Source: Podarcis muralis (Eukaryota). From it: a stretch of DNA of 64,000 nucleotides. The notes below the pieces were generated by a model. The model was not told where the DNA came from, made no database searches, and saw only the letters and a program-made list of their open reading frames with translations. Made by a program: the position numbers and the translations under genes. Numbering within the stretch: position 1 is the stretch's first letter; each line of letters starts with the position of its first letter. Positions 1 through 64,000 of this stretch are shown here, in pieces. The DNA is taken from assembly GCF_964188315.1 (NCBI RefSeq), contig NC_135656.1, positions 33,666,001 through 33,730,000 on the forward strand, read 5' to 3'.

Positions 1-212
1 ACTTCCTCTCTGCCCAAGAACATTAGAGGCCACACCTCCTCAACAGTATTTATAGGAACTCAAACACTGAGATCCTGCTCTGTTCCAGTAACAAGAAGCC
101 GAAAGCACCAGCCTGAAGATGACGAGTGAGACCTCGTCGAAACGTCGCCTAGACACCCCAACTTTTACACGGGAAGACACCCGAGGACACCAAAACCTGC
201 ATTCCTGTACCC
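1..212 (+). mobile_element. Probable Penelope-like element terminal (pseudo-LTR) fragment with a minimal hammerhead-like motif
   Basis: CTGAAGA-T-GACGAG-tgagac-CTCGTC-GAAAC-GTC at 113-146; non-coding; abuts an assembly gap. Confidence 0.5.
113..146 (+). ncRNA. Minimal type-I hammerhead ribozyme-like motif
   Basis: Core CUGANGA (113-119), perfect 6-bp stem II (121-126/133-138), GAAA (139-142), palindromic ACGU then C146 as putative cleavage site; stem I is weak. Confidence 0.5.
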
Positions 213-413
213 NNNNNNNNNNNNNNNNNNNNNNNNNNNNNNNNNNNNNNNNNNNNNNNNNNNNNNNNNNNNNNNNNNNNNNNNNNNNNNNNNNNNNNNN
301 NNNNNNNNNNNNNNNNNNNNNNNNNNNNNNNNNNNNNNNNNNNNNNNNNNNNNNNNNNNNNNNNNNNNNNNNNNNNNNNNNNNNNNNNNNNNNNNNTCTT
401 CTTCATTGTTCAG

Positions 414-731
414 GCCTTCTCTTCAACTGTGGAAGAGTTCAGGACACTCCCGTGTGCCTTTTCAGCTCTGCTTTCCACTCTCTGTGGGAAGATCACTTTC
501 CTCCAGTCTTTGATACAGGTTTCCCCTATCTTGGGGACAACATACATCCTAAGCTTTGGAGCTGGCGTGCTCTGGATGGTGCAGAGCTTCCTTTGTGCCT
601 CTGTCCTTAACAGTTACCATACTGTCCATTCTGAGATCTACCATCCAGCTATTGAGCCTCAGGATTATGAGATGATTGAGTTTTTGGTGAAAAGGTTGAA
701 GCTGTGGCTAGGACTTAGCAAAACCAAAGAG
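414..731 (+). CDS. PKD1-like penultimate coding exon (106 codons; last TM segments and start of cytoplasmic tail)
   Basis: cag|GCC at 411-414, GAG|gtaagc at 731/732; open frame AFSSTVEEFRTL...GLSKTKE. Confidence 0.88.
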
Positions 732-1964
732 GTAAGCGAGATAAAACACCCAAAGCAATAGAGGTGGTGGGTGGGGAGAAAAGAAAGAAAAAGGGAATGG
801 GGAATACAGCACTCTTCCGCACAGTCCTGTCTCAAGGGGAAGAGATGGAAAGTGAGAATGTGGCTGCTCTGTGGTGCTATTCTATGCTTGCTCTAGCACC
901 ACTTATGATGTGGTGGTAACTTGCAATACAAGCCACATGAAGGCAGCTTCACAGGGTTGAACTATTAATGCATAGCAGCTTCCCAGCTGTAAACAGCTGC
1001 TTACATAAATGTGATGACCATCTGAATGTCTCTTTTGTGTGAGCTGTTCTCCTCTAAATAGACTTGAGTATGATAACTCTGTAAGCTTGATTTCAGGATC
1101 AGTTTTGAGAGACCTTTCTCTATACCTCACACCACAATCTATATAAAGAATGGCAGCCTAGCTTGTCCCCATGATGGCTGAATTAGTTTTCCCAGACAAC
1201 AGGAAAAAGAGTTTGCAACAGATTTTGACCTCTTTGCCTTTCAGTTTCGCCACAAGGTGAAATTTGAAGGGATGGACTCCCTGATTTCCCACTCTTCTGG
1301 AAACTCCAAACCTTCTCGCCTTCCTTCTCCGGGCACCAACTTTCACTGTACTACTGCAACCATTTCTTCCTTCAGCTCTGAAGAGCTGGTGCTTCCTGAG
1401 AGCCCCATCCCTGATCCTTGCAATGTAGACTTTTACCTGGAGCACCTGCCATCTGCAGTCAATGATCTCCTGGACGGCTTTGACAGGGTCCTAAAGCTGA
1501 TGGAGGATGTGTGCCATCTTGAGACCAGCTTAGAGGAGACTCAGAGGAGAATTTGCAAGAAGAAGAAGAAGGGGCAGAAAAGCCATCCCATGGAAAAGGT
1601 AGCAACACTCGCCTCAAGAACCAGCTTAGGGCTGCCGAGAACTTACAGCACCTTCTCAGAGTCTGCCTTAGCCAGGCTCAGAGCTCACCATGTCAGGATT
1701 TCCAGCTGCAGTGCCACTGAAGGGGGCAAGCAGCACCCAGCGGATACCGTATCTCAGCAAAGCTCAACAGGATACAAGGTTCTGGTGGGCAACCCTCCAG
1801 CTTCAGGCCACATCTTCCAAAGCACTCTTCCCTGGCCGGCCCATTTGTTTAAAAAGAGACCCAGGAGTGAGGAAGGGCAGGGATATCTGTGTTGTGACGT
1901 GCTTCAGAGACAGATCCCTTTAAAGAGGAGAGCATGGCAGACCGAAGGAACAGGTGACATGTAG
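414..1964 (+). CDS. Polycystin-1 (PKD1)-family gene, last two coding exons (414-731, 1245-1964); probable PKD1 paralogue (pkd1b-like); 5' exons lie outside the window or in the gap
   Basis: AG at 412-413, GT at 732 and AG at 1243-1244 give a phase-0 join reading ...HSEIYHPAIEPQDYEMIEFLVKRLKLWLGLSKTKE|FRHKVKFEGMDSL.... This matches the recalled human PKD1 tail (GELYRPAWEPQDYEMVELFLRRLRLWMGLSKVKE|FRHKVRFEGMEPL), including the intron position. Coiled-coil-like VNDLLDGFDRVLKLMEDVCHLETSLEE at ~1458-1544; TAG at 1962-1964. Confidence 0.9.
1245..1964 (+). CDS. PKD1-like terminal coding exon (239 aa plus stop)
   Basis: Polypyrimidine tract and cag|TTT CGC CAC AAG at 1245; in frame with track ORF 1257-1964. 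Confidence 0.9.
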   Translation, partial: FRHKVKFEGMDSLISHSSGNSKPSRLPSPGTNFHCTTATISSFSSEELVLPESPIPDPCNVDFYLEHLPSAVNDLLDGFDRVLKLMEDVCHLETSLEETQRRICKKKKKGQKSHPMEKVATLASRTSLGLPRTYSTFSESALARLRAHHVRISSCSATEGGKQHPADTVSQQSSTGYKVLVGNPPASGHIFQSTLPWPAHLFKKRPRSEEGQGYLCCDVLQRQIPLKRRAWQTEGTGDM

Positions 1965-2200
1965 ACAACCTCTGTGTGGGTTTAACTGAGCGCAAGAGCC
2001 GGTACCCGTTTGTTTTCCCTCCTCGTGCTTCACTCACATAATGCAACTCACTGGAGAAGTAGGGTCCAGATTAACCTCCTTACCTTTGCTATCTTTCAGG
2101 GTACTACAGATTGGGTGGACTCTGCCTAGAATGCCTTAAGTTTTCTGCACAGGAAAATTAGAATTATAATGGTGCATGTAAAGTACTTTGTAGTGTATTA

Positions 2201-2409
2201 CAGTGGTACCTCGGGTTACATACGCTTCAGGTTACAGACTCCGCTAACCCAGAAATATTACCTCAGGTTAAGAACTTTGCTTCAGGATGAGAACAGAAAT
2301 CGTGCAGTGGCGGCGCGGCGGCAGCAGGAGGCCCCATTAGCTAAAGTGGTGCTTCAGGTTAAGAACAGACCTCCGGAATGAATTAAGTACTTAACCCGAG
2401 GTACCACTG
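2201..2409. mobile_element. Tc1/mariner (Tigger/pogo-like) MITE
   Basis: 18-bp TIR CAGTGGTACCTCGGGTTA/TAACCCGAGGTACCACTG, flanked by TA on both sides. Confidence 0.9.
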
Positions 2410-3812
2410 TACATTATTTACAATCTAGCACAGTAGCTTTGTGCAATCCTACTGTATTTTTGTACTACTGTCTGGAATGAAATACCTACAAGGAAGGCTT
2501 TAGGACAGGCATGGGCAACCTCAGGACAAGGGCCCAAATGCAGCCTCCAGGCCTCTTTATCAGGCGTTTCAAACTCTCTCCAAGCCACATCTTCCTTACC
2601 AACTCTCCACCCTCCCTAGCCCTGCTGCACTCCTGCGTATTTCTGCCTGACTGAAATGCATTCTTTCATGCCTCTTGCTTGTCTGGCTAGAGGATGTGTG
2701 TGTGTCAGTATTCTATGGGACAGTCTAAGAGAGCAGAACTTCTAGCTAGCTACATTAAGCATTACATTCTTGAAGTTGCTGCAAAAATACATCTGTAATC
2801 ACAGCCTTTGAGAACTTGTCATGTCTGTATTAAAACAATACATACATCCAACATACTATGCTTACTACCAAGTCCTTCATTAGCATCTGAGGGCAGGAGC
2901 CAGCAGAAGCCTTGCACAAAGGGGCCGCCCCCCCTTCTCTCCTTGACATTGGGTGCGAGGACTTCCAGAACAGCATAGAGGAAGGGGATATGCTTGTGCA
3001 GATGGAGCATTTGTAATAGCACTATGCAATCAGCATTTTTCATCAAGTTCCTGTAACTAGTTTCACATACAGGAGATAATGGCATCACCGGTAATGAACC
3101 CTTCATCGTAGGTTTACATCTGTTATACTTCTGCAAATGGGGGGGGGGGGGCACACACACAGCAAGACCTGAGCCCAGAAAAGATACTGGCAGTGAGAGA
3201 AAAGAGTGTACACGTTTTACGTTTTCACATTTCATCTTAGTAAAGAGAAACATACAAACTTCCTGGTGTGTGCCAGTGAGAAAAGAGCTGTCACAATGAA
3301 TAACTGAGAGGCTGTATGGGAGCCTGCAATGCTTTGAGAGAAGCCCATTGAGTACTTCAGTTCAACCAAACATTAACCACCTATTTCTAGGACTGCTGCC
3401 GATTAACTCTCGGAATAAGAGTAGGTTGTAGTTTATGTTTTTGATAGAAACAGGCCCTAATCAAGAACCCTGGTAAGGCAATGATGAGACTGTCAGTTTG
3501 TAACAGAGGAGACAAGCCTAACTTTCCTGTCCCTTAGTAGCACTGCAGCCCAAACACATTCAGTTCGCTCTATATACATCACACTTTGCCATTTTCACCA
3601 ATAGAAACCATTTCCCTAAGATGATAGTTTGTTCTAGTTGCTGTTGCCCATCATACTTTCGTAATGTCTACTGCAAGTCAAGTTGAATGCTGACGCAGTA
3701 CAGAGCCCGCAGCATTTTCTACTCCAGCGGTTGGTCCCTAACACCATAGATCCAGGCCATGATGCAGTTTGGAGGCAGAGATCCTATGCTTCTGGAGTCC
3801 GTATAAGCCTCA

Positions 3813-3959
3813 TTAGCTGTCACAAACTTGATTCTGTAGCTTCGTTACATTGTAAAATTGTTCATCCACATGGCTGGTTTGCTCAAGCAGCCACTGCCTT
3901 TCTTGCTCATCCACAATCAGTCTGAGTGTTACTTCGTGGAAGATGACATTGACTCCCAC
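3813..3959 (-). CDS. NAT9: NAT9 last coding exon
   Basis: tag|GTG...TAA; [36 protein letters not shown]...CDS*. Confidence 0.95.
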   Translation of the reverse strand: MGVNVIFHEVTLRLIVDEQERQWLLEQTSHVDEQFYNVTKLQNQVCDS

Positions 3960-6900
3960 CTAGACAGTGCACAAGATAATAATCCAAGTTAACTTTCGGG
4001 TCTGCAACAAATACAGAGTCAACTAAAGATGGTTCTGCTACATGAGGAATACTTATTAGCGCACCTCCTTGAAATGAATCTTTTTGAACATGCCAATACT
4101 GGCTTCATTTTCCAATCCAATTTTAGCTTCAAAGGTGTTTAGTCCCAGGCGAGTCATTCCTACAGGATAGAAGATTAGAAATAAGCTACTGTCTCTACTC
4201 TTGTCAATTTCATTTGGGAAGGTTGATCACATGTTCTGCATGCAGTATGTCCCATTTTCTCTCCCTGGCATCTCCAGGTAAGGTTGGAAATGTCTGAAAC
4301 CCTTGAGAGCCACTGTTAGCAAGTGTTGATAATACTAAGTGAGACGAAGTGATGTGCTTACTCGGTATAAGGCAGCTTCCTATGTTTCTACGATTATAGG
4401 CGATTGAAGGCTCTGTGTTCCAAGTATAAGCAGAAAAGTAAACTCATTAGCAAGGTATCTTAAAACTCTATGGCAGAATTTCAAAGTCTTGGAATGGAAA
4501 TCTTCTACCGCTATTGATGTACACAGAAATTAATCCTCCATGCATATGCAGTGCCCTCCAACACTTTCCAACTTCATGCCAGACACTCTTACCATAGGAC
4601 ATCATGATCAGAGTGGCTTCCTTGCCAAATCCTCTGCCACGATAGCTGGCCTCTGAAAGAGAGGAGCAGGGGAGAATTAAGAACTGTATCTGTTTCCAGG
4701 TTCATCTAGAACAAAGGTGGGGAACCTTTGGCCAACAGGAGGGTCTAGAATTTGGAATGGGTATCTCTCACGCACCCTAGAGTCTTCCTAATTCAAGGCC
4801 CTTTTTTTAAGACAAGAAGGTACAAGATATGCAACATTATTTATTTTTTTACAGAAAGATCAATCAGACTAAAGGGATACAGGGATAGGTGAAGAAAAAA
4901 GAAGAAGAGGCTCCTTTCTTGCACATTTAGTAAGATTTAGGCTTCATTTCTGAAAAATTCAGGACTGACAAAATACAACCCTGGCAGCTTGCACTGACCT
5001 ACCAAGGAATGACGCTAGGTCAGGTTGCAATAGTTGTGTCAGACATTTGTGCACAGGATGCTTGTTTATAACCTATTTTATTTTTTGTTGGCTTTGGTCA
5101 CTTCTGCTGAAGAGACAATCTTTTGAAGTAACTTGCTAAAGGCTGAAATATTGATGGGCCCATAAATTATAGAAGCGTTAGGTTACCTGCAATCATGATT
5201 TCGATCTCTCCAAGTGTTGGATCTTCACTGTCTGTGAGGAACAAGTTCACATCGCCCACCATGCAGTCTTCCTCCGTGGTTGTCTGCTTAGACCACTTAT
5301 CTGTGTCAAGCACTATAAATGTGCATTCTGGGGAATTTTTTAAAAAAGAAGCAGGCCCAATGGAGAACATTTAAAACCATTTTAAATGAAACCAGGGTCA
5401 ACTAATGCAGTAATTAATGGCAACCAGCACAATGTAAGAAGCTTCCTTCTTGACTTGGAATGAGAGATCTCTTGCTTCAGGCTGGGTGCAAAAGCCAATG
5501 CAACTCTTTCCCTGTCCCTCAAACCCTTAGGAAAATACAGAACTCTGGGAAGAATTTAATCTCACCTAATGTCAATTTGGGTCAAACCAAATGGGCAAGT
5601 GTTTGATGGGCCTATTCACTTTTTAAAAATATTAAAATCAGTGTGCAGGAGTTAGGAAAGAAATGTGTCTGCTTCCCTTCGCAGGAAAAAAAAAAGGGCC
5701 CATCTGAATTTTTATGTGGTAGCCGTAAGTAAGAAGGATGTTATAGTTCAGTTCCTGTGTACCTAACCACAGGTATTGGGCTAAAGAGAAGAACTTCCAC
5801 AGCATCCAGAGGACATTGCATGGAAATGGATAACTATAGATACCATGTTTAGGTAGCTGATATGCGATTCTTGGGTACTTGTGTATTCTGCGGTTTTGGC
5901 CCTGAGTACCTTCCAAGATTTAATTTTGCTCAGAATAAAGTTGCCATCTATTTCTACACAGTCCAAATTATCAGTATTAGTTATTACCATGTTAAACTGA
6001 TCAGCAGCTGAAATTTTAACATGGAAGAATCACTTTTATATGAATGGACCTTTAAATAAACTAGACAACATACATGCTCGCTACCCTCATCTTCAAGTCC
6101 TGACAAATATTTTAAAATCTCACTGTCTGCATCTTCCCGCCAACTGCGCTGCATCTCATATTCCTGTTCAAGGCTTAATGGCTCTGATGCAGTCAGACGC
6201 TGCAGCTCTTCAGACTTCATCCACTCATGGTACCTGGTGAGAAAATCCAGAGAGGGAATATATTCCTCTTCAGAACATTGCCTACTATGTTCTGTTGGAA
6301 AGGTAAACAAGATCTCCGCCATGAACCCATTTGAGGCATGAAATGACTGGCCCAGGCACACTTATACCAACATTCTATTTTATTTCTTCACAACATGAAA
6401 TAGGCACCACACAGACAGAAGAAATTATTCTTAATGGCTGGGTTCACCAAGGTTTAACTCTCATTCCACTTGTACTTAGGATGCCATTGAATGGGGGGGG
6501 GGTGGGAGCTGCACCTGGAGACAATATATTTAGAACAAAATACAACCTCTCTTTTCTGAGAGGGTGCCCCAGGCCCTGCCTTCCATATATACATATCTCT
6601 CATGTAGTAATGACAGATATATTACCAGTAAGCAATAAATATGTACATTTCTAATAATTCCCAAATATGTTGTTCTTACTGTTTACAACTGAGGTTTCCA
6701 AATGCCTGCAGAGTTAAAAATTAAGGCTGTAATCCTAATGCATACTAGTTTAGGAGAAAGCTCCACCACACTCAGTGGAATGTACATCTTAGTAAACATG
6801 CACCAGACAACAGTGATAAGTTCTTGGTAGTCTAGACAAGAGGTTACCATTACCATCATTCCCCTCCCCCCACAAGCACAGATGATTGATTTTGCCCACC

Positions 6901-7377
6901 TATGCATATTTCAGACCTGGACATACCTGCAGTTCTGTTATCTCAAAATGTAGGAGGTGTTATCAAAAATATTCCTATGAACATATGTGAAAATTTGAAT
7001 TTTTAAAAAAAGAAAAGTTAAAATCCCCCACAACTTTTGCATATATGCCCAATTAATATCAATAAACTGATCCATTAATACTTGCAGATCAGAGCAGTTA
7101 CAGGTAACTTCAGTGCTTATGGCTCAAGCAGTTTATCTGTTTGTTCCACTTGGAATGCAAATTAACAAACACATATTACAAACACACATATATAAAAAAA
7201 TCTTTTGCAAAGAAATATGTAAAGATGACTTAACATTCCAGACCTCTAAAGTCAATGCCCCCCCCCAAACTGGAGATTTGGCAAAGTATCTGTTTCATAC
7301 TTGGGTACATGAGCAGAGGTATATGGCACCAGGGTCACCCTCTTTCCCTGCAGTACAGTATTCTGGTTAATTCTCAT
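3813..7377 (-). CDS. NAT9: N-acetyltransferase 9 (GNAT family), 209 aa; coding exons 7377-7301, 6233-6124, 5327-5187, 4652-4593, 4159-4065, 3959-3813
   Basis: All introns are GT-AG and phase-compatible; CDS is 630 nt. Translation [45 protein letters not shown]...[11 protein letters not shown]...[11 protein letters not shown]...[21 protein letters not shown]...WLLEQTSHV matches recalled human NAT9, and the head-to-head arrangement with TMEM104 is as in human. Confidence 0.97.
4065..4159 (-). CDS. NAT9: NAT9 coding exon 5
   Basis: tag|GAATG...AAGGAG|gtgcg; [32 protein letters not shown]. Confidence 0.95.
4235..4390 (+). mobile_element. Old squamate SINE fragment (Squam3-like, family tentative)
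   Basis: Ends in ...tataaggcagcttcctatg; a related copy lies in opposite orientation at ~16178-16345. Confidence 0.5.
4593..4652 (-). CDS. NAT9: NAT9 coding exon 4 (acetyl-CoA-binding motif A, RGRGFG)
   Basis: cag|AGGCC...TATG|gtaag; [20 protein letters not shown]. Confidence 0.95.
5187..5327 (-). CDS. NAT9: NAT9 coding exon 3
   Basis: cag|AATGC...GCAG|gtaac; [11 protein letters not shown]...[25 protein letters not shown]. Confidence 0.96.
6124..6233 (-). CDS. NAT9: NAT9 coding exon 2
   Basis: cag|GTACCATGAG...GCAGACA|gtgag; [36 protein letters not shown]. Confidence 0.96.
7301..7377 (-). CDS. NAT9: NAT9 first coding exon (exon spans 7387-7301)
   Basis: Acceptor before 7387, ATG 7377-7375, donor AA|gtatga after 7301. 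Confidence 0.95.
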
Positions 7378-8279
7378 AGCTCCAAGCCTGCAACAAACAA
7401 GATTATGTTAGTGATACACTTTTTCAAAATAAATGTTATTGGTTCAGTTTTGAAATAAGAATGAACAACAACAAATGAGAGCAAAATATAACAATGCTAT
7501 ACAGAGGAATCATACATATCAATTTTAATATACAATCGGTCCATTTATATACAATAAAGTGTAAGATACACAATTTAAAGGGCAGCTGCAATATATTTGT
7601 GTACATAAAATGTAGTTTACCATGGTTCATTTGTGAGAGATATAATCTGTAATTTGACCAAAATAATTGCCGAGAGTATCTTGAAGCAGATGAACTGCAA
7701 GAAAACCCTACTTAATATTTCTCTTTGCCCCAGCCCCACCAGAAATGGTACAATGTTTAATAACAAAGAAAAAAACTACAGTGGTAGTACAAGAATTATG
7801 AAGCAACTGCAAAGGAGGTCCGGACTACTTAGTCATGCAGCTATAAAGCATTTGCTACACTGTGATTGAAACACAGGATAATTACAGCAGTTCATAATTG
7901 ACATCCAGGATTCAGAAGTTAAAACAGGAGGATGAGGAGGTGGAGGTGGTTGAGTGTCCGGGTGCAACCACACCGACAGCATTCCCTGGAAATAAATTCC
8001 ACAATTTTGCTTGCGCACTGCATGGAATTTATTCCATAACATTTATACACCACTTGAAGAAAACAAACAAACCTCAAAGCGAGCGAGTTACAAAAAAAAG
8101 GAATTAGACTTTGCATGTAACTTCTCCAGAGGCAACACTGAAGAGACATCAATCAGGGAGCCACTTTCGCAAGAGATCTTCCCCCACATACTACTCCTAA
8201 TCTCCAAACAGGCGTCATTTAGCCGCAATCTACACCTGAACCAGAGAAAGAGAGACAAGCTCCACTTTAAACCCACCCA

Positions 8280-9150
8280 AAGCCACGCGAGCGCCTATTT
8301 ACCTCGCTCCTCTACCATCCCAACCCAAGCCACACGCACGCGCAGTGGCCAAACTCTCCTTCCCGGTCGCGCTACGGTAGCCGCCGAGTCTCAATCCGAC
8401 CAGCGTCTTTCCCAACCACCGACAGACGCATACAGCCACACACCCCGCCCCCGTGGTCACGTGCCATCAGGAGACGGGACCAATCGGCGTAGAAAGCGAT
8501 TCGAGAGGTCGTGGTCACGCGCGCGGAAAGCTCGGCTGTTGGCGGCTTTTTGCTTGGCGTAGAAGCGCTGTTCCCTCCCTCCCCACTGCCCCGCCTACCC
8601 TCCCTCAGCTCCTCCGCTTGTGCGCGTGCGCCGTCTGCGGGTTCCCCTTGCTCGCGCCGGTAATGAGGGAAAACGACGGTTGGGAGTTGCTGGGCCGGAC
8701 GTTGCCGTGGAGCCGAGCGAGGAGCGCCGGCGTGGCGGGTAAAGAGGCTTGTTGTGAGGAGTTTTTTTGAGTGGGTGGCAGAAGGGGTGGTGGCGGCGGG
8801 GCGAAGTCCTGTGTGGCGACAGAAGGGGAAGCGGGCTGGCGGCCTGAGGCGGGTCGGGGAAAGGGTTGGCGGGGAAGACGTGGCATTCCCGACGACGCTC
8901 CTTCCCGCGCGGCTCTCCGGAGGAGGCTTTTAAATAGGCGCAGGCTGTGTGTGACTGTTCTGCCTGTCTCTGGGCTGTTCCCCCCCTGAAGGAGACCGCG
9001 CAGAGGACTATAGAATTGCCCCCCGCTCGGCGTGAGCATCTTCCCAAACAGCGAGGAAGATCTGCTGCCTACCAGGTGCAGGTGGTGGTCACGCGGTTGT
9101 CTGTATCTGCTCGGAGACCTAGTACACGTGCGCGTGTGCGAATTCACAGA
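8280..9150. promoter_or_regulatory. CpG island / bidirectional promoter shared by NAT9 and TMEM104
   Basis: Only strongly CpG-rich non-repeat segment, lying between divergent genes. GC box ~8444-8450, GGTCACGTG E-box 8455-8463, CCAAT 8480-8484, NRF1-like TGCGCGTGCGC 8621-8631. Candidate first-exon donors: NAT9 GAG|gtaaat at 8303/8302 (-) and TMEM104 CGG|gtaaag at 8738/8739 (+). Confidence 0.8.
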
Positions 9151-11059
9151 CTCCTATATGGGGAGAGAGAAAAGTTCATGCAATTGCTTGTGGGTGCATC
9201 TCTCTCCATCCATGGGAGTAGCCAGGATTTATGTTGTGGGGGTGGGTGGCAGGACACCCACCTGTCATCATCCTCTGGCTGGCTCTGTCTAGCAGATTTG
9301 GAATGAAAGGTCCCAACAACCGTTGCTTTAAATTGCTTTCTTTTGACCCCAAGTGCTCAGGGGAAAAAAATCTGTCAAAATCTTCCTGCAGTTTCTACTT
9401 TAAGTATTTTTATTGACTTTATGGGGGGAGGGGCAGCTGCATAGTGTACTGGTGGAGTAAAAAGCCTCTGAAGTAAAGCGGAAGCTGGTAGTTTCCAGTC
9501 TTTTTTGAGGATGAAACACAGCCTTGTAAATAAGGCCACAAAAATTACTAACCTACAGATGTTCTTATTAACCTACTAAGAGGCTAGTGATGTGCTTTTC
9601 CAGGCTGGCTGTGGAGGAGGGGCAGCCCCTCCTATTAGCAGACTAATAATATGCAGAATGGTGAAGAAAGGATGGAGTGATTCATCTCCACTATGCTAGC
9701 TTGCTACGTTTCTTTGCTGATTGTGAAGGAAACATTCTTACTTCCTCTTTTGTTAGTATGGAAACCAAGTAGGCTATCAATTCCCCTTCCCCACCCATTC
9801 ACATGTCTTTATAGAAGTCCTGCTCACCTATGGCCTCTAGGCTAGTGCGCAAAAATACAAGAGTGGTATTTCCCCCCCCCCCCCAACTATCTAAGTGGAC
9901 AGTTACATCTGTGGATTTTACTTTGTCATTATATTTGAATCAGGCTTTCTGGCATGACACTCACTCCAAATATCATTCCTTAACATTTGCTTTGTCTGCG
10001 CCTTGTAGTCTCATGCTTCAAATAACTGATGGAGCAATCCTAACCCCTTGCGGGGAGCAACAGAACAGCAGCTCAACCACTGCATCCCAAGCTTTACTGC
10101 TTATAGTGACTAGAATCAAAAGTGGTGGGTGGCTTGCGGGGGGGGGGGGGAGGGGGCTATAAAAGCTCCAGGCCGGCTCAGCAGAGTGCCCAAGGATTGA
10201 GACCTGCAGGGCTTTGGAACCAGAAGATTCCAAGCTGCCAGGCCCTGCCCCAAAATGCCTCATTTCAGATCTCTCTAATGGCTTATAGTGGTAGAATCAC
10301 TGTTGGTAGCTTTCTGTTTCTCTGGGTACAGCAGCGGATGCTGGCAGGAGCTGGTGGAGGGTCCCCTCTACCTTATCCTCCTCTTCCTCCAGCAGCAGCG
10401 ATTGAAAGGGTTAGGAGTACATTCTGAGTATCTTCTGATAAGAGGCCCTCTTTATCGTATTTTCTGTTCACGGTAGTAATTGCATACATCCAATCTGAGT
10501 GGCCATAGAAAGTCCAGGTAAAACTTTCCCATGCCATGCACTAAGATGCAAACAGGAGTAGGAGCTAGGAAATTCAGGACAGAGTGGTTTCTTCAACAAA
10601 GAGCCCAGCCTCAGCCAAAGAAGGGGACTTGTGAGCAAATGATCAGGGGTAAGAAAGCAGGGCCTTGGAAATCCTTGCTTTTTGTATTCAGGCACATGCA
10701 GTGCCTTCCATGGTACTTACACTTTGCCTGTAACTTTCTCTGGTTCTCTTTTTGGTTCAGTGGAATTGCTAATGTGTTAGATAAGAATCTTAGTGCCAAC
10801 TCATACAATACAGTATGGGTCCCCCCCATGTAAACATTTAGAAATTTTCCAGCACACACACTTGCATGAAGAAACTCATCACGTGGGGTAGCATGTTATG
10901 GATGGTGTTTTCCTCATTGTTGTAAAAGGTCTGTGTAGACTGCGAGGCTTTCCTGCCTATTTAAGCCTTGCTCCAGTAGCATGCTATAATTCTGTTTGGG
11001 TGGAGATTTTATTAGGGCCAATAAAAATGCCACAAAAAGTAAGCTTTCAAGTTCTGTTG

Positions 11060-11545
11060 CAGCTGCATTTGGAATAGCATGTACAGTTTGGGTTGCCTCA
11101 CCACTTTAACAATATTGTGGAGTTGGAAAAGGTTCAGAAAAGGGCAACCAAAATGATGAAGGGGATGGAGCACCTCTCATATGAGGAAAGGTTGAAGCAT
11201 TCAGGGCTTTTTAGTTTAGAGCAAAGGTAAGAGACAACATGATAGGAGTTCTCCATGTCATACATAATTTTATATACCGTATTTTTCACTCTATTGGACA
11301 CAGTTTTCCCCCTCCAAAAATTGAGGGGGAAATTTTTGCGCCCTATGGTGCGAAAAATACGGTACTTCTAACACTAGAATTTGTGGACATCTACTGAAGC
11401 TGAATATTGGAGGATTCAGGACAGAGAAAAGAAAGTTACTCTCTACACAGCACATAGTATAGAATTCACTCCCACAGAAGGCACTGATGGCCCCCAACTT
11501 GGGTGGCTTTAAAAAAGGTTAAACAAATTCATGGAGGATAAGGCT
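11060..11545 (+). mobile_element. CR1 LINE 3' fragment interrupted by an 86-bp MITE
   Basis: Typical CR1 3' ORF2/UTR sequence (ttggaaaaggttcagaaaagggcaaccaaaatgat...gaggaaaggttgaag). Confidence 0.75.
11277..11362. mobile_element. Minimal Tc1/mariner-type MITE (86 bp)
   Basis: TIR CCGTATTTTTC(A/G)C...CGAAAAATACGG with TA on both sides. Confidence 0.8.
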
Positions 11546-11702
11546 GCCAGAAAGTTCTGAACCCCTATAACACAGCTTTCACCAATCTGGTGCTGTCCAA
11601 ATATTTAGGCTATAACTCCCAGTACAAAATTTATGGAAGGCACCAGACTTAGTAGGCTTCCTTTCAACTAAGTCCCAGTTGGTTCAGTTGCACTTTCAAA
11701 TA

Positions 11703-12261
11703 CCGTATTTTTTGCTCTATAAGACTCACTTAAAGGTAAAGGTAAAGGTACCCCTGCCCGTACGGGCCAGTCTTGACAGACTCTAGGGTTGTGCGCTCAT
11801 CTCACTCTATAGGCCGGGAGCCAGTGCTGTCCGGAGACACTTCCGGGTCACGTGGCCAGCGTGACATCGCTGCTCTGGCGAGCCAGAGCCGCACACGGAA
11901 ACACCGTTTACCTTCCCGCTAGTAAGCGGTCCCTATTTATCTACTTGCACCCGGGGGTGCTTTCGAACTGCTAGGTTGGCAGGCGCTGGGACCGAACGAC
12001 AGGAGCGCACCCCGCCGCAGGGATTCGAACCGCCGACCTTTCGATCGGCAAGTCCTAGGTGTGTGCGTCTTATGGAGCGAATGCAGGCTGGGCAGCTATC
12101 ACAGAAGCCAGAACAGCAAGAGGGATTGTTGCTTTCACTGCACAGCGATCCCTCTTGCTGTTCTGGCTTCTGAGATTCAGAATATTTTTTTTCTTGTTTT
12201 CCTCCTCCAAAAACTAGATGCGTCTTGTGGTCTGGTGCGTCTTATAGAGCGAAAAATACGG
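11703..12261. mobile_element. Tc1/mariner-type (Tc2/pogo-like) MITE containing a nested Sauria SINE
   Basis: TIRs CCGTATTTTTTGCTCTATAAGAC / GTCTTATAGAGCGAAAAATACGG, TA flanks. Confidence 0.85.
11731..12059 (-). mobile_element. Sauria SINE, 5'-truncated
   Basis: (ACCTTT)n tail and Pol III B box GGTTCGAATCC on the minus strand; closely similar to the copy at 31540. Confidence 0.92.
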
Positions 12262-12848
12262 TAACTATGCATATGATTGTAACTGTAGCCTTCAAGTAAA
12301 ACATCTAACAATTATATTTAATTGTTAGCAACCAATTGTCATGAATGCTTGTTCAGGAAATGTGTAAATTGTAAAGTAAGTGACTTAATTTAAATAAAAT
12401 ATCTTAAATCTATTTTCCCCTTAGTGATTATAATCCATTCATTCTAAATGGAATTCCTTAAAGTGTGTTACTATATCATCTGGCTAGATTATATACTTTT
12501 AGAGTGACAGGAGAACCTTAGTTTTGATCCTTGTTTTTGATGTGGCTGGTATTTCACTAGATTCTCTAAAAGGATTATGGCCTTTAGTGAGAATTATGCA
12601 ATTTGCAATGCAAGTGAAGAATTCTGATTTCAAATTCAAACTAGCTGATTTGGGGGAATCTGTTTACTTTTCTTTCCCGAGAAGGTAGGCAGCAATACTA
12701 CTAGACTTGCATTAATGCACAGTGATGAACTGCAGTTACCGCTTGCTTTGTTGACTCCTGTAAACAGCTGATAAAATTTCTTTCAGGTTAACAGTGGTTG
12801 GATCAAAAGGAACTGACATCTCTCTCGGACTGTTCCATCAGCTTCAAC

Positions 12849-12893
12849 ATGGCTGGAGGTATTACTGATACAGGAGAGCTGTACTCGCCTTAC
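12849..12893 (+). CDS. TMEM104: TMEM104 first coding exon
   Basis: aacATGG Kozak context; MAGGITDTGELYSPY|gtgagt. Confidence 0.93.
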
Positions 12894-13255
12894 GTGAGTA
12901 TTTAACATTACTACAGTCTCTTGCTGGAGACAAGCAGCACAGTTATGCTCTGTATTTCCTGCTCCTGTTTCTTCATGGTTCCCCCCGCCCCGCCCCCCAC
13001 GTTCTTGTATTGATTTTAAATTGTGATAGGCATTTTATACTTGTGTTACAATACATTTGGAAAAAACTCAGGAAACTTTTCTAATACAAGGGCTTGCTTG
13101 CTCTTTTCACCCACACATGCTGTAAAAGACTTGCGTTTTTAAACATGCTTTAATGCTTAGCAAACCTTGCCAAATACCCTCTATTGAGTCTCTAGTGAAT
13201 ATTCAAAGTATGTAATTGCACTAAAGCTGCATCAGCGAATAAGGTTGCTTCCTTC

Positions 13256-13289
<34 letters not shown>

Positions 13290-16200
13290 TTATTATTTGT
13301 ACCCCGCCCATCTGGCTGGGTTTCCCCAGCCACTCTGGGCGGCTTCCATAGAAACAAAAAAAACACTAAAATATCACACATTAAAAACTTCCCTGAACAG
13401 GGCTGCCTTAAGATGTCTTCTGAATATCAGGTAGTTGTATATCGCTTTGAAATCTGATGGGAGGGCGTTCCACAGGGCGGGCGCCACTACTGAGAAGGCC
13501 CTCTGCCTGGTTCCCTGTAGCTTTGCTTCTCGCAATGAGGGAACCGCCAGAAGGCCCTCGGCGCTGGACCTCAGCGTCCGGGCAGAACGGTGGGGGTGGA
13601 GACGCTGCTTCGGGTATACTGGGCCGAGGTAGCCCCACGTAGAGTGCATTGCAGTAGTCCAAGCGGGAGATAACTAGAGCATGCACCACTCTGGCGAGAC
13701 AGTCTGCGGGCAGGTAGGGTCTCAGCCTGCGTACCAGGTGGAGTTGGTAGACAGCTGCCCTGGATACAGAATTGACCTGCGCCTCCATGGACAGCTGTGA
13801 GTCCAAAATGACTCCCAGGCTGCGCACCTGGTCCTTCAGGGGCACAGTTACCCTATTCAGGACCAGGGAGTCCTCCACACCAGCCCGCCCCCTGTCCCCC
13901 AAAAATAGTACTTCTGCCTTGTCAGGATTCAACTTTAATCCATTAGCCGCCATCCATCCTCCAACCGCCTCCAGGCACTCCACACAGGACCTTCACCGCC
14001 TTCACTGGTTCTGATTTGAAAGAGAGGTAGAGCTGGGTATTATCTGCATATTGATGGACACCCATATGTTAGATTATGATAGGTATAATACTAACAAGAG
14101 GGAAAAGAATCCCAAATATCAGAGGCAAGAGGAACTAAGTAATTTGGGTAGTGGATAGACTAGCCAGAAATTAGATGTGGTGAATTTTATCCCATGCTGT
14201 CCTTCCAGTCATGGAAGTCTCTTTGATCCAGCAGAGGATTCCATGAACAGTTGGAGGTGATTTTCATTAGTTCCACTTTTGTTCTACTATCACCTTCATA
14301 CCCTCCCCATCTATTTTTTTAAAAAATATTTTTTATTGAAGAATTTCTTGGTTTATAAAAGTACGCACATTGTTTCTTTTTTCAACTTCTAAAGTCCTTT
14401 CTACAGATCAGTTATATTTGACATGAGACATTAGTGTTGTATACAGTATAAGGTTGGGGGAAGAAGAGGGGGAGGGCCCCCTCCCCATCTTTTCTAGGGA
14501 ATTGGAGAATCCTCTGACACAGTATGGTGAAGAAAGGAGAAATTTGCAAAAATCACCTCCCTTTTTTGTCTGCAGATGCCTGTATGGGAACAAAGAACCT
14601 TCCATGTAAAGAAGGACAGCATTGGTTACAACTTGGCACCTTCAAAGCAGTTTTCAAACTTGTGCCATTTAGTGATGTAGTTGTGCAAAGTTACACCAGG
14701 CTGTTCTTCTGTGAAGCTGAACAGGTGTTATCCTGTAATTTCACTTAATGGAAGGCTATCTGGAAGCCATATGTAAAAGGCTCTTCAGGGAAGAGCAGTG
14801 CGCTAAATACTAAATACATGATTATACTTTTCTGGTTGTGAAGTCTTTAGGGCAGTGACACATTCTCTTACAGTCTAGACCGCTTCATGGAACAATAAAA
14901 AGACATGTGCACTAACAATGTGCACAAGATTCCTGGGTGCATGTTTACATCAGTCAGTGCAGAGGCATTCTGCAACACGGGACAAAGCTTTTTAAAATTT
15001 GTGTGGCTTTCTTAAATGGCTGATAGGCTGTACTTGCGCCAATGGGTTCTGTTCTGTTTCCATAGTTGGAATTCTTGTTGCTGCCATCTTGCAGCAACAA
15101 GTGGTTAAAACATCAGGAAAGTATTTTTTTTATATAAAAATTGAGATGAACAAGGAGGCTTTGAAAGCAGTGCACATACATACACAAGAGTTGAGAGTTG
15201 TTGAAGCTGCATCTTATGATGCCCTTTTATGGCATACCAGTGGACTCTGTCCTCCTTCCTAATATATAACCCATCACATCTCTCTGTCAAAGCTATCCTC
15301 TTGAGTGGTGGTTTTCTGATTGCAAGTGATTTTTGAGAAGACATTAATCGGATAGTGATGTGTGCTGGTACATTTAGTCCAAGGAAGATTGATCTGAATC
15401 TTCAAGGGGAAAAATAGACTCCCAAGATGTTAAATTACCAAGTACCTTACAGATTGAAAATTATAGCATTGCAGAAATCTTCAGGCTGTTGAGCATAAAA
15501 ATGGTACTTGTCTCATTTTTGGAGGGCCCGAAATATGATTCTACCAGTATCTGAAATAAATCTTCCCTCCCTATACTGTTCTTTTTAATCAGAGTCAAAG
15601 AAAACCTCCAAGGTTTCTGTCCTCAAAGGCTTCGTGTGCAGAACCAATTAAGGCCTAGAGCCAGGAGGTGGTGTATGCAGGGAATGACAGTTCTGCCCAA
15701 CGAGTTAAAAAAATTGCTTTGCAAACTGACATCTACTGTTTCATCCTCTGGGAAAGCAGTCAAAAGATGCATTTGCTGTTCAGATGCCAGTAAGTACAGG
15801 AGGACCTTGTTCTCTCAAAGAGAAGTGAATGGCTATGCATAAAAGGTCTCTGAAGGATGCATTTGTAGTTCAGAACTTCTGCCATGAGCATTTGGTTTAT
15901 AAACTGTATACATTCCCTGTTGTTAAGGTAATTTTATTTATGGCTACTCTTGGTTTAAAAATTGTGTGTTTGACAGTGGACGTGAATTCCAGGTAGATGG
16001 TTGTCTTCTGATAATGGGCATTCCAGTAATTTTAATAAGGTGAAGGTAGCCATCAGTGGTGCTCTTTCTCTCATCCTCCTTGCACTACTTTCTTGCACTT
16101 CAAGTCTAATGGATACTGTATCTTACATGACACATGATTTTAATAAGTTTAAATTATTTTCCTGCTAGTGCCCAGGGCTCATAGGAAGCAGCTGTATACT

Positions 16201-18961
16201 GAGTGTCACCATTAGTTCATCTGCTTCGGTGTTGTCTGAATTGGCTAGTAGTTGCTCTCCAGGGGTTCAAGAAGAAATCTTTCCCAGCTCTACTTGGAGA
16301 TGCTAGGGTTTGAATCTGGAGTCTTTTACATTCAGATATTGTCATCTGTCACTGAGCTGCCACCTTAATTACCCATTGTGGTTCTGACTTACCAAATCTA
16401 CTCATACATGAGTTCTTCATGCTACGTTTTAATACAGAACTGTTTTAGTTATGAGGGCACTGCCCCCCAAATAGTAATGAATCTTGTTTTTGCTGCAGAT
16501 AGAGCCAGTGTTGAACCTACAGGATAAAGCAGATTATAAATAGAAATTGTGGAAGCTGAACCCCTTGAGGTAGTTCCATTTTAGCACTTTGTGCTGTGGG
16601 GAGGCAAGTAGGTTTTTACTAAACAAAAGAGCAAATCTCTTTTGCTGTTATTATTAATGTAATATTCTTCAATAAACAAGAATAATGCCTGGTCTTAGCC
16701 TGCCATTTAAATGTAAGAACTGAGGCAGGAACTAATTCAGAATAGCTCTTCTTAAGGGTTGATTTTACTGTCAACAAGCTTGTCATGCAGATATTCCCAT
16801 TCGTTAACAAGATTCCTCTGGTGTCCCAATAAGGGAAAATTTCCTTCTGCTTCACTGCTAAATATACTTGGGAGGAAAATTACTTGTCAGACTCCTGTTT
16901 GGCTAATAGTTGGCAAGCTGTGGAATGCTCCTTTAATACCTCACATCCTATATTGCCTCCTCATGGGTGAAGTTGAGTAACTGTACCACCCTTCCCCCTA
17001 TAAAAAAACCTCAGCCTCTCTGCAACACCTTTAGTTTCAGAGAATCTTTCCTTTGGAGTTAGAAACATGGCAAGTGAGAGAACTGCATAACTTGAGTAAA
17101 CATGATGTTTTGAGGCTATGTCCTTTCACCAGTATGTCTGGTCTTTCTGCTTAACTCTTGCTATGTGGAGAAGGAGGTTTTATCTGTAATCTCCCTCATC
17201 CTGAAGGCTTAGGTTGGGAAAACAAGAAATAAACTATTGGGCTATTGGAAAGTTGTGGTTTGCATAGGTTTTTTGTTGTTGTTGTTTAAACCCAGCTGTT
17301 AATATTTCTAAGGCCAAACATTAAACACTGCCTAACTGTGTAAGTATGAGCTAAAAAGCATTTCTTTACTGAGACGATAATATTTTCTATAAAACTGCAC
17401 CATCATAGTAGCCGTGTTGGTTTGGATTGTCTATGGAGGCTGCTGCTTTCTGTCCATTTTGGGATTGCTAGCCAAAGAGTCTTTTTTAACAACTAAAAGT
17501 CACATGATTTTAACATTTATGATTTCTTTAATTGCAGGTTGGCCTGGTTTACATGTTCAATCTCATAGTTGGGACTGGAGCTCTGACTATGCCAAAGGCC
17601 TTTGCCACTGCTGGTTGGCTTGTCAGCCTCATCCTAATAATGTTCTTGGGATTCATGAGGTAAGAGTTTTCTGAATGTCAATTTCCATTAACAATCTACT
17701 GGGAACTTGTAAATCCCAAACGTGTCACTTGTATCTAAGTAATACAATCCATTTGTCACCCAGCCATTGTGATTTCAATAAGAAAGTTGTGCCTTGGCCT
17801 TGAGGGAGTGTTTTACAGAAGGCAGATCAGACAGTATTCTTACCAAGTTCCTTCCCCCACATGTGCTGAAGAGTAAGAATGCACTTTCCTCCCTGCCCAT
17901 TTGGCACATCAGCCCTTGCCTCCATTGCCACCTTACATCCATACATAGGTGTTCTAATATGGGGTGCATTTGCTCGAGTTCTGTGGTCAGAGATTGGACA
18001 TTTATTGCACATTCTGAGCCCACACATGTTGCACGTTAAATGTGAACACCCTGTTTGAACGTTATGTACAATAACATCAGAGGCAAGACAGGTGATGCTT
18101 GGATGGACAGGGAGCAGAACTTGCTCTAGCTTCCTGCCACGTGTAGAATAGCAATCTGGGTACAGTCTGAATTTTATCCAATGAGGCCTAGCATCTGTCT
18201 CATGGATACCAGAAATTACTGGATACCTGCCCATCTTAAGATGGTAGGAAAGAGAGTTCTCTCTTCCTTCTATCCCATTTCTGAGTTTTCTGTCTGTGGC
18301 CAAGTCAAAAGGACTTTGCTCTTTTACGTTTCCTCACACTTGATGTTGTTATCTCTCATGGATTGTCTTTTGCTCCTTAGAGGAATTATGTTTGTTAATA
18401 GTAGTGAAAAGCTGATGAAACTTTAACATTGCAAAAGTCAAACCTCATCAAAACAACTTTGGTTGTAGAATAGGAGGTTAACAGGGACTACTGCCAGGCT
18501 TGCTCCTTGGCATCTTCCTCCCAGGCGTCATAGGAGCATGATTTATTCAGTAGCTGGATGATCTGAAATGGGTTGCTAGGTATCTTGAGCACAATTGGAA
18601 AAAAGATTTGTGAATCTGACCAAGCACAATATAGAGGCCAGTTGCAGACTTTTGAGGTGGTGGTGAGGGTATTTCTGCCTCCTTACCACTATTGGGTGAG
18701 CTGAATTGTGTCTAGCTAAGCTTTCCTTGGTTTTTTTTGGTTTTTTGATTGGTTTAGGTTATTAAATTCAGGCTCCTGGGCAGGAGCAGCTACCCTGGTG
18801 TGCAGAAAACTTGTTTGCTATGTCCTTTCCCTTTAGCTTCTGAGAACCAATATATAAAGCTGATTATTAGCTGATAGTGTGTAGCATATGCTCCACAATA
18901 CTAAGGTGTCATTTTTCTGATTAAATGTAAAAGCTTGCTTTAACTTTAAAAATAAAATAAA

Positions 18962-18999
<38 letters not shown>

Positions 19000-21900
19000 T
19001 CTTAATTGATAATCTACTATCCTGAATGTCAGGGATCCACAAAAGTCAGCTGATCTGTAGGGACCACAAGTCTCTCTTGGGTGACCTCCTTCTGTATGTC
19101 CAAGATTTGAGAGACCATTTCCCTCCCCTTGTGTTTCCACTGGAAAAGGGGTGCACTTACTGCAATTGGGACGCGGGTGGCGCTGTGGTCTAAACCACAG
19201 AGCCTAGGGCTTGCCGATTGGAAGGTCGGCAGTTCGAATCCCCGCGACGTGGTGAGCTCCTGTTGTTCGGTCCCAGCTCCTGCCCACCTAGCAGTTCAAA
19301 AGCACATCAAGTGCAAGTAGATAAATAGGTACCACTCCGACGGGAATGTAAATGGCGTTTCCATGCGCTGCTCTGGTTCTCCAGAAGCGGTTTAGTCATG
19401 CTGGCCACATGCCCCGGAAGCTGTCTGCAGACAAACGCTGACTCCCTCGGCCTATAGAGTGAGATGAGCACTCAAGCCCAGAGTCATCCGCTACTGGACC
19501 TAACGGTCAGGGGTACCTTTACCTGTACTGCAATTGGGAGAAACAGACTGTATCCTTCCTTTGAAATCTGACACCCAGGAAATTGCATAAGGAGGGGTCA
19601 ATCTTGCATATTTGTTACAGCCTGCTTTGGGGATGGACAGAAGAAGTGAGTTGCTCTCTAAAACTTGATGAGGAGTAAAAAAACTGACCCAGTCTCCTCT
19701 GTTGCAGAGGGATTGCTGGTGACACAACTAATGGTTATCTACCAAGGCCAACCTAAATTTTGTGGGCTTCTGATGAATGTGCCTGCTGCTTTAATTTGAT
19801 GCAGTTATTTTATGTACTTTACTGTTCCATTGTAAAAGTATTGCCTTTCAACATTGGACAGGGATACTCTCTTCCAGTGCCCTTTTACCCTGGGTTGAGA
19901 CTGGATTGCTTTCATGTTGAGACATAATCTTACAAATTGCTTAAGATCTGTGGAAGGAAAGGCATTATAAAAGTGTAAGTTCTGTTGGATGGGAAGCATA
20001 AATCCTTGCAGTACCAGTGACTGAATTGCTTCTGAGGCTTTGTAAAAGAGATTATTTCAGAACCTTGAAGCCTGCCTGTAGCATTCTCTGTCTCATGCTT
20101 TGATTTCTTTTCCAATTCATTTCTTGATGCTGTTGGGATATGGGTTGGTATGCAATTACTGTATATATTTTGTATCAGCCTTGAAATGCTGCCCACTGGT
20201 GCCAAGTCGTTTGAGAATTTTTTACCCTGATCCTTCCATTCCTCTGTTTTGCACTTCTGGCTCCCTAATATCCTCTGGAGAATGCTCAGTGTAGTAAAAG
20301 AACATAGGGGAAATTATCCAGGCCCCTGGATGTTGCTTCTGTGCTTTAATCCTAGCAAACTAATTTCTCATTCAAACTTGATAAATGAGTTTAGTTGGTG
20401 AAGCAGTAAGAAACCATTTTTGTGGTTTAAATAAGATTGATTGTAGTTTTTAGTAAAAATGAGAGCGAAACCTTAACATGGTCATCTAACTGGGGTAATG
20501 GCAATTCATTTATAAGATCAACAAAGCAAATGGTAATGGGGAATGGGGACAACTGATTGATCACTCGCTCTCAGCTATCTTCCTGGCAGCTCTTGGAAAA
20601 TGTTTTCAGTCCTTCACTTTTTAAATCTTTTAAGTGGTTCCTCTAACTCTGTCCAGCATTAGGTCTTTGAGTGCATTTGGGTACCCAAGTGATCTGTCTT
20701 TTAGACCGATATAGTTCTATCAGTATCTTATTTGTTTATTTAAAGAATTTTGCCCCACTTTGCACTATGTATCTCAAAACAGCTTGTAGAAAAAAATAAA
20801 CATACATTATGCAATGAAGCTGAATGTCGGACTATTCAGGACAGGCAGAACAATGTATTTCTCCAAACAGTGCATAGTTAAATATGGAATTCATTCTAAC
20901 AAGGGGCGGTTATGGCCACCATCTTGGATGCCTTTAAAAGATAATTAGCCTTAGCCTCCATGAATTTGTCTATCAGTTGCTACTAGCCATGATGGCTATA
21001 CTTTGCCTCCAAGGTCAGTGGAGTTGCTGGAAACCATAGGAGAGGAAAATGTTTTTGTGTGCAAGTGCTGCTTGCAGACTTCCTTAAGGCATCTGGTTGG
21101 CACTGGGAGAGCAGGATGCTGGACTAGGTGGGCCATTGGTCTGATGCAGCAGGGCTTTTCTTACGTTCTTGCCTTGTTCGGATTATTTATTGGCCCTCAT
21201 CCAGCCCACTACTGTGTCCAGGCATTGGTCCAGGTCTGCCTTTCCTGATTGAGATGCAATAGAAAAATATAGCTGGTTATCAGCATGGTAATGACACCTT
21301 GCCTCAAATTGCCTAATGACTGATCCCAATGGCTTTATATAGATGGCAAATAACGTTGGAGATAAAATAGTGTTCTGTGGAACCTCATAACAACAGTGGA
21401 ACATTCTTCCGATGCTGGTCTCTGCTTATAACCCAAATGGAAACGGAACCACTGTGGCATAGTGCTTCTGATACCCATTCCACATCATTGGCCCAGCAGG
21501 ATACCATGCTCACTGGTTTTGAAAGTCACCTATAGATCAAGTAGAAGAAGCAGGGCCACACATTCATCATGGCGACCAAAGCTTTTTAGTCCCATGCACC
21601 TTAGCTGCACCTTCCATCCAAGGCACTAAATCTCTTATAGCTACCATGTTGCACCTTATTATAGATAGCGGAATTGTCCCCCATGACTGCCCATGATCAT
21701 CCTGCTGTAATTGATGTATAGTGAGATGTCCTATGAAATGTGCTTATCCTATAATTTATTACTCCAGTTAGATTCAGTTCTGTAATTCTTGAGATTTGGG
21801 GATATAATCCACCAAGATTTGTGCAGCAGAAATTTCATTAAAATGAATGGGAGTAACATAAGAACAGAGACATGAATTTATGCAGCTCTTTTTCATTTCA

Positions 21901-24900
21901 GTTAAGGTTGTTCAGAATATGCTCCTGGTAGCATGCAACACTTGTGCACTGGTCTTTCTGCTTTCTTCAGTGCTGCCATGTGTGAGAGTCTTTGCTCATG
22001 TTAATTTTCTTTTGCCTTACCACTAAGAAAGTGTCCAGACATTATGGAGAGCAAGCAAATTTTCTTGCTCATGTGTCTACACCATTCATGAATAGAGAAC
22101 AGGTAGAGAGCATTTCTTTAACATTAGATGAGTCCTCCAGTAAGGGTCACTGAGCCTCCCTCCTAACTTGTCTTACATTTCTGCACTCCATCACTTTTTG
22201 TCCAACTCAGCCCAGCCACAGTACCATAAGTGAGCTGGATTGTAGTGGAAAAGTCCCTGACCTGAAATGATGGAGGACAGGAAAATAAAAGTGTCTGCAG
22301 CAGTGCAGCATGGGGAGAATAAGACCAGCTCTCCAAACCCATCTGACTCTTGATATAAAAAATAGAATCTCTTCCATGCTTTATACATAAACAGGACAGA
22401 TGCAAGAACAACAATTGTGTGACTGCCCATACTGTGTACAGTCATGCCCTTAATCCCCAATTTTGTTTACACGTTGCACCTTAGAATATATAGGTTAAAG
22501 GCTGTGTAGGTGGGGGTGGAATATTGCAACCCATTGTTATTAACCAACTGGTACTTTTACCATTTTTCTGCCAGCTACATGACCACAACTTTTGTAATGG
22601 AGGCCATGGCTGCTGCAAATGCCCAGCTTCGTTGGAAGAGAATGGAAAAGCACAAGGTTTGTGTGGCATTTCATTTGGCTGCTAATTATTTTTCTTCATA
22701 GCTATAAAATCTCAGTGGAGCAGCTCTGTTTTCATTTCATTTGTTATGTGTTTACCCTTAAAATCTGGCTGTAGATTCTGCACCATGTTGCAAAACTTGA
22801 TTCATCACAAACTTAGCCATTTTGTCCCTGGCACTGGGATGGATGCTCAGCCTTTTGGTGGACCAGCTTGAAGCTATAAGCATGCCAGAAGGCTTTCAGT
22901 TGGAGAGGTTTAGTCTTTTTTCCAGCAAGTAAAGACTCCTCTTTTTTACCTCTTGACATTCTGTTTCTTGTCAGAATTCTGAAATTATTCTATATTTTGA
23001 ACACTTATGCTTATTTCTTACTCTTCTAGGATGATGATGAGGATTCTTCATCTGGCGTTTCTGATAGTGATGTTCTTCTTCCTGAAGGCTACGAGCGATC
23101 AGAGACACGACCTATCCTATCTCTTCGTAAGTATCTAGCAAGAAACCTTTCTCATTCCTATGAGTTGCTCTTCAGTGCAGAGAACAAATGAGAAAGTTAG
23201 ACACAGCCTACTTTCCCTGTGTCTTGTATACACATGCACATGTAGTAGCTTTCTGAGAAACACAATACTAGCATTTTTACAATTCAAGAAAACTAGTTTA
23301 TCAAGGTATCAAGCCACTGGCAACCCTGTTTTCTCTCTAGCTTTGCTTCCACAGGGTTTCAGTGACACAAAATGTACAACTGAAAACCCCCTGAATCTTT
23401 TTTATATGAAATCATTTGTGAGTTGCCTTTCAGACCAAAATGTTAACTCTGAGCCAGCATCTTAACTTACAACAACCTATAGCCTTGCAAGTAAAATCCC
23501 AAATGTAATAGTTTGCAGAGCTTTATTTGTCCTTTTGTCTTGCATGTACAGTACCTGATTTGTAGGGGGGAGGGAAATCTCAACTGTTATAAAGTTTCCT
23601 TTTCTGGTCTCCTGCAGGCAATTATTGTTATAAGCAACATAGGAAAGTGTTAATTTACATGTCTGAGCAAGATGGAGAGAGAACAGGTTGTGGCTTGAGC
23701 GGGACCCATCTTTGAGATGTAGGCTAAGAGTTTCCTTCCCTCTAACCCTGCAGAGAGACGAGGAGCACCTAACATTTTTGAAATCACTGAAAGGGTGGAG
23801 ATGGGTCAGATGGCATCCATGTTCTTCAATAAAGGTAACTACCTTCAAGCCACGAAGGCTCTATTTCATATTATGTATATTTGGTTGTTTTTTATTTAAC
23901 CTAGCTTTTGTCAGAATCTCTTAGTAGTTGGTGTTTTTCTTGAGGAATGACAGTTTCAAGTGAAAACTACATGTGCGAACCATAATAGGAATCACCCACT
24001 TTTCCAGAGTGTTTCTGAATGGTTCCTAAAGCCTAAATGTCAAGTTTGACACCCCACCCCATGTGAATATATAACTTCTTTTAAATAGGGATATTTAAGG
24101 CTTCTTGTGGTCCCAAATCTGCTTGAGATACTGAATACCTACTTCTCCTGGCTACTAATAATGTCTGGAGGTGGAGAAACAGGTACCATCTTGTCTGTGT
24201 GTTCATGTATTTTGGCTTCGAGAGACATAGTCTCACTTAAAATAAAGTTTTAAGTGCTTGTAGTTTTAAAGAAAAGATTGACATGTGACACTAATCTATC
24301 TTTCTGTCTCAGAGTGTAAATAATTATCTTTGATAAGGCTTGAATTTTTTTTAAAGGAATGAATATAACACATCTGGACTGGCAGTAGAAAGATAGTCAG
24401 CTGAAGAACTTTGCTGTACATAAATGCCGTATTAAATAGTCTCAAAATGTTTACTAATATGTATTGTGCTCCAGGTAACAATTTTTGTAGTACTGTTAAA
24501 GGTGCTGAACATTTTCCATATCCCTAATGTGCTGTACTCCTCATCCTGGATAAAAGCAAATAGTAATTTAAATTGCATCCTATTTGCACTTTTGCACTCT
24601 TTCATTCTCAAAGAAACCACTGAAGTTCTTAAGCAATGGTAGAGCTACTTGACATAGGAGTTAGGGTTTGGGAACTGGAGCTAGCTACTATTAAAAAAAT
24701 TTACTGTTGGGTGTCTTTCAATATGACAGAAGGAACTTGGTTTTGGGTTTGGTGTTAATGAGGCTTGTTGAGAGCAGTACAGATAAAATAAACCTGTGAG
24801 TGACATCCTAGTGAGTGGGTAGGTTGTAAAGATGCAGCCCAATTACAGATTCATTTGAATACTTAGCCCAGATTGAACTGCTAGAGATATGAACCGCTGG

Positions 24901-26618
24901 CCTTGAATGGTATGCTAGCATTCTGTTTTAATTGCTGTGATGGATAACTTCACCCAGCAGAGGGTGCTCAGGTCACATGTGTGAATTCAGAACAGTAGTA
25001 GTTGAATATTATTTAATTATTTAATTATTCAACTTGTAATTCACACAAAACCTTCATTCTTTAGTTTTCCCTTTACCATAAGTAGACCATGCTGTAAAGT
25101 TCCCTCTTTTAGACGAGAGAATGTGAATATTGAATAATTACAGTAGGTTTGGTGAAAGAAGGCCCCCCTCAAAGTCATGGATACCTGTATTTCCACGATA
25201 TTTGCTTCTGTTCTGTCTTATGTGTTAAGTGACATCTTATATGTTATATGTTAAAGTGACATCTTGGTGCTCAGAGTTTTGAAAGCATCATGCAGGTTTC
25301 ACAGATCCACAAGTAGCTTGATAGTAATAGAAGTTAGCTTTCTGAGTATCTCTGAGCTCTATAAAGTAACTAGTTTCTGTATCAAGAAAAGTTGTGCAGA
25401 AAGTTTTAAAATGTCTGGATGGTGTCTGTGAAAGATCTTGAAATGGATTTTGGAGGTGGTCTTAAACCTGTAGCCTCCATTTGTGCCCTTTAGGTCTGAT
25501 ATTATTCTCATTTTCTTACATCTGCTGCATCTCTTTCCTTGTCATAACTGTAATGCAACAGTAAGTCATCAATTTATGCAAATTTGGATAGTACAGGAAG
25601 ATGAATTTTTTGATGGATCGCAGACCCTTGATGTGTCAAGAAAATTGGCTGCGCATGTTGGCAGACTGTTTTTGTACACACAACTTTTATGGATGAGGTG
25701 AAAGCTAATGTTTAATTAAACATGTATTAGAGCAGGCATAGGCAAATTCGCCCCTCCAGATGATTTGGGACTACAGTTGCCATCATCCCTGACCACTGGT
25801 CCTGTTAGCTAGGGATGATGGGAGTTGTAGTCCCAAAAAACATCTGGAGGGCCGAGTTTGCCTATGCCTGTATTAGAGTGACCAGCTTAGTGTTTAAATC
25901 CTGGAGAGTGATTTTGAAAGATAGGGCATGCAGATTGGCCGGACTCTCTTGGGTTTCAATCAGCACACTATTGTGGCCCCTTTTAAAAGTTGCTCAAGTC
26001 ACTTGATCTCCTTCAGATAGGTGGTAGTGAGGATTTCCTTAAAGAGCCATTTCCCCAAACTTCTCAGGTAATTTTAAGAGGTTGCAGATCCCACAGATCA
26101 TTTGATAGGCAAGATATTTTGATACTAGGCTTGAAGAGCCCCTTCATTTTAAAGCAGAGTTGGATAACCTGTGCCCTCTGGATGTTGTTTTAGTACTACT
26201 CCCCAAATCCCTAATCACTGGACATGCTAAATGGGACCAATGGCAGTTGAGAGTTCAGCAATGTATGGAGGGCCACAGGTTCCCCAACCCTATTTTAAAG
26301 GCACCAGTAGGCCCCATCATTCTGCCCAGACACTGAGGTCCAGTGCCGAGGGCCTTCTGGTGGTTCCCTCGCTGCGAGAAGCCAAGTTACAGGGAACCAG
26401 GCAAAGGGCCTTCTCAGTAGTGGCGCCCGCCCTATGGAACGCCCTCCCACCAGATGTCAAAGAGAAAAACAACTACCAGACTTTTAGAAGACATCTGAAG
26501 GCAGCCCTGTTTAGGGAAGCTTTTAATGTTTAATAGGCTATTGTATTTTAATATTCTGTTGGAAGCTGCCCAGAGTGGCTGGGGAAACACAGCCAGATGG
26601 GCAGGGTATAAATAAATT

Positions 26619-26679
<61 letters not shown>

Positions 26680-29600
26680 TTAATGGCTTCTGTTTACTAC
26701 CATACATCTCCTGTTCTTACTTCATCTATTCATCTTTGTTTCTGGGCAGCTTGTCTGGTTTGTGTAGAAGCCTTTCTCCTCCAGTTGGTTTGGATGTCTT
26801 CGCCTCCCCTCTGAAGTGCCAGATCTTTTCAACTGTCCTAATTCTCTAATCCCATCCCTTCAGAACTCAACCAGGCTTACTGCAGTTAAGCATAATCAGA
26901 ATTTGCACATGCATTCTTCAATGAACTATAGCAATTATTTGCTCTTAAGGGAGAACTTCTTACTGCCCCATTCTGTGTATTATGTTGTTTTATTTGAACC
27001 CCCAAACAAATCCGCGCAGTGACTGTATGCTAATGTTACACCCCGACCGCAACCTGGCAGGTTTGCTATTAGGGTCATGAGATTTATGCAGTACAGTCAA
27101 TGAATAAGGCTTTCAGAGTTTCATGGCTAGGTGAAGATGTGTTGCGGCTCTGTTATACCTTCTTTTGAGAGTTATTGGCCTGTTAAAAGCAAAATCCTTG
27201 TTTTCACTGTATTCTTTGCTCATTTCCCTTGACTATCTTAACAATTTGACATGCTCTGGATCTGCAATCTTAAGAGTTGAGCTGTGTATAAATCTTCCAC
27301 CTCTGACTTGTCTGCTTTCTGTAGGGAATAGATTTGCAGTCTTAACTCTAAGGAGAAAAAAGGGCCTCTGGCTGTGAAGGGAATCTATTCTGAAGGATAG
27401 CTGGGTGCTCTTTATCAGGGATCCAGAAGTCATTTATTGTAATAATGGATTCAAGGCACATACATCATGTACCATCCTTGCAGGAAGTCATTGATCTTCC
27501 TGTTTTGTGTCCAGTAATGAAAGTATTGATCAATGAAGGTTGGTGGCAGTTTATAAAACAGAAACAACACTAACGTCTATCTGTAGGTGGAGAGGGTGGA
27601 GACTATTGGGTGGTGCTTTCACCCCAAATCCTCAGCTGAGATGTGTGCCTTGAATAAACAACATAGAAGTGGGTCTGAGATGTTCTGCAGAGGACAACAG
27701 GATTGGTTAAAATGTTGTGGTTTCAAATTGTTAGAAGCTTTAAAATATTTAAAATACAGATTATCTGAATATTTTAAATGCTCTGAGCTACTGTGGCTAA
27801 GGCACAGGCCTTTATTTTGCCAAACAAATGAAAGCAGTACATTCAACTTTGTTTCCTACAGAGTTCCTAGTGTAAATTAGATGTAAGAGGGCTGTAGTCA
27901 AGTGACCTAGCAGCTTGGGCACCATACCTGTTGGTCTGATGGCAACAGTGAATAATAGGAATTCTTCCTTCCATCCCCTTCACTGTGTCCTTTTACCATG
28001 TTCATTTACAAGGTACTGTTTAGGCATTGATTGATAATCATTTGGGGAAACCAATCTCTTGAGTTGTGGTGACCTTTTCAAGCATTTGTTAAAGCATGCT
28101 TCCTTTCAGCCTTTTTTTCATAGATGTCAACACTTTAAAAGAAAGATCTCGCATCTCTTAAGACAGAATTTTCCTCTGCTTGCTAGTATTCCATGAAGCC
28201 CAAATGTCATATATCTTTTTACTGATGCTGAAAAAAATATATACTATAACTTTTCTGTTTTTTTATTTTATTTACCTATTTTATATGTTGGTAAATAAAA
28301 AGTTGTGTAAAGTGAGTATAATTTCCATATTTTATTTTGTTTGATATTTACTTAAATTTGACATTCTGGATGTGACACTTAAAGCTGCTATCCTTTACAC
28401 AGTTATTTGGGAGTAAGCCCCATTAAACCTATTGCATCTTATTTCTGAGAAAACATGGTTAGGATTGCTGTGTTGGACTTGGTGTCACTTTGTATTACGA
28501 AAAACTAGCTGTGGACCTAATTTTGGAGTCACTACTGTGGATAAATGACGGCACGACTCACTGCACTGATGTACATACATATTGGATATGATATGAGGAC
28601 ACCTAATTTTGTTAAGCTTTCTTCACCCTTTTTCTTCTGTCCCATTTATCCAAGTAATGCTGAGATACTCACTCCTATTTAAATGTAAGGAATAGCTGTG
28701 ATCTCATTTCTCAATCTTTCCCAATATGAAATGTACTCTTCTGGAGGCTCTGTGATGAATTAAAGGCACTATTAATGTCTTTCTGAATATGGGAAAAATA
28801 TTTTCGGCTGCAGTCTTTTGCGATCCTCTCCTTGTAGTCAGTTATTGATGTAGTGTAGGGATGGGGAACCTGTGGTCTTCCAGATGTTTTTGGACTCCAA
28901 CTCCCATCAGCCTGAGCTACTATTGCCAGTGTTGATGGGAGTTATAGTCAGCCAGCATCTGAAGGGCTACAGGCTCCTCACTTCTGGTGTAATGAATAAT
29001 TGTTTTCTTTACTTAACAAATTATTTTCCTCCCTTGGTCAGAAGGTTGTTGCAAACTGGTTTGCACTGTTTTCTTTTCACATGTTTTTTGAGATATGAAT
29101 TTGTGTTAAGGCTTTGACATTGTAACTTCCAGGACATGTGAGTTCTCCCTGGTGTTCAAAGCAGAATTCTCATATCTCCCCCACAGATATTTGCACCTGT
29201 AGTTCATATATCTCACTGTAGAGGAAGAAATAAAAAATGGTGATCATATGGATCTTTCTGGAGACTTTGGTTCTCTTTTAAATGGCTAAACATGAGGTGG
29301 GCTGTCCTTTAGGTCATCTGGGATCTGTCACAGGGAAATTCTCTGGATGACACAAAGAAATTCAGAGAATAGGAATGGCAAGGCACTTCTGCTCTCCTCA
29401 CAGATGGCCACACCTAAAGTCACTTTTAGGCCTCGTACTGTCATAAAGCACAGCTGTGAATTGCTGTAAAGCTTCTATTTTTCTAGTAGCAGTGGTGCCA
29501 CAACAATTTAGGTATCAATATATGGCTCTGTTCTGTTGCCAAGCTCAAAATCCTGTGTTAGATTGCATCATAAAACACTCCACCATAACAGCTGAAGCAT

Positions 29601-32600
29601 TTTGTATGGTGGAGCTGCTAGTGTAATGTGCAATTAGAAGTTGTGCACCAAAATTCTAGACTAGATTAGTATTCCTGTCAAGCTCCTTTATTTTTTGCTT
29701 TCTTACAATATTCCTGTCTTCTCTCCTTTTATACGAAACAATGCGTGTTTTGTTTCCTTGTCTCAGTGGCCTTTGGAAATGAAATCTGTTCAGATTGAGG
29801 CATTCAGTTCTATTTCTTTTAAGTCAAGCTGGTGCATTTTGGCATCTCTTTATCCTTATTGATTTCTACTCATCAAAGCAGAGTTTGTTTGCCTCCCGGT
29901 AATTCTTTTTGTCTGTGAAACTATAAAGTCTGTCTCACCTGCGTCCTCTAGAGCAAGGGTATGGTGGCAGTGAATATTTTCCTTGATAAAACGGAATATA
30001 GGATAGGGAACATTTTATGGCAGGGTGGAGAATATTTTTCAGTCTGGGGGTAGCATTTTACTTGTATACATTAGGCTAATTTACACTCACTCACATTTCT
30101 GTATGCCCTCCAGCTAGTCCAGAAAAGGCACTGTTCAGTGCCATATTCCAGCCATGCCAAAGCTCTCAAGGAGGGAGCCAAAGCAGAGTCCGTGAGGGGC
30201 ATGGCAGGGGAGGGGGTGTCACATGAAAAAAGCCCGGTATAGTTGCTTGGTGGAAGGCATTCTTGGCCCCTGGGTCTGAGGTTCAGCACTCCTGTTTTAT
30301 GGGATGCAAACTTTGTGGAAGTAGAATTGCATCTGGTTTTTAAATGGAGCTACTATAAAACTGGTTAGGTTAATGCAGGCATTTGATTACATATCTGCAG
30401 GGTAAGGAAGTCTGAAGCAGGAAAGGCCAAGTCATCTTTGCAAAATACCTTCCTTCTGACTAATCTTGGTTACCATTGTTTGCTGTGAGATCATGGCTGG
30501 TTTTAAGCACCTTGTTTGTGCTCTTACATTACACAATGCACTGTATCTGAGGTTGCCCCTAGGCCTAGCTCAGAAGCTCTAGCTGGTACAGAAATATCTG
30601 CATGGGCTGCTCATCGTTAGGGCTTGCCGATCAGAAGGTCGGCGGTTCGAATCCCCGCGATGGGATGAGCTCCTGTTGCTCGGTCCCTGCTCCTGCCAAC
30701 CGAGCAGTTCGAAAGCACGTCAAAGTGCAAGTAGATAAATAGGTACCCCTCTGGTGGGAAGGTAAATGGCGTTTCCGTACACTGCTCTGATTTTCACCAG
30801 AAGCGGCTTAGTCTGTCTGCATACAAACACCAGCTCCCTCAGCCAGAAAAGCGAGATGAGCGCTGCAACCCCAGAGTCGTTCACGACTGGACTTAACTGT
30901 CAGGGGTCCTTTACCTTTTTTTATTAATTGATGAAGGGCTCAACACCATAGGTCCAGGGTGCCTCAGGGACCACCTTGACCCTTTTATTTCAGTGCAATC
31001 ACTGAGATCATATGTAAGAGCATCATGTGAGATGGTGAGGCTCATTTGACTAGACACAGAACTGAGCCTTAGAGATTCAGCAGGCACCTTCTATACTAAT
31101 GTTTCAAATGTTTGCTGAACAAGGTGTTGCCAATAGAGTCGTGAAATGTTTTCCCCAGAAGCCTTTTTGCAGCACAGCAAGTTGAAGTGGTGATCCACAA
31201 AAGGTTCCTAGATAGATCCTGGTGTAAAAAGTGAAACTACAGGAACAGACTGGTCTAGTCTAAACCTATGTTTACTATTCCCTTTATTTACAGTGGGAGT
31301 CAACTTGTTCTATTTCTGCATAATCATCTACCTCTATGGTGATTTGGCGATATATGCAGCTGCTGTCCCAGTTTCTCTCATGCAGGTGACCTGGTGAGTG
31401 TGCTTTCGGTGGCAATATTTTGCAAGCAGCAGTTTTTTGCTGAAATGTCGGAGGATTGCATAACCATTTCACATTGATGGCTCTGGCAGAAGATTGACTT
31501 GCTGGTTGTAATTAATAAATTTAAAGTATTTCTACCTTAGGGACGCGGGTGACGCTGTGGGTAAAAGCCTCAGCGCCTAGGGCTTGCCGATCGAAAGGTC
31601 GGCGGTTCGAATCCCCGCGGCGGGGTGCGCTCCCGTTGCTCGGTCCCAGCGCCTGCCAACCTAGCAGTTCGAAAGCACGTCAAAGTGCAAGTAGATAAAT
31701 AGGGACCGCTTACTGGCGGGAAGGTAAACGGTGTTTCCGTGTGCTGTGCTGACTCGCCAGATGCAGCTTTGTCACGCTGGCCACGTGACCCGGAAGTGTC
31801 TCCGGACAGCGCTAGCCCCTGGCCTCTTAAGTGAGATGGGCGCACAACCCCAGAGTCTGTCAAGACTGGCCCGTACGGGCAGGGGTACCTTTACCTTTTT
31901 ATTTCTACCTCACACTTCAAACTAATTTTCCAGAGTGGGTTACATTGTTCTGATGTAATTTGACAGTGCTTAGCATATTGACAAAAACTAGGTCTAGGGG
32001 CTAATTTGTGAGTTACTTCTTTATAGGGCTGCAATGCTTACTTGATTGATTCTTTGATTAGATTAGATTATCAGAAGGTGCTGCTGACTAATTGGGCAGC
32101 AGATTTTACAACGGTCTAAAATAATTTTTATGCCTGTATTTACAAAAAGCATGAATGACAGGTGACACTATAGAACATACATTCCCCCTTCTATCCCACA
32201 CAGCCAGGAATGGGTATTCTAAGACTAGGAGCCTGATACAAAAATAGCCTTTTCTTCAATACTGTTGTTGATTCATACACAAACTAATCTGGCTTTATTC
32301 AATGAATTACAAGTTATATGATTAAATGACTACTATTTCTTTAATCAAGAAACACTTCTATTTTTTAAAATGTCTACATATACCTTACATGCCAAATTCA
32401 TAAGGTACAGTGTTGAAGAATGTGGAGTTCTTGATTGACCGAGACTCCACATGGTGTGTGCTGTGTAAGGGGAAATTCTCCATCATCCTTTAAAAAAGTG
32501 TGGGGAGGAATGGTGGCTGGGGTTTGCATAGGTGCATGGGTGTAGCCAGGATTTATGGATGGGGAGAACCTCAATTAATTAAGTGTTTTTAATGAGGGGC

Positions 32601-35600
32601 AGCTGCTATGCCCATGCATAGGTGCATTAACTGTGGTCTGCTTTGCTTCTCCCTCTTGTCAGTAGTGTGACGGGCAATCATTCATGCAGTGTTGAAGATG
32701 GTACTAAGTATAATGACACAGACAAGTGCTGGGGACCAATCAGAAGGATTGATGCTTATAGAATTTATCTGGTGAGTATCTCCTGCGCCTGGGGGAATTT
32801 TACATCCTTAATTAAATAACTGATTCTGAAGGGATGCTTAAATGCTAAGGGTGATACCCAGTATTAGTCATACCCATTGAAATCTGTGAACTGCTGAGTG
32901 AACTGCTGTGAACTGCTGAGTGAGATCAAATGTAGCACAAGCAGGCATTCATGTATGCAATGGGGTTTCTCCTTCCTTTCTTACACCTGAAATCTGCTTT
33001 GCAGGGTTGGGGGGCTGTAGGGGTTGAAAACATGCCAGAAGTCCCATTGCTCAAACAAGCAGACATCATAGAATGCCACCTATAGGTTTCAGTGGGTGTA
33101 CCCTAAATATGACTTTGTTTGATTTAAATTTTATTGGTGATAACCATCTACTCTTGCTGATAGCCCCTTCCCTCTCCTTTTCCTGCTGGACACTTGTTGA
33201 AGATGGACTTAGTAGCCTTCAAGGTTTGTCATTCTTGTCTTGAAAAGCAGTCCATCCAACAGTGAATGGGTTCTTGTTCACTGTGCTGCGAAACAAAAAT
33301 GAATTTGACATTGCTGCCACGTTGTGAATTCTGGCTGTACTTACAGTATGATGTCCTGTTTAGTTGCTCACTTAGATTCCCCCCAATAGTTTTCCTCCTG
33401 CTTTGCTGCTTTTTCTGTGTGTTGCAATAAGCAGCTGCATTGCTGGTGAAATGATGATAATCTTACAAGAATTTATAGTTTGTATCAGAAATCACTCTGA
33501 AGAATCTTAATCCTTGTTTTCTTTCAATTTCATGGTATGTGTATGTGCACAAGATTAGATGCCTTTTACTTGTGAATGCTTCAAGCGTTTATGTCGTTCT
33601 GTGTCTTATATGTAGGCAGATTCCTCACAAATGCCTCTATCAGGAAACGGGTCTTTTTAATTGACCTTTTTATTAGCCTTTTTTTTGTAGTATTCCAATA
33701 TACTACTAAATTCCAATAGAATTTTCTCTGTTCTGTGATAGAAACTGCATGTTTTAAAGCATCCATGTCAAAGGAACCTGCTTTGACATAAGTGGCAGAT
33801 AGCTGATTGCATCTAAGCACAAAATAATAATAATTGGGATAGGAAGTGGGGGGCAATGACAAGTAAATTAAAGGAATTCTCTCTTACTGAACAATAAAAC
33901 CAACCAAAGTACTGTGGAACTAGAGTTATAGATAAAAATAAATATTGCAGTTGAAGGCTGAAGGTAAACATAACTGCTGGCAATGAGGAAGTGACCCAGA
34001 GCAATATATTCAGTTTTCATTTGACTGTGCATGTACATGTTGGGGTTTTTGTGAGTGCTGACTGGATCAGTTCCCTGAGCAGCACACTTCTCCTCCCCCC
34101 ACCGCCACCCAGTAATAATGTTGAAGCAGGAGTTAGGCCTTAGGAATATTAGCAAATGTCACAGCCTGGTTAATTATTTAAAAGAAATATTATTGCTTCC
34201 TTAAATTGCGTCTAGGCCTATTTCTTCAGAATTTCTGCATGATTGAAGATTTTCTCAATGAATTTCAATAACTCTGACCCACCAGAAGGAGCTCATCAGG
34301 AAAGGCAGACATGCATTAATTACTATCCGTACCTCCCATTTATTGCACCTGTAATTCATAAAGCCAGAGATTTAAAAAATAATAATATTGTGACTTTTGT
34401 AGAAACAGAAGGTTTATTGCTCTGGGTGTGCAAATTCTATGACACAATTTTGGTGTCTTTGTTTTGGATTTGAACAATACTTTATTATTTGTCAGGTCCA
34501 TAGCAGCATTGATTCTTTCTCTTTTACTAGATCAAAGTGTCAGTTCAAATTTACCAGTGTCACATAGCCTGGTTGTCATTTCTGTATTCTATATAGTGTC
34601 TAGCACATCACTAAATGAATGTGGAAGAATAATCAGAAGAGCTGGTAAACTGTAGATCAGCAATAGGTGCTTTACTCTGAATTTGTCTTTCTTCTGTCAT
34701 TTTCAATGTCTCTGCCATGTCACTTAGATTGTTCAGATTACTCTACCCCAGCAAACCCTGCAACTGCTTTGGAGATGGGCCTTGGGTCTGACACATAGGA
34801 ACTTAAGAAGAGCCTGCTGAATCAGGCCAATGGTACATCTCGTCCAGTATCTAGTACTCGCAGTGGTCAACCAGATGCTTAAGAGAAGTCCAGAGACAGA
34901 ACCTGAGCACAACATGGGGCTGGGAAGGTGGGGTTGCTAGGGAAATGGGGAGAAGAAGTTAAGGAGGCAGCTGAGTGATAGAGACAGAAGGTGCTCTGGA
35001 CATCTTTTTAATTTAAACTAATAGTGGCATGAGTAGCAATACTTCTCTAAGAAAGAAAGAAAGATGTTAGCTCTGATCTAGAAAGCCCTTTGATACATGA
35101 AATGCCTTTTAAACGCACTCACTTTTAAACTGGCAGCAGTTGCTTATAGTGGGCTGTTACTGAGGTTTCATCCATGTTTGTATGGAGACTCGGTTGACTG
35201 CTTGTTGGATGGCATGGAGGACCACATCTAAAAATAGCAGACTTGGAAGCCCTGTCATGTGGCCCCCTGGATTGAGGCTATTGAGATATGTTTATGCAGA
35301 AAGAGAGAGTATGTAGGGATGGACCTCGAAGCTTGGCTAAATCCTTGAATTATTTTCAGTCTGCATTTTTTTTATAATATGTCTGCTCTACTCAAGGCAG
35401 CTTACATAAATTAAAATCACTATGATTATTTAAATAGGGAACGAGGTGGTAAGGGAACACCTAGTTACTATAAATTAATTCACATATCCAGGGCTTGATG
35501 AGCTGCAGCCAAAGATACGAAAGGAGCTTGCAGATGTAATCTCTGAGCCTCTTTGTACAATGTTTGAGAATTCTTGGAAAACAGGTGAGGTCCCTGCAGA

Positions 35601-38600
35601 CTGGAGGTGGGCAAATGTTGTCCCCATCTACAAAAAACAAAACGAAAAAGAAGACTCTGGTAACTACTGACTGGTCAGCTTGACACCGATACCAGGAAAG
35701 GTTCTAGAACAGATAATTAAATGGTCTGTCTGTGAGCTGTGATTACTAAGAATCATCATGGGTTTCTTAAAAACAAGTCATGCCAGAGGTTAGATAGCTA
35801 TCTGTCATTGATGCTTTAGTGGAGAATCCTGCATTTTGGGGGTTAGACTAGATGATCCCCAGAATCCTTTCAAACTCTACAATTCAATGATTCTATGATA
35901 AAATAAATCAAAAGTAGAAGGGAAAAACATCAAAGTATATGCATTGACCATTCACCTTTTTGTGCATGTAAGTTTGTTTATGGACTGAACATTTGCAGAA
36001 GATAACTTGCTTTCTAAAGCATTTTCCAACAGCGGGTCTCATATTTTCTGAACTTCTTCCATTGAATCTGTTGTGTAGAAAGTAATAGAGCCTTTTAAGT
36101 AAGCTAATTACAGTATGGGGAGAGAGAAATATTGAAAGACCAATGCTAAAGTCCTTTACTTTGATATTCCATTGAGTCTGATGTGATTTCCTTCCTTCCT
36201 AGTATACTGTGTAGTCTAAGATAAATTTAACTTCCATCTGAAATTACAAGTTTATTAAGGACTGTGGAATTTGTATTCTCTCTTTCTGTGTATTCTTTCC
36301 ATTGCTCCCTGTGACCTTTAGAATTCCAAATGACACTGTGATAGATTATTTGAATTTAAATTTTATGCATTTTCCTCATATGTTTGGATTATGTATTTTT
36401 CTGTTTATGTACTGTAAACCACCCTGTGACCCTCTGATGAAAGGCAGTATATAAATTAAATAAATATTAATAATAATGCAGCCAACAAAATGGAAAAGAA
36501 ATGCCACAAGATCTTTGCATCCTTAGAATTATTTGCAGTTTTAAAACAAATCAGTGGTATCCACTGGGCAATTTTCATCCTAGAAAAGCCTTCTGTCTCC
36601 CTCCCAATGTCCCTGTTTGTCTTTACTCCCCTCCCTTTCAGTGCAGTAATAACTTTCAAACACTGTATCTCGGAGCTGGGAAAGAGGAGGAGTGAATGAC
36701 TGACATAAAGTCCTATTTCATGGTTTAATGTCCCAAAAGTCCTCTGGAAATGGTCTCTGTTCCCGTGCTTCAAGAATGGAAGTTGAATGCCATGTACGTA
36801 ATGAGAATATTTAGACAGATTAAGTTGCTCTCTGATGAGTTGCCTGCCTGTGCAGCATTTTTAATATTGCTCTGCAGACTCCAGCACACCTAAGTGGCTA
36901 CACTGTCTGCACACAGTCTGTGGGGCCTGCATTAACCTTCGTCCTGCACAAATTTTACTGTTACCTCATCTCTCTTGTAAATTACCTCTGAAAGTACAGC
37001 CTTGCAAAATAAACAGGCAATGGAAAATGTTGTTGAGATGCTTAAATCATTCTCTCCGCCACCCCACCCCGCAGCCCCATTATGTTATTTGAGGCTCTGC
37101 TCTGCTTCTATTATTTTGGAAGACAACAGAAGGGTTTTGAAGTTGAACTATTCATTCATGGTACATTATCAATATGTTCTTTGTAATTCAGCCTAGGAGC
37201 TTGGGTGACAATTATATTTCACCCAGTGACCATGGTAATGTGAAATATTTATGGTTTAAGCAAATAACTTACAGTCTCACATTGTTTTCTGGTAGCTGAG
37301 TCTCATCCTCTAAAGCCAACATGATATGATTCTCTTAATTGCCCTGTAACAAGAAAGATTTGCACGGCTTCATCGCTCCTTACATACTCTTTGCATGTTA
37401 CAGTTGAATTCCTTTTTTAGTGCAAGCCACAGTTTGAAACATGATTAGAAGCTGATTTGCAATCCTGGTTTGTAGGTGCAATCCATAGTTTGTCAGTTTG
37501 AATATAATGCTGACAACAGTTTGCCCCATAGAAGAAGTAATTGAATGGTTCTGATCAGGTTAAAGCTAGAGCATGGCTTTCTTATGTATTGCCAAAGCCA
37601 TGCTTTGGTATCTTAAAAGATCCCCGAATTGTCATAAACCATGTTCTGGGTCTAAAAAGGATATAGACTAGTTGTTTGGTAGTTCAATCATATCTTTTGA
37701 AATGGCACACCCGGATCTTTGCTACATGTTTCTGAATAAAGTGAGCCACTTGTATTCTGCATAAGCTGGTTTTGATTTGTGCTTTCACCGTAATAATGAA
37801 ACTATGTGTGTACTGTACATTATTTTATACATTCCATGGATTACAGATGTGCAATAGCACTCACATTGCTAGAATAGAGACAGTTTTAACTGGAGCAATA
37901 AGTAGCCATCCAGAGGGTTGGAGCCAGGATGCAGCACAATAATTGCAAGCATCACCTCTGCTCTCCACCCAAACAGCTTTGCTTTCCCCCTCTGCTGTTC
38001 ATCTACCTTCAGGGCACAGACGGAAAATGACTGAAGCTCCCAAGGCAGGGGAGGATAATACTGGTTTGGAAATAGGCTTTGCAGAAGGCACTCTCTCCCT
38101 CCTGGCTTTGTGCTGTTTTGAGACGTTCTGGTACATCTGTTCTTTTAGGGTTTGGGCTGAGACTGTTTAGCTAATCAGGACAGGAACTGGTATCTGTGCA
38201 TACAGGTTCACAGATGCTGCAGCGTTACAGGGAGCCCAGCGGGTGCAGGCTGAGCGAAGATGGGAGCACAGATGGTTTAATGGAGATTATCCCAGTTGGA
38301 CACATGCTAGTGCAGTGAATAAAATGAGGGCTCGCAAGCACTTACCGATTCTCTTCAGAAAGGGACAATGTCACCCTAACCTGAAACTGATTGGAATACT
38401 GAGCAAGTTTAGCCCCGCCCGTCTGATAAAGAGGCAATCCTCNNNNNNNNNNNNNNNNNNNNNNNNNNNNNNNNNNNNNNNNNNNNNNNNNNNNNNNNNN
38501 NNNNNNNNNNNNNNNNNNNNNNNNNNNNNNNNNNNNNNNNNNNNNNNNNNNNNNNNNNNNNNNNNNNNNNNNNNNNNNNNNNNNNNNNNNNNNNNNNNNN

Positions 38601-41600
38601 NNNNNNNNNNNNNNNNNNNNNNNNNNNNNNNNNNNNNNNNNNGGACGGATTTTATAGCAGCTATCCCATCTGGCTCTGAGCAGTTCATACACACACAAAT
38701 TTTTTTTGATATGAAGAGAACAGAGGCTGCCTTATACATTCAAAGGAGTCTTCTCTATTGAGATACCAAAGCTGAATATGTCAGGTACTTTCATTGTATG
38801 AAAACATAATTAAAGGATTCATATACACTGGAGCACCATGATCAGGATAGGGACCCACCTAGTATCAAATATAGGTTTAGACCATAGCGATCAGTGAGAG
38901 CAAAAGGTGTAGCATATTTATGCTGCAGCTCAGTAACATCTTATGGGCAATTTTGTAACAGAAAACATGCAGGAAACCCTCTTTTGGGAGCCTTGCCCAT
39001 TTGTCCTTGTCTCTGAGCAAATCTTTTCTGTGTACAGTCATACCTCAGGATGAATACGCTTCAAGTTAAGCATTTTCGGGTTGTGCTCTGTGGCGACCCG
39101 GAAGTAACGTAGCACGTTACTTCCGGGTTTCGCCGTGCGCAGACGCTCAAAATGACGTCATGTGCGGAAGCGGCAAAACCAGACGCGCAGTCGCGTGTTA
39201 TGTTCGCTTCAGGATGTGAACGGGGCTCCGGAATGGATCCCGTTTGCATCCAGAGGTACCACTGTATTGTCAGAGTTGCATGGGTCTTGCAGTGCAAGAT
39301 GGCGTCCAGCATGCATCTTGAAACAATGAATTGTATGTATAATCAATTCTGTTGTGTTGGCATAGATTTTCATTCTGATGTCATTAAATGCCAGAGATCA
39401 TCAGAGTTGCAAGGGCCTTATAATTAGTTAAGATAATGCCGGTAGTTATGCTTCATGTTAATTTATATGGATATTTGCATGTACACATCAGTATGTGTTC
39501 TCTTGTATTTGCACTGACTTTGGCCTGGAAAGTAGTGAATCCTGTTTAATGTTCATAGCTGCAAAATCACAATTTAAAAAACACACCTGCAAACCACCAT
39601 TTTGAATTGTGTGGCCCTTGCAACTCTGCCAGTGGTTGTTATTTATGTATTGAGTTAAGGGGACCAGACGAGCATCTGCGCCAAATTTCAGCTTTACCTG
39701 ATCAGTTTCAATAAAACCACCAAAAAAATGCTTGTGGGCTAGGTGACAAACAGCCCTCATTCCTGACCTTGCCCAAAAATGGCACCATAATGAAGTACAC
39801 AGAGAAGCAACCACTTTGTAACACGTTGGTAGTCTTGGCTTCAGATAATATTTAACCATTTTTTGTGATAGTTAAATAAGCATCACTTGACTGATCAGTT
39901 TACAGTATTTGATGGTTCACTTGACTGGTTGCTGACTCTAGTTTAGGCATGCTTAAGCCTTGAAAGTGCTTTTTGTTTGTTGCCTTTTAATAATTGCAGA
40001 TTTACAAAAGTTTTGGAAATAGAAGTTCTAGCATAACTGCACAAAGTAACGTGGAGTTGAGGAAGTGTATGCACACATCTTGATACAATTTTGACTAGAG
40101 CAGGTGTGAGAGGCATGAATGTCGTAAGGCAGGGGTGCCCAAACTTTTTTCAAAGAGGGCCAGATTTGATGAAGTGAACATGCGTGAGGACCAACCAAAG
40201 TTATTAAGCTTTTTTTCTTTTTTTAGGTTTGAAGTTGTTGAGCTATTTTTAGAATTTTACCCCAAAATTGTTGAGCTTTTTTTTGGGGGGGGGGATTTTG
40301 GGATTTTACCCAGGACATATACTGCCATGGGGGCAGGATTAAATTGACCAGCCCCCAAAATGGACTTTAGGCATGAAAGGATATTTTTCGCTCCATAAGA
40401 CACACCTGACCATAAGGCGCACCTAGTTTTTAGAGGAGGAAAGCAAGAAAAAAATATATTCTGAACGAAACAGTAGGTGTATGATTTTTGTGGTTCATGC
40501 TGTGGCCACAGACATGTGATTTGACGGTGAGTTTGGGGTAGCCCAGTGCAAAAATCCTGAGAATCCATGTGGATCCATGCTTTGTAGCCACGTTTTTGCA
40601 CCATTGCGGCCCCATGCAACAGTGGGTGCGTGATTTTTTTGGTGCAGGCTGTAGCCATGGACATGCTATGTGATCTGATGGTGAATTTGGGGTGACCCAA
40701 TGCAAAAATCCTGAGGATCCATGTGATCTGTGCTTTGTAACCACGTTTTTGTGCCATTGCGACTCCAGGAAACAGTGGGTGCGTGATTTTTTTGGTGCAG
40801 GCTGTAGCCATGGACATGCTGTGTGATCTGATGGTGAATTTGGGGTGAATGAGGATCCATGGGCTTTTACCTCTCCCCTCCCAGGCAGCCTCCCTAGCGT
40901 CCCTTATCTCTCTCCTGATCCCACCGATCAGCTGCTTCCTTTCAACACTCCCTTCCCTCTTGTTTGCCTTAGTGTCCTTAGCTGAAGCAGTTTTTTGCTC
41001 CTCCTTTTCTTCTAATTTCTCTCATTGATTTAGTCTTCCTGTCTCCTCTCCTTGCAAGTTTGCTGTCTTTACCTCCCTTTTCCCAGGCAGTCTCCTTTAT
41101 TGCTATCTCGCTTCTGATCACTTGGCCTTTGTTTCAACACCCAATTCCCTCTTTCTTTCTTTTTTTTAAAAAAGGCATGATCTGCTTTTTGCCCCTGAGC
41201 AATTCAGCTCCAGGGACCACGTATTCACTCCATAAGATGCACAGACATTTCCCCTTACTTTTTAGGAAGAAAAAAGTGTGTCTTAAGGAGCGAAAAATAC
41301 TGTAACTAATGAGCTAAATGCCCACAACTAACTGGTTTTCTTTGCCCATACCATGATTTTGAGAAACTGATGAGTTGTCACTTGCTTCAACCACATTAGC
41401 TTTGAGAAATCTGCTTGATTGCACTTTGCAAGCCCAGGTTGCTCCAAACACTGGATCACTATCTATGTGATTCTGTAATTATTATTCTCTCACCCTCTGA
41501 AAGTAGAAGAATGCAGTTCCTTACTTCTTGGTGTAGAACGTAGCATGCAGGCCTGTTAATATGACATTCCCTTCTTTCAGGGCCATTAGTCTTCCATTAA

Positions 41601-44600
41601 CTTGGTAAATTCATTCTGTCAATTGCCTGCTTTTCAAAGACAGCTCAGTCCTATTTTATAGCATTTTTCTTTCAGCCTATTATTTCCAGCCTGAACCCAA
41701 AGTTGTAGACAGACAAATGACCTGTTTGAGCTTTTGCTTAATTTGACATAGCTGAGATAGTGGCAGATTTCCTCTCCTCCCTGTTCTGCAAGTAAAACCT
41801 CAGGGTCCTTTAGAATCGGCTTCTGAGAGGATGAATTTGATTTCTTGTTTCCTTCTTGATGACACTGTTGAGTTGGGACAACAGAAAGCTCAGGTACCTT
41901 AGTGCTCCAGGGTGGGAACTGATCCTTGGATCTACATTGAAGGGAGACTTCAGGAAAATAGAAACTGCTGGCTTTAAAGGATTAGCTTGTCTCTCTTTAC
42001 AGAAAGATCGATAACACACTGGACCTGAATGTGTTCTTTGTACAGAGATGTCGCTGTACTTCATGATGTGAAATTTTTCTATTCTTTTTAATTGAAGCCT
42101 GGATTATGCTGTCACTCATTCTGACTCTGAGCTTTTCTGGAGGAATTGTCTTAAGAAAGGGCTTTTGCAGTCAGTTGTCCCATTCCAAACACCATAACCA
42201 TGGCCTATACAGAGAACAAATATTTGTCTTGCATTGCTATGCCAAGGGGCATAGTTTGACTTAAGAGGCAATCCAGTCCAAAGAGCTGCAGCTCAGCTGC
42301 AGCAGTTGGGAACATATACTGAAAGTTTGCCATGCTAAACCACAGTGTGGCAGCCTTTCAACAAAGATTTGCTGTCCTTAAAAGAATTTGGTGACGTCAA
42401 AGTATATCTAGATTAGCCAAAAGAGGGTAATTGTGTATTATAGCAATGAGTCTTATGAAGCAAGTGCTTTAGATGAAATTAACTATTTTGATGGGCTGCA
42501 CATATTCTATATGTCTGAGATCAGGTTTATTGGGGGGGGGGGGACTTTTTTTTTTTTAAAAGTGTGGGTACTGTCTCCCAGCACTTTAGATTAAAGAATA
42601 TCCACAGTTCTTCATGGGCATCTCATTTGAGTGACTGGAGGCAAATGAGGACAGGTCTACTCTGGTTTTAATATTTGAGCGCATGAGAGAATTTTGGTAC
42701 ATTCAATAATGTCAAACGGGGCAAGAAGCTGCAGTCACTGAAAATTTTTCTTAGTTGATATTACATTGGTTTGCCAGGTCTTTGAATTTAATGTTCTCTC
42801 TGTTAACAACTAATTGTATTCGCCCCTCATGGTTCCTTGGAATTGATCCTTCTTCCATTCCAAAATTAAGTTGCTATTTCACATTATAGTAATAATAAAT
42901 CTGAAAAGCTTGTGTTATGTGACTTCAAACCTTTCTTATTGAAAAGAAAAGAAGTGACACAATTTTGGCATTAAAAGGGTACTCAGCTGTTAAACCTTCA
43001 AGGAATTTGAATTCATGGAAATCAGAATAACTGTTTATATCCCTTTTGCCTTCTTACTTGGGTGTCGTGGCTAAGATGAGATTTGAATTGGAGGCTTACA
43101 GCTTATACACTTAAACCAGAGGTTTTCACCCTTTTTGAGTCCATGGCTCCCTTAACCAACTACATTCTTTCTGAGGCACCCTTGTGGGGATCAGGAGCCC
43201 AGTTATGTCACCCCTTGCCTGCAGAGTTGGCAGCCTCTCACCCTTTTGCAAACACCCTCCCTTGTGAAGTGTTCCCTCAGCCTCCTCTCCTGTCTCTCCT
43301 CTTTGGGAGTCCTCTGAGCAGCCCCAGTCTCTGAGCTGTCCCCCCTGCCCCAAAGAGTTGGTGCCTCCCAGAGGCACCATTCGCCTGTGGAGCTTATAGC
43401 CAGGGCTGCTGCAATAATCAGCTGTGCAAGCCTTTGGGAGGCAAGAGGGCATTGGATGGAGGGAAGGAAAGAGGGACAGAGGCCAGTGTTGCCTATGGCA
43501 CCTCAACCATCATTCAAGGCACCCCAGGGTGCTGTAGCACACTGGTTGAAAACCACTGTCTTAAACTTTTGCAGTACAGTAACTATATAGACAGAGGTGC
43601 TTCTTTATTTTACTGGATTTCCATACACCTATGTTTAAAAAAGGGATTTTAAAGCAGCCTACAATTAAATTATATTAGAATAATAAAACAATCATGCAAA
43701 CAAAATAAAACCTCAAAGCAAAAAATAAATTAGAATAAAAGCAGCAAACTAAATAAAAGAGCTAGCAGTTAAAGACACATTGAGGTAGTGCTGTCTTAAC
43801 CTCCTTGTGGAATGCTAAAAGATATGGAGCCAAATTCATAGGTATTGTGCCCTCAAAGTGAGGTTGGAGCTGGAGAGTAGGATGAAAAATAGATGAATAC
43901 TTAAATGGTCCTGATACAGGCAGCCCCTGAGGACTGTGAGAGTGCTGAACTACCAAACAAAATAATTTCTGTCCCAAGGGAGCAGCTGTTCACCAGCCAA
44001 ATAATGGGATAAGCCTGTGAAGGCTTACTTTTGGGGAGCAGAGTTTATTGAGTTGTCTAAACTTACTGTGTGTGGTAAATACACAGCACCCTCAGTGATG
44101 AAGAAAACAGACACCTAAACTTTGTGAGATATGTACTTGACAATGTATGTTAGTAATCATAAAATATTTTTTTTTTGGGGGGGACACAAATTTAGTTTTT
44201 TCTACCGAATGCTTATTGTACAAATGTGCATCAATACATCAAATTCAATTCATTTTGCAATTCTAATGGCAGTGGCAGATTTGGATTCCATCCCTGCCAG
44301 TGGCATGGTCTAGCTTGGGTTCAGACCAGCGGCACTGACATTGCTGGTGTGTGTTTGAGCAAACAGTGGCCCTGTTGGGGCCACATAAGGGCACCAGTGG
44401 GAATATCAATGTCAGTCCAGTGCTCTTGCCACTACAAGTGTGTGGCCCCAACATCACTACTTCTCTGCCTCGCCTCAGCCCTGCCTAGGTAAGTAACAGC
44501 AACACAAGGTAGCTGGCTAGTTCCACCTTAGCACATGTACCACTGCTTGTTCAGACAAAAGAACCAGGGAATTATCTCAACCCAAATAAACAATACAGAT

Positions 44601-45204
44601 AAAGCATTGGCCATACTGATATTTGAGATAGGGATGTGTGAAGCTGAGGTACAAAGTTGGAAGACACACACACACAGTCCTAAAAACCTAGAAATAGCAG
44701 TTAAATAGCAAAACCAATATCCTTCCCTGTGGTTTCACTACCTATGGGGCAAACTCATATATTCATTGAATTAATTTTTACCTTTAGTCCACTGCTGATG
44801 CAAACTTTAGAGAAACATTTTGTCATCTTTTGAGAGCAAATACAACTCTTGCAGAGCAGACTTAGGATATTGTTATTATTCATTAAATTTCCATACTGCC
44901 TTTCATCTGAGGATCTCAGAGCGACTTACAATATAAAAACACAAAAATATGTAACATAGAAAGAAACAAAAACACCGCCATGTGTTGCTCTGTACAGTAG
45001 AAGCAGTTTGGCACATTTCAGCTATTTTCTTGTAGTCATTTGCTTTTCTTCCCTTCCCCCTCTGTGTTGATGTAATTAGAAGATACAGAATGGAGAAGGT
45101 TGGAAGCCAAGGAGGCGCTAAAGTGATTACAAGATACTGCACCATAAATACTCCGGCAATGAAGAATTAAACAGTCACCTTAGAAAATTGGCAGTGTCTG
45201 TATT

Positions 45205-45239
<35 letters not shown>

Positions 45240-48200
45240 AAAAAATGACAATGGAAGCATATTTGCACTATAGATGCAAGCTTGCTTTTTGCTATGACTT
45301 CGTTCTATTGGTGCTAGGAACCACATTCCTTTTGTCAAATAGCTTTCTGAAAAACATTCTGGGTCTTTTAAACATAGCAAGGGAGAAACAGGATGCAACT
45401 CACTGAGTTTAATAATTTTTGTTAAACTATATCAGGCCTTGATAAAAGCTGGTCTTTTAGTTTATAGCAAAGATGACATAGTTGACAATGACAATTCATG
45501 CTTTTATCATAATATTGCACTAATGTGAGCATTCCTTAACTGTGAATGAGCACAGCAGTTCATTATCTTCAAATGATTCAGTTTTTGTCCCCTTCTTTCA
45601 TTGGAAAGAAAGAAGAAGCTGAGGCCAGGTTGATTAGATTAGCAATCTAATCCTTACAACAAGCTTTTAAAATCAAGGCAGGAGTATGTTTCCCTAGCTC
45701 TTGGTACTGGGTTCAATTCCAAAACTTTAATTACTTTTAAATCCTTTATATGCATAGGATACATATTCTAAAGGTTCAGAAATTAATTGGTAGCCCTATT
45801 TATACCTATTTCGAAAGTTAACAAAAACATTTGTCACTCTTGAGCCTAAGAATTATAATCATCATAATGCTGAATAGGTGTTTTTAAGTGTGGCTAAGCA
45901 TGGAATAAGACAATTGTATCATAAACCATGCAGTATGTACAGTGGAATCGAGAAAATTGATTTCTGATGATTTATTTCGCCATTGAGCAAAAATCCCATT
46001 TAAAATCCAGCTTGCATCTGAGCCTTCTTGGTGAAGCACATTTACTTTCTCTGTCTTTTTTTTTTTTAAATCATCTTCAATAACTTGCAAATTACAAAAT
46101 TGACATGCTATTTTCTTAGATATCAGCATCATAACAGCTATCATAGCTCTTAATTTTTATAATTTAAGCCTTCCAAAGGTTTTTGGAGAGTGCTGCCCAA
46201 GCGGATGGAATCTTCTGTTTCCTGTGATTTGTATCATAAAACTGTGAAGGATAAAGCTTAGATTTTAGCTCAAGAGCCATCTGGTGCTTTTGCTGAAGAT
46301 CAGAATTCATATGAGAGGGAGAAGCATGTCAACTGTCAAACTGCAAAGACAAGACAGATGGCATGCAAGGTTCAGGAAGGAGTGTTCAAGGGAGTGTTGG
46401 CCATCAGATCAAGAGGGGACTTGGGCCCCTTTTCTGCTCTTGATATTTGCAGTTGATTGGTTGTAATATCAATGTGTGCGATGCCGTTGCAGTGTTCACA
46501 GCTTCTGTAATGGGGGCATAAGGACAGTAGTTGCTGGGGGTTTTGTCATAAAATTACTCCACCAGCTATTGCTAATGGCCTTACAGGCTGAAAACAGATA
46601 GACTAAACCAACAGTGATGACTAGTTTTTGGAGCAGTAAATACAGTAAATAGAAGCGCTATACTTGAAATTGTTTTTAAGGTGATTGAAACACTTTTATT
46701 GTGATTTGAAGCACGTTAGTACCTCCTTAAATGACCTAGTGCTTACCAGCAACTAACTCCAGAGCTTGTTACTTAGGCCGTTAGCTACCTTGTGAACTCT
46801 GGGTCAGTTTGCAGAATGGGCAGTTTAAAAAAATCTAAGGTGCTTGCCTCTGTCAGCAACATAACTTTGCTTACTGGCTTTATTATTGCTTACACATCTA
46901 CCAAGGATCTTATTCAACCTTCAAAGCTATCACAACATTTTAATGTCCTTTGTTGAAGAGATCTTCAGCAGAGCTGTTATTTATCCTCTATTGAAGGACA
47001 TTCTGTTTTTCTGCTCCTTAAAGTACACGGTTGGCTTTTACTGCCCCACACCTCGCAGCTGTAGGCCAGGCAGTAGCCTTGCCAGTGCAGGCAGTAGTAT
47101 TTCTCCAACCCCCACACAATTAAATGACATTGGAAAATGTGAGACTCTATACTGCTCTCGTATGGGAAAAGGGCTGTTTAAAAATAACCACATTTCATTG
47201 GTAAGAGTAGGTAGGGTTGGTGGATAAATTTGATTCAGTTTGTATTTAAAGGTAACTTAGCAAATCTGCATTCTCTGAAAGCATATGTGGAACTAAAACA
47301 CAGCCTTCACTCAAAATTTGTACCTCTCTGAATTTTGCAATGCAATTCTGCAGCCAAATAAGGTGGACAGAAAGCATATACTAAGATAAGTGTGCATATA
47401 AATGCATGTATTAGTGAAAATAACATACAAAAATACAGCATATTAGGGCAAATTGCATACAGAAATGTGTTAATAGAAATTCACACTAAAAGACTGCTGA
47501 TTTTTCATAAGATTTTTTAAAAATAAAAACAAATCACAAATTGCTGCAGAAGTATTGAGAACTGAATTTTAGATTGGACGAATGAGTAAGCTACATACTC
47601 GTAATATAACCCTTTAAACATTTTATGTATGGAATTCTATTACTAACTGCCTAGTCTTGGTGTTTGCAGCAAGATGGTTCAGCTGAGCCCAAGATATTAT
47701 ATTGTTATCTAATAAAAGAATGTAATTTAAAATATTGATGGCAACAGATGCAGAAGGTGAGATTCTGAATTCTGGTACAGGCGCGTAAACGAATGTTGAC
47801 TTTGGGAGGTAATAACAGACCTTAGTACGTCAACACTTTCCCAGCTCTGTAAGCTGGCCTGCTGCTCATTCTCTCACTAGCCTGGAGGCAATTTAGGGAG
47901 ATAAACTGTGTTTCTTCCTCCTCCTCTGCCTCCCGGATCACCTAGCTACTAACTCTGATTGGAAACAAAATATTCAGTAAAAGATACAAAACAGTTGCCA
48001 TCTCACTCTATTGTGTGCTGGGTTGGTCTAGTTCCATATGCAAGGAAACTGGCTTCTTCATTTAGTGCAGAACTTCTGGTTGGTTACTTCAGTGGCCTTT
48101 GATCAATGTTTGTCATTCCAGAACAAGGGTGAGAAACTGGATCCTGCTTGGTGGGCAGGATTCAAAATGGCCTACGTTCTGCAGGCCACTTAGAGTGGGG

Positions 48201-51200
48201 AAGGGGCTTCCATTACCTGGTGTCAGGTGATGTGACTTTGAATCCATGGCATGCACAAGAAGAATTAGGAGTGCACTCTGCATGCACTCCAGATTATGAG
48301 TTTCTTCTTTTGCAGCCTTAGCTTACATTCAAGCTACAGCTAGAAAGATTTAGGAGTTCATTTTAGAATTCATTCCTGGGTCTTCCTTTTGAACTGGCCT
48401 GCTGGTTTACCTGTGCCTTGACATATGATTTCATGTGAAGGGTGTGTGGGTATGCTTTGGGCCAAACCAATGTCATGGGTCAAATAGGAGGCCCTGGTAG
48501 GCCCATGGGTTAGAAGTTCCCCACTCCTGCTCAAGAGAAAGAGAGCAATGAATAGAGCTTATAGGAGTTTTCCTGTAGATAAGAATAATTGCCTTGCTTG
48601 ATCTTGGTTTAAAAATATTCTCCTTGCTAACAGCAAAGGATGTAATAAATGGATATGCAGCTCATGATTGAAAAGCAGACATAATTTCTTATCTTGTTCA
48701 GTTTGATATGAACCTTTCTTCTGAATCGATTGTTGTCAGTTGTAAACCACCAGGGTTAAGTAATGTGCTCCAATTTGAAGATTTGCCTGTTTGTTCCGCC
48801 TCAGGTTAATTTGCTAAAGCTTAGCAGGCAGGGTGATAAATGCCTTAGGTATTTCTAAAATAGGTAGCTTGGGATGTAAGCTGCCAATTCCAGAACTCTT
48901 GAAGTGCCAACTAGGATTCTGTGAGTTTAGCTACAGCTTTATAGCTTGAAAGGTTTGATGTTTAATATTTATTGAGCTAGTGCAGACAAAATATATTCTT
49001 TTTCTGAAGAAAAGTGAAGTTAAAACCTTAAGTCATGTCAGGAACCCAACCATGAACAGGATCCTTGACTTTTGACTCCACCTCAATATTCTTGAACCCT
49101 TTCAGATCTTGGACCCATCTTTGACTACTACTTGGAGATAAACTTTTATTTTTAATTATATATTGCTGTCTTCCTCTTTTTCTAAGATGCTCAGTTGCGT
49201 CTTAAGAATTCAGAAGGGAGTACAGAAGATGAGAAAACCCACTTCTTTTGAAATTCCCTCTTCCATGTAAATTGTAAAAGTGCAGGCGAGCTGCCCTTAT
49301 CTGCATCTGGCCACCCTTTCTCTGCTTTCTCTCTTTTACAGCCCAGTCCTAACCACGTCAACTCAGAAGTCCTATTGAATTCAGTGGGGCTTACTCCTAG
49401 GTAAGTAGGGTTAGGATTGCAGTCTAAATCATTAGACACAAGATGCTGGTTATGTCATTGCTGCAACCCACCTTAAATAGGAGTGTGGCCTACTTCTGTC
49501 CATGAGTATAATGCACATCCTGTAAATTATTATTTCTTTTCACAATCAGAGTTGCTGTATGAGCGCCGCAACCCCATAGTCGCCTTTGACTGGACTTAAC
49601 TGTCCAGGGGTCCTTTGCCTTTTTATAAGGGCTCGTCCACACTTATTTTTTATTTAGTTTTTATTGTCCATACTTCTGCTTGTCCTGTGCCTATGAAGCA
49701 CAGATCCAAGTGGTTTTCTGCCCTTGCAGTTTCGCCTTTTCCCTGCTGCTTTCCCCTGGAGAACCTATTCTTTAGTGCTATATCGGAGCAAACATCAATC
49801 CAGAGAAAACCTGATTGAAATTTGCTCTGATGCCACAGTAAACGGTGGGTTTTCCAGGGAGAAAGCATCAGGACAATTGAAAGTGTGGATGAACCCTAGG
49901 TTTTCATACACTAATGATTTGCTTTTTAACACAAGAGATAATTAAAGTTCATTTGTTTTTCATTTCCCTGATAGCAGGATGCCAAAGTCCTAGCTTTTAG
50001 AATATTTCTGTTTCTGAAATAAAAATTATGCTGGTCTTCCTATTTGTGAACTATTCGCAATGTATTTTATTGCAAAACTAACAATCATTCTTTAGGAAAT
50101 GGTTTTAATTGTTACCTGTGGTTCATTCGTCAATCTCCCTGCATGTGAGAACTTTATTTTGGGACTGTATTTTTTGCTGGTTTATGACAGACATAGCTCC
50201 ACTGTGCCTGCTAATGGCAGTTACTGACATGAACCCCTTTTGAAAAAAAATGTTTAAACATTTCTATGAAAGTGCATTCTACCTCCTCTCTGATTATCCT
50301 TTTATTGAGGACTGGAGAGTTAGAGAAGCAAATTCATCACACACTTCATGCCTTTTGGCTCAATTTGAGACTCATTAGGAGCAAAATATATATTTTCTTA
50401 ATCAAAAGGATTGGGAAAAAGATCCATAGTTCAGGTACAATGATTTGTGTGTTATTTCTCTGTGATAATCAACTGAGTGAAGGAGAGGGTGTATTTGAAG
50501 ATGTACTCTGAAGCTGATCAGTGGGACAGGATATGGTGGTGATTGTTTGAGAATTTATAACCATGTGCAAGTAAGATTACAAAACTGTCTCAGAAGGGTT
50601 TACTTTAAAACCCTTCTGACATCTACCCCCATAGCAACTGATCAGGCTGCAGTTTTCTTTGAGTTTGCTGCCGCAAATATGTCTGTAAACTAGGCTTTCC
50701 AGACAGGCCTTTGCACCCTAAAGCAACAATTGATCTGAGGCAATTACAGGATTCAAACCCTGTCACCTCGTCCATTGGGGATTCTCCGTCCTTCCTTCTG
50801 CTGGGCCAAGGTGCTGTTTTTGCCAGTTGGTTCTGGTGTGTTCTAATTTGCAGAGAACACCTGTTCCTTAATTATCCACATCCCTTGTCTGTCTCTTTGT
50901 TTCAGCTCTTTTTGATGTATGAGCTAATCATCTCTTTTTGAAGGGGGTTGTGTTAATTGTTTGACTGTGTGTTCCTAAGGAAGAAGGGCTGGGAACTGAA
51001 TAATAACTTCCAGATTTAAAAGATGGCTGCTCTCCTTTTGGTACTGATGCAACTTTTCGATCTACTTGCTGTGGTCATGTGTTTTGGAGTGCACCAAATA
51101 ATCATTGTTAATAAAACAGTGAGAAAGGGAAGCATATGAGAATCTTAACTGCAGTTGAGCATATTGTGCTAGTATTGCTTCTAGGTTGCCTCTAAACCAG

Positions 51201-54200
51201 GTATGAATGGGAGGGGACAACCAAAGTGCTTCTGCTGCGACAACCAAAGTGTTAACTTCAGTCTCCATGTCTGTTTGTCACTGTTTGGGATGCTAGATCA
51301 GGTTTGACATTGAATTGCTGCTGGGCAGTAGTGAACAGCATTGTGGGGCTGTACCACTTTCCTGACCTCCTTCCTGCTTCATAGGGGTAGGAGGAGGCAG
51401 TGATGAGGTCAGTGCAGTACTAGCATGCAAGTAGAGCCAATCCTGTGAGCCAGCTGGTGCCGACCTTATCACCCCCTCATCCTCATCCCTCCCCCCCCCA
51501 TCTCTCCATACTGTTATGCCGTGACTTGGCCAGAGGGAAGTCAGGTGAATAACACATACATACTGTGCCATCAGCTACTGCAGCTAGGTAAAACAAATTA
51601 AAACAGAAATACAGCCCATTAAATGTATGCTTTCTTCCCATAACACTTTCCACTTTAATTCTAATTGTGCAAACATAGTTACGGAAGTTTTCACTTATTC
51701 TTTATATTTAGAACTTTGATACAGGGGACAGAAAAGAAAACATAAACTGAATAGATCAATGTTTATTAGTAATCTTTTCCCCACCCTCTTCCCTTGCCAA
51801 CAAAAATAATCCCTCTGGGATAGGATTCCATTTCACTTAGCTCAGTCCACGCTCACCCACATTTCAAACCTCTTGACATTCTTTGAGTGTTCTTTAAAGC
51901 CCTCTTCTCATTATTATATAGCTTAGTTAATTAGAGACTTTTGGTGGAGTAGTACTTCATTCCCCAGTGATAGCAAATCAGCATAAAGAGGTCACAGCTC
52001 CTTCGCATGCTGTGCATTTTCTCTGATCCTGTTGTAATGCCTGGGAGGTGAAGGAAAGTTGCATAGATGAAATGTTATTCTTGGCTGCTAATTCTGCATT
52101 TTGTGAAGGGCAGGTTTTCAAAAGACAGCTTCAGGATGCTTATCAGAGCCTGTTCACATCCTCACATTGCTTTTAGACCAGTGGTTTTCAGCCACTGGTC
52201 CCATTGCCTCCCACTGGGATCTGCAGAAAGAGGGCTGGCGTAGAGGAGGAGCTATTTTCTGAAGCAGCAAATGGAGAACTTTACTGTCAGCAGGAGGTCA
52301 TAGCTGTCTGGTTGGTTGTTTTAATTAGCAGGCTACTTTCTTGCATAAATGTGCCCTCAGTGGCTCACAACACAATAAGAGTAATACATCTCAAAACATC
52401 ATTGATTGAGTTTACTTAAATGCCGCTTTTCCGCAATGAGCTGTGCCTAAAGCGGCTTACAGCAAACGTTCAAACATCGAAATACAGAGCATTGGAAATA
52501 CAAATATACAAAATACAAAACATGCCAGTAAATTTAAAAATGATAAAAATCAACTATTTGGCAAACACAGAACAAGTTCAACAGTAATTATCTAGGCTTA
52601 AATATGTAAATTCAAAGAAAAACAAGAGTTAACAATAAAGTTTTTGGTACTGGTCTTGCTGCACTCCAAGGAGCCCGACTTAAATACAATTCAGAGGAGA
52701 GGGGTAGATGACATACAGCTGGTTCCCATATCTCTCCTCCAGGGGAGACTGACAGCATCGAAAGGCAAATGTCAGAGAGGGTGATGATGGTAAGTCTCTT
52801 CCTCAGCATCTTGCACATGTCAGCTGCTGATGCAGGTCTTATTGCCCTTCAAAAGCCCTCAGTATCATGGCTTAAATACAGTACAGAGGGGAAGGGTCCT
52901 CTCACCAGACCGGGTGGCATTACGATATAAATAATGTAAAATAATAGTAAATATTGCATTCCAAACAACCCACTCTTTTCACTGTCACTTTTATAACATG
53001 TTTAAGTTGATACAAAATTATCAGTCACTTTGTATCAATGGTATCAGTTGATACTGTTGAAATACACAAACCAGTCAGAGGAAACGTTCTAGTGCAGCCA
53101 CATAAGAAATTATATAACTGGTGCGTCAAAACAGAAATGCTTATAAGCTTGTTTTCCTTAAGAACTATTTTAGCAAACCTTAAGTCTTAATTCATAAAAC
53201 GTCTGTGTTATTTGAAAACCACCCCATGTCTAAGCTAAGTTTCATGCTACTTGCAGGTGTTCTCAAGGAGACACAAGGGAATCTGTAGGTTGATTGGTAA
53301 AAGGAAGCCTTATAGAAAAATAGTTTTGCCTGGTGGCACTGAGAGTTTAACAGGAAGGGTGGATAAGCAGAGGGTTATACATGCTGACTTGGCTGGAACT
53401 CCCAGCACAGGACCCAGGGAAGCTGGGGTGCCATTACAGAGACATACTGCTAATTCTTTATTTTATTTTTAAGGATTCTCAATCAAGGCAGGAGTATTAA
53501 ATTAGATGTTATGATGTCATTGTTCTTCTTAGCTTTGTGAACTATCCTGCAATCAGAATATGCAAAAATTTGCATATAGAAGAACATATAATTGGATAAA
53601 TCAGTGAAATAGTGAAACATTTGCTATTATGATCAACTATGACTCTGAAGAAAAATGAGATTAAAATTTGATAAAACTTAAATGTGCAGAAGGAACTGAA
53701 TTAAGTCATTGGGCTTAATGAACTGGTTAATTATTGATTTCATGCAAATGATTGTTATTTCATTTGTAATATGAAGCTCAATTTTTAACGAATTAGCTGA
53801 TTTATTATAATGAAGAATCCCGTTAATGAATTAGTGGATTAAAATAATTAGGAAACTGAATAATAATTGTTTTACTGTTGATGGACTTGATGCTCTAATT
53901 TGAAAGGCGAAAATATCTTAACTAAATCAAGAAAATGAAGACAAACAAAATATTCATCCAAGAGATGCATTAGAATTACAGGTGTGAGATTTTTAGATAA
54001 ATCAGGAACATATGGAAGCAGTCCCAGAGAGAGAAAAGGACGCACGAGAGATTAGAAAAAATATTTTTTATAGTTTGAATCCCTACGGAAGATATAATTT
54101 TCCTCAGATGTTATCCCAGATATAAAAATATATATTTTAGAATGTCTATGAAATGACTCTCATAAACCTTTCTTTGGAAAGCGTATTACAGAAATAGATG

Positions 54201-54332
54201 TTTTTCAAGAAGGTGACTTGATTATATGATGTGTATGTGTTATATATTAATTAAAAGATATTGAAATTTAAAACCTGAAAGTTGGATTCTGTCATTCTGT
54301 GGCATACTGTACCATACCCTGGTGTTGCTGTT

Positions 54333-54363
<31 letters not shown>

Positions 54364-57255
54364 GCAAGTGCTTAAAAATTAAGAAGAATAAAAGGTAAAG
54401 GTAAAGGTACCCCTGCCCGTACGGGCCAGTCTTGACAGACTCTAGGGTTGTGCGCTCATCTCACTCTAGAGGCCGGGAGCCGGCGCCGTCCGCAGACACT
54501 TCCGGGTCACATGGCCAGTGTGACATCACTGCTCTGGCGAGCCTGCACCAGCGCAGCACACGGAACGCCGTTTACCTTCCCGCTATAAAGTGGTACCTAT
54601 TTATCTACTTGCACTTTTAAGGGTGCTTTCGAACTGCTAGGTGGGCAGGAGCTGGGACCGAAAGATGGGAGCTCACCCCACCGCGGGGATTCGAACCGCC
54701 GACCATACAATCGGCAAGTCCTAGGCACTGCGGTTTTGCCCACAGCGCCACCCGCGTCCCTTAAGAAGAATAGTAATAGTAATAAAAGGGAAAACTATCA
54801 GATATTCATAAAGTAGTTTAAAGATGGAACCATTAAATATTTTAACATTTTACTTTGGACCACATTTTTCATATTCTCCCATGGACAACATACTTGCTTC
54901 AAGAAAGCATAACTCATCAAATTAATATTGGTGGAATAATGTTGCAGGCAGTTTCAAATCATACCACTGACAAAATCTAGCCCAGTAGATTGAAGTCTAT
55001 TATATTATGTGTATATAACTGTCAGAAGTGCAGAACAATGTAAATTCAATGGTCCAAATGGCTTTCTCCCCCAGAACTTTAAAAATTAGTAACTTTACTT
55101 ATACAAAATATTTTGAATTTTGATAATAAGTGGATGTTTGTTGTAAGAACATAAGGGGTATTTTATGGACAGGAAAATTTGCATATATAAAAATGTTATC
55201 CCCAAATTTCATTTCATTAAGCAGTCAGCACTACTGACTGATGGACTGTGATTAATAAAAGCATCTCATATGGCAAATAATGAGTTTCTCACAAAATAAA
55301 TGGAGAGCTAAGATTTTGAAATATTGAACTGTATTACAAAGCTGCGGTATTGTTGCACCGTTGGGAACTTTTGAGAGCTTTGAAGAATATTTATGGCTTT
55401 CATTGGAATGAGACTAAACAGGCTCCCTGACTACCAGCTTTATATATGAATTAATAAAGAACTGACATGTAGAATCAGGATTGCAGCTAATGTTAACTTG
55501 CCCTTTAACTGTTGGATAAATTCTGCCTCTTTCTTAGTCTCTTTATCTTGCCATTATAGGTGATTACAATAATACTAACTTTACTGGTTTTGGTATTTTA
55601 TTTATAAATTTTGAATGAACAAGATAAGAAAAAAACATTGCTTGTCTAGACAGTAGAAATAAATGGAAATTGGGTCTAAAATTAATCTTCCAATATTTTA
55701 TCAATATTTACAAATTAGACATTTTAAAGAAAGGTTGACATTTAATAGTGCTCTAACTATTTGAGTTATTAGACTATCAGTGTAATGGATCTATAGGACT
55801 TTTCCCAGCAGTTTTATTATGTGCTTTTAACAAACTGCTTTACAGAATCAGCTTTACTGTTCCTTAAAAAAATATGGGAACAGAACATTGATATAATTAC
55901 ACAAAATAAATTGCAATATCTATTAAGACAAAGTATGTCTCAATTTGTAACCTTTAATATAAAAAATTGTCCTTGACACCCATAAAATTGAAGAGAATCT
56001 ATATTAGTAATGTGAAATATTGAAAATCTGGCAGTTTGAGGGCTGACATGATGCCCTTTTGTTTGTCACACTGAATAATTAAAATGGTCTGGATAAATCT
56101 TATCAGTGAAGAGACATGTGTTAAGGGGATCTGAAATGGGGTCTCCAGCTGTTTTTTTAAAATAAAAGTTCAGTAACAGGTGAGGGGAGACTAAAATCTT
56201 ACTGGGACACCTTTCTGAATGAGAAATCATTGCCTTCTCCTCCCCTCCCTAGTTGATTATTTGCCTCAGGGGGCACCACGTACTAGTATCATAGGGCAAA
56301 GTCTAGCTTGGGGTGATTTTTTGTTGTGGCCAATGTTCCCGTTCAATATTGTGGTCATGATTGGATACAGCCTCTCTATCCCCCAACCCAGGGACCTGGT
56401 AGCCACGACAACTTTTTTTCAGTAACATAACAACAACTATAATGGTAGAGAATCTGATAGCATTCAATATACTGGCTCGTCTGTTGGGTTATTTGAAGAG
56501 AGTCCACAAGAAGAGGAAGTTGAAGTGATGTAAAGCATAGTTGTGTTGGCAAAAATGGGGATGTGAAGAGATGGAAAACAAAAGTGTGTCATGTTCGACT
56601 TAACAAGTTTGGTCTCTGTTACAAATTGAAGAATGAACAATCATTTAGAAGTGGGAATCTTCTGTTCACTTTTGATACCTATAGAGGGGTTAACCAGGAA
56701 TAATTTTGGAAGTTTTAGCACCTTCCCTAAATTTATACTGATTTGCTCATCATTTTTTGTTAATTATATGCTAATCCCCCCCAATGATGTATTCTTTGTA
56801 TGGGGTGTTTAATATTGACATTACAGTATCTTTTATTAAAATCTAGAGAGTACTACTGCTAAATAGGTTAGCAAGAACAAGTATGCAAGCCTAGACAGAG
56901 TATGGGCAAAGAATGGAAAATAAATATTTTGTAGAGCTACGTAGCAGTCATAGCAAATATTTCTGAACCACAATTTCACAAGTGTTTTAATTCTGCCCTA
57001 GTCAGATGTCAGTCAAATGGTTTGACTGTGAAAAAGGTTTGTTTTCATTTTAAAACAAAAGAATCATTATCAGTAATAGAGACAATTTATGTGAGTTGTA
57101 CATAGTGAGTTTGCTTTTAACTCCATGATTTTCTTGACTTTTTGTTTGTTCCTTATTTCAGGCAGCATTTACCATCCTCTTGGGCCCATTCACCTTTTTT
57201 AATGTGCAGAAAACAAAGTATCTTCAGATCCTGACATCACTCATGAGGTGGATAG
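12849..57255 (+). CDS. TMEM104: Transmembrane protein 104 (SLC38A12, amino-acid transporter family), 3'-partial; coding exons 12849-12893, 17538-17659, 22575-22656, 23030-23126, 23754-23834, 31294-31393, 32663-32771, 57162-57255
   Basis: All joins are GT-AG and phase-compatible (730 nt). Translation MAGGITDTGELYSPYVGLVYMFNLIVGTGALTMPKAFATAGW...EMGQMASMFFNKVGVNLFYFCIIIYLYGDLAIYAAAVP...LGPFTFFNVQKTKYLQILTSLMRWI matches recalled human TMEM104. Remaining exon(s) were not found in the window. Confidence 0.96.
13256..14064 (-). mobile_element. L2-clade LINE 3' fragment, 5'-truncated, with frameshift and internal deletion
   Basis: RT motif YAD(N)TQLY at ~14025-14050, then LKLNPDKAEV...LGVILDSQLSM...SRLDYCNALYVGLP; (TAA)n tail at 13256-13290. 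Confidence 0.9.
16178..16345 (-). mobile_element. Old squamate SINE fragment (same family as 4235-4390)
   Basis: Begins cataggaagcagctgtatactgag, the reverse complement of the tail seen at 4365-4385. Confidence 0.45.
17538..17659 (+). CDS. TMEM104: TMEM104 coding exon 2
   Basis: cag|GTTGGC...ATGAG|gtaag; VGLVYMFNLIVGTGALTMPKAF. Confidence 0.96.
18962..18997. repeat. (TG)n microsatellite
   Basis: Direct inspection. Confidence 0.95.
19168..19524 (+). mobile_element. Full-length Sauria SINE
   Basis: GGGACGCGGGTGGCGCTGTGG head, B box, ACCTTTACCT tail, TSD TACTGCAATT. Confidence 0.93.
20838..21170 (+). mobile_element. CR1 LINE 3' end
   Basis: CR1-type 3' sequence ending ...gggcttttcttacgttctt; an opposite-orientation relative lies at 34797-34915. 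Confidence 0.6.
21183..21560 (-). mobile_element. Degenerate L2 RT fragment
   Basis: VPQNTILSPTLFAIYIKPL...HADNQLY resembles the RT motifs GVPQGSILSP..F.IY...YADDTQLY. Confidence 0.75.
22575..22656 (+). CDS. TMEM104: TMEM104 coding exon 3
   Basis: cag|CTACATG...CACAAG|gtttg; YMTTTFVMEAMAAANAQLRWKRMEKHK. Confidence 0.95.
23030..23126 (+). CDS. TMEM104: TMEM104 coding exon 4
   Basis: tag|GATGAT...CTTC|gtaagt; DDDEDSSSGVSDSDVLLPEGYERSETRPILSL. Confidence 0.94.
23754..23834 (+). CDS. TMEM104: TMEM104 coding exon 5
   Basis: cag|AGAGA...AAAG|gtaac; RRGAPNIFEITERVEMGQMASMFFNK. Confidence 0.95.
25733..25870. mobile_element. hAT MITE
   Basis: TIR CAGGCATAGGCAAA/TTTGCCTATGCCTG and perfect 8-bp TSD TATTAGAG. 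Confidence 0.92.
26154..26292. mobile_element. Degenerate hAT MITE
   Basis: Same internal layout as 25733-25870 with decayed TIRs. Confidence 0.5.
26296..26680 (+). mobile_element. L2 LINE 3' end with (CAA)n tail (26619-26679)
   Basis: Reverse complement of the L2 3' end at 13290-13620, followed by a microsatellite. Confidence 0.88.
28856..28986. mobile_element. Degenerate hAT MITE
   Basis: tagggatggggaacctgtgg...ctacaggctcctcacttctg imperfect TIRs; related to 25733-25870. Confidence 0.55.
30617..30920 (+). mobile_element. Sauria SINE, 5'-truncated with internal deletion
   Basis: B box GGTTCGAATCC and gtcctttaccttt tail. Confidence 0.88.
31294..31393 (+). CDS. TMEM104: TMEM104 coding exon 6
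   Basis: cag|TGGGA...ACCTG|gtgagt; GVNLFYFCIIIYLYGDLAIYAAAVPVSLMQVT. Confidence 0.96.
31540..31900 (+). mobile_element. Full-length Sauria SINE
   Basis: Intact head, B box and tail; TSD TATTTCTACCT. Confidence 0.94.
32663..32771 (+). CDS. TMEM104: TMEM104 coding exon 7
   Basis: cag|TAGTGTG...TATCTG|gtgag; SVTGNHSCSVEDGTKYNDTDKCWGPIRRIDAYRIYL. Confidence 0.95.
34797..34915 (-). mobile_element. CR1 3' terminal fragment
   Basis: Reverse complement of the 21110-21170 terminus. Confidence 0.55.
35487..35900 (+). mobile_element. CR1 LINE ORF2 fragment joined to a CR1 3' end
   Basis: PGLDELQPKIRKELADVISEPL...FENSWKTGEVPADWRWANVVPIYKK...VSLTPIPGKVLEQII, then gattctatgat tail. Confidence 0.85.
39035..39264. 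mobile_element. Tigger/pogo-like MITE with internal palindrome
   Basis: CAGTCATACCTC...GAGGTACCACTG imperfect TIRs, TA flanks. Confidence 0.8.
40381..41304. mobile_element. Tc1/mariner-type MITE, same family as 11703 in opposite orientation, with an internal ~150-bp tandem repeat
   Basis: ATATTTTTCGCTCCATAAGAC start and GTCTTAAGGAGCGAAAAATACTGTA end. Confidence 0.8.
40468..40850. repeat. ~2.5 tandem copies of a ~149-153-bp unit
   Basis: Anchor agt(g/a)ggtg recurs at 40472, 40621 and 40774. Confidence 0.85.
43117..43558. mobile_element. hAT non-autonomous element
   Basis: CAGAGGTTTTCA/TGAAAACCACTG TIRs; 8-bp TSD ACTTAAAC/TCTTAAAC (7 of 8 match). Confidence 0.8.
45207..45237. repeat. (CA)n microsatellite
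   Basis: Direct inspection. Confidence 0.95.
49559..49623 (+). mobile_element. Sauria SINE/partner LINE 3' terminal stub
   Basis: atgagcgccgcaacccc...ggacttaactgtccaggggtcctttgcctttt. Confidence 0.75.
53650..56450 (+). mobile_element. Highly degenerate AT-rich L1-like element remnants, interrupted by a SINE
   Basis: GPNGF(L)P at ~55051 (cf. GPDGF..EFYK) and LPDYQLY at ~55421 (cf. GLPDFKLYY); no long ORF; boundaries approximate. Confidence 0.4.
54391..54760 (-). mobile_element. Full-length Sauria SINE
   Basis: (ACCTTT)3 tail, intact head, perfect 12-bp TSD TTAAGAAGAATA. Confidence 0.95.
57162..57255 (+). CDS. TMEM104: TMEM104 coding exon 8
   Basis: cag|GCAGCA...ATAG|gtaag; AAFTILLGPFTFFNVQKTKYLQILTSLMRWI. 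Confidence 0.96.
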
Positions 57256-58068
57256 GTAAGTCCATGAACTGCTGTTCTGCACACACATTACAAATCATGA
57301 TATCATTGTGAGTTCCTCCTCTGATCTTACAATAGTCATGTCATTAGACTGCTTTCAATGAGTAGTTTTTCATGCAAGTGAGATGGTAGCTGATAGGCAA
57401 GACTGCCAACAGTGCAAAAATGGCGGCATTGCTAGCCTTTGTATCTCCCTTGGCCAGGCTGCAATTGTTAGTTTGTATGTCATGAACCTCTCTGATTCTT
57501 AGCCAGGAGACTAGGGTTTGTTGCTGCAATTGCTAGACATCTTGGAGACCTAGAGAGAATAATAAACTCCATGAGTAAAGAGGGAACCGCAGTATAGAAA
57601 GATAGATGCATTTTATTTAAAGGTGTAATTGAATTTGAAGCTACATTTGTATGTGTTTATGCGCCTCACATGGCCGAAAGCAGTTTTTCATGAATCTAAT
57701 TAAGGTTTGGGATACATTTGTTGCAGGCAGCATACATATAGGAAGAAGACTTTAATGAGGTATTGAGCCCAAGATTAGACAGATCAACAAACACAGGACA
57801 TGCTAATAATATCCCAGTTATCTTTTAAAAATGGTTGGCTGGGTATTTGGTGATATTATCACCCTAACAAAAGGGACTGCACTTATTATTCTAGTGTTCA
57901 TAGGTCTTTTTATTACACTTTTGTAACATCATTTTTCAAGTCTGTTGTAAAAGCAGAAATAGATACGATGTTTAATCCTGATCATGCACCATTAACTCTT
58001 TATTGGGAATTTAAAGAGAGATCATCACCTATTTGGCAGCTCCATTACCTTTTTAAAGAGAATTTCTG

Positions 58069-58228
58069 TGCGCTGCTCTGGTTTGCCAGAAGCGGCTTAG
58101 TCATGCTGGCCACATGACCCGGAAGCTGGACGTTGGCTCCCTCCGCCAATAAAACAAGATGAGTGCCGCAACCCCAGAGTCGGCCATGACTGGACCTAAT
58201 GGTCAGGGGTCCCTTTACCTTTACCTTT
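58069..58228 (+). mobile_element. Sauria SINE 3' half
   Basis: gaagcggcttagtcatgctggccacatgacccggaag...ggggtccctttacctttaccttt. Confidence 0.88.
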
Positions 58229-58674
58229 AGTCTTCACTGCAGAGTAGGTGGCTGGAGTGGTGGTGAGATTCTAATCCAATTGTTATGGATGGATCAAGTC
58301 CCCCCAATGTCCGTATTCATGAAACAAAAATGGTATGAGTAAGCAAGAACAGCATTTGTTTTACAAACAAGAGATTCATTTTGTATCCAGTGGTGCTCAC
58401 TTTACATAGAAAGGCAATCAAAGAGAAATGCAAAAAGCAAGAGCGCTCAGTGAACAAGTACTGAAGAGTCTTCAGCTCTGTGTATCCTCAGAACAGACGA
58501 ATGATTGTGATATAAGTTAAAGCTACCCACATGGGGCTGTGTCTGAAGCAGTTTTGACTCCTTCCATATCTGCTATAGTGGCTGTGCCATATAGTTCTCA
58601 TATCAATAGATGAGGTAGAAGCCTTCAAAGTGGGTTGTCTGATCAGGCACGCCAATCAATCACACGGTTTTGTT

Positions 58675-58900
58675 CATGAGTAGGCAAACTAGGGGCCGGA
58701 TCCGGCCCAATCACCTTCTAAATCTGACCCATGGACGGTCGAGGAATCAGCATGTTTTTACATGAGCAGAATGTGTGCTTTTATTTAAAATGCATCTCTA
58801 GGTTATTTGTGGGGCGTAGGAACTCGTTCATATTTTTTTTCAAAATATAGTCTGAAGGACAGTGGACTGGCCCCCTGCTGAAAAAGTTTGCTGACCCCTG
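58675..58900. mobile_element. hAT MITE
   Basis: CATGAGTAGGCAAACT / AGTTTGCTGACCCCTG imperfect TIRs; perfect 8-bp TSD GTTTTGTT. Confidence 0.85.
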
Positions 58901-61900
58901 GTTTTGTTGCTTAGAGATCCATGGGAGGGACCTCTTTGCCATAGCTGTATTCGGGTTTAGGATTGGCTGAGTGATGCAGAAAGCTGATTGGCCAGAGAAC
59001 AGGAGATTGACAGAAATGCCTCTAAGTCCAAGGAGGCATAAAATGTGTGGCGAACAGGAAAGTGTGTGTGGATTTGAGATTTGGGGGAGGAAATGTTTTA
59101 AAACTCCTTGACATACTCAGTGGGAGGGCTGTGCCCCAGTAGCCCTAATGAACCAGCCTTCACTGTCCTTATCACACCATTTTTACCCTGGCCATATAAA
59201 ATCTTTGTAGGCTCTGGCTTCCTTGCTGGAAATGGTGATCTCATTAAGTGGTATTAGGAATGAAAACATAATTCCTTCTCAGGTCACTGATCCAGGGCTG
59301 ATCATTCAACTTTCACTCTGTGTAGTGTGTAAATATATCATGCTGCTCTCATCCTGTCTCTTTGAAAACCTGACAACTGCCTTTCCTGAAGTTGTAAGAT
59401 AATGAAACCTTAGTACACAAGCCAGGCTTTGCCTCTGAGTGCTTGGTGAAGATGAGAAAGGTGAGAACAGTTTGGGCACAATGTAGGGAGAAACCTGTTC
59501 ATTAGTTTAATTCCTGTTCAGGGCCAGTGGAAGATAAGCTGCCCCCAGGTAAAATTTAATGACTATGGCAATGCCTTACTGACTATTCAGTGCATATGAT
59601 TTTCACTGAATTTTTTGCGAGAGAAGAAGGAAACTAAGAGCTTAGTGATCTTATTGAAAAGTCAGAGCTGTTGTCATCCAGGGCAGTATCTGTTTATGGA
59701 GGGCAGCAGTGGGTTCAGATTCTTACCAGCACCTAATATCTTCCTGTTATTGTCTGAGCACACACCAGCTTTGCGAATTCCATGCTCATTGGAGCAAATG
59801 GCGATCTTATTAAGTGGTATTATGAGTTTGAAGAGCAATCCTTTCTCAGCTTGGAAACAGAGTTAGTTGCTGTTAACAACTCTCACATTGGCCTTAACTG
59901 AAGCAAATGAACTCGCCTCCCCACCCCTGTTTTGCAGACTCCATCCACTTGGACTCAAGAGCACAGATAGCATTTCCTGGCTCATTACAAGGCAGTGGTG
60001 CCAAAGGTGTTTCTGGAAGCACCCTTGAGCTTTCATGCCAAACTCTTTGTGTTAGGCAGACAGATCCTAATTAGTATTTTGTACTGTTAACAGGCATGCA
60101 TCTGTTTTTTTTGTTTCTGCTACTTACAGGATTACATTACACTGTAGCCTTCTCCCGCTACTTAGTGTGGTTAATTCTCTTTGTGGCACAATGAACTTGG
60201 CAAATCAGAGATCAGAATCTCTTTATAATGGAGCAATAAATTTGAGGGAGCCGACTCACCTTAGTAAACTATGATTTTTAAAATCTGACACACAGTATGC
60301 CTGGCACAGGAGTTGCCTTGCTGTGCTCAGTGGTTTCATTCAGGCTGGCAGACATTAGTCTGTTCTGCTTCAGGTGTATGCTAAATTAAGATGACCATTG
60401 AAGATCATCTTGGGGACCTGCATTTTCCAGTGGTAGTGAACACAGTCCCTTTGTTTTGAAGACAGACACCTACTGAAACATCAGGCCAACAATATGGCAT
60501 AAGAAATGTTTGAAATCACCTAGGGCTTCAGAATACAAGTGTGATAAAGTCAGCAGCTCCAGACAGCTGGGGTAGAATCTGTTAGCCTTTTGGGCATGGT
60601 CTGGAAACAAAGGCTGGCATGATGTAGCAAACTCCTTGTCATAACAAATAAGAGGAAGAAGGGCACTGGGACACATTACCTGAAGTGGAGCAAGCTCCAG
60701 ATAAAAGCTCCTCTCAACGCAGATGCCTGGATCCATATTGACTCCTCTAGGGATCCCTCTTCATGCGTTCATTTAAAAAAAGATTTTCAAAATGCTGATC
60801 TTGTTTTCATATTAAAACGCATTCTAGCCTCAGTAATTCTGCCACTCTGGCAAGTGCGTTAATAGAATTATTGAAAATAAGCCTAGCTATGGCCCTGTTA
60901 TATTGCTGTTAGCTAAAGTAGTACGTGCGAAAGCTTGCAGATAATGCCTGGTGATGTGTTAGAAGCCAGAAGGAGTGGTTGCATAAGATTACCAGCAGTC
61001 GAACGCTAAATCAATGCCTTACCTTGCTCCATTACTAGCAGAAGCAGATCTGTGTATAAGAAGCAAATGTGTCATTCAACTATATATACGTAATATAATT
61101 TGTGTCACTTCATAAAACCGAAATAATGTTATGTAAGTTGGCTCTTAGCACAGAAAATGGTGTCAAGATCTTAAAGAGTTTCAGATAAGCTAATGTAGCT
61201 TTTTGCTCAGAGATGATCCCAAGGCAGCAGTGATGAATGTATTACTGGATCACAGAATTCAATAAATAGTTGTGTTTCACCTCATGCATTGGTTCAAGAA
61301 GTGCAAATCAGGTAGGTTTGCATTAAAATACAAACTGAACACATTTATTAACATGCCTAGTTAATTATTAAATAATCTAACCATAAACATTGATAAAGGA
61401 AATAACTTGTACTTAATATTCATTAAAAAGTTCTTCTAGCACTTCTCTGTTAATCTGTTTCCCACTTTATTAATTATTGTTCATTTTATTAAAAGAATTT
61501 CTAACCCACTGTTCATTGAGTAATCAATGAAGTCCTTTTGCTCTTTGTCTCTCCAGCTGCTTTACCACACATCCAGATTAATTCACTCATCCTTATTGTA
61601 TAGTGCTTGTCCTCCAAAATAACTTCATTGTCCTCCAAATTTGTTTCCTTTTGGTTGAATCCCATTGTCAGCTCCAATGCCCACAAATGGCCATAGTTAA
61701 GATTCCCAAATATCTAGTCCACCAATTCATTCAGTGTGTGCTTGTTACTGCTAAAACTTATTTAAATGGTCTCTTACCTCTCTAACTTCCCTGTTGCTCT
61801 TCTACTCCTTCAGTTCAACTTTCCCTCCCATCTCTGCAACTGCCTTGGGAAGCTAAGTGAGGTACCTGAACCTTTCTATTGGACCTTGATGGGGTTGTGT

Positions 61901-62324
61901 GTGTGTGCGCACACGCGCAGTTATTTTAAGCTAATATGGCCCAGACAATAGGATTGCTTGGATATTATCTGGTCTCAGAGCCAAGATGTCCCAATTATGA
62001 ATCTGCTCCCAGATGACCCTGACCACATGGCTGGTCTAAACTAGCTCCAGTGTTGCCTCTTTGTGTGTGCACATGTGCATGACAAACAGCCATGGGGGCT
62101 GCATGCAGCCTCAGAAAACTGGTTTGGTTTGGGGTATCATCTGCTCCCAGGAATATCTGTGAATGAATGATCGCACGGGAGTTTTCTATTCATTGCCTGT
62201 GCTGTCATCCACCAACCTGAGCCGATTGCATTTTTAGACTGGATAGATCAACTTTTGATCAGATCTTAATAAAGCCACTCTTAAGACCTGGAACACATAA
62301 AGGTGAAGTTGTGTTTTGCCTATA

Positions 62325-64000
62325 CAGTGGTACCCCGCAAGACGAATGCCTCGCAAGACGGAAAACCCGCAAGACGAAAGGGTTTTCTGTTTTGGAGGCG
62401 CTTCGCAAGACGAATTTCCCTATGGGCTTGCATCGCAAGACGAAAGCCCATAGGGAAATGCTGGCGGTCGGGAGCAAAGACTTTCGCCCACAGCCGGCCT
62501 TCACAAGAGGACCTCTTCTGAAGGCCGGCGGGGGGCAAAAGTCTTTGCTCCCCCCCGCCTGCCTTCCCCCCGCCTGCCGGGGGCGATCTTAAAATGCTGG
62601 CGGGCGGGAGCGAAGCGTTCGCTGCCGACCCCCAGCATTTTAAAATCTCCAAGGGACAGCAGAGAAGTCTCTGTCCCGGGGAGATTTTAAAATGCTGGGG
62701 GTCGGGAGCGAAGCGCTGCCGACCCCCTGCATTTTAAAATCTCCCCGTGTCCCGGGAAGGTTTTAAAATGCTGGGGGTCGGGAGCGAAGCGCTGCCGACC
62801 CCCTGCATTTTAAAATCTCCCCGTGTCCCGGGGAGGTTTTAAAATGCTGGGGGTCGGGAGCGAAGCGCTGCCGACCCCCAGCATTTTAAAACGCTGTTCC
62901 GAAGGGGGGGGGACACCTGCCCCAGCCGCCCCACTTCGGAAAGCTGTTCCGAAGCGGGGAGGGGGGGCGGGGACATCTGCCCCAGCCGCCCCACTTCGGA
63001 AAGCTGTTCCGAAGCGGGGAGGGGGGGGCGGGGACATCTGCCCCAGCCGCCCCACTTCGGAAAGCTGTTCCGAAGCGGGGAGGGGGGGCGGGGACATCTG
63101 CCCCAGCCGCCCCACTTCGGAAAGCTGTTCCGAAGCGGGGAGGGGGGGCGGGGACATCTGCCCCAGCCGCCCCACTTCGGAAAGCTGTTCCGAAGCGGGG
63201 AGGGGGGGCGGGGACATCTGCCCCAGCCGCCCCACTTCGGAAAGCTGTTCCGAAGCGGGGAGGGGGGGCGGGGACATCTGCCCCAGCCGCCCCACTTCGG
63301 AAAGCTGTTCCGAAGCGGGGAGGGGGGGGCGGGGACATCTGCCCCAGCCGCCCCACTTCGGAAAGCTGTTCCGAAGCGGGGAGGGGGGGCGGGGACATCT
63401 GCCCCAGCCGCCCCACTTCGGAAAGCTGTTCCGAAGCGGGGAGGGGGGGCGGGGACATCTGCCCCAGCCGCCCCACTTCGGAAAGCTGTTCCGAAGCGGG
63501 GAGGGGGGGCGGGGACATCTGCCCCAGCCGCCCCACTTCGGAAAGCTGTTCCGAAGCGGGGAGGGGGGGCGGGGACATCTGCCCCAGCCGCCCCACTTCG
63601 GAAAGCTGTTCCGAAGCGGGGAGGGGGGGCGGGGACATCTGCCCCAGCCGCCCCACTTCGGAAAGCTGTTCCGAAGCGGGGAGGGGGGGCGGGGACATCT
63701 GCCCCAGCCGCCCCACTTCGGAAAGCTGTTCCGAAGCGGGGAGGGGGGGCGGGGACATCTGCCCCAGCCGCCCCACTTCGGAAAGCTGTTCCGAAGCGGG
63801 GAGGGGGGGCGGGGACATCTGCCCCAGCCGCCCCACTTCGGAAAGCTGTTCCGAAGCGGGGAGGGGGGGCGGGGACACCTGCCCCAGCCGCCCCACTTCG
63901 GAAAGCTGTTCCGAAGCGGGGAGGGGGGGCGGGGACACCTGCCCCAGCCGCCCCACTTCGGAAAGCTGTTCCGAAGCGGGGAGGGGGGGCGGGGACACCT
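62325..64000. mobile_element. Tigger/pogo-like non-autonomous element with an internal satellite; right end beyond the window
   Basis: TA|CAGTGGTACCCCG terminus like the 2201 MITE; repeated subterminal CGCAAGACG(A/G)A; then palindromic ~70-bp repeats and a 60-bp array. Confidence 0.75.
62894..64000. repeat. G-rich minisatellite, ~18 near-identical copies of a 60(-61)-bp unit
   Basis: Unit gaaagctgttccgaagcggggagggggggcggggacatctgccccagccgccccacttcg; variation is almost only in G-run length and cacct/catct. Confidence 0.97.

What the first reader, a model, noticed from the sequence alone, without database searches (positions are those of the whole stretch)
414..1964. Apparently intact second polycystin-1 (PKD1 paralogue) in a lizard, at a locus where I know of no mammalian PKD1 gene
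Seen: two spliceable exons with an uninterrupted frame encoding the diagnostic PKD1 tail (EPQDYEMIEFLVKRLKLWLGLSKTKE|FRHKVKFEGM). The intron falls exactly at the human PKD1 KE|FR junction. Known: canonical PKD1 is tail-to-tail with TSC2, whereas human NAT9-TMEM104 neighbours SLC9A3R1/RAB37 with no PKD1-type gene. Inference: this is a retained paralogue (pkd1b-like, described in fishes as I recall) lost in mammals, and likely unnamed and unstudied in squamates. It could be a separate polycystin receptor partnering PKD2-type channels.
Basis: partly seen in the sequence, partly recalled or inferred. Interest (0 to 1): 0.88.

Follow-up and report, generated by a model that had tools for sequence, protein, structure and literature searches.

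The report
Lizard copy of fish pkd1b gene
The stretch holds the last two coding exons of a real, expressed second polycystin-1 gene in the common wall lizard; it is the counterpart of fish pkd1b, a gene that public annotation already predicts in reptiles and amphibians and that I did not find in mammals or birds.

Summary
Window 414-731 and 1245-1964 (+) are two exons joined by a 513-nt GT..AG intron. They encode 345 aa with a polycystin-1-type last TM helix, EPQDYEM, KE|FRHKVKFEGM and a coiled coil.

These 345 aa are 100% identical to the C-terminus of RefSeq XP_077780301.1, "polycystin-1-like [Podarcis muralis]". That model is 4573 aa and has the full LRR-WSC-lectin-PKD-REJ-GPS-PLAT-channel architecture.

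RNA contigs from four runs, three studies and two species carry the spliced junction.

A maximum-likelihood tree gives two gnathostome-wide clades, each with 100 support. The window falls in the pkd1b clade with shark, gar, teleost pkd1b, coelacanth, amphibians, turtles, crocodilians and other squamates. It does not fall with canonical PKD1, which Podarcis also has. An AU test rejects grouping it with PKD1 (p 0.002).

The tail-to-tail PKD1B/NAT9 arrangement is shared from shark to lizard.

dN/dS against Zootoca is 0.27 over 4092 codons.

However, the gene is already modelled in public annotation, and the family was described in fish; England et al. 2017 inferred loss somewhere in the lobe-finned lineage. 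What is new is only a refinement: the gene is retained in amphibians and non-avian reptiles, and no bird or mammal protein turned up. Interest is modest.

The parts
414..731 (+). Penultimate coding exon of PKD1B (residues 4229-4334 of XP_077780301.1). It encodes the last TM helix and the start of the cytoplasmic tail (EPQDYEM...SKTKE).
   Evidence: Translation. Human polycystin-1 match at E 2e-11. Exact match in L001 at 84611. RNA contigs begin their match exactly at 414 and continue into upstream exons.
732..1244 (+). Last intron: 513 nt, phase 0, GT..AG, at the KE|FR position.
   Evidence: Sequence. The spliced joint is seen in X5, X9, X6 and X12, with zero depth inside the intron. The same intron position occurs in Sceloporus PKD1 and in crocodile, Zootoca and bowfin PKD1B.
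1245..1964 (+). Last coding exon: 239 aa plus the TAG stop. It holds FRHKVKFEGM, a Ser/Pro-rich linker, the coiled coil (LLDGFDRVLKLMEDVCHLETSLEE), a Lys run and the distal tail.
   Evidence: Translation. Human polycystin-1 tail match over residues 1-116. 96% identity to Zootoca. Alignment of both clades. In RNA contigs the stop is either kept or changed to TAA.
1965..2727 (+). 3' UTR of PKD1B (minimum extent). It abuts or overlaps the 3' UTR of the convergent NAT9 gene.
   Evidence: The spliced contigs run on to 2222 (X5), 2225 (X6) and 2579 (X9). A separate X6 contig, not joined to the spliced one, covers 2386-2727. The NAT9 last-exon contig reaches down to 2833.
2199..2410 (.). SINE-like repeat inserted in the 3' UTR. 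The insertion is polymorphic.
   Evidence: Depth here is 10^5-fold that of the flanks. The joint 2198>2410 that skips it is present in X1 and X9 contigs and in 4 X23 reads.
3813..7377 (-). NAT9 (Acetyltransf_3) coding range, convergent with PKD1B.
   Evidence: Called gene at L001 88010-91574, converted with the 84197 offset. CT..AC joints at 3956/4062, 4652/5187 and 5327/6124 in RNA.
17532..17660 (+). Exon of the next gene, an Aa_trans family member consistent with TMEM104.
   Evidence: Pfam Aa_trans 28.7 bits, above the 25.6 cut-off. The ORF was found.

Best explanation
The stretch is the 3' end (the last two of at least 42 coding exons) of PKD1B in Podarcis muralis. PKD1B is the ancient sister gene of PKD1. 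It arose before the split of cartilaginous and bony vertebrates and is known in fish as pkd1b. The gene encodes a 4573-aa polycystin-1-type receptor. The extracellular part has LRR, WSC, C-type lectin, about 13 PKD repeats and REJ, with a GPS site carrying the HL/T autoproteolysis motif. This is followed by PLAT, eleven TM helices with a polycystin/TOP domain and a channel-like S1-S6 module, and a cytoplasmic tail with a coiled coil. Shown here: the gene is intact, spliced, transcribed, under purifying selection and orthologous to pkd1b. Inferred: like polycystin-1, it is cleaved at the GPS and assembles through its tail coiled coil and TM module with a PKD2-family channel subunit, forming a receptor-channel complex. 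In zebrafish, pkd1b is expressed in spinal-cord progenitors and floor plate and not in the pronephros (PMC5318412), so it probably acts in tissues other than those dominated by PKD1.
For: The 345 aa are 100% identical to the C-terminus of XP_077780301.1. The full PKD1 domain set is present in that protein. 4263 of 4573 residues map at identity to the genome in 42 colinear blocks. The tree has two clades, each supported at 100 SH-aLRT and each recapitulating vertebrate phylogeny; the window sits in the clade holding the Callorhinchus, Esox and Megalops proteins that sources name 'polycystic kidney disease 1b'. The AU test rejects union with PKD1 (delta lnL 363, p 0.002). A separate canonical PKD1 exists in Podarcis. 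PKD1-TSC2 adjacency is seen in Sceloporus. PKD1B/NAT9 tail-to-tail is found in lizards, crocodile, caecilian and shark. The GPS HLT motif, KEFRHKV and the FDRV..EDV..LE coiled coil are conserved. dN/dS is 0.27 overall (CI 0.22-0.33) and 0.21 for the tail. The spliced junction is seen in four RNA runs. Variants in the RNA contigs comprise 12 synonymous and 10 nonsynonymous changes and only in-frame indels.
Against: Only 345 of 4573 residues are in the window; the rest relies on a RefSeq model from the same species. Two stranded RNA libraries (X23, X24) show no sense reads over the exons, so expression is tissue-restricted or low. In several other squamates the locus is annotated as split or partial models; this could be annotation noise or could indicate decay in those lineages. 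Partnership with PKD2, GPS cleavage and any channel function are inferred from conservation and were not tested. An omega of 0.27 indicates moderate rather than strong constraint.
Confidence: 0.93

Rival explanations
1. It is the canonical PKD1 orthologue, either moved next to NAT9 by rearrangement or placed there by misassembly.
For: The tail motifs are nearly the same as in PKD1.
Against: Identity to Anolis and Callorhinchus PKD1 in exon 1 is only 36%, against 47-70% to clade B proteins. The tree and the AU test reject it. Podarcis has its own canonical PKD1. The NAT9 adjacency is reproduced in independent assemblies of seven species.
Confidence: 0.01
2. It is a transcribed but decaying gene (a unitary pseudogene in the making), as in the lineages where no copy was found.
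For: No mammal, bird, snake or iguanian protein appeared in the clade B searches, and models in other squamates are split. There were no sense reads in two RNA libraries.
Against: There is an uninterrupted 4573-codon model. dN/dS is 0.27, with a bootstrap interval well below 1. The stop codon is conserved or swapped for another stop, and indels are multiples of three. Correct splicing is seen in two species. The GPS and coiled-coil motifs are conserved.
Confidence: 0.04
3. It is a functional PKD1B that does not pair with PKD2. Instead it works with PKD2L1/PKD2L2, or alone as an adhesion-GPCR-like receptor signalling through its tethered agonist and tail.
For: The GPS/GAIN motif is conserved. 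In zebrafish, pkd1b and pkd2 overlap only weakly, in the floor plate (PMC5318412).
Against: The coiled coil, which in PKD1 binds PKD2, is conserved in both clades. No data here discriminate between partners.
Confidence: 0.2

Closest known systems
Fish pkd1b (zebrafish, gar, elephant shark; England et al. 2017, PMC5318412; Mangos et al. 2010 as cited there)
   Same: It falls in the same clade in the tree. It has the same architecture, the same tail signature (KVKFEGM; HLTVFG at the GPS) and, in shark, the same NAT9 neighbour.
   Different: The host is a lizard. [quoted passage not shown] Here the gene is seen in coelacanth, amphibians, turtles, crocodilians and several squamate families. The bowfin locus has a different downstream gene, and the paper reports no shared synteny for zebrafish pkd1b.
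Canonical PKD1 (polycystin-1; PDB 6A70, 8Z6F)
   Same: The domain order is the same, as are the GPS HLT motif, the last TM, EPQDYEM, KEFRHKV, the coiled coil and the intron at KE|FR.
   Different: It is a separate clade of pre-gnathostome origin. Identity in the penultimate exon is 36%. Its neighbour is NAT9, not TSC2. There are clade-specific substitutions: HLTVFG versus HLTAFG, and KVKF versus KVRF.
RefSeq XP_077780301.1, polycystin-1-like [Podarcis muralis]
   Same: Identical over all 345 aa, so this is the gene itself.
   Different: No difference in sequence. The database name does not say that it is the pkd1b orthologue.

Membership tests
Polycystin-1 subfamily (PKD1-type 11-TM receptors) | C-terminal tail with the KEFRHKV(R/K)FEGM motif and a coiled coil after the last TM helix | tested here: met
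Polycystin-1 subfamily (PKD1-type 11-TM receptors) | PKD_channel / polycystin domain TM module | tested here: met
   The exon alone scores 18.6 bits, below the 22.4 cut-off. The full protein scores 80.2 bits for PKD_channel and 67.7 bits for Polycystin_dom.
Polycystin-1 subfamily (PKD1-type 11-TM receptors) | LRR, WSC, C-type lectin, multiple PKD repeats, REJ and PLAT in order | tested here: met
   on P0249. These domains lie outside the window, in the same species and gene.
Polycystin-1 subfamily (PKD1-type 11-TM receptors) | GPS autoproteolysis motif HL/T | tested here: met
   C..TEHLTVFG aligned with PKD1 C..TQHLTAFG. Cleavage itself was not tested.
pkd1b orthology group | Groups with fish and shark pkd1b to the exclusion of PKD1 | tested here: met
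   both clades at 100 SH-aLRT; AU p 0.002.
pkd1b orthology group | Conserved genomic neighbourhood | tested here: met
   NAT9-type gene tail-to-tail in Podarcis, Zootoca, Elgaria, Varanus, Crocodylus, Microcaecilia and Heptranchias. Not so in Amia.
pkd1b orthology group | Co-existence with a separate TSC2-linked PKD1 in the same genome | tested here: inconclusive
   A separate PKD1 protein exists in P. muralis and P. raffonei. TSC2 adjacency is shown only in Sceloporus. The Podarcis look-ups found no record.
pkd1b orthology group | Heteromer with a PKD2-family subunit | not testable with these tools
   Inferred from the conserved coiled coil.
Canonical PKD1 orthologue | Falls in the PKD1 clade and lies tail-to-tail with TSC2 | tested here: not met

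The most novel reading that the evidence does not exclude
PKD1B is a second, fully functional polycystin-1 receptor that the tetrapod ancestor kept. It survives in amphibians, turtles, crocodilians and several lizard families. It was lost independently in mammals and in birds, and possibly in snakes and iguanians. If so, the ADPKD gene has a living sister gene in model-accessible tetrapods, where the division of labour between the two could be studied.
Probability: 0.6. Interest if true: 0.45.

Novelty: new member of a known kind. Interest (0 to 1): 0.3.

Why it matters
PKD1 is the main gene of dominant polycystic kidney disease. Its sister gene pkd1b has been studied only in zebrafish and is often treated as a fish matter. 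This work shows that an intact, expressed, constrained PKD1B sits at the ancestral NAT9 locus in a lizard, and that public annotation also holds it in amphibians, turtles and crocodilians. That narrows where it was lost: no bird or mammal protein was found. It also offers tetrapod systems for asking which PKD1 functions were once shared between two genes. This is an incremental refinement of known gene-family history, not a new kind of system.

Tried and rejected
- Look-ups of the Podarcis canonical PKD1 proteins, intended to see TSC2 beside them, found no record. Sceloporus was used instead.
- The 10 kb upstream of PKD1B in P. muralis, compared with crocodile, Zootoca, Elgaria and Varanus, holds only retroelement pieces and no conserved neighbour exon. 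The upstream neighbour stays unknown, and the RAB37/NHERF1 paralogon idea rests on memory only.
- The Atlas search of a TMEM104-like exon was uninformative.
- Pfam found nothing on the ORF spanning a NAT9 exon; NAT9 rests on the called gene model.
- Rfam found nothing in 1-9000.
- The raw stranded runs X23 and X24 gave no sense reads for PKD1B. The few reads over 1597-1796 are antisense, in the same direction as NAT9.
- The X1 contig 1436-3396+ probably merges convergent transcripts, and its 529>1436 joint looks chimeric.
- The first dN/dS script timed out and was rewritten.
- PKD1L1-3 and PKDREJ were not added to the tree because no such sequences were fetched; domain architecture and tail motifs exclude them.
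- Earlier scan notes: nothing near this place.

Full report
**Observation**

The + strand of window 414-731 translates without a stop to 106 aa, ending ...EPQDYEMIEFLVKRLKLWLGLSKTKE. Window 1245-1964 gives 239 aa plus TAG and begins FRHKVKFEGM. The 513-nt interval between them starts GT and ends AG, and position 414 follows a cag acceptor. An N run (214-396) lies in the preceding intron and was left alone.

Against all PDB chain sequences, the only significant matches are human polycystin-1. Exon 1 matches at E 2e-11. Exon 2 matches at E 1.5e-5, and that alignment runs through the coiled coil. Pfam gives a sub-threshold PKD_channel hit on the exon alone.

**Transcription**

RNA-library contigs from X5 and X6 (organism A; two studies) and from X9 and X12 (organism B) each join 731 to 1245 with GT..AG ends and have no depth in the intron. 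The X5 contig continues 181 nt 5' of position 414, so 414 is a true exon start.

Contigs carry the 3' UTR to at least about 2700. The last exon of the convergent NAT9 gene reaches down to about 2833, so the two 3' ends abut or overlap.

Reads on NAT9 calibrate the stranded raw runs X23 and X24 as the dUTP type. Those runs have no sense reads on the PKD1B exons, so expression is tissue-restricted or low.

Variants in the contigs comprise 12 synonymous changes (including TAG>TAA) and 10 nonsynonymous changes. The only indels are 3 or 6 nt, in a Lys run.

**Identity**

A HMMER scan of 1.84 billion proteins with exon 1 gave the following:
- a gecko fragment at 69% identity;
- a caecilian 'polycystin-1-like' at 62%;
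- a turtle protein at 58%;
- Callorhinchus 'polycystic kidney disease 1b' at 47%;
- canonical PKD1 of Anolis, Callorhinchus and the caecilian at only 36%.

The joined 345 aa are 100% identical to the C-terminus of XP_077780301.1, 'polycystin-1-like [Podarcis muralis]', which is 4573 aa. The window is therefore from the common wall lizard, and the gene is already modelled.

That protein has LRRNT/LRR, WSC, C-type lectin, 13 PKD stretches, REJ, PLAT, Polycystin_dom and PKD_channel. It maps colinearly to the genome in 42 identity blocks covering 4263 residues.

The window is offset from locus L001 by exactly 84197. This places NAT9 at 3813-7377 (-). An Aa_trans exon consistent with TMEM104 lies at 17532-17660 (+).

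**Orthology**

The tree used 36 sequences: the last 1400 aa of each full-length protein, plus the shorter gecko fragment and the window's 345-aa tail. It was run under LG+C20 with amphioxus, acorn worm and brachiopod outgroups. It splits vertebrate sequences into two clades, each with 100 SH-aLRT support and each following vertebrate phylogeny.
- One clade holds canonical PKD1. It includes P. muralis and P. raffonei PKD1, plus a goose and a marsupial.
- The other clade holds the window. It also contains Zootoca, a gecko, turtle, crocodile, caecilian, axolotl, Xenopus, coelacanth, bichir, sturgeon, gar, the teleost proteins that sources name pkd1b, and chondrichthyans.

Forcing the squamate members of the second clade to join PKD1 costs 363 lnL units, and the AU test gives p 0.002.

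Clade-specific signatures are HLTVFG versus HLTAFG at the GPS, and KVKFEGM versus KVRFEGM in the tail. The HL/T motif and the FDRV..EDV..LE coiled coil are kept in both clades.

The KE|FR intron is shared with Sceloporus canonical PKD1 and with crocodile, Zootoca and bowfin PKD1B, as expected for old paralogues. The human position was not testable here.

**Synteny**

- In Sceloporus, canonical PKD1 is flanked by a Ras-family gene and, tail-to-tail, by TSC2 (Tuberin, Rap_GAP).
- PKD1B is followed tail-to-tail by a roughly 210-250-aa Acetyltransf_3 gene (NAT9) in Podarcis, Zootoca, Crocodylus, Microcaecilia, the shark Heptranchias and Elgaria. In Varanus the same position holds a 407-aa model that also carries an RVT_1 hit.
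- Bowfin differs.
- The Podarcis PKD1 locus itself could not be fetched.

**Constraint**

Nei-Gojobori dN/dS between P. muralis and Zootoca over 4092 codons is 0.27, with a bootstrap interval of 0.22-0.33 and dS 0.093. For the 344 tail codons it is 0.21 (0.10-0.50).

**Distribution**

Full-length clade B proteins are annotated in caecilians, salamanders, frogs, turtles, crocodilians, lacertids, coelacanth, sharks and ray-finned fish.

Shorter or split models exist in Elgaria (2343+977 aa), Varanus, Rhineura, three geckos and P. raffonei (4065+523 aa).

No bird, mammal, snake or iguanian protein appeared in these searches, although their canonical PKD1 proteins are abundant in the same database. 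This is absence at the annotation level only.

**Literature**

England et al. 2017 (PMC5318412) found pkd1b in elephant shark, gar and teleosts. [quoted passage not shown] They report zebrafish pkd1b in spinal-cord progenitors and floor plate and not in the pronephros, and they suggest a Pkd2/Pkd1b complex.

All 22 papers that mention pkd1b concern fish or other topics. Searches for reptile or tetrapod discussion found nothing relevant.

**Mechanism**

Shown here: an intact, spliced, constrained PKD1-type gene that is orthologous to pkd1b.

Inferred: GPS cleavage, and assembly with a PKD2-family subunit through the conserved coiled coil and TM module, giving a receptor-channel complex. It probably acts in tissues different from those where PKD1 acts.

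**Verdict**

The gene is already in public annotation and belongs to a described family. The only addition is a sharper picture of where the gene is retained and lost. I rate it a new member of a known kind, with interest 0.3.

Noticed in passing
window 2199-2410: A SINE-like element sits in the PKD1B 3' UTR and is present in the assembly. Contigs of X1 and X9, and four reads of X23, skip it (joint 2198>2410), so the insertion is polymorphic within or between wall-lizard lineages. The element family is extremely abundant in RNA libraries.
   Followed up: partly
window 1557: There is an in-frame length polymorphism (3 or 6 nt shorter) in the AAG/Lys run of the tail, seen between runs and between species.
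   Followed up: partly
window 1597-1796 and 2800-3800: In the dUTP-stranded runs X23 and X24, all reads here have the NAT9 (minus-strand) direction, including a few over the PKD1B last exon. The NAT9 3' UTR or read-through therefore runs antisense into PKD1B, and the two convergent 3' ends overlap or nearly so.
   Followed up: partly
window 62904-63997 (and 62672-62891): A GC-rich minisatellite of 18 or more copies of a 60-bp unit at 99% identity runs off the window end. It is preceded by 2.9 copies of a 76-bp unit. The long ORFs there are repeat artefacts.
   Followed up: partly
window 13374-13983 (-) and 26231-26533 (+): These are retroelement ORF fragments that share the same C-terminal motif (...RAFSVVAPALWNALP...). 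Similar reverse-transcriptase pieces lie upstream of PKD1B in L001.
   Followed up: no
L006 (Elgaria), L007 (Varanus); P0247+P0393 (P. raffonei): In these squamates, PKD1B is annotated as two or more adjacent partial models at the same NAT9-linked locus. I did not determine whether this reflects annotation breaks or real disruptions.
   Followed up: partly
window 8000-10000: A GC-rich stretch (0.52, against about 0.40 around it) lies between NAT9 and the next gene, consistent with a shared bidirectional promoter.
   Followed up: no
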